From the IMG/VR virus record IMGVR_UViG_2695420745_000009: a stretch of DNA of 8,236 nt. The stretch is one strand, 5' to 3'. Shown here piece by piece: positions 1-8,236 of the stretch. Numbering within the stretch: the first letter of the stretch is position 1; every line of letters begins with the position of its first letter. Under the pieces are notes generated by a model, which was not told where the DNA came from, made no database searches, and worked only from the letters and a program-made list of their open reading frames with translations. Made by a program: the position numbers and the translations under genes. This stretch comes from a virus (Duplodnaviria > Heunggongvirae > Uroviricota > Caudoviricetes).

Positions 1-31
1 TGGTAGTGTCCGCTATTGCCAGTACACCTCA
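1..31. repeat. Left copy of a 31-nt terminal inverted repeat; exact reverse complement of 8205-8235
   Basis: Direct comparison: reverse complement of 8205-8235 equals 1-31; identity stops at position 32. With an A added before position 1, the + strand reads ATG GTA GTG ... = MVVSAIASTP, the same first 10 codons as the minus-strand ORF starting at 8236. That frame continues to a TGA at 114-116. Confidence 0.8.
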
Positions 32-434
32 GGGTATAAGGGGTTATGGCCACCGGACTACCAAACGGCTGCCAGCCCTCTTTCAGTTTATGTGTCAGCT
101 TTTCCGCAAGATCTGACGGCGGCGCCGCCNNNNNNNNNNNNNNNNNNNNNNNNNNNNNNNNNNNNNNNNNNNNNNNNNNNNNNNNNNNNNNNNNNNNNNN
201 NNNNNNNNNNNNNNNNNNNNNNNNNNNNNNNNNNNNNNNNNNNNNNNNNNNNNNNNNNNNNNNNNNNNNNNNNNNNNNNNNNNNCATGTAATACAGAAAA
301 AACACAAAACCATACCTTAAATAAAAACCTGATTATCAAGCAGATATGCATGGATAAACTACAAGACGAGATATAAACCACCCTGCATTTAAATAAACAA
401 TAAACAACATCAGAAAAATAATTCTGCTCTATGG

Positions 435-463
435 TTTACATTCAAAAATATCATTTATACTTT
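435..463 (+). promoter_or_regulatory. Candidate sigma70 promoter (TTTACA, 17-nt spacer, TACTTT) upstream of ORF 502-837
   Basis: -35 TTTACA at 435-440 and -10 TACTTT at 458-463 in an AT-rich intergenic stretch; followed by an AAGGAAA Shine-Dalgarno at 491-497 and ATG at 502. Motif match by eye only. Confidence 0.3.
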
Positions 464-501
464 TCAGAACATCACCAGCAAGGCATAAACAAGGAAACTA
501 A

Positions 502-837
502 ATGAAGTGGATTGTGATTGATACAGTTATCCAGCCATCATGCGGAATATCTTTTTCAGTCATATGGAGTAAAATAAAATTAATAATCTGGTATCAATCG
601 GATGCTTTCTTACCTCCTGAAAGTATATTTACACTGACTCACACAGGCATCATGCTCAATAACAAAGTGCTACCTGTAACCATTTACAACGTAGTACCAT
701 TCAATAAAACATTCTGGAATTCAATCAAAAATAGCCAGGAATGCCCTACAAATACAGATAACGTATTGAATGAATGCTTTAATAACCGTTGCACTCTGCA
801 AATATGTCCTTATGGACTAAAACAACAAAGTCCATAA
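502..837 (+). CDS. Hypothetical protein, 111 aa, AT-rich cargo-like gene, no family recognised
   Basis: Intact ORF in the six-frame track with an AAGGAAA ribosome-binding site 5-11 nt upstream and a plausible promoter. It runs opposite to the phage late genes. A GC-rich hairpin lies 35 nt downstream. No conserved motif recognised. Confidence 0.4.
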
Positions 838-871
838 GGAGTTTACTCACATCTGACAAAATCAATATAAA

Positions 872-936
872 CAGCCCCTCCGGAGAGGGGCTGGAGAGTG
901 GCGCTATGTGCCATTGCATGGTGCCGGGTGCCTCCC
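872..936. repeat. Copy 1 of a ~64-bp direct repeat carrying a 9-bp GC-rich hairpin (cagcccctc-cgga-gaggggctg); runs into an N-run
   Basis: 873-936 is near-identical to 1153-1215 (one 1-nt indel, one substitution). Hairpin at 872-893. On the minus strand the hairpin is followed by TTTATATTGATTTTG, so it looks like a minus-oriented intrinsic terminator. Confidence 0.75.
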
Positions 937-1152
937 NNNNNNNNNNNNNNNNNNNNNNNNNNNNNNNNNNNNNNNNNNNNNNNNNNNNNNNNNNNNNNNN
1001 NNNNNNNNNNNNNNNNNNNNNNNNNNNNNNNNNNNNNNNNNNNCGATACGCCCTGCCTGCTGACAGGCTTTCATCACATCTGAAAATATAGCACCCTGAC
1101 TGATACTGTAGTACCTAAGGTTCCAGAAACTGTGATGTATCCGGCACAGAAA

Positions 1153-1215
1153 AGCCCCTCCGGAGAGGGCTGGAGAGTGGCGCTATGTGCCATTGCATGA
1201 TGCCGGGTGCCTCCC
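1153..1215. repeat. Copy 2 of the ~64-bp hairpin-bearing direct repeat
   Basis: Same sequence as 873-936 with a shortened stem (gcccctc-cgga-gagggc); on the minus strand it is followed by TTTTCTGTG. Confidence 0.75.
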
Positions 1216-1563
1216 GGTGAATTCAGTACCAGCACCTGAATCCGCGATTATCCCATATACCTACTCGCTGATTGCCCCTCCGCACAGGGGGATTCACCAT
1301 GCCAGTTTCTTTTAACAAACTCCCCGCAAACCAGACAACAGTCAACCGCCTGAATTGTGAAGTATTTAAAAATTTCTCCCGCTAACTGATACCCGGCTAA
1401 CAGTCTGGCGTTTTCTTTTTCAGCAACGGGAAAGCAACAACCACCACACCCGCCACCAGCACACCGTCAGCCAGCACTGACATTATCCGGCTGCTGCAAT
1501 GCCATTCACAAAAACAGTAAGCAATCACTTTTTACCGTAACAGGTGATAATCCAGATATGTAT

Positions 1564-1890
1564 CTACCCCAGATGAGTAATCCGAAGTTCATCCATACCA
1601 CAGGTCCTGGCTATTCTGTTGTACTCCTGAACAAGAGCAAATAATTCTGAATTAGCAACCATGAACTCATCGCAAACCCTCTGTATAGCATCACTATTCA
1701 GAATAATAACGTCTCTTCCCGAAAGACGATCAGGAGTACAGAACAAAACTGTCAAACGGCTGAAGGCCTTTGCTCGTGCTGCATTGACTATATCAATACG
1801 CTGCCTAAGGATGAAACACCCCGACGCCTCATCAATATTCACTCTACCCACACCATATGAATGATAAATATTTAATGCTGAAAAAACCAT
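1564..1890 (-). CDS. Hypothetical ORF (108 aa from ATG at 1890; 117 aa from TTG at 1917) in the slot Stx phages use for stxAB; weak coding evidence
   Basis: Longest ORF between the tRNA cluster and the AT-rich region. No convincing Shine-Dalgarno before either start, and a 67-aa ORF overlaps it on the other strand. No similarity to Stx A or B subunits recognised by eye. Confidence 0.25.
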   Translation of the reverse strand: MVFSALNIYHSYGVGRVNIDEASGCFILRQRIDIVNAARAKAFSRLTVLFCTPDRLSGRDVIILNSDAIQRVCDEFMVANSELFALVQEYNRIARTCGMDELRITHLG

Positions 1891-2037
1891 TAGACCGTAT
1901 AACAAACACTCAATCAATACTTAACAGAACTTTTATTTTTGACAAACATAAAATATTTTCAACAATATCCTGAGCCAGGTATATTTCAGTATAAGGCTCT
2001 GCCGGAAGGAATCTGGAAGAATGAATATGGCGCGCTG

Positions 2038-2114
2038 TACTGGATTCGAACCAGTGACCGATTGCTTAGAAGGCAATTGCTCTGTCCGGCTGAGCTAACA
2101 ACGCATGATGCAGA
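2038..2114 (-). tRNA. argO: tRNA-Arg (anticodon UCU), positional equivalent of argO in Stx phages
   Basis: Minus-strand sequence GCGTTGT-TA-GCTC-AGCCGGACA-GAGC-A-ATTGC-CTTCTAA-GCAAT-CGGTC-ACTGG-TTCGAAT-CCAGT-ACAGCGC-G-CCA folds as a cloverleaf: 7-bp acceptor stem (one G-U pair), TTCGAAT T-loop, anticodon loop CU-UCU-AA, encoded CCA. Confidence 0.9.
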
Positions 2115-2185
2115 TAATGGACCGCCATCGGGGACTTGAACNNNNNNNNNNNNNNNNNNNNNACCGTCTGAATTGTGAGACATTT

Positions 2186-2211
2186 AAAAAAAAGGCCCGC
2201 AAAAGCGAGCC
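2186..2211 (-). terminator. Intrinsic-terminator-like hairpin between the two Arg tRNA genes
   Basis: Minus strand reads GGCTCGC-TTTT-GCGGGCC (7-bp stem with one G-U) followed by TTTTTTTTAAATG. It lies 15 nt downstream of the 3' end of the 2226-2302 tRNA. Confidence 0.5.
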
Positions 2212-2225
2212 AGGGAAAATAAGTG

Positions 2226-2302
2226 TGGCGCGTTGTACTGGATTCGAACCAGTGACCGATTGCTTAGAAGGCAATTGCTCTGTCCGGCTGAGCTAACAAC
2301 GC
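2226..2302 (-). tRNA. argN: tRNA-Arg (anticodon UCU), positional equivalent of argN
   Basis: Near-identical to the 2038-2114 tRNA (one acceptor-stem difference giving a fully Watson-Crick 7-bp stem GCGTTGT/ACAACGC), discriminator G, encoded CCA, anticodon loop CTTCTAA. Confidence 0.9.
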
Positions 2303-2402
2303 TGAATACCGATAATGGACCGCCATCGGGGACCCGCCCCCGCACCAACAACCCTGTTATCGTGTCGTCTGCTCTTCCTGATAAGCTAATGGCGGTTTGT
2401 GA

Positions 2403-2478
2403 TGGTGGCCCTTGCTGGATTTGAACCAGCGACCTGGCGATTATGAGTCGCTCGCTCTCACCACTGAGCTAAAGGGCC
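2403..2478 (-). tRNA. ileZ: tRNA with CAU anticodon, ileX-like (tRNA-Ile2 read as LAU after lysidinylation), positional equivalent of ileZ
   Basis: Minus strand GGCCCTTTAGCTCAGTGGTGAGAGCGAGCGACTCATAATCGCCAGGTCGCTGGTTCAAATCCAGCAAGGGCCACCA: 7-bp acceptor stem GGCCCTT/AAGGGCC, anticodon loop CTCATAA, encoded CCA. It closely resembles E. coli ileX as remembered. Anticodon alone cannot separate Ile2 from Met. Confidence 0.85.
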
Positions 2479-2487
2479 GGGAGCCGC

Positions 2488-2516
2488 ATAATAACGACGC
2501 GTAATTAATTCTTCAA
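2488..2516 (-). promoter_or_regulatory. Candidate sigma70 promoter for the tRNA cluster (TTGAAG, 17-nt spacer, TATTAT)
   Basis: Minus strand reads TTGAAG (plus 2511-2516), a 17-nt spacer, then TATTAT (plus 2488-2493); the tRNA 5' end at 2478 is about 9 nt downstream of the -10. It sits directly after the methyltransferase stop codon (2519-2521). Confidence 0.5.
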
Positions 2517-2518
2517 TA

Positions 2519-3577
2519 TCATCCGTTCTGGCTGACTAAATCCTGTACTTCCCGAACCGTCTGCTCAAAACGTTCAGTCTCCAGCTCAACGCCAATTGCA
2601 CGACGCCCGAGCGCCAGTGCCGCTTTCACTGTCGAACCCAACCCCATGAAAAAATCTGCAATCAGGTCACCCGGACGACTGCTAGCGCTGATTATCTGCT
2701 GCAGCATTTCTGCCGGTTTTTCGCACGGATGTTTCCCGGGATAGAACTGCACCGGTTTATGCGTCCACACATCGGTATACGGCACCTGCACCGTCACGCC
2801 AAAATACCGCCGCAGATGTTTATATTCACTCAGCAGCTCCGCATACTGCCGGTTCAGTGAGGTATACGTATCCACCAGCTGGTGGTGGAGCTTTTCCAGT
2901 TCACCACGCCGATGCTTCTCTTCTGCCACCCGGGCAAACAGCGCCTGTAATTTCAGATAATCGCTTTCATTCGGCAACTGCCACTGACCGGCACTGAACC
3001 AGTGCGACACCATGTTTTTCTTTCCTGTGGCATCTGCAATCTGTTTTGCCGTTATCCCCAGGGCAGCTCGCGCATCACGAAAGTAAGAAATCAGCGGGGC
3101 CATCACATGCTGTTTCAGTGCACTGCCCTTCGCCGCATACCCGGCATCTTTCGGACGATACGGCCCCTGATAATGTTCCGCGAACAGAATGCGCTCTGTG
3201 GCGGGGAAATACGCCCGCAGGCTTTCCTTGTTGCATCCGTTCCAGCGTCCGGACGGCTTCGCCCAGATAATATGGTTCAGCACACTGAAGCGTTCACGCA
3301 TCATGATTTCGATATCAGATGCCAGGCGATGACCACAGAACAGGTAAAGACTTCCGGCAGGTTTCAGCACCCGCCAGAACTGCGCCAGACACTGGTCCAG
3401 CCACTTCAGGTAATCATCGTCGCCCTTCCACTGGTTATCCCAGCCCTCAGGCTTCACTTTAAAGTACGGCGGGTCCGTGACTATCAGGTCAACAGAATTT
3501 TCGGGTAACGACCGGATAAATTCCAGGCAGTCGGCGTTGATTAACTCACAACTGGATATTTTTACAGTATTAAGCAT
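2519..3577 (-). CDS. DNA methyltransferase, beta-class (N6-adenine or N4-cytosine), 352 aa, no adjacent restriction endonuclease
   Basis: Motif IV DPPY near the N-terminus (VTDPPYF) and motif I FxGxG near the C-terminus (DFFMGLGST). That order defines the beta permutation of amino-MTases. Position between the Q-like gene and the tRNAs matches phage-borne methylases of Stx-type prophages. Confidence 0.85.
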   Translation of the reverse strand: MLNTVKISSCELINADCLEFIRSLPENSVDLIVTDPPYFKVKPEGWDNQWKGDDDYLKWLDQCLAQFWRVLKPAGSLYLFCGHRLASDIEIMMRERFSVLNHIIWAKPSGRWNGCNKESLRAYFPATERILFAEHYQGPYRPKDAGYAAKGSALKQHVMAPLISYFRDARAALGITAKQIADATGKKNMVSHWFSAGQWQLPNESDYLKLQALFARVAEEKHRRGELEKLHHQLVDTYTSLNRQYAELLSEYKHLRRYFGVTVQVPYTDVWTHKPVQFYPGKHPCEKPAEMLQQIISASSRPGDLIADFFMGLGSTVKAALALGRRAIGVELETERFEQTVREVQDLVSQNG

Positions 3578-3669
3578 GGATCATTAAGCCTGTCTCTGAT
3601 AGGCTCATTCTGCTTTTGCGCAAAGCAGTGGGCCTGAGGTTTGCTTGTGAACCCAACGCATGAGCAGAT

Positions 3670-3700
3670 GGCTGGTGGGTGTTAGGGGCACCCACCAGCC
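3670..3700. promoter_or_regulatory. Perfect 12-bp inverted repeat with 7-nt spacer (ggctggtgggtg-ttagggg-cacccaccagcc), about 95 nt upstream of the methyltransferase start
   Basis: Arms 3670-3681 and 3689-3700 are exact reverse complements. No U-tract follows on either strand, so it is not a canonical terminator. Candidate operator, RNA processing site or structural element. Confidence 0.45.
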
Positions 3701-3713
3701 GCCCATTTACCAC

Positions 3714-3741
3714 AAATAAAAAAGCCTTCACTGCGGAAGGC
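3714..3741 (-). terminator. Rho-independent terminator (candidate tR'-like) between the Q-like gene and the methyltransferase
   Basis: Minus strand reads GCCTTC-CGCAGT-GAAGGC followed by TTTTTTATTTGTG. It lies roughly 200 nt downstream of the N-masked stretch where a Q-dependent late promoter would be expected. Confidence 0.6.
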
Positions 3742-4099
3742 GTCTGTAANNNNNNNNNNNNNNNNNNNNNNNNNNNNNNNNNNNNNNNNNNNNNNNNNCC
3801 CCCCCCCGCCATAACCAGCTGGGTCAGTATTAACTGGCAGCGTTCGCGTGAAAGGTAAGTATTCTGCGCTATCTCCCCGACTGTCGCCGGTTCGGTAACG
3901 CTTNNNNNNNNNNNNNNNNNNNNNNNNNNNNNNNNNNNNNNNNNNNNNNNNNNNNNNNNNNNNNNNNNNNNNNNNNNNNNNNNNNNNNNNNNNNNNNNNN
4001 NNNNNNNGACACACCAATAACTCTTGTCGAAAAAGCCAGCAAGCTGAAAGACAGGTATTCACCGCCACCAGCGCGTTTACTGTACTGACGCGATTTCAG

Positions 4100-5026
4100 T
4101 CATAAAAAACCCGCTCGGCGGCGGGTTGTAGAAACTCTTCTAACGTCAGGCATAAAACGCCCATNNNNNNNNNNNNNNNNNNNNNNNNNNNNNNNNNNNN
4201 NNNNNNACCTAGTTACCTTTTTTAACTGCCGCTCAGCCCATGCTTCTTCAATATCAAACCGAGTCACCAGCGCATCATAGAATTTCTTAACTGTTTTTTC
4301 CCATGACGCGCGTGTTATCTGGTTTGTCACCTCGCATATAGCATTAAATGCCTCCGTTGATGGTAGTCTTTCATAGCCACGACCACCACAACGCTGGCAG
4401 TCTCTGATAACAGGCATACCACGTTTTACCGACTCTTCACGATGAATGGCGACACCACGCCCACGGCAATCCTTACAGGCGGTGGAAACCTCACCCTTTC
4501 CGCCACACTCCGGACAGGCAACTTTTACCACCTCCCTGACTTTTTTCCATTCTTCCCAGTAAGACGGATACACACCTTTCGTACACTTTGCCCATACCGG
4601 CGGCTTACCATCCGGATACTGGATCTTGTTTGTAAAAACCTCGCTTTCAATAAATTTTTTTCCGTGACAGCAGGGGCACTGTTTTTTGCTCGCCGCGCTA
4701 CGGGCATAATCTTCAAACGCATACGAAGCCATAATACGCATCACTGCCGGTTTTATTTCTGCCGGGAGTTTTCTTAACGCCGCCACGCGATCACACCGAC
4801 TGAGTGCATATTCTGTCAGCAATTCTGTTGCCCGCTCTCTGTCATTCATACTAATGCCCATTTTCCCAAGGAACGCAGAAACCCCCATCTCAGCCCGATT
4901 CTGTGTCATGCCCTGCGCGGCCATCACATCAGTGATACTCAGCGCATCTTTCGACGTTGAGGCCGATGCATCAGTCAGGCCGGGGGATTTTGGGGAGTAG
5001 TATTTCGGTAAATCTTCCAGTTTCAT
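4100..5026 (-). CDS. Putative late-gene antiterminator (Q-like, QuuQ-type) with four CxxCxGxG DnaJ-type zinc-finger repeats; C-terminus uncertain
   Basis: Sits where Q sits: directly after rusA, before the terminator, methylase and tRNAs. Contains CPCCHGKK, CPECGGKG, CKDCRGRG and CQRCGGRG. Its ATG overlaps the rusA stop (ATGA). The 3' part reads through 42 masked nt, so length and stop are not verified. Confidence 0.55.
   Translation of the reverse strand: MKLEDLPKYYSPKSPGLTDASASTSKDALSITDVMAAQGMTQNRAEMGVSAFLGKMGISMNDRERATELLTEYALSRCDRVAALRKLPAEIKPAVMRIMASYAFEDYARSAASKKQCPCCHGKKFIESEVFTNKIQYPDGKPPVWAKCTKGVYPSYWEEWKKVREVVKVACPECGGKGEVSTACKDCRGRGVAIHREESVKRGMPVIRDCQRCGGRGYERLPSTEAFNAICEVTNQITRASWEKTVKKFYDALVTRFDIEEAWAERQLKKVTRXXXXXXXXXXXXXXXGRFMPDVRRVSTTRRRAGFL
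4103..4125 (-). terminator. Terminator-like hairpin plus T-tract at the 3' end of the Q-like ORF
   Basis: Minus strand reads CCCGC-CGCCGA-GCGGG followed by TTTTTTATGA; the TGA inside the T-tract is the stop of the ORF as drawn. The true stop of the gene is uncertain because of the N-run at 4165-4206. Confidence 0.45.
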
Positions 5027-5403
5027 TTTTTGACCTGCCCTTCAAGCATTATGGGATAAATCTTCACCCCCAGACGTCCACCAGATACTGGCTGACCACG
5101 AACGATATTGATTTCATCAAACTGCTCATCGTCCATTAGCAACCCCGCATGCGTCAGCGCATCCAGCGGCGCTTTCAGAATATTGTCCAGGTCACGGCGG
5201 CGCTTATCCGGTGGTTCTGCAATAATTTTTATTGCCAACCTTCCGGACAGGCTTAATTTCAGCCGCTGCTGGCGAACAATAAGCGCCACTGCCCGGCGAT
5301 AACGCTCCCCGGCTTTTGATACAAAATATGTGCTGCCACGACGACGCCAGTAAGTGTTCACCGTCGGCGGGTAAGGTAAAACAAATTCTATGCGCTCGGT
5401 CAT
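5023..5403 (-). CDS. rusA: RusA-family Holliday junction resolvase, 126 aa
   Basis: Recalled similarity to E. coli RusA including the acidic catalytic region (PPDKRRRDLDNILKAPLDALTHAGLLMDDEQ versus RusA [31 protein letters not shown]); lambdoid nin-region context; start overlaps the stop of the upstream DUF968 gene (TAATG). Confidence 0.85.
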   Translation of the reverse strand: MTERIEFVLPYPPTVNTYWRRRGSTYFVSKAGERYRRAVALIVRQQRLKLSLSGRLAIKIIAEPPDKRRRDLDNILKAPLDALTHAGLLMDDEQFDEINIVRGQPVSGGRLGVKIYPIMLEGQVKK

Positions 5404-6462
5404 TTATGCTTTCCACTTCAGAACACCCGAATTTCTCGCGTGCATTAAAAAACGAATCAGCAACAACAGCTGACTGCCGTGTTTCTCTTCAAAATCTTTT
5501 ACTCCGGCATGTAGTTCGTTACGGCATTTACGGCATAACGGAATAACAAACAAATCATCAGCCTTTGTTCCCATCCCTCCCAGTCCATGACCAATGATGT
5601 GATGCGGATCATCTGCCTGATTGCCACACGTCATGCATTTCTGCGTTTTTACCCAGCGCGTGTATACAGGCATCTCTTCCCGTTGTGATTTCTGGCGCTG
5701 GAGATACTGAGCCGGTGACTCCGGATCAACGGCAATGCTGACCACCGTCTTTTCCTGTGGTGGGTTCTGTTGCTGGTGGACGTGAGGCAGTAACGCAATA
5801 TTTTTTGTGCGCTGCTTCAGTATGCTGGTGGCTGTCTGCTCTCCCGGTATGATGTCGCTTTCACTGTACACAGAGCGAATTTTTTCCGCACGCAACCCCA
5901 GCGAACGACGTAATACCGCTTCCGGTAGCGCGTCCGCCACCTGATTGCGGACCGCCCACCAGGATAATTCAGCCAGAGATAATTCACGCTCCTGCGTACC
6001 GCTTATTGCGTGACCGATGACGTCAATCATCCATGCTGACAGGTTTTGATGAGCAAGTTGCTCGAGTGATTCGGATGTCTGGTCACGCAGCTGGTTGTCG
6101 CAGTGCCAGCACAACACCATTGCGCCGGTACCATAACGGTGAATGACGGTTTCGCTGTGATGATAATCGCCGTGTGGCCACTGGCAGGATTTAATATGGC
6201 GCACCAGCCAGTCAGACAATGCACCAGCACCACCAGCAGCACGAATCACCCGTGCGTTACTGAAAAACGGCAGCAATGTTTTGTCTTCCACCAGCGGCTG
6301 GCGAGCGGCAGGAACGACCCCGGACGGCAGATTACGCATGCTTTTTGGTTCCGGCTCCACCAGTATTCTGCCGTTATGGAATGCTGACATTGATTCACGG
6401 CCTGGCTTAACGATAACCAGACCGAGTTCCGGTACCAGAACAGGTCGAAGTAATACCCGCAC
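5404..6462 (-). CDS. DUF968 / YdfU-like prophage protein with C-terminal HNH-like zinc-finger motif, 352 aa, GTG start
   Basis: C-terminal CMTCGNQADDPHHIIGHGLGG...CRKCRNELH (CxxC...HH...CxxC...H). GTG start at 6462 is preceded by GGAGGT 5 nt upstream. Same position as ydfU in the K-12 Qin prophage (quuQ-ydfU-rem-hokD). Family assignment is from memory and synteny. Confidence 0.7.
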   Translation of the reverse strand: MRVLLRPVLVPELGLVIVKPGRESMSAFHNGRILVEPEPKSMRNLPSGVVPAARQPLVEDKTLLPFFSNARVIRAAGGAGALSDWLVRHIKSCQWPHGDYHHSETVIHRYGTGAMVLCWHCDNQLRDQTSESLEQLAHQNLSAWMIDVIGHAISGTQERELSLAELSWWAVRNQVADALPEAVLRRSLGLRAEKIRSVYSESDIIPGEQTATSILKQRTKNIALLPHVHQQQNPPQEKTVVSIAVDPESPAQYLQRQKSQREEMPVYTRWVKTQKCMTCGNQADDPHHIIGHGLGGMGTKADDLFVIPLCRKCRNELHAGVKDFEEKHGSQLLLLIRFLMHARNSGVLKWKA

Positions 6463-6537
6463 ATTACCTCCAGATCCGTTGCTGGAATGTGCGGGACGGA
6501 CGCGTTGGCCGTTCGGAGTAAGGGAGCCTGACGGAGA

Positions 6538-6819
6538 TTATCCAGTGACGGTAGTCGAGGCTAAGGGCTTTTTTAACCTCGCATCCGCGCCTGCGGTAAC
6601 ACTGAATGAGCCATTCGGCCTGTTCTTCAGTGCATGGGGGATGCTGGTACCAATCAGATTTAAATGCGTGAGAGCGCCGCCCGTGCCTGCTGGCAAAGAC
6701 GGCTGAATTATCAGAATTGTGTAGTCTGGAAGGCAGTGGCTGACAATAGCGCCATTCTCAACGCGCACAGTATAGAGGCCATCTTCACTAAAAATTTCAC
6801 GTAATTCTTCGATTTTCAT
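6538..6819 (-). CDS. Hypothetical small protein, 93 aa from ATG at 6819, positional equivalent of rem in Qin prophage
   Basis: ATG at 6819 preceded by AAGGA about 8 nt upstream; lies between the hok terminator and the DUF968 gene. Identity with Rem is not verified by sequence. Confidence 0.5.
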   Translation of the reverse strand: MKIEELREIFSEDGLYTVRVENGAIVSHCLPDYTILIIQPSLPAGTGGALTHLNLIGTSIPHALKNRPNGSFSVTAGADARLKKPLASTTVTG

Positions 6820-6940
6820 CAACAGAATCCTTCCAGATAAATAGCACTCCCCTGTTCGGGGTCCATCCCTCTTCTCCCTGCGCGCTACTTAAGTATTTTT
6901 GATTCTATTCCGGCACCATCTAAAACTTCAAACGCGTTGA

Positions 6941-6970
6941 AAATAAAAACAAAAACCCGCCGAAGCGGGT
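6941..6970 (-). terminator. Strong rho-independent terminator downstream of the hok toxin gene
   Basis: Minus strand reads ACCCGC-TTCG-GCGGGT (6-bp GC-rich stem with a UUCG tetraloop) followed by TTTTGTTTTTATTT. Confidence 0.75.
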
Positions 6971-7039
6971 TAAGTGTGGGTGCATTGAGGATGCCTGACC
7001 CATCAGAGGTGGCGAGGGATTTCTCCCCCGCCTGGTCTC

Positions 7040-7195
7040 TTACTCCTCAGGTTCGTAAGCTGTGAAGACAGCGACCTCCGTCTGGCCGGTTCGAATTCGT
7101 ACCTCGCAGAGGTCTTTCCTCGTTACCAGTGCCGTCACTATGACGGTTAAACAGATGACGATCAGGGCGATTAACATCGCCTTTTGCTGCTTCAT
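7040..7195 (-). CDS. hokD: Hok/Gef-family type I membrane toxin, 51 aa, matching HokD (RelF) as remembered
   Basis: Translation MKQQKAMLIALIVICLTVIVTALVTRKDLCEVRIRTGQTEVAVFTAYEPEE has the Hok-family transmembrane helix and C-terminal motif. AAGGAG Shine-Dalgarno 8-13 nt before the ATG at 7195. An in-frame upstream ATG at 7252 is probably not the real start. Confidence 0.9.
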   Translation of the reverse strand: MKQQKAMLIALIVICLTVIVTALVTRKDLCEVRIRTGQTEVAVFTAYEPEE

Positions 7196-7406
7196 AGCCT
7201 GCTTCTCCTTGCCTTTCGGCACGTAAGAGGCTAACCTAGATTTGCCGTTCATAGATTGAGCCTCAGATTAATGTTAAGCGTCTTGCCGGACGCGTAATGT
7301 TAACTGGGGCTTTTCTCTATCTGCCTTTTGGTGTTCATGCCTGAGACAGATAGCCTCAAGCACCCGCTGCAATTCTACTTAACTCTCCTTTTCCCGCAAA
7401 CCGTTT

Positions 7407-7490
7407 TTATCCCCAGCGGCAAATCGAATACACCACCAGCGCCACCGCCATCGCAATTCCTACCGTTGTTAATGCTTCAGGCCAGGTCAT
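7407..7490 (-). CDS. Candidate small hydrophobic peptide, 27 aa ([27 protein letters not shown]), translationally coupled to the upstream gene
   Basis: ATG overlaps the TGA of ORF-C (ATGA at 7487-7490); GGAGG lies 9 nt upstream. About 17 consecutive hydrophobic residues, then RWG. Absent from the ORF track because it is under the length cutoff. Coding status unproven. Confidence 0.35.
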
Positions 7491-7831
7491 CGTAAAATAT
7501 CCTCCACGCTTATCAGTCCGTTCCGCTCCAGATAACTCATCGCCTTATCCGGTAATTTGCAGTCTGGCTTCGCTTTCCTCAGTTGCCAGGTTAACTGCTT
7601 TACCAGCATGGTTAACTCATCGACCAGACGCTGATATCCCACTGGTTTGTATTCATGCAATTTACCGGCTGGCTCTGCTGCCAGCGATACCAGTGCGATT
7701 TCCAGAACAGCAATATCCATCTTATATGTGCGGATGATGTCATGGTCGATTGTGCCCGGTATGCACAGTCTCTGTGCTTCAATAGTCTCCTCTGCGTGAG
7801 CTATTAACTGCTCTCTGGTAAAAGTCGTCAT
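7487..7831 (-). CDS. Hypothetical protein ORF-C, 114 aa, paralogous at its N-terminus to ORF-B
   Basis: ATG at 7831 preceded by AAGGGG; ATG overlaps the stop of ORF-B (ATGA). Shares MTTxTxEx at the start and [10 protein letters not shown] (versus [10 protein letters not shown]) with ORF-B. Confidence 0.6.
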
Positions 7832-7995
7832 GCCGTAGCCCCTTCTTGATATTTTTCAAACCAGAACACAACCGGCTCTGCTTCCAGCGATGCCAGCGCA
7901 ATCCGTGCCAGTTCCATTTGTTCACCACGGGTAAGCCCGTTTTCAAGCGGGTTTTTAATGAACAATTCAATACGTTCTTTGGTAATAGTGGTCAT
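7828..7995 (-). CDS. Hypothetical protein ORF-B, 55 aa ([55 protein letters not shown]), short paralog of ORF-C
   Basis: Hand-translated from the minus strand; absent from the ORF track (below cutoff). Consensus AAGGAG 6 nt before the ATG at 7995; its stop overlaps the ORF-C start. Confidence 0.55.
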
Positions 7996-8005
7996 GTGTT
8001 ACTCC

Positions 8006-8236
8006 TTAACCCGCAGTGCTTTCAACTGATGAGGGGAACAAAATCTTTTCATCAAACCCTGCATTCATATCATGAACAGCAACACACCAATCCATCGACG
8101 AACGATTATCAAGAGCCTCCATGATTTCATCCATGCGGCGTAGGTCATACAGGTAAATGCTTTTATCGCCAATGGTGTAAAAGCCAATTTTTTTCGGTGA
8201 TGGATGAGGTGTACTGGCAATAGCGGACACTACCAT
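8006..8236 (-). CDS. Hypothetical protein ORF-A, 76 aa, start codon at the window edge; its first 31 nt form the right terminal inverted repeat
   Basis: ORF beginning MVVSAIASTPHPSPKK; its TAA stop (8006-8008) overlaps the Shine-Dalgarno of ORF-B. No upstream sequence is visible, so the start cannot be confirmed. Confidence 0.5.
   Translation of the reverse strand: MVVSAIASTPHPSPKKIGFYTIGDKSIYLYDLRRMDEIMEALDNRSSMDWCVAVHDMNAGFDEKILFPSSVESTAG

Follow-up and report, generated by a model that had tools for sequence, protein, structure and literature searches.

Described relatives of the locus

The best described relative of the locus analysed here is the iraL locus of the phi-potB prophage in the uropathogenic E. 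coli strain CFT073 (Hryckowian et al. 2014). IraL from CFT073 was demonstrated experimentally to be an RssB anti-adaptor that binds RssB's N-terminal domain and stabilises RpoS in log phase, and the start of its transcript was mapped by 5'-RACE (PMC4045071). K-12 IraM (b1160), whose crystal structure with RssB is available (8TWD, PMC10844676), is an RssB anti-adaptor of the same family, but its allele, its promoter, and its place in the genome are not those of iraL. IraM answers to Mg2+ starvation and touches both domains of RssB, whereas IraL acts in log phase and through the N-terminal domain only (PMC4045071). In Stx2a and Stx2c phages, stx2AB is followed by a gene for the STnc100 small RNA (= EcOnc27), a convergent IraM-family gene, a DUF1737 or NanS-p gene, and a holin gene. 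Homologues of STnc100 have been described as EcOnc27/sRNA103 and as the PasD prophage sRNAs, with RT-PCR detection in vesicles, and an 11-nt match of STnc100 to stxB has been proposed (PMC12370729). Finally, lambdoid prophages carry a pair of TerB-like and DUF3927 genes, in which DUF3927 comes last, ahead of the sRNA or the holin. Some phage records, such as PPyecE_EH1910 and JLK-2012, give the pair the labels TciA/TciB, which trace to phage P1.

We compared these systems with the window, meaning the whole 8,236-nucleotide stretch of virus record IMGVR_UViG_2695420745_000009 (Table 1). The DNA comes from a lambdoid prophage of E. coli and represents its late-regulatory region, with Q, terminators, a DNA methylase gene, and tRNAs on the minus strand. 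Gene order was the same as in CFT073: Q, tRNAs, ~500 bp that are unannotated there, DUF3927, STnc100-like, iraL (convergent), DUF1737, and holin. The two loci differed between Q and the tRNAs, where the window has the methylase and CFT073 an IS200, in the number of STnc100 copies (two in the window vs one), and in the tRNAs, which are ileZ-argN-argO in CFT073 and include a degenerate argN and a duplicated argO in the window. The methylase and tRNAs were ~90% identical to those in the late regions of Stx2a_1447 (AP012536) and phage 2851, and the order beyond the cargo was that of the Stx2a/Stx2c phages. However, the Q family differed, the IraM-family gene of those phages was a different allele (72% protein and 74% DNA identity), and the window had phrog_2873 and DUF3927 genes where they carry stx2AB.

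Most of the locus is already known: the characterisation of iraL dates from 2014, the sRNA family has an Rfam entry, and the arrangement turns up in hundreds of E. coli genomes. At least 80% of the region was present in 863 of the 5426 complete genomes of E. coli, and phages of the vB_EcoS-640R1 type obtained by induction had it as well. The region aligned as ordinary sequence of related phages, which largely goes against the earlier note's proposal of novel cargo genes or toxin-locus relics at 292-2037. We conclude with high confidence that 292-2037 is a stretch of ordinary accessory DNA (a 'moron') in a lambdoid prophage of E. coli. It separates the Q/tRNA block from the lysis cassette and consists of the slot genes, the sRNA genes, and iraL. 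Part identities, synteny, the breakpoints relative to stx, and the conserved promoter and transcription start were observed directly in this analysis.

Table 1 Features of the window, ordered by position
Feature	Coordinates	Strand	Evidence
DUF1737-domain gene, part	1..129	-	frame 2 reads AAPPSDLAEKLTHKLKEGWQPFGSPVAITPYTL; first gene of the DUF1737/holin/lysis block
iraL promoter and 5' UTR (putative -35 and -10)	435..501	+	-35-like TTTACA 435-440; -10 TATACT 456-461; start A469; Shine-Dalgarno AAGGAAAC 491-498
iraL, IraM-family RssB anti-adaptor, 111 aa	502..837	+	NCBIfam NF007393, 162 bits (cut-off 121)
STnc100-like sRNA, copy B	863..1103	-	RF02076, 25.9 bits (gathering 47); core masked by N run 937-1043
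STnc100 sRNA, copy A	1142..1331	-	Rfam RF02076, 122.5 bits (gathering 47), E 3e-27, full-length model match
Segment in place of stx2AB (true stx slot)	1361..2014	-	blastn vs Stx2a_1447 (record L004)
DUF3927 small membrane protein, 43 aa	1397..1528	-	PF13064, 95.6 bits (cut-off 25)
Phage protein, phrog_2873, 92 aa from GTG 1842	1564..1842	-	phrog_2873, E 5.6e-58, 194.8 bits
tRNA-Arg(TCT), argO-like, copy 2	2028..2104	-	ARAGORN; Rfam tRNA 68 bits; one mismatch to Stx2a argO
tRNA-Arg(TCT), argO-like, copy 1	2226..2302	-	ARAGORN; identical to Stx2a_1447 argO
argN-like tRNA remnant, degenerate	2303..2402	-	alignment to argN of CFT073 and Stx2a_1447
tRNA with CAT anticodon, ileZ-like	2403..2478	-	ARAGORN, Rfam; homologue named tRNA-Ile by PGAP
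N6/N4 DNA methyltransferase	2519..3577	-	PF01555, 144 bits; PADLOC MTase_II, E 4.6e-163
Sequence directly downstream of Q, common to Stx phages	4008..4127	-	83-94% identical to the sequence that follows Q in Stx2a_1447 and PPyecE_EH1910
Q antiterminator	4165..5026	-	PF03589, 178 bits; one end at 5026

Late-regulatory block and tRNAs

The minus-strand order of a Q-like gene, terminator, methylase, and tRNAs given in the earlier note was confirmed by the PF03589 and PF01555 matches, terminator-like hairpins, and tRNA calls. The listed ORF for Q (4100-5026) passes through an N run at 4165-4206. The homologous Q of strain 131 is 822 nt, and a Q of equal length here would stop near 4205, inside that run. 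Immediately downstream of Q, a terminator-like hairpin with a T-run was found at 4108-4127, and 4008-4127 may represent the pR'/tR' region; a second terminator-like hairpin lay at 3724-3741. The methylase gene shared ~90% nucleotide identity with that of Stx2a_1447. Parts of the region are hidden by N-masked runs at 130-284, 937-1043, 2142-2162, 3750-3798, 3904-4007, and 4165-4206.

The ileZ-argN-argO-like tRNAs described earlier were only partly recovered: ileZ-like and arginine tRNAs were present, but the middle argN was degenerate and both called arginine tRNAs were argO-like. The acceptor, D, and T arms of the remnant aligned to argN and its anticodon arm was replaced; neither ARAGORN nor Rfam called a tRNA at 2303-2402. 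A terminator-like hairpin (2194-2211) was located just downstream of argO-like copy 1. The block had the elements of the Stx type (Q, terminator, and ileZ/arg tRNAs), while stxA and stxB, which mark a Stx-converting phage downstream of the tRNAs, were not found there by tblastn.

The stx2AB site and its two small genes

We mapped the toxin site by blastn against Stx2a_1447, which carries stx2B and stx2A between L004 positions 3587 and 4953. Window 1274-1360 corresponded to 3501-3587 on the stx2B-distal side and window 2015-2141 to 4953-5078 on the argO side, with breakpoints at window 1360/1361 and 2014/2015. Because homology flanks stx2AB on both sides, window 1361-2014 replaces the 1365-bp stx2AB segment, in agreement with the idea of a late module of Stx-phage type that lacks the toxin. 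The slot contained the DUF3927 mini-protein gene and the phrog_2873 ORF. In this phage lineage it is bounded by argO and the STnc100 sRNA, and the gene for the IraM-family anti-adaptor lies beside it, outside these limits. The AT-rich DNA of unknown function that had been assigned to the slot did not belong there: its 111-aa ORF is iraL, which lies outside 1361-2014.

The homology to the late regions of Stx2 phages, which extends to either side of stx2AB, and a 92-aa ORF without a Pfam, NCBIfam, PADLOC, or PDB match, are both consistent with the first reading of this DNA, in which the sequence downstream of the tRNAs holds either genes for novel cargo or what is left of a Shiga-toxin locus that was lost and decayed. 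Similarity to Stx was absent at the protein level, however. Stx2A and Stx2B gave only chance-level tblastn matches to the window (E of 0.3 or higher), none of them inside 292-2037. This rules out a toxin-locus relic, since no stx remnant was found in the slot, and upholds the earlier statement that ORF 1564-1890 has no similarity to Stx. The 111-aa ORF proved to be iraL, which has been characterised and has a paralogue that occurs together with stx2. Both the 92-aa ORF and DUF3927 belong, as intact genes, to phage families that already exist and that occupy the same slot in distant prophages; they constitute alternative cargo and not debris. Taken together, we consider the novel-cargo or decayed-toxin reading very improbable and treat the slot as part of an ordinary accessory segment.

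The 92-aa ORF matched phrog_2873 over its full length (residues 1-92 to profile positions 17-108 of 108), and 8/8 aligned relatives matched the same family. Longer forms can be read, of 117 aa from TTG 1917 or 108 aa from ATG 1890. We rejected both starts in favour of GTG 1842 since the closer homologues in the representative search mostly start at query residue 26 and a coding-type substitution pattern was missing from the first 25 codons, and the 108- and 117-aa forms are probably not translated. The weak translation signals noticed earlier for ORF 1564-1890 were evident here as well: GTG 1842 had no convincing Shine-Dalgarno sequence, and none of the candidate starts of the ORF (1564-1917/1890) was preceded by a good one. 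Homologues comprised 20 representative proteins at E up to 0.001, with full-length relatives of 91-95 aa down to ~32% identity.

PGAP left the 92-aa ORF unannotated in 042, CFT073, and 131, the three RefSeq genomes inspected. This annotation implies that ORF 1564-1917 is spurious and that the 500 bp between argO and DUF3927 are non-coding, for instance tRNA-trailer or regulatory sequence, which would also suit the weak translation signals and the lack of third-position bias over the 25 codons at the N-terminal end of the longer form. Several observations nonetheless argue for a gene. In addition to the phrog_2873 match, homologues of 91-95 aa keep the frame at 32-40% identity, a distant homologue has a good Shine-Dalgarno sequence (GAAGGGATAATATG), and changes at third codon positions were in excess in the C-terminal part only, where they were twice those at first and second positions over 57 codons. 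An AF2 model from an 8-sequence alignment reached a pLDDT of 90.6. A non-coding segment is therefore unlikely, and what we see is an annotation gap in which a conserved 92-aa phage gene was missed in 3/3 genomes. HMM searches left neither ORF of the earlier note looking like a chance reading (NCBIfam IraM, 162 bits; phrog_2873, E 5.6e-58). The proposal of ORF 1564-1890 as novel cargo was right in that it is real, conserved cargo, but the family already exists and the likely start is GTG 1842.

The model confidently predicted a helix-hairpin-helix coiled coil for the 92-aa protein. Sequence searches against Pfam (E up to 1), NCBIfam, PADLOC, and PDB returned nothing meaningful, a fold search against PDB gave no match at E 0.001 or better, and BFVD yielded uncharacterised phage proteins only (E 0.15 or higher). 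The top PDB hits, prefoldin beta subunits (E ~0.03, TM 0.7, rmsd >8 Å), were discarded as a resemblance of the generic coiled-coil kind and not functional evidence.

The DUF3927 gene directly follows, starting 35 bp downstream of the phrog_2873 ORF. Its product was annotated by PGAP as DUF3927 family in 042, CFT073, and 131 and is labelled 'TciB-like' in some phage records. In distant prophages, a 38%-identical homologue of the 92-aa protein sits in the same slot after Q and is succeeded by TerB-like, DUF3927, and holin genes; the window has no TerB-like gene. The phrog_2873/DUF3927 pair might conceivably form a functional module for lysogenic conversion or phage competition, an alternative occupant of the exact Stx2 toxin site expressed by Q read-through, though we regard this as rather unlikely and saw no pointer to a host-directed role.

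STnc100 genes, iraL, and the lysis-cassette edge

STnc100 copy A lies at the same site downstream of late-operon cargo as STnc100/EcOnc27/sRNA103/PasD and has the same intrinsic terminator (1153-1171). Folded as a single sequence, it was no more stable than shuffles (z = -0.44). Its assignment comes from the covariance model and not from the single-sequence fold. Copy B scored under the gathering threshold owing to 107 masked nt. Its intrinsic terminator at 872-893, a hairpin (CAGCCCCTCTCCGGAGGGGCTG) with a T-rich tail, faces iraL. The 3' 74 nt of copy B were near-identical to copy A, while 1044-1149 was unlike copy A and had a 77% match to the second copy of phage vB_EcoS-640R1, which carries two full STnc100 copies at the same place. 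We rejected a simple tandem duplication, as only the 3' ~74 nt are near-identical. Four related phages carried a member of the family at the same position, and in Stx2a_1447 it is directly downstream of stx2B (153.8 bits). The 5' region of the window's STnc100 differed from that of the Stx2-phage copy, and seed pairing as in the 11-nt stxB proposal (PMC12370729) therefore need not apply. The 43-aa DUF3927 gene (1397-1528) and the two STnc100 genes were absent from the earlier note.

The 111-aa ORF (35% GC) aligned to NF007393 almost end to end (residues 1-110 to profile positions 1-113 of 114). Identity was 99% to CFT073 IraL (WP_000871291.1, 110/111 residues), 72% to the Stx2a-phage paralogue, and 61% to K-12 IraM. 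It is an iraL allele by the measure of at least 95% identity to CFT073 iraL over the whole coding region (PMC4045071). The single residue difference is S74 here vs L74 in the studied IraL, and the regulatory regions differ by two SNPs, one in the promoter at -2 and one in the 5' UTR. Of the 32-nt CFT073 5'-RACE sequence (ACATCACCAGCAAGGCATAAACAAGGAAACCA), the first 30 nt were exact at window 469-498 and were followed by one SNP, which carries the RACE-mapped start over to window 469. The -10 and -35 elements are our own reading of the sequence. With AAGGAAAC 3 nt before the ATG and the RACE-defined start conserved, the earlier description of an ORF with its own promoter-like and ribosome-binding signals was well founded; its standing as novel cargo was not, as the gene is the characterised RssB anti-adaptor iraL (PMC4045071) and lies outside the stx slot.

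The database name of the protein, 'anti-adapter protein IraM', its 61% identity to IraM, and a match to the IraM structure (PDB 8TWD; phmmer E 6.3e-31, query 1-78 to chain residues 4-81, the RssB-binding core) would suggest that it behaves as K-12 IraM does, with PhoPQ induction at Mg2+ starvation and binding to both RssB domains. The N-terminal 78-residue core and the C-terminal cysteines are conserved between the two proteins. Against this, the identity to IraL is 99% and to IraM only 61%, both the promoter of iraL and its 5' end as mapped by RACE are conserved, and the context is of the CFT073 iraL type and not that of the K-12 e14-adjacent iraM. IraM-like behaviour is thus highly unlikely, and we treat the protein as IraL, assuming its activity to be identical to that of the CFT073 protein.

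In 41 records of Stx2 phages (Stx2a/2c/2k), an IraM-family paralogue with 71-73% identity runs convergently to stx2B; Stx2a_1447 has an intact 107-aa version (L004 3012-3335). Since this paralogue adjoins stx2B, the IraM-family gene coexists with the toxin and does not replace stx. Stx2a/2c/2k phages have an IraM-family allele of their own adjacent to stx2B, which most GenBank phage records leave without annotation. This ties toxin phages to the control of RpoS stability. Our literature search found no dedicated study of the anti-adaptor in Stx2 phages.

Taken as an ordinary accessory segment, the locus would work as follows. The two small late-strand genes directly after the tRNAs, encoding the 92-aa phrog_2873 protein and the 43-aa DUF3927 membrane peptide, would be read by Q-modified RNA polymerase as part of the late operon, followed by the two STnc100-family genes, each predicted to end at its intrinsic terminator. 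Convergent from the opposite strand, iraL would be expressed from its own putative sigma-70 promoter. IraL would bind the RssB N-terminal domain and block RpoS delivery to ClpXP, and the lysogen would thereby keep RpoS elevated in exponential growth. Earlier work demonstrated RssB binding and RpoS stabilisation for a protein with one residue changed, and both would apply here by analogy. Late transcription and iraL may also be subject to convergent interference.

At the edge of the window, the partial DUF1737 gene has its start codon within the N run at 130-284. The DUF1737 CDS region in E. coli 042 was 100% identical to it, and the NanS-p N-terminus of Stx2a_1447 was 87% identical.

Layout of the late module and the stx slot

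Megablast placed at least 80% of segment 292-2037 in 863 of the 5426 complete E. coli genomes, most of them matching at 95-99% or above, and the whole window minus N runs was found in 51 genomes at ~95.6% identity. Segment 292-2037 is thus ordinary and widespread prophage DNA, its main gene has been characterised before, and the locus is already known. The observation reported in the earlier note and its toxin-less module were upheld, but its content of unknown function, its placement of the 111-aa ORF in the slot and its toxin relic were not.

The window (8236 bp) spans, on the minus strand, late-regulatory DNA of a lambdoid prophage. The gene order proposed earlier was borne out by the ORF list, a tRNA scan and family scans. 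Terminator-like sites numbered 10 in 4.2 kb vs 2.8 ± 1.8 in shuffles. The hok/sok system was upstream of the DUF968-RusA-Q block, the same placement as in related prophages. N runs produced artificial long ORFs with X stretches in the ORF list, and masked both the start of DUF1737 and the core of STnc100 copy B. The Q stop codon is probably inside the run at 4165-4206, where we placed it because of a length comparison with the 822-nt Q of E. coli strain 131 (NZ_CP093011).

Features of the window, with coordinates, strand and supporting evidence
Feature	Coordinates	Strand	Evidence or remark
hok/sok type I toxin-antitoxin	7040-7365	-	Hok PF01848 81.6 bits; sok RF01794 112.4 bits
DUF968 protein	5404-6462	-	family scan
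RusA	5023-5403	-	family scan
Q antiterminator, PF03589 type	ending at 5026	-	family scan
DNA methyltransferase	2519-3577	-	family scan
tRNA, CAT anticodon	2403-2478	-	tRNA scan
two tRNA-Arg(TCT)	2226-2302 and 2028-2104	-	tRNA scan
ORF92, phrog_2873	1564-1842	-	longer readings 1564-1890/1917
DUF3927 protein, 43 aa	1397-1528	-	95.6 bits; PGAP-annotated in every related genome inspected
STnc100 copy A	1142-1331	-	Rfam RF02076, 122.5 bits vs gathering score 47
STnc100 copy B	863-1103	-	sub-threshold RF02076 match; centre N-masked
iraL, 111 aa	502-837	+	
terminator-like hairpins + T-runs	4108-4127, 3724-3741, 2194-2211, 1153-1171, 872-893	-	
N runs (n = 6)	130-284, 937-1043, 2142-2162, 3750-3798, 3904-4007, 4165-4206		

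Alignment to the Stx2a phage Stx2a_1447 (AP012536) mapped the breakpoints. Homology by blastn spanned 2015-2141 and 2185-3896 (argO, the other tRNAs and the methylase) and resumed at 1274-1360, the phage sequence just past stx2B. Window 1361-2014 therefore takes the place of the 1365 bp bearing stx2A and stx2B in that phage. With Stx2A and Stx2B as tblastn queries, the window gave only chance-level matches, all outside 292-2037. Homology flanking the stx2AB position together with the lack of a Stx match confirmed a toxin-less Stx-type late module, and the locus has no relic of a lost toxin. The 111-aa ORF, previously counted as slot content, neighbours the slot.

A short plus-strand motif, CTGAATTGTGA(N3)ATTTAAAAA, occurred at 1351-1372 and again at 2166-2190, one copy just 3' of the DUF3927 stop and the other just 3' of the hairpin at 2194-2211. 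A related CTGAATTGTGAC was beside stx2B in Stx2a_1447 (~3578). The motif is possibly a module junction or an STnc100 promoter element.

iraL and the IraM-family alleles of Stx2 phages

The 111-aa ORF is iraL. It scored 162 bits against the NCBIfam anti-adapter protein IraM model (curated cut-off 121) and matched the crystallised IraM core at E 6e-31 (PDB 8TWD, PMC10844676). Window 285-936 was 99.7% identical to E. coli 042 (NC_017626), and the 042 and CFT073 (NC_004431) proteins share one RefSeq accession, WP_000871291.1. In direct alignments, 110/111 residues of the window IraL were identical to the CFT073 protein, with 61% identity to K-12 IraM and 72% to the Stx2a-phage paralogue. The CFT073 gene lies on the potB island; Hryckowian et al. 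(mBio 2014, PMC4045071) gave it the name iraL and characterised it, so the earlier assignment of unknown function does not stand. The annotation presents this island as a complete lambdoid prophage with the same order as the window: Q, tRNAs, ~500 unannotated bp, DUF3927, opposite-strand iraL, DUF1737 and holin. The published 5'-RACE sequence of CFT073 iraL is ACATCACCAGCAAGGCATAAACAAGGAAACCA (PMC4045071), the first 30 nt of which matched window 469-498 exactly; TATACT was at 456-461 and AAGGAAAC immediately 5' of the iraL ATG. The promoter-like and ribosome-binding signals described for this ORF are therefore real, and coincide with the experimentally mapped start.

Stx2 phages had a third IraM/IraL-family allele, with the STnc100 sRNA between the allele and stx2B. 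Stx2a_1447 was 74% identical to window 388-827 (blastn) and contained an intact, unannotated 107-aa IraM-family ORF at 3012-3335 (+), convergent to stx2B and 65% identical to K-12 IraM. Tblastn of the window IraL against 50,697 phage records recovered a 71-73% allele in 41, almost all Stx2a, Stx2c or Stx2k phages. A few of these are annotated as iraM, and most GenBank phage records leave the allele without annotation. Near-identical (97%) iraL was found in four induced E. coli phages (e.g., vB_EcoS-640R1), between Q/tRNA and DUF1737/holin. A 2014 survey recognised iraL and iraM by ≥95%-identity matches (PMC4045071), which the Stx2-phage allele would miss at such divergence, and a limited literature search found no dedicated study of it. 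In the stx-negative PPyecE_EH1910, the anti-sRNA AgvB (2778-2839, +; RF02702, 96.5 bits) had the position and orientation of the window's iraL, convergent to STnc100 and just before NanS-p/DUF1737; the slot cargo there was a RelE-like/HTH pair with TerB-like and DUF3927 genes.

Small genes and sRNAs in and beside the slot

Two small minus-strand genes occupy the slot, DUF3927 and ORF92, the 92-aa reading from GTG 1842. ORF92 had no match in Pfam, NCBIfam, PADLOC or PDB sequence searches, and PGAP leaves it unannotated in 3/3 RefSeq genomes inspected (042, CFT073 and 131), so that a ~500 bp blank appears between tRNA-Arg and DUF3927. A chance ORF was nevertheless rejected, given its conserved homologues and its match to phrog_2873 (E 5.6e-58), a phage family of unknown function. 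The idea of novel cargo failed for iraL; the minus-strand ORF is a conserved member of this existing family. A word-indexed search returned near-identical copies and one 56% homologue; an exhaustive HMMER search over 1.84 billion representative sequences gave 20 matches with E of 0.001 or lower, among them full-length 91-95 aa proteins with 32-44% identity. A 38%-identical homologue sat at the equivalent place of another prophage, with Q before it and TerB-like, DUF3927 and holin genes behind it.

GTG 1842 is the likely start because alignments to most of the closer homologues open at query residue 26. In a comparison with the 56% homologue, third-position changes numbered 31 in the C-terminal 57 codons (first 15, second 14) and 12 in the opening 27 codons of the long reading (first 11, second 10); the latter is not a coding-type pattern. 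No candidate start had a good Shine-Dalgarno, in keeping with the weak translation signals noted earlier; a distant homologue did have one. AlphaFold2 on an 8-sequence alignment gave a confident model (pLDDT 90.6) with predicted helices at 3-35 and 50-81 separated by a short beta hairpin. Fold searches with this model yielded nothing at E ≤0.001. The top matches, prefoldin beta subunits (E ~0.03), had an rmsd >8 Å and were set aside as generic coiled-coil resemblance.

In a Logan contig (SRR29325574), a 241-aa AraC-family (HTH_18) regulator gene (164-889) precedes the 56% ORF92 homologue (911-1261). This gene is reminiscent of the AraC-like regulators that EHEC prophages encode. The arrangement suggests that regulators, in addition to toxins, are exchanged at the slot.

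Both STnc100 copies, between the slot and iraL, ended in terminator hairpins of the minus-strand set, and their final 74 nt were nearly identical. STnc100 was in the same position in Stx2a_1447 (directly 3' of stx2B), PPyecE_EH1910 and mEp460_ev081, with two copies in vB_EcoS-640R1. Folded on its own, copy A gained no stability over shuffled versions (z = -0.44), so support for the call comes from the covariance model together with synteny. Published work describes STnc100 as a prophage-associated sRNA and a relative of PasD (Zhu, Shabalina and Storz, bioRxiv 2026). It overlaps with EcOnc27/sRNA103, which is Hfq-bound and lies downstream of stx2 (PMC12711010), and has been detected in STEC vesicles (PMC12370729).

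Proposed working and the tRNA block

Observed directly are the parts, the order in which they stand and their homology to elements already characterised or catalogued; how they work together is proposed from the established late-operon model of lambda and Stx phages. On induction, polymerase modified by Q would start downstream of Q and pass the terminators, and read-through would cover the methylase, tRNAs, ORF92, DUF3927 and sRNA genes before running on into DUF1737, holin and lysozyme. During lysogeny, iraL would be transcribed from its own sigma-70 promoter toward the late operon, and IraL would sequester RssB so that RpoS escapes ClpXP, an action shown for CFT073 IraL and assumed for the window's one-residue variant. 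Late transcription would be antisense through iraL, so induction may, speculatively, dampen iraL.

AGA, AGG and ATA, rare codons read by the adjacent tRNAs, were enriched in ORF92 (8/92 codons) relative to the methylase (1.1% of codons); AGA or AGG made up 5 of the 10 Arg codons in ORF92, and ATA 6 of the 13 Ile codons in iraL. This enrichment, in small numbers, is consistent with a tRNA-cargo association. The argO gene occurred twice, ~198 bp apart, with the hairpin at 2194-2211 between the copies. The argN position (2303-2402, -) held a degenerate tRNA called by neither ARAGORN nor Rfam, in which the acceptor, D and T arms were kept and the anticodon arm was replaced.

Follow-up and report, generated by a model that had tools for sequence, protein, structure and literature searches.

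Organization of the interval upstream of hokD

The end of the window (the whole stretch of DNA analysed, 8,236 nt in length) carries four small open reading frames on the minus strand, located where the first-pass annotation had placed them. ORF-A (8236..8006, 76 aa) is a 5'-truncated copy of an 87-aa phage protein of the family phrog_1714, ORF-B (7995..7828, 55 aa) is an in-frame deletion chimera, and ORF-C (7831..7487, 114 aa) encodes an intact mosaic protein that is modelled as all-helical. The last and shortest frame is a 27-codon hydrophobic ORF (7490..7407, 27 aa), which has the appearance of a conserved micropeptide gene and whose product is predicted to form a single transmembrane helix. 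The stop/start overlaps described earlier for these frames are present in the sequence. At the A/B junction (minus strand, 8002..8008), the TAA stop codon of ORF-A (8008-8006) runs into the AAGGAG Shine-Dalgarno sequence of ORF-B (8007-8002), which lies 6 nt from the ORF-B ATG. On the same strand, ATGA overlaps join ORF-B to ORF-C (7831-7828) and ORF-C to the peptide gene (7490-7487), the latter with a GGAGGA Shine-Dalgarno sequence contained in the end of ORF-C.

The DNA of the A/B junction and the adjoining leader (window positions 8010-7876) is 92% identical to the eaI/eaA junction of phage P22, and the 10-nt gap between ORF-A and the next gene is also found in the phages VSe13 and DP01. 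The string A-B-C-peptide-hok recurs in 241 complete Escherichia coli genomes with an identity above 98%, which rules out a chance ORF pattern for the four-ORF arrangement. This recurrence reflects the spread of one prophage lineage and not independent conservation, and the overlapping junctions are inherited module-boundary sequences rather than a signature of the A-B-C-peptide combination.

In the Qin prophage of E. coli K-12 MG1655, relB-relE is found directly upstream of hokD, followed by rem, ydfU and ydfT/Q. The downstream synteny of the window matches that of Qin (DUF968, RusA and a Q-like antiterminator), and the comparison bears out the earlier observation that the four ORFs occupy the place of relBE upstream of hokD. 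The hokD gene of K-12 is accompanied neither by the peptide nor by ORFs A-C. Both relBE and the four ORFs consist of small overlapping genes and share the same position relative to hokD and to ydfU/DUF968-Q, but the four ORFs have no sequence or profile similarity to relBE, no dedicated promoter was seen for them, and their parts are separable.

The hok/sok cassette

The region that follows the peptide gene contains a complete hok/sok cassette, with all features assigned to the minus strand. It starts with a segment (7190..7404) that comprises the presumed hok promoter and the hok mRNA leader/sok antisense RNA region. Within it, sok (7365..7190) was detected with Rfam model RF01794 at 112 bits against a gathering score of 59. 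A mok-type ORF (7252..7040, 70 aa) overlaps hokD (7195..7040, 51 aa), where RefSeq places the HokD protein WP_000813254.1; the mok/hok frame matches the Pfam family Hok_Gef (PF01848, 3e-23) as well as phrog_251 (MokW-like). A terminator-like hairpin with a T-run, found by the terminator scan at 6971..6954, closes the hok transcript. The TAGAAT hexamer at 7377-7372, spotted by eye and modelled on hok of plasmid R1, is the presumed hok promoter and was not called by the promoter scan. With a Hok_Gef ORF, a mok frame, sok and a terminator, the cassette has the full make-up of a hok/sok type I toxin-antitoxin. The hokW locus of phage 933W likewise has a full hok/mok/sok arrangement, and the 27-aa peptide gene precedes both. 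In phages that lack hok, homology to the window stops at 7407/7406, where the stop codon of the peptide ends. The hok/sok locus is a separate, self-contained cassette, and the four ORFs lie outside its bounds.

ORFs A, B and C

The intact homologue of ORF-A is a conserved alpha/beta phage protein of 87 aa that matches phrog_1714 over its full length (9.6e-51), and its predicted fold has no match in the PDB. The copy in the window retains the 3' three-quarters of the gene; codons 1-11 (about 8236-8204) stem from the terminus of an IS3-family element that lies just beyond the window. As the IS insertion took away the native upstream operon, it is uncertain whether this copy is transcribed. Homologues of ORF-A reside in the 'ea' regions of the P22-like Salmonella phage VSe13 and the Klebsiella phage DP01, in both cases without ORF-C, the peptide or hok, and ORF-A is also found without the tail of ORF-B.

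ORF-B joins two pieces. Residues 1-43 constitute a leader of the EaA/DUF551 type (an N-terminal segment beginning MTTITKER) that is 86% identical to residues 1-44 of P22 EaA, a protein of 317 aa with dATP/dGTP pyrophosphohydrolase and DUF551 domains, and 39% identical to the leader of a DUF551 protein (P0047). This portion is also responsible for the PHROG matches of ORF-B (phrog_3323/60/660, with phrog_3323/60 at 1.3e-19). Residues 41-55 correspond to the C-terminal end of an HNH endonuclease whose gene lies ahead of ORF-C in other phages, and the last 15 residues are identical to the end of the HNH protein of ArgO145. ORF-B is a scar of an in-frame deletion by which an eaA-type leader became fused to the final 15 codons of the HNH gene, and no catalytic domain is left in it.

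In ORF-C, a leader that forms a helical hairpin (residues 6-51) is connected by a disordered linker to a conserved C-terminal module of about 48 aa. ORF-C matches phrog_660 (8.2e-43), its AF2 model contains helices only (pLDDT 77, pTM 0.42), and the profile search of the PDB returned designed coiled coils as the sole matches. The leaders of ORF-B and ORF-C are paralogous (33% identity, E 1e-5). In the alignment of ORF-C homologues, a constant C-module stands under variable leaders, and the ORF-C leader aligns with many leader variants. One protein, P0090, is a fusion of B and C and shows recombination inside the shared leader. A comparable mosaicism of Ea22/DUF551-type proteins, with a common N-terminal segment and swapped C-terminal domains, has been described in Stx phages (PMC10834534).

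Ea22, EaA and DUF551 proteins carry the same N-terminal leader (MTTITKE...) on their swapped C-terminal domains. Unlike these proteins, ORF-B and ORF-C gave no Pfam match at E<=1, including to Ead_Ea22 (PF13935) and DUF551 (PF04448), and ORF-B lacks any domain. The three PHROG assignments of this group (phrog_1714, phrog_3323/60 and phrog_660) are all annotated as families of unknown function.

Searches for a toxin-antitoxin or defence identity

Profile searches against Pfam, NCBIfam, PADLOC and the PDB matched none of the products to RelB, RelE or any other toxin-antitoxin or defence model, in agreement with the earlier impression, gained by eye, that no product resembles RelB or RelE. Beyond these classes, too, no Pfam or NCBIfam model was matched by any of the four products. 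In PADLOC-DB v2, the five products searched had no match at E<=1. The best matches of the peptide, both below the cut-off, were to KdpF (E 0.12) and DUF883_C (E 0.029). The promoter scan found no promoter-like site upstream of the four-ORF group. With no promoter of its own, and with each gene occurring without its neighbours, the group also lacks the general make-up of a type II toxin-antitoxin. Intact ORF-A or ORF-C may individually have a defence-related role.

Coding constraint on the 27-codon ORF

Several lines of evidence indicate that the 27-codon ORF is under selection as a protein. Its homologues share 55-96% amino acid identity, and all divergent ones, which represent at least 8 divergent haplotypes, keep the length of 27 codons; the exceptions are three near-identical copies, one with an in-frame insertion of 2 codons (6 nt; L060) and two with lost stop codons. 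Pairwise dN/dS values range from 0.11 to 0.66 and are below 1 in all 27 informative pairs, each computed over only 81 nt. Variable sites fall on codon positions 1, 2 and 3 in a ratio of 14/12/22 of 27 (chi-square p=0.014), the replacements in the core are conservative and hydrophobic, and the other two frames of the same strand are closed across the region. Over residues 6-24, the Kyte-Doolittle hydropathy averages 2.0-2.6 across five variants. In each context, the peptide has its own ATG, which overlaps the upstream stop by ATGA or by 1 nt, and a Shine-Dalgarno sequence located in the end of the upstream gene.

Two other explanations of the region were set aside on these grounds. A structured RNA or a hok leader element is ruled out by the RNA folding score (z=+1.9, less structured than shuffled controls), by the Rfam boundaries, with no Rfam match overlapping 7407-7490, and by the codon-position pattern. 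A frameshift extension of the upstream genes was rejected in view of the separate ATG and Shine-Dalgarno sequence in every context. By exact-sequence look-up, the peptide was clustered with DUF551 proteins of 185 aa, to which it has no similarity; this grouping was rejected as an artefact that probably arises because DUF551 genes often precede the peptide.

A minority of copies is disrupted, so selection on the peptide is not absolute: of the 84 ORF-C loci with sequence beyond the junction, 7 carry a frameshift or an early stop, and the peptides of POCJ13 and phiSTEC1589 have TAG at codon 3. Taken by its sequence, the ORF is a genuine conserved gene for what is predicted to be a single-pass membrane micropeptide, with a hydrophobic span and protein-level selection. 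Hydropathy, dN/dS and the codon-position pattern uphold the earlier description of the last ORF as a hydrophobic membrane-type peptide. Membrane insertion is probably N-out/C-in, as judged from E5 and R25.

The peptide resembles KdpF, AcrZ, MgtS/MgtU, TisB, DinQ and ShoB in size (20-35 aa), in having been missed by annotation, and in its layout, in which a single hydrophobic helix follows a short polar N-terminus and a basic residue stands close to the C-terminal end. The likeness to proteins of the KdpF/AcrZ/TisB type ends at composition, and neither an antisense RNA nor a dedicated promoter was seen for the peptide. Its coupling to an upstream protein gene is atypical of type I toxins such as TisB, DinQ and ShoB. 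It also differs from Hok, which is about 50 aa in length, in its 27 aa and in the lack of a Hok_Gef match, and its translation would be coupled to a protein gene instead of being governed by an antisense RNA as in hok/sok.

Distribution and genomic contexts of the peptide

Homologues of the peptide were collected with tblastn against phages and with pattern scans of genomes, the pattern being one that would miss more divergent forms. The peptide was found in 1635 of 5426 complete E. coli genomes (about 30%), with up to 7 copies per genome and about 3100 copies in all, and RefSeq/PGAP has no annotation under the matches in these 1635 genomes. In the scan of species-representative genomes, it was restricted to E. 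coli, Shigella and one 431-bp contig labelled 'Xanthomonas', which is probably a contamination. The peptide is present in the Stx phages 933W and VT2-Sakai and also in BP-4795. It is absent from Pfam, PHROGs and NCBIfam, and its sequence was not found in the literature searched, including the supplements of a Ribo-seq paper on small genes of the Sakai strain and of a preprint on the Enterobacteriaceae microproteome.

The genes that precede the peptide are of many kinds. At least five unrelated C-termini were found upstream of it, including those of DUF551-type, 933W p77-type, EaA and Ea22-type proteins, and unrelated genes stand in front of it in 933W, BP-4795, an rV5-like myovirus and others. 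Of 88 distinct contexts, 59 have hok after the peptide and 29 lack it; the hok-linked contexts, 933W included, share the identical junction TAAAAACGGTTTGCGGG, whereas DUF4222/xis/int comes after the peptide in BP-4795 and PhiR5_1. ORF-C and the peptide occur together in 57 of the 88 contexts, a count that is biased in that half of the loci were fetched with an ORF-C query. The two are found without hok in ArgO145, beside a reverse-oriented toxin-antitoxin pair, and in PhiR49_2, beside xis/int. Elsewhere, proteins with the C-module are followed through the same TTTTACGATGACC junction by a DUF551 gene, with no peptide.

Alternative interpretations

In the first-pass annotation, the four coupled genes were put forward as a candidate for a single module of the toxin-antitoxin, abortive-infection or superinfection-exclusion type in the place of relBE. 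The tight packing with overlaps, the occupied relBE position, the membrane peptide at the end of the array and the string present in 241 genomes would fit such a module. However, every component is found without the others, ORF-A is truncated by an IS and ORF-B is a domain-less chimera, no toxin-antitoxin or defence model is matched, no promoter-like site precedes the group, and the recurrence in 241 genomes is that of one spreading lineage. Nor do the genes travel together, as ORF-A occurs in ordinary 'ea' regions without the peptide or hok, the observation that the annotation itself had named as counting against its proposal. The single module is, consequently, extremely improbable. A smaller unit would be a functional pair of ORF-C and the peptide, either a helical protein with its membrane partner or a toxin with its antidote. 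The ATGA coupling is present in every one of the 84 ORF-C loci whose sequence reaches beyond the junction, and ORF-C and the peptide travel as one block to three different genomic settings, where homology breaks off exactly at the stop codon of the peptide. The peptide is, however, equally coupled to genes of the DUF551, p77, EaA and Ea22 types, whose C-termini are unlike that of ORF-C, C-module proteins precede DUF551 genes in its absence, and a frameshifted peptide beside an intact ORF-C argues against an essential antidote. We consider a dedicated pair unlikely.

An association with hok/sok, in which the peptide modulates the insertion or toxicity of Hok or its DNA carries elements of the hok promoter, would account for the cassette and its invariant junction in 59 of the 88 contexts, and the presumed -35 region of hok begins, by eye, a few bases past the peptide stop. 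This explanation is very unlikely given the 29 contexts that lack hok, the occurrence of the peptide in an rV5-like myovirus, the end of homology precisely at the peptide stop codon, and a conservation that is explained by constraint at the protein level and not at the DNA level. Moreover, hokD of K-12 works without the peptide, as does hok/sok of plasmid R1. It was also considered that the 27 codons are a chance ORF within a conserved non-coding linker or recombination junction. The ORF is very short, is not annotated by RefSeq/PGAP, belongs to no Pfam, PHROGs or NCBIfam family, and is disrupted in some copies. A non-coding linker is nevertheless difficult to reconcile with the preserved length across divergent haplotypes, the dN/dS values, the excess of third-position variation with conservative replacements in the hydrophobic core, the in-frame nature of the L060 insertion, the Shine-Dalgarno sequence and overlapping start in every context, and an RNA that is less structured than shuffled controls; a chance ORF is improbable.

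A probable mosaic early array in a degraded prophage

The four ORFs are, with good confidence, independently assorting mosaic modules of an IS-degraded lambda-like prophage, located at the promoter-distal end of an ea/nin-type early array. Arrays of this kind in lambdoid and P22 phages, 'ea' (exo-xis/eaA-eaI) and nin, likewise consist of small, overlapping, co-oriented genes of unknown function, and are likewise found between the recombination genes and xis/int or after the replication genes. The exo-xis/ea region of 933W or Phi24B is already a subject of study. The set of genes described for exo-xis (orf60a, orf61, orf63, orf73, ea8.5 and ea22) does not include a 27-aa peptide gene, and in P22 the peptide is absent after eaA.

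According to this mosaic-array interpretation, the interval would be an early array of the 'ea'/nin type, typical of lambdoid/P22-like phages, that resides in a cryptic prophage and is followed by a separate hok/sok. An insertion of the IS3 family would have cut the 5' end of ORF-A, and ORF-C would have been assembled from a B-type leader and the conserved 48-aa C-terminal module. The stop/start overlaps would represent the normal packing of lambdoid polycistronic early operons, and would fall on the conserved sequences, junctions and leaders, where modules recombine. In this view, the leader and the ATGA junctions act as recombination joints that yield chimeras such as ORF-B and P0090. Polycistronic transcription and translational coupling of the array are anticipated from this organization. 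The peptide would close such arrays and be translated by coupling to whichever gene precedes it, and it presumably works in the inner membrane of the host, either early in phage development or in the lysogenic state.

Phages are known to use small membrane proteins for exclusion, for the timing of lysis and for taking over the host. We tentatively suggest, as a reading about which we are nearly evenly divided, that peptides with the consensus M[TSN]WP[ED]A..(V/L)G......(Y/F)S.CRWG constitute a translated, functional phage family that closes the early accessory arrays of many lambdoid and Stx phages, 933W, VT2-Sakai and BP-4795 among them, and acts on a target in the host inner membrane in early infection or lysogeny, for example to exclude superinfecting phages, to modulate a transporter or the envelope, or to adjust how toxic a neighbouring Hok is. 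With the same reserve, the family may have escaped notice since annotation pipelines skip it.

The region is ordinary, partly decayed mosaic prophage cargo, and gives no grounds for listing a new toxin-antitoxin or defence system. What is new is a small, predicted membrane-protein gene under purifying selection in medically important Shiga-toxin phages and in about 30% of E. coli, which offers a cheap and well-defined target for tagging or deletion in 933W or Phi24B.

Organization of the region

The window is a fragment of a lambdoid prophage with its genes on the minus strand. The four small genes comprise ORF-A (8236..8006, 76 aa), ORF-B (7995..7828, 55 aa), ORF-C (7831..7487, 114 aa) and a 27-codon ORF (7490..7407), hereafter the peptide. 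As the first-pass annotation had described, the ORF-A stop TAA (8008-8006) overlaps the AAGGAG Shine-Dalgarno (SD) sequence of ORF-B, and the ORF-B/ORF-C and ORF-C/peptide junctions each consist of an ATGA overlap. A complete hok/sok locus lies directly downstream of the peptide, with sok at 7365..7190 (Rfam, 112 bits), the mok/hok frames at 7252..7040 (Pfam Hok_Gef, 3e-23) and a terminator-like hairpin after hok (6971-6954). A sub-threshold isrK match (Rfam, 25.7 bits, E 0.023; 6950-7031, minus strand) overlaps the 3' end of the hok transcript and the terminator, and probably reflects chance or a common terminator. Further downstream are genes for DUF968/YdfU, RusA, a Q-type antiterminator and a DNA methyltransferase, followed by three tRNA genes. 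The K-12 Qin prophage carries relB-relE at the corresponding site, in the order relB-relE-hokD-rem-ydfU-ydfT, and the proposed location of the four genes at the relBE position is therefore correct. Of 5426 complete E. coli genomes, 241 carry the entire A-B-C-peptide-hok string at >98% identity.

Between hok and the DUF968 gene lies an ORF of 94 aa with a TTG start (6538-6822, minus strand). Its counterpart in vB_EcoS-689R5 is labeled 'toxin to Rem', and that in locus L179 has no Pfam match. The tRNA genes, downstream of the methyltransferase gene on the minus strand, are tRNA-Arg(TCT) twice (2028-2104 and 2226-2302) and a tRNA with a CAT anticodon (2403-2478); the latter is called Met by ARAGORN and Ile in the annotation of RefSeq relatives, which suggests an Ile2-type tRNA. 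The sRNA STnc100 gives a strong Rfam match at 1142-1331 on the minus strand (122 bits, E 3e-27) and a weak second partial copy at 863-1103 (26 bits, below gathering). Runs of N at approximately 130-290, 930-1040, 2140-2165, 3600-3660, 3800-4010 and 4100-4150, which appear as X in ORF translations, therefore represent masked or unknown sequence.

None of the four products has a match at E<=1 in Pfam, NCBIfam or PADLOC, and profile searches against all PDB sequences were negative, in agreement with the view that they are unlike RelB and RelE. The sole family matches are PHROGs without assigned function: phrog_1714 for intact ORF-A, phrog_3323/60/660 for ORF-B and phrog_660 for ORF-C. No family in Pfam, NCBIfam, PHROGs or the PDB corresponds to the peptide, and the literature and small-protein supplements searched do not mention it.

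Truncation and mosaicism of ORF-A, ORF-B and ORF-C

Two of the four ORFs in the window are decay products. ORF-A relatives form a well-conserved family of 87 aa in prophages of Enterobacterales (Escherichia, Salmonella, Klebsiella, Enterobacter, Edwardsiella, Pectobacterium and Serratia). The copy in the window is incomplete: codons 1-11 do not match those of its relatives, and when aligned with an intact locus it is homologous only from codon P23 onward. The N-terminal helix, which bears several nearly invariant residues in the family, is thus absent. Wherever this exact ORF-A protein occurs, an IS3-family transposase gene lies 11 nt upstream of it. Such an element (HTH_Tnp_1 and rve transposase; L179:4833-6033) adjoins the window end just past 8236 and cuts ORF-A short; the start of the window was probably set by this repeat boundary. 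IS1 copies lie farther upstream; the prophage remnant itself is located near ompW.

Over residues 1-44, ORF-B shares 86% identity with the N-terminus of P22 EaA, which is 317 aa long and contains dATP/dGTP pyrophosphohydrolase and DUF551 domains. At the DNA level, the stretch that runs from the ORF-A stop to ORF-B codon 40 shares 92% identity with the P22 eaI/eaA junction. Residues 41-55 exactly match the C-terminal end of an HNH endonuclease of 121 aa encoded ahead of ORF-C in Stx phage ArgO145. ORF-B is therefore a chimera produced by an in-frame deletion, and it retains no domain.

The structure predicted for ORF-C (pLDDT 77) comprises a helical hairpin followed by a disordered linker and three helices. 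Its homologs share a variable EaA-type leader, a variable middle and a conserved C-terminal module of ~48 aa (C-module). The ORF-B and ORF-C leaders align with each other (E 1e-5), and in one relative (P0090) the C-module is joined directly to the ORF-B leader, which shows recombination inside the common IALASL.AEP motif. Mosaicism of this kind is documented for the Ea22 variants of Stx phages, in which a common N-terminal segment is combined with exchanged C-terminal domains (PMC10834534).

Coding evidence and genomic contexts of the peptide

A tblastn search of phage genomes returned 91 peptide records, 80 of them at just 55-78% amino-acid identity. The extracted homologs from 933W, BP-4795 (MNWPEAFTAVGVAIAVAFILYSLFRWG), the rV5-like myovirus TH18 (MTWPEAFTTVGVVMAVAFAVYSVCRWG) and PhiR5_1 (MSWPDAIVTLGVVFAAAFVVFSICRWG) all have exactly 27 codons; among sampled near-identical copies, three deviate in length, by an in-frame 2-codon (6-nt) insertion in locus L060 and by loss of the stop in two others. 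Pairwise Nei-Gojobori dN/dS is 0.11-0.66 in 27 of 27 informative pairs, variable sites at codon positions 1/2/3 number 14/12/22, both other frames on the same strand are closed, and the RNA shows less structure than its shuffled controls (z=+1.9). Low weight is given to a non-coding 27-codon ORF, a reading to which the disrupted minority could be referred. Seven of 84 ORF-C loci extending past the junction carry a frameshift or early stop, and TAG replaces Trp at codon 3 in phiSTEC1589-Stx1c (L172:2001-2081) and Shigella phage POCJ13 (L174:2001-2081), in both of which the remaining 24 codons are kept, with the stop in place. These two phages have a common upstream junction (gaaggaggtacgccaATGA), so the TAG may represent one event spread by recombination. 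Four loci (L003, L013, L030 and L066) have a 1-nt deletion right after ATGA that yields a 36-codon frame (MTGLRHLQRQESQW..., e.g. L003:5714-5824), the one annotated in vB_EcoS-689R5, as a hypothetical protein. The mean hydropathy of 2.0-2.6 over residues 6-24 is consistent with one transmembrane helix, and the membrane-type character ascribed to the last ORF is retained as a prediction.

Across the 5426 complete E. coli genomes, 1635 carry the peptide gene, with 3111 copies in total, 163 of them on plasmids, and RefSeq annotates nothing at this ORF. In every context its start codon and the stop codon of the gene before it overlap, as ATGA or by a single base, and a GGAGG-type SD lies within that upstream gene. 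A functional pair of ORF-C and peptide, as might be read from PhiR49_2 (both adjoining xis/int, without hok) and ArgO145 (HNH gene, both genes, then a reverse-oriented TA pair), carries low weight: the preceding gene may be of the C-module, DUF551 (ending ..PEPPQEVNQ), 933W p77, EaA or Ea22 type, and longer C-module proteins are followed through the same TTTTACGATGACC junction by a DUF551 gene, with no peptide near. Nor is much weight placed on peptide and hok as one unit; of 88 distinct contexts, 59 have hok/sok after the peptide and 29 lack it. Where phages lack hok, their nucleotide homology to the window runs to the final base of the peptide stop codon and no further, a typical gene-boundary mosaic joint. 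The proposal that the four genes form one module is likewise disfavored, since intact ORF-A homologs occur without ORF-C, peptide and hok in Klebsiella phage DP01 and in the P22-like Salmonella phage VSe13, there in the 'ea' region and flanked by Ead/Ea22-like and DUF550 genes.

Actinobacillus phage vB_Apl-pPE4 (PP818812.1:12978-13216) matches the ORF-C 3' end, peptide and downstream sequence at 93% identity; its recorded host is unexpected for an E. coli-type module and could point to contamination, mis-assignment or real transfer. A 431-bp Xanthomonas pisi contig (NZ_JPLE01000323.1) codes for a 933W-type peptide and almost certainly entered that assembly as a contaminant from E. coli or an Stx phage.

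Interpretation

Three elements of the first-pass annotation stand, namely the location, the unlikeness to RelBE and the membrane peptide; a single functional cassette does not. Because all parts are separable, two are decayed, TA or defence homology is absent from the searches and the overlaps are inherited junctions, the best explanation is ordinary mosaic 'ea'/nin-type cargo in an IS-degraded prophage, adjoining an autonomous hok/sok cassette. On this reading, the tight overlaps derive from lambdoid early polycistronic arrays and serve as joints for module exchange, and the terminal gene of the array encodes a real, unannotated membrane micropeptide. From its sequence, the peptide probably inserts in the membrane with an N-out/C-in topology, and we infer a putative role at the host inner membrane during early infection or lysogeny. 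Only the peptide is new, as a small phage membrane protein that had gone unannotated.

Follow-up and report, generated by a model that had tools for sequence, protein, structure and literature searches.

A probable recombination remnant beside the two-module accessory gene ORF-C in an Escherichia coli lambdoid prophage

In this work, we analyzed a viral DNA stretch of 8236 nt (IMG/VR record IMGVR_UViG_2695420745_000009, referred to below as the window), in which two small, overlapping genes, ORF-B and ORF-C, encode proteins with similar N-termini. Our overall reading, to which we assign a probability of about 80%, is that ORF-B is a recombination remnant located beside a real two-module accessory gene, ORF-C, and that their arrangement reflects ordinary lambdoid mosaicism. 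The evidence comprises the composite structure of ORF-B, the mosaic joints around it, the exchange of N-terminal modules on an otherwise constant ORF-C, and a natural deletion hybrid of the two genes.

Locus and Gene Content

The window is a piece of an E. coli lambdoid (Rac/Qin-like) prophage, and the region of ORF-B and ORF-C belongs to its early accessory ('nin') gene string. All protein-coding genes assigned within positions 2519–8236 are located on the minus strand (Table 1). The gene order in this prophage is DUF4014 – 87-aa gene – ORF-B – ORF-C, and a Rac-type exonuclease region is also present. The start codon of ORF-B is preceded by a strong ribosome-binding site (RBS), AAGGAG at 8003–8008, placed 6 nt before it (7 nt to the A of ATG), and the stop codon of ORF-B overlaps the start codon of ORF-C by 4 nt (ATGA, 7828–7831). 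Neither ORF-B nor ORF-C gave any match in Pfam (at an e-value of 1 or below) or NCBIfam, and a PADLOC search of both proteins and of the upstream 87-aa gene product returned no family at an e-value of 0.1 or below.

Table 1. Genes and sequence features of the analyzed region (window coordinates).
Feature	Coordinates	Strand	Remarks
DNA methyltransferase	2519–3577	-	
Antiterminator Q	4100–5026	-	
RusA	5023–5403	-	
DUF968/HNH protein	5404–6462	-	
hok with sok	7040–7252 and 7190–7365		
Unannotated 27-codon ORF	7407–7490	-	ATGA-coupled to the ORF-C stop
ORF-C, 114 aa	7487–7831	-	RefSeq WP_000206826.1, annotated 'hypothetical protein'
ORF-C C-module, residues 64–114	7490–7642	-	predicted coiled-coil-like helix and two short helices
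ORF-C linker, residues 55–63	7643–7669	-	predicted disordered; low pLDDT over residues 56–66
ORF-C N-module, residues 1–54	7670–7831	-	predicted antiparallel helical hairpin; conserved block at 7670–7699
ORF-B, 55 aa	7828–7995	-	RefSeq WP_000207997.1, annotated 'hypothetical protein'
HNH-derived tail of ORF-B, 14 codons and stop	7828–7872	-	contains Shine-Dalgarno-like GAAGGGG; ATGA-coupled to ORF-C
Recombination joint inside ORF-B	7869–7878	-	EaA-type identity from 7995 down to ~7869; identity with the HNH gene 3' end from 7406 up to 7872–7878
Conserved 3' block of the ORF-B N-module	7873–7914	-	DNA-identical in three stub alleles and the EaA-type parents
Conserved 5' block of the ORF-B N-module, codons 1–8	7972–7995	-	left flank of the variable core, together with the RBS
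87-aa gene, 3' part, upstream of ORF-B	8006–8204	-	WP_000224233.1, phrog_1714

Similarity of ORF-B and ORF-C

ORF-B begins with MTTITKER and ORF-C with MTTFTREQ, and the block IAL(A/V)SL(E/A)AEP occupies residues 32–41 of the former and 45–54 of the latter. Their alignment contains 13 gap positions, and the block is followed by 60 residues in ORF-C versus 14 in ORF-B. Inspection of the coordinates and translations showed that the N-termini, the block, the 13-residue difference in length, and the C-terminal extension are all as described in an earlier note on this DNA, which had been made from the letters and their translations. The pairwise alignment proposed there as a check gave a significant result: BLASTP found 18 identities in 54 positions (33%) with an e-value of 1e-5 in this single comparison, and the Smith-Waterman score was 56, compared with 23 ± 4 after shuffling; in each of the three shuffle schemes applied, none of the 5000 shuffles attained it. 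Moreover, the first 50–58 residues of both proteins match the same positions of the PHROG profiles 60, 660, 5117, and 3323, and MAFFT places the ORF-B homologs on the N-terminal segment of ORF-C. As BLASTP, the shuffle test, and the common PHROG positions agree, the likeness of the two ORFs is true homology, although it is confined to an N-terminal module (N-module) and does not extend over the whole proteins.

Composite Origin of ORF-B

ORF-B is a chimeric stub, in which an EaA-type N-module continues, without a change of frame, into the final 14 codons of a gene for an HNH endonuclease. Its residues 1–37 are identical (37/37) to the start of gp026 of Salmonella phage VSe13, a 228-aa protein composed of the N-module, a dATP/dGTP pyrophosphohydrolase domain (PF04447), and DUF551, and they share 35 of 37 residues with EaA of phage P22 (317 aa; tblastn, 86% over 44 aa), whose architecture is the same. 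The EaA N-terminal leader (~40 aa) is thus present in ORF-B, whereas ORF-C bears only a distant allele of it (33% identity). The downstream domains are a different matter: PF04447/DUF550, detected by Pfam in P22 EaA (e-value of 1e-49) and VSe13 gp026 (5e-42), is absent from ORF-B and ORF-C at an e-value of 1 or below, and so, in the Pfam search, is DUF551 (PF04448), which is present in EaA, VSe13 gp026, and one of the homologous proteins discussed below (P0186).

Residues 42–55 of ORF-B, i.e., its last 14, are found unchanged as the C-terminal tail of an HNH endonuclease of 121 aa, gp11 of phage ArgO145 (WP_001229296), the identity covering 45 nt at the DNA level, and both genes are ATGA-coupled to ORF-C. 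This tail is native to the HNH family, since the match of the 121-aa protein to phrog_2118 spans residues 1–120. ORF-B itself matches only positions 252–275 of the 301 positions of this profile (e-value of 0.002), while gp11 matches 161–275. The Pfam HNH domain (PF01844) covers residues 19–68 of gp11 and was not found by Pfam in ORF-B, which lacks the whole catalytic core.

The two parentages are also separated at the DNA level. Megablast against phages splits the region into window positions 7406–7872, which are 99.6% identical to Stx phage ArgO145, and 7882–8200, which are 95.6% identical to Salmonella phage VSe13. In a five-sequence DNA alignment, the parent switch in ORF-B falls between GAGCCGGTTG and TGTTC: ORF-B tracks the EaA-type parents up to GAAGCAGAGCCGGTTG and, from GTTGTGTTCTGG... 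to the ATGA, it tracks the 3' end of the HNH gene. The parents have only CC(G/A)GTTG in common at this joint, i.e., a microhomology of 7–10 nt. The B-type module differs from that of VSe13 by six synonymous and no nonsynonymous changes, and together with the 3' part of the 87-aa gene it moves as one mosaic unit. ArgO145 and E. coli W12-1 instead have the arrangement DUF4014 – HNH – ORF-C, with the HNH/ORF-C overlap being likewise ATGA.

It should be stressed that the C-terminal region of the HNH protein is itself weakly similar to the module end upstream of the joint (26 of 56 nt in an ungapped comparison; 57% identity over 35 aa in tblastn, the identical tail included). Therefore, the joint may be homeologous rather than purely microhomology-mediated, and the direction of the descent of the tail is less than certain.

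Family, Predicted Structure, and Selection of ORF-C

ORF-C is a member of PHROG 660 (e-value of 8e-43), which it matches in two stretches, with residues 66–114 of its C-module on profile positions 145–193; ORF-B covers only positions 3–60 of the same profile (e-value of 4e-10). With dN/dS values of 0.22 and 0.31 against two diverged orthologs, and of 0.16 in its C-terminal half, ORF-C is a real gene under purifying selection. The copies of ORF-B are more than 98.8% identical and thus give a constraint test on the stub no power, and the dN/dS between ORF-B and ORF-C is saturated.

The AlphaFold2 model of ORF-C, built with a 25-sequence alignment (mean pLDDT 66, pTM 0.44), comprises an N-terminal hairpin of helices 6–23 and 30–51 (pLDDT 76–88), ending at the ...SLAAEP block, and a C-terminal part with a long helix (residues 64–87) and two short ones (pLDDT ~60). 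As the predicted hairpin ends at the block and a low-confidence linker comes next, the model places the conserved block at the end of helix 2 together with its proline cap, i.e., at a predicted domain boundary. A Foldseek comparison of the model with BFVD and PDB gave no match below an e-value of 0.3, with only generic helical hairpins of 45–55 residues, and an HMM search of the PDB sequences returned only de novo designed antiparallel coiled coils. We read the latter matches as heptad composition and not homology, and they suggest a heptad-type oligomerizing helix in ORF-C. Our best guess, at somewhat less than even odds, is that the leader serves as an oligomerization or adaptor hairpin. ORF-C may be pictured as a small, all-helical accessory protein with an exchangeable N-terminal hairpin, a disordered linker, and a conserved coiled-coil-like C-module.

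The N-Module as a Shuffled Cassette

The homologue lists contain at least 10 leader alleles, all of which start with M-T-T-[IF]-T-[KR]-E and end with [IV]ALASLEAEP[VI] around an unalignable core of 20–35 residues. At least seven N-module alleles are found on an otherwise near-identical ORF-C core, which shows that alleles are swapped there, and the leader allele of ORF-C itself is also carried by DUF551 proteins (P0184 and P0186). When 1.84 billion representative proteins were scanned in full by HMMER with the ORF-C family profile (N-module and C-module), 715 clusters (50% identity clusters) were obtained at an e-value of 1e-3 or below. Typically, 0–250 variable residues separate the leader from the C-module in these proteins. 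The C-module was also found behind Ead/Ea22, PF04447, and HNH N-termini, and always at the extreme C terminus.

Among the stubs, two alleles (P0110 and P0120) have the same ~100-nt 3' block and the same HNH tail as ORF-B; P0110 precedes ORF-C, and P0120 precedes a DUF551 gene that itself starts with MTTFT (locus L010). The identity of these two alleles to the window is limited to 7914–7809 plus the RBS and the first eight codons, or starts at 7908, and the type-5 allele locus (L010) matches window positions 8009–7976 at 88%. As the identity is limited to these two patches, the variable core is flanked by two conserved ones. The resemblance of ORF-B and ORF-C would thus arise because the module has conserved ends (approximately the first 8 and the last 10–14 codons) around a variable core. 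Many further N-module stubs bear unrelated tails of 45–63 aa, and one locus (L013) contains three tandem leader genes of 149, 54, and 114 aa. The conserved block was also considered as a Chi-like signal, which was dropped: it contains GCTGG twice and no Chi octamer.

A Deletion Hybrid of ORF-B and ORF-C

A 101-aa protein encoded on 13 contigs (P0151) consists of residues 1–37 of ORF-B and residues 51–114 of ORF-C. Its gene has the same neighbors as the pair in the window, the 87-aa gene on one side and hok on the other, and the locus aligns to window positions 8204–7874 and 7699–7001 with ~98% identity. Since these two alignments share 29 nt at the common block, the hybrid is exactly what results when 203 nt are deleted between the block of ORF-B and that of ORF-C, the crossover lying in ATCGCTGG. 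In phages of this type, ORF-B is no longer a separate gene and the context is otherwise the same. Tandem co-resident leaders are always different alleles, because identical tandem alleles would delete the intervening DNA.

Two other candidates for genuine B–C fusions (P0121 and P0122) were rejected, since Logan assemblies are their only source and frameshift errors their likely cause. Likewise, a PGAP 'pseudogene' call in strain O121 (L005) was dropped as evidence of decay; a continuous 289-codon ORF is present there.

Occurrence in E. coli Genomes

In a survey of 5426 complete E. coli genomes (with a coverage of at least 80% for full-length counts), ORF-C was present in 563, full-length ORF-B in 318, and the two together in 324. 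Any match to the ORF-B query was found in 1338 genomes, which, apart from the 318 with the full-length gene, contain mainly the 5' 115–127 nt of the leader. In these more than 1000 further genomes, the leader lacks the rest of ORF-B and heads DUF550, DUF551, or other genes, or stubs. The ORF-B stub is practically always accompanied by ORF-C. The reverse does not hold, although the earlier note had asked whether the homologs always occur as pairs and had named homologs routinely found alone as evidence against its reading: only ~320 of the 563 genomes with ORF-C also carry ORF-B, and in the remaining ~240 ORF-C is preceded by the HNH gene, a DUF7167 gene, or another small gene.

Proposed Origin and Alternative Explanations

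We propose that the 5' 123–126 nt of an EaA-type gene entered together with the upstream 87-aa gene. At the microhomology of 7–10 nt, they would have been joined to the final 14 codons of the HNH gene, the usual neighbor of ORF-C on this side. Relative to the W12-1 arrangement, the 87-aa gene and the leader would have taken the place of the greater part of the HNH gene. As the reading frame continues across the join, both the ATGA coupling and the ribosome-binding site of ORF-C would have been kept. At the DNA level, the conserved module ends may offer phage recombinases of the Rad52 type short stretches of homology for the exchange of cassettes. It is experimentally established that such recombinases (Red-beta, RecT, Erf) act efficiently on short, diverged homologies shared by phages and defective prophages (PMC3945230; PMC2327257), and such relaxed exchanges include intragenic ones of ~100 bp and involve defective prophages such as Rac and Qin (PMC3945230). 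The homologies used in relaxed (homeologous) recombination, which gives rise to lambdoid mosaicism (Martinsohn 2008, PMC2327257; De Paepe 2014, PMC3945230), are likewise short and imperfect; other loci were measured in those studies, and for the present one we infer the pathway.

The earlier note regarded ORF-B and ORF-C as tandem paralogs. The homologous N-module and the truncated form of ORF-B stand, but a simple tandem duplication does not, with the modules being closer to genes elsewhere and the tail of ORF-B being HNH-derived. The two ORFs overlap as direct neighbors in one orientation and have significantly similar N-termini, as would be expected after a local duplication in place followed by truncation and divergence of ORF-B. 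However, the identity between the two modules is 33%, compared with 95–100% to modules of other genes, mosaic joints flank the parts of ORF-B, and ORF-C occurs in ~240 genomes and in other contexts without ORF-B, which, along with the foreign tail, makes this origin extremely improbable. We consider equally improbable that the common blocks owe their conservation chiefly to a role as nucleic acid, such as a regulatory site in RNA or DNA or a dedicated recombination signal, rather than to the protein. It is true that three otherwise unrelated alleles agree in the 3' block even at synonymous sites and that the RBS lies within the 5' block, but the ORF-B and ORF-C blocks differ at several synonymous positions with the peptide kept, and diverged family members retain the pattern A-L-A-[SA]-[LM]-[ED]-[AS]-E-P despite many nucleotide changes. 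Furthermore, the block is no Chi site, no Rfam family was found here at the gathering threshold, and recent recombination accounts for the DNA identity with no extra assumption.

More weight, although the idea is still unlikely, has to be given to ORF-B as a functional micro-protein, i.e., a putative decoy, a dominant-negative or regulatory hairpin partner, or a translation driver for the coupled ORF-C. As a counterpoint to the remnant reading, ORF-B is an uninterrupted, in-frame ORF behind a strong AAGGAG RBS, is ATGA-coupled to ORF-C, and is present in 318 genomes, and the same tail follows three N-module alleles, one of which precedes the DUF551 gene starting with MTTFT (L010). Therefore, selection for a small protein could explain its persistence. 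In addition, helical hairpins, the fold predicted for its module, often dimerize into four-helix bundles. On the other hand, the many N-module stubs with unrelated tails of 45–63 aa form a pattern expected of decay products, phage annotators label such genes 'Truncated P22 EaA protein', and phages carrying the deletion hybrid have lost the separate ORF-B in the same context. The AlphaFold2 model of the read-through ORF-B/ORF-C fusion P0121 (mean pLDDT 50, pTM 0.40), which served as a proxy for a complex of the two proteins, lends no support to packing; its ORF-B half has no alignment depth because MAFFT set the ORF-B homologs onto the ORF-C half. On balance, we favor ORF-B as a recombination remnant, probably devoid of a function of its own.

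A further idea, which we consider quite improbable, is that the EaA-type leader behaves as a cassette kept in two to three tandem copies per prophage, some of them truncated, and that the stubs donate hairpins or titrate module-bearing proteins. By analogy with the silent cassettes of antigenic variation, such a stub reservoir might supply alternative hairpins to expressed genes such as ORF-C. If reservoir or titration were true, the diversity of N-modules would be selected, either in an arms race against some target in the host or in phages or for the insulation of co-resident paralogs, and would not be a by-product of recombination.

Comparison with Known Systems and Significance

The nearest known relatives of the B-type leader are P22 EaA and the 'EaA/Eaa-like' proteins of P22-like and lambdoid phages (e.g., hkaE of HK620), with the first 37–44 residues of ORF-B corresponding to the EaA N-terminus, and both P22 EaA and ORF-B/ORF-C are among the non-essential early accessory genes. 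They differ in what follows: P22 EaA continues into PF04447 and DUF551, whereas ORF-B has neither and ends in the HNH tail, and ORF-C has a different module allele as well as a different C-terminal module. No paper treating DUF550 in combination with DUF551 turned up in a literature search, and eaA is not discussed in the genome papers of phages L and epsilon34.

The same design principle is seen in the Ea22 proteins of lambda and Stx phages, which share a common N-terminal oligomerizing part, a mobile linker, and interchangeable C-terminal domains, including DUF551, and are encoded in early accessory regions (PMC10834534). The ORF-C C-module itself occurs behind Ead_Ea22 N-termini (P0270). 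Unlike the Ea22 N-terminus with its coiled coil, the module of ORF-B and ORF-C is a short predicted hairpin, and neither protein matched the Ead_Ea22 signature (PF13935) in Pfam.

The locus exemplifies ordinary phage gene shuffling that is unusually well documented, with no new mechanism and no new regulatory pair. As both parents are available, along with a deletion product derived from it, it offers a clean natural example of short domain-boundary blocks that would drive shuffling in lambdoid accessory genes. The hairpin leader heads hundreds of protein clusters, those of dNTP pyrophosphohydrolases included, and its role is a modest question. There is also a gain for annotation: WP_000207997 would be best described as a truncated EaA-like/HNH-tail fusion remnant, and WP_000206826 as a PHROG-660 protein of two modules, whose gene is coupled to an unannotated putative membrane ORF of 27 codons.

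The latter ORF is the most interesting loose end, outside the main finding. It encodes one hydrophobic helix, ORF-C would be translationally coupled to it, and in five different contexts the mosaic block that contains ORF-C stops exactly at its stop codon.

Extent of the ORF-C Mosaic Unit

Downstream of ORF-C, and overlapping its stop codon, lies a short unannotated reading frame of 27 codons (see the table below), whose TAA stop was found to be the exact end of sequence identity in five different genomic contexts. This shared boundary indicates that ORF-C and the 27-codon ORF travel together as a single mosaic unit. In each context examined, a different toxin-antitoxin module adjoins the unit. 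The tblastn searches revealed the 27-codon ORF in 91 phage records, many of which are Stx phages, and among these matches it often directly follows genes of the EaA, Ea22, or DUF551 type. The only family matches were two weak ones, i.e., phrog_4612 (E 0.011) and the sub-threshold NCBIfam kdpF (E 0.12).

The window of 8.2 kb contains 11 Chi octamers (four on the plus strand and seven on the minus strand), which is a far higher density than the E. coli average.

Coordinates of features in the window and at related loci (L006 and L016 are loci of other genomes)
Feature	Location	Coordinates	Strand	Remarks
27-codon ORF, unannotated	window	7407-7490	minus	one hydrophobic helix; ATGA overlap with ORF-C stop
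Chi octamer GCTGGTGG	window	7433-7440	minus	within 27-codon ORF, just downstream of ORF-C
hok/sok	window	7040-7365		beside ORF-C
ParD/ParE	L006	2234-2796		beside ORF-C in W12-1 and ArgO145
Doc-family toxin	L016	186-869		beside ORF-C in SCPM-O-B-7615
ORF-C C-terminal module	phage N15	38756-38890		end of gp45/45.1; linear-plasmid prophage
ORF-C C-terminal module	ST64B	23881-24051		end of sb31/32
Two tRNA-Arg(TCT) genes, with tRNA-Met(CAT) gene nearby	window	2028-2478		tRNA-Arg genes inside 121-nt direct repeat
STnc100 sRNA match	window	1142-1331		122 bits
49-nt direct repeats	window	888-936 and 1167-1215

Leader Genes and the C-Terminal Module in Other Genomes

At the related locus L013 (2550-3506), three leader-bearing genes are arranged in tandem, encoding a 149-aa protein, a 54-aa stub ending in the same HNH tail as ORF-B, and the 114-aa ORF-C, and each of the three carries a different allele of the N-module. 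The C-terminal segment of the HNH endonuclease located upstream of the shared tail (GKGKALVRMGLVEMKSDP; L006 3342-3440, the C-terminus of ArgO145 gp11) faintly resembles the end of the leader (26/56 nt, ungapped), which suggests that the joint of ORF-B, where its EaA-type part meets the HNH tail, may sit within an old homeologous region. As the C-terminal module of ORF-C also ends genes of N15 and ST64B, its distribution extends beyond the classical lambdoid phages.

Window Ends and Masked Bases

The window is bounded by a perfect 31-nt terminal inverted repeat (1-31 and 8205-8235). Complete E. coli genomes match the window only from about position 29, and identity stops at 8204, therefore its ends are not contiguous prophage sequence, and the repeat probably represents either an artefact of assembly with k=31 or a repeat junction. 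It follows that the apparent ATG at 8234-8236 is not the true start of the gene upstream of ORF-B, the RefSeq length of which is 87 aa. Runs of masked bases (N) are present at about 130-290, 935-1040, 2120-2150, 3760-4010, and 4100-4150, the last of which breaks the Q antiterminator ORF at its C-terminal end; ORF predictions spanning these runs are unreliable.

tRNA Genes

The tRNA-Arg(TCT) pair and a nearby tRNA-Met(CAT) gene are localized in the interval bounded by the STnc100 sRNA and the DNA methyltransferase gene (2519-3577), which on the minus strand comes after both Q and the methylase in the direction of transcription.

Follow-up and report, generated by a model that had tools for sequence, protein, structure and literature searches.

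Organization of the locus

The window, that is, the whole 8,236-nucleotide stretch of viral DNA analysed here, represents the nin-type region of a lambdoid, Stx-phage-like prophage, and the whole region is carried on the minus strand. The gene order past hok was DUF968, RusA, antiterminator Q, a DNA methylase, tRNA-Met(CAU), and two tRNA-Arg(UCU) genes, and the Sakai prophage Sp6 has the same layout. A small open reading frame (sORF) lies between a 114-aa ORF and the hok module, with the following features.

7487..7831, minus strand: 114-aa ORF (ORF-C), phrog_660, a PHROG of unknown function; one of at least nine unrelated upstream partners of the sORF
7501..7505, minus strand: Shine-Dalgarno motif GGAGG, 10 nt 5' of the sORF ATG, within the last codons of the 114-aa ORF
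7487..7490, minus strand: ATGA start/stop overlap of the sORF with the 114-aa ORF (translational coupling), from the ORF listing
7407..7490, minus strand: sORF, 27 codons plus TAA with an ATG start, from the ORF listing; predicted single-pass membrane microprotein
7372..7399, minus strand: putative hok promoter, with a -35-like TTGCGG at 7399-7394 and a -10 TAGAAT at 7377-7372, read from the sequence relative to the Rfam 5' end
7190..7365, minus strand: hok mRNA 5' region and sok target, RF01794 (Rfam, 112.4 bits, E=1.3e-26, model positions 1-157)
7040..7252, minus strand: neighbouring module of mok (7252..7040) with hok (7195..7040) nested inside; hok belongs to PF01848 and is annotated hokD in RefSeq
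6954..6971, minus strand: intrinsic terminator stem closing the hok transcript, from the terminator scan

The preliminary description of this DNA had reported a hydrophobic 27-aa ORF at 7407-7490, with a GGAGG ribosome-binding site and an ATGA overlap with ORF-C, directly upstream of the hok leader. All of these elements were recovered: the GGAGG at 7505-7501 stands 10 nt before the ATG, bases 7490-7487 are common to both ORFs, and 41 nt separate the sORF stop (7407) from the predicted hok mRNA 5' end (7365). Because the RF01794 match begins at 7365 from model position 1, the sORF adjoins the hok leader and lies outside it. The putative hok promoter begins 7 nt past the sORF stop and was not flagged by the consensus promoter scan, and no terminator was found by the terminator scan between the sORF stop and the hok 5' end. 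Hok itself matched PF01848 with E=1e-23 and 82.9 bits, and the ORFs neighbouring the sORF were assigned to PHROGs of unknown function.

Annotation and published data

The sORF had been called unannotated, and this was correct for RefSeq/PGAP and for all phage records examined. It was not correct for a few submitter records, in which the exact peptide is entered as 'prophage protein', 'bacteriophage protein', or 'hypothetical protein' (for example, CAL6704654.1, AOM45384.1, and EIL24003.1), or for WP_250221393.1, the RefSeq 45-aa version of the peptide, which is N-terminally extended. Two phage records annotate antisense ORFs over the sORF. Searches of Pfam, NCBIfam, PHROGs, and PADLOC gave no above-threshold match for the peptide. 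Its sequence strings were not found in a full-text literature search and were absent from those parts of the supplements of Hücker 2017 and 'The Cryptic Bacterial Microproteome' that were covered.

Two candidate explanations for the ORF as part of a larger product were rejected. Clusters formed at 90% lump the peptide with 121- and 185-aa DUF551 proteins, as a DUF551 fusion would suggest; those proteins end ...PPQEVNQ, without the peptide. For a programmed frameshift adding the helix to the upstream protein, no conserved slippery heptamer was present, and the junction sequence varied by context.

The ribosome profiling of Sakai by Hücker et al. 2017 considered ORFs from 30 aa upwards, so the 27-aa sORF was left out by design. 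Their XECs145 is ECs_5710, a 34-aa peptide gene (MSDDISLAMEGALAVIAVVGVYCLVVFLMDRLGN) located 35 nt past the Sp6 copy of the sORF; the part of the data set covered gives it a translatome RPKM of 346 and a coverage of 0.99 under the first-listed growth condition. In that same part, the XECs145 call is over-extended and reaches over the final ~22 nt of the sORF copy in Sp6, and this footprint across the sORF 3' end is only suggestive as a hint of sORF translation. ECs_5710 resembles the sORF in being a tiny one-helix peptide gene, and it stands between the sORF copy and hok. It has ribosome-profiling support and is now annotated in RefSeq. It differs in that it has its own Shine-Dalgarno motif after the 35-nt spacer, whereas the sORF uses the ATGA overlap; there is no detectable similarity between the two.

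Conservation of the reading frame

The sORF peptide was matched by tblastn in 95 of 50,697 phage records at 55-96% identity. IMG/VR DNA was then scanned with a pattern in which parts of codons 1-6 and 25-26 were fixed and a gap of 49-61 nt was allowed. The gap measured exactly 55 nt, corresponding to 27 codons, in 129 of the 132 copies in this sample. All fetched loci together contained 58 distinct DNA variants of the sORF and 37 peptide variants, 35 of them intact 27-mers. A stop codon stood right after codon 27 in each of the 56 unique full-length variants (53 TAA and 3 TGA), and the downstream DNA varied. The length variants (24, 25, and 29-35 aa) were all in frame, those of 29-35 aa resulting from expansion of a GCGATG/GCGGTG hexamer to give (AM)n.

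Mean column entropy in the unconstrained interior of the sORF was 0.56, 0.38, and 1.00 for codon positions 1, 2, and 3, respectively, and the third-position excess was significant in a permutation test over codons 7-24 (p<5e-5). Synonymous changes were seen at C24 (TGC/TGT), R25 (CGC/CGT/CGA/CGG), and G27 (GGA/GGG/GGT). Pairwise pN/pS, a measure that here ignores shared ancestry, was 0.42 in the sORF frame of the pattern set, and 0.66 and 1.63 in the shifted sense frames. Since the codon pattern biases sampling, we also ran scans tied to flanking DNA alone. In these flank-anchored samples, pN/pS over codons 2-27 was 0.28 in the hok context and 0.38 with both contexts combined, and the other sense frames gave 1.26 and 1.52. 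A 55-aa antisense ORF crosses the sORF on the plus strand (7328..7495), and pN/pS in its frame was 2.19. It was the only listed plus-strand ORF of at least 20 aa across the sORF, and it uses a different frame from the one antisense frame in which pN/pS was also low (0.37), a value that is expected because the wobble positions of that frame coincide with those of the sense frame. Synonymous variation thus exceeds non-synonymous variation across homologous prophages (pN/pS 0.28-0.42), so the reading frame passes the check that the preliminary description had proposed. The peptide is under purifying selection, and values of 0.3-0.4 denote only moderate constraint.

The translation signals were examined in 138 copies of the family. 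An SD-like motif was present between -18 and -4 in all 138, and in 108 the frame that overlaps the start as ATGA ran 60 or more codons upstream without a stop; in most of the remaining copies, the upstream stop overlapped the ATG by one base (TGATG). These data support translational coupling of the sORF to the upstream ORF. We consider it very probable that the sORF is a protein-coding gene and that it forms an independent module.

Disrupted copies

The flank-anchored samples contained 225 intact copies among 237, divided into 122 of 124 in the DUF551...DUF4222 context and 103 of 113 in the ORF-C...hok context. Frame-disrupting variants in close homologs, which the preliminary description had named as evidence against the ORF, therefore do exist (12 of 237, ~5%), but the numbers of disrupted copies are similar for the neighbouring genes. 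Among the 10 hok-context copies that were not intact at 27 codons, one was an in-frame 29-aa expansion, and the others had frameshift, start-codon, or nonsense changes, with a 1-nt deletion shared by five. A TAG at codon 3 was found in 6 of ~149 copies, including those of phages POCJ13 and phiSTEC1589.

Across the same 101 loci, 8 copies of the sORF, 6 of hok, and 12 of the 114-aa ORF were disrupted (93, 95, and 89 intact, respectively), and the loss rate per copy of the sORF was similar to that of its neighbours. Per codon, disruption of the sORF was 2.5-3 times that of hok or the 114-aa ORF, a ratio that reflects few independent events, since a single deletion is common to five of the eight disrupted copies. 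We interpret the sORF not as a chance ORF but as an accessory gene that is dispensable and subject to moderate purifying selection.

Distribution and modularity

A 116-nt query for the sORF matched at 3111 places; these lie in 1637 (~30%) of the 5426 complete E. coli genomes searched, with a maximum of 7 per genome. Plasmids carried 164 of these places; one such plasmid, pO26_EH2252_2 (96 kb), has phage-type ead/Ea22 and DUF551 genes aboard. Homologs were also found in the Stx phages 933W, Sp5, and VT1-Sakai. The family is narrow, comprising Escherichia and Shigella with a rare Salmonella copy: a GTDB scan with one genome per species recovered the sORF in Escherichia and Shigella, and the protein collection held one Salmonella entry for the peptide. 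The GTDB scan also returned two chance matches. Assemblies labelled Xanthomonas and Acinetobacter contained two tiny contigs with Escherichia-type variants, one of them identical to the 933W copy, which are probably contaminants. A relaxed scan with a CCV-proline pattern added close relatives of the sORF and nothing else. A HMMER scan of 1.84 billion representatives gave 21 matches, all variants of the same peptide family, and none of them was a longer protein with a known function. An hmmsearch of lambda 20-46 kb and of the left arm of the K-12 Rac prophage detected no homolog (E>0.3). Lambda orf28 encodes an unrelated acidic peptide.

Alignment breakpoints coincided with the ends of the ORF. 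When positions 8000..7000 of the window were used in megablast, homology to 933W, Sp5, and other Stx phages started exactly at the sORF ATG and continued through hok. Phages of the ArgO145 type share the 114-aa ORF and the sORF, and homology stops 1 nt past the sORF stop, where unrelated DNA with a terminator follows and hok is missing. Among the 60 E. coli matches listed, several spanned query positions 21-104, which is the ORF alone, and others began at its ATG or finished at its stop. The upstream proteins, compared over their last 90 residues, formed 9 clusters, including DUF551/Ea22-like proteins, ORF-C, and 933W L0139. The first 200 nt of downstream DNA formed 16 clusters, including DUF4222-xis-int, hok, other small genes, and intrinsic terminators, several of which were placed directly 3' of the sORF stop. 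In tightly packed operons, the sORF exactly filled an otherwise empty ~84-nt gap between annotated genes.

A dedicated link to Hok, which the preliminary description had raised as a question, was not supported: hok was the next gene in 49 of 127 copies (39%), the other 61% being without hok, and ArgO145-type phages keep the sORF in the absence of hok. The sORF moves as a module, is independent of hok, and lies outside the hok/sok locus. In our reading it is an accessory module, complete in itself, that lambda-like phages and phage-plasmids carry in Escherichia and Shigella and that recombines at its own start and stop codons. It occupies either the nin region before hok-DUF968-RusA-Q, as in the window, or the ea region, at whose end it precedes DUF4222-xis-int or a terminator. 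Translation would proceed by coupling to the stop codon of any upstream gene via the ATGA and the internal Shine-Dalgarno motif.

Properties of the peptide and comparison with known systems

AlphaFold2 predicted a single helix over residues 3-26 (W3-W26) with a pLDDT of 85.8, in agreement with the one transmembrane stretch claimed previously. The hydrophobic character was likewise borne out, with a Kyte-Doolittle mean of 2.16 for residues 6-24 (core hydropathy 2.16-2.20 among variants). About 21 hydrophobic residues are bracketed by Trp-Pro (W3-P4) on the N-terminal side and Arg-Trp (R25-W26) on the C-terminal side, with an acidic residue (E/D5) on one side of the hydrophobic stretch and R25 on the other. 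The helix lacks charged or polar residues in most variants. Near-invariant interior residues were G11, A15, A17, Y21, I23, and C24, and W3, P4, and R25 varied occasionally in the flank-anchored sample. The periodicity of conservation along the helix was not significant (p=0.39), and any single binding face is thus hypothetical. Scores for PF19029 (DUF883_C), a glycine-zipper model with a cut-off of 27 bits, stayed below threshold at 14.5 bits (E=0.03) and 13.4 bits, which is a compositional resemblance only.

By the positive-inside rule, the peptide would sit in the inner membrane with its N-terminus (E5) out and R25 in. It may pack through its conserved small-residue face (G11, A13, A15, A17, and S22), either with further copies of itself or with a membrane protein of the host or the phage, and it would act in the course of lytic development without acute killing. 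Translation in vivo, this topology, and partner binding are what we infer from the features above, and a helix-packing, non-toxic mode of action, the likeliest one in our view, is offered tentatively and is somewhat doubtful.

Among the small proteins of the E. coli inner membrane, KdpF, AcrZ, MgrB, MgtS, and CydX cross the membrane once and bind to larger membrane proteins. Proteins of this type have fewer than 50 residues, one helix, and no signal peptide, are often unannotated, and function via helix-helix contacts. The sORF peptide is like them in having fewer than 50 residues, one hydrophobic helix, and no signal peptide and in having been missed by annotation. It differs from them in being phage-borne, multi-copy, and coupled at operon ends, and there is no sequence relationship to these proteins (KdpF model, 12.5 bits versus a cut-off of 26.85). 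A phage-encoded parallel may be seen in PfsE, a small inner-membrane protein for which PilC is another binding partner. In the Pseudomonas filamentous phage Pf4, PfsE binds and inhibits PqsA (review PMC11323111). By analogy, both proteins are very small and phage-encoded, and binding to a host protein is what we propose for the sORF peptide; however, the sequences are unrelated, and the phage type and host differ.

The preliminary description had compared the peptide with TisB, ShoB, and DinQ. Like these and Hok/Gef (PF01848), it is a short hydrophobic peptide of similar size, and it stands beside hok in 39% of copies; the comparison held for size and hydrophobicity and failed for the antisense RNA, the leader of its own, and the match to a toxin family. 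No Rfam match at E<=1 was found over 7407-7490 on either strand, the sok match being confined to 7190-7365, and the promoter scan found no promoter-like site on the opposite strand at the sORF. A promoter of its own and a long structured leader were absent; instead, the ATG overlaps the upstream stop, and the Shine-Dalgarno motif is exposed in the upstream ORF. PF01848 did not match any of three sORF variants at E<=1. Two defining features of type I toxins, a known antitoxin RNA and a separate leader, were therefore not found, and assignment of the peptide to this class is unsupported. A membrane-active role is possible.

Relation to the hokW-sokW locus

Takada et al. 2021 identified HokW as a toxin and SokW as its antitoxin in Sp5 (PMC8621323). 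Upon RecA-dependent induction of Sp5, SokW RNA vanishes and HokW appears; HokW speeds lysis, and deletion of the hokW-sokW locus halves phage release (PMC8621323). The authors' preferred explanation is that sokW transcription is blocked, and they leave undecided which induction step is responsible (PMC8621323).

Their forward primer YO-432 begins GAATCA-ATGACCTGGCCTGAAGC, so that the clone starts with GAATCA-ATGACCTGGCC... (PMC8621323). Since this start is 6 nt 5' of the sORF ATG, pBAD18-hokW-sokW contains the whole sORF. On arabinose, this plasmid caused no growth defect with sok intact and became toxic once the sok promoter was mutated (PMC8621323). The harmless clone argues weakly against acute toxicity of the sORF, provided that its product is made there. 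In contrast to the clone, the deletion did not include the sORF, because the upstream homology arm of primer YO-351 matches the hok mRNA start; this shows that the phenotypes reported by Takada et al. belong to hok/sok. Because the sORF and hok point the same way and no terminator separates them, read-through from the early operon into hok is reasonable. That such read-through interferes with the convergent sok promoter, in a manner dependent on transcription and independent of the peptide, is a reasonable idea.

Alternative explanations

Several other explanations of the sORF were weighed. The peptide might be a membrane-damaging toxin, whether type I-like, holin-like, or a helper of Hok, that oligomerises via its alternating small residues, depolarises the inner membrane after induction, and adds to Hok-assisted early lysis. 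Its size and hydrophobicity resemble those of TisB, ShoB, and DinQ, the G11-x-A13-x-A15-x-A17 series accounts for the weak sub-threshold PF19029 match, and 39% of copies lie directly before hok, whose Sp5 product is made on induction and speeds lysis (PMC8621323). Against this, neither an antisense RNA family nor an opposite-strand promoter was found, nor any toxin or defence family match, and the sORF is coupled to upstream genes, with no leader or promoter of its own. Copies without hok make up 61%, a genome may hold up to 7 copies, most variants have a helix free of charged and polar residues, and pBAD18-hokW-sokW carries the sORF and is non-toxic unless the sok promoter is mutated (PMC8621323). 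We regard a toxin of this kind as unlikely. The chance that the 84 bases are a conserved non-coding junction, either a recombination linker between phage modules or an upstream part of the hok promoter, with a fortuitous ORF, appears very slight. Mosaic breakpoints do cluster at the sORF ends, codons 21-27, the most DNA-conserved stretch, abut the hok promoter, and ~5% of copies are disrupted, but a junction of this kind would not account for the three-base periodicity of variation (p<5e-5), the synonymous changes at C24, R25, and G27, or length variants that are all multiples of three. The stop straight after codon 27 is kept despite differing downstream DNA, the Shine-Dalgarno motif and the start/stop overlap are recreated with unrelated upstream genes, and conservation is equal where no hok follows.

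A further explanation is that the act of translating the sORF matters and the peptide does not. Ribosomes would be kept on the early-operon transcript to ~40 nt before the hok start, and read-through would enter hok in the sense direction and collide with the convergent sok promoter, which would explain the RecA-dependent disappearance of SokW. The stretch between 7407 and 7365 has no terminator, the sORF and hok have the same orientation in the window and in the 933W, Stx2 II, and Sakai Sp6 loci examined, and sokW RNA vanishes on induction, for which Takada et al. favour a transcription block (PMC8621323). However, a spacer needs neither the conserved amino-acid sequence, with G11, A15, Y21, I23, and C24 near-invariant, nor the conserved exact length, and the 61% of copies away from hok include some that are followed by a terminator at once. 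Moreover, polymerase modified by lambda N needs no ribosomes for read-through. We find this explanation distinctly improbable. The reading that we prefer is that the sORF is a real, coupled gene for a single-pass membrane microprotein and an independent, widespread accessory module of lambdoid phages, and taken as a whole we judge this statement probable. A bolder form, in which the peptide founds a new phage microprotein family with a specific membrane target and, separately, the position of the sORF against hok, as the last translated cistron, offers early-operon read-through a route to silence the convergent sok promoter, is speculative and rather unlikely. If it were true, the specific target might mean a block of a host transporter or receptor that excludes superinfecting phages, or tuning of Hok or a holin, and sok-silencing read-through would account for the loss of SokW RNA on Sp5 induction.

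Biological significance

RefSeq and the curated family libraries searched lacked this gene, which ~30% of complete E. coli genomes carry, frequently more than once; one likely reason is that it falls below the length limits of gene callers and of at least one ribosome-profiling study. Annotating the sORF fills the 84-nt 'gap' in many prophage maps and speaks against the antisense ORFs annotated over it in some records. It also draws attention to an additional gene in the hokW-sokW constructs already published. A membrane target, if the peptide has one, would make it a compact tool that is easy to synthesise and would add a new accessory function to Stx phages. Should the sORF only conduct read-through into hok, this would offer a testable explanation for the release of Hok on prophage induction.

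Length variation and genomic setting of the sORF

Copies of the sORF, the 27-codon gene upstream of hok predicted to encode a single-helix membrane peptide, contain an unstable GCGATG/GCGGTG hexanucleotide repeat in the middle of the helix. This repeat generated in-frame variants (...GIAMAMAMAMAMAVAL...) of 25 to 35 residues, which were detected in the protein matches P0043, P0047, P0052, and P0053, at locus L077, and in one copy sampled by its hok context. The helix length of the sORF is therefore polymorphic.

In several contexts, an intrinsic terminator consisting of a GC-rich hairpin and a T run started no more than a few bases past the sORF stop codon. Such a terminator was present in the first ~50 nt past the stop in L002 (ArgO145), L119, L026, L126, and L131; in these phages, the operon ends with the sORF as its last cistron.

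In prophage Sp6 of Sakai (NC_002695.2; locus L144), a second tiny one-helix gene separates the sORF copy from hok:

3344-3427, sORF copy
3463-3567, ECs_5710, 34 aa, MSDDISLAMEGALAVIAVVGVYCLVVFLMDRLGN

ECs_5710 is identical to XECs145, for which a translatome RPKM of 346 is listed under the first growth condition (Hücker 2017). The same junction, GGGTAAAAACG, was found on either side of the segment carrying ECs_5710, an arrangement suggestive of insertion through recombination at this short repeat.

Antisense ORFs and other features of the window

Some phage records annotate ORFs antisense to the sORF as hypothetical proteins. The antisense ORFs considered were as follows:

Window 7328-7495, plus strand, 55-aa ORF, from the sequence
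L006 (POCJ13) 1006-1134, AHZ95239.1
L004 (Stx2 II) 301-1050, ORF C38

The 55-aa ORF of the window gave a pN/pS of 2.19 across the sORF family, implying that the annotated antisense ORFs are probably spurious.

Elsewhere in the window, a match to the Salmonella sRNA IsrK at 6950-7031 (minus strand), where the terminator and the 3' untranslated region of hok also lie, fell below the Rfam threshold (25.7 bits, E=0.0025; gathering score, 50). The methylase and Q genes are followed by tRNA genes, an arrangement typical of Stx-type phages:

Window 2028-2478, minus strand, two tRNA-Arg(UCU) and one tRNA-Met(CAU)

The window is masked as N at about 120-270, 930-1060, 2005-2030, and 3570-4040, and ORF calls are consequently broken there.

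sORF copies in myovirus and non-enterobacterial records

An intact copy with 78% identity, preceded by an Ea22-like gene, was located in Escherichia phage Av-05 (120.9 kb, Vequintavirinae; L007, 1001-1084). Copies were also observed in vB_EcoM_TH18, 24-2-1, and 19-1-2; like Av-05, these are records of large myoviruses classified as non-lambdoid. Either the module was transferred laterally into these myoviruses or the assemblies are mixed. Escherichia-type variants also lay on very short contigs of two non-enterobacterial assemblies:

L136, Xanthomonas pisi, 431-bp contig, identical to the 933W copy
L140, Acinetobacter idrijaensis, 369-bp contig, matching an IMG/VR variant

Contamination of these two assemblies is the most likely explanation.

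The sORF in published hokW-sokW constructs

The hok/sok locus of phage Sp5, hokW-sokW, has been studied with constructs (PMC8621323) that can be placed relative to the following copy:

L001 1501-1584, sORF copy of 933W/Sp5

The pBAD18-hokW-sokW insert (primer YO-432) begins 6 nt before the sORF ATG, so this plasmid unknowingly carries the sORF. The upstream homology arm of the deletion primer corresponds to the start of the hok mRNA, which places the sORF outside the published hokW-sokW deletion.
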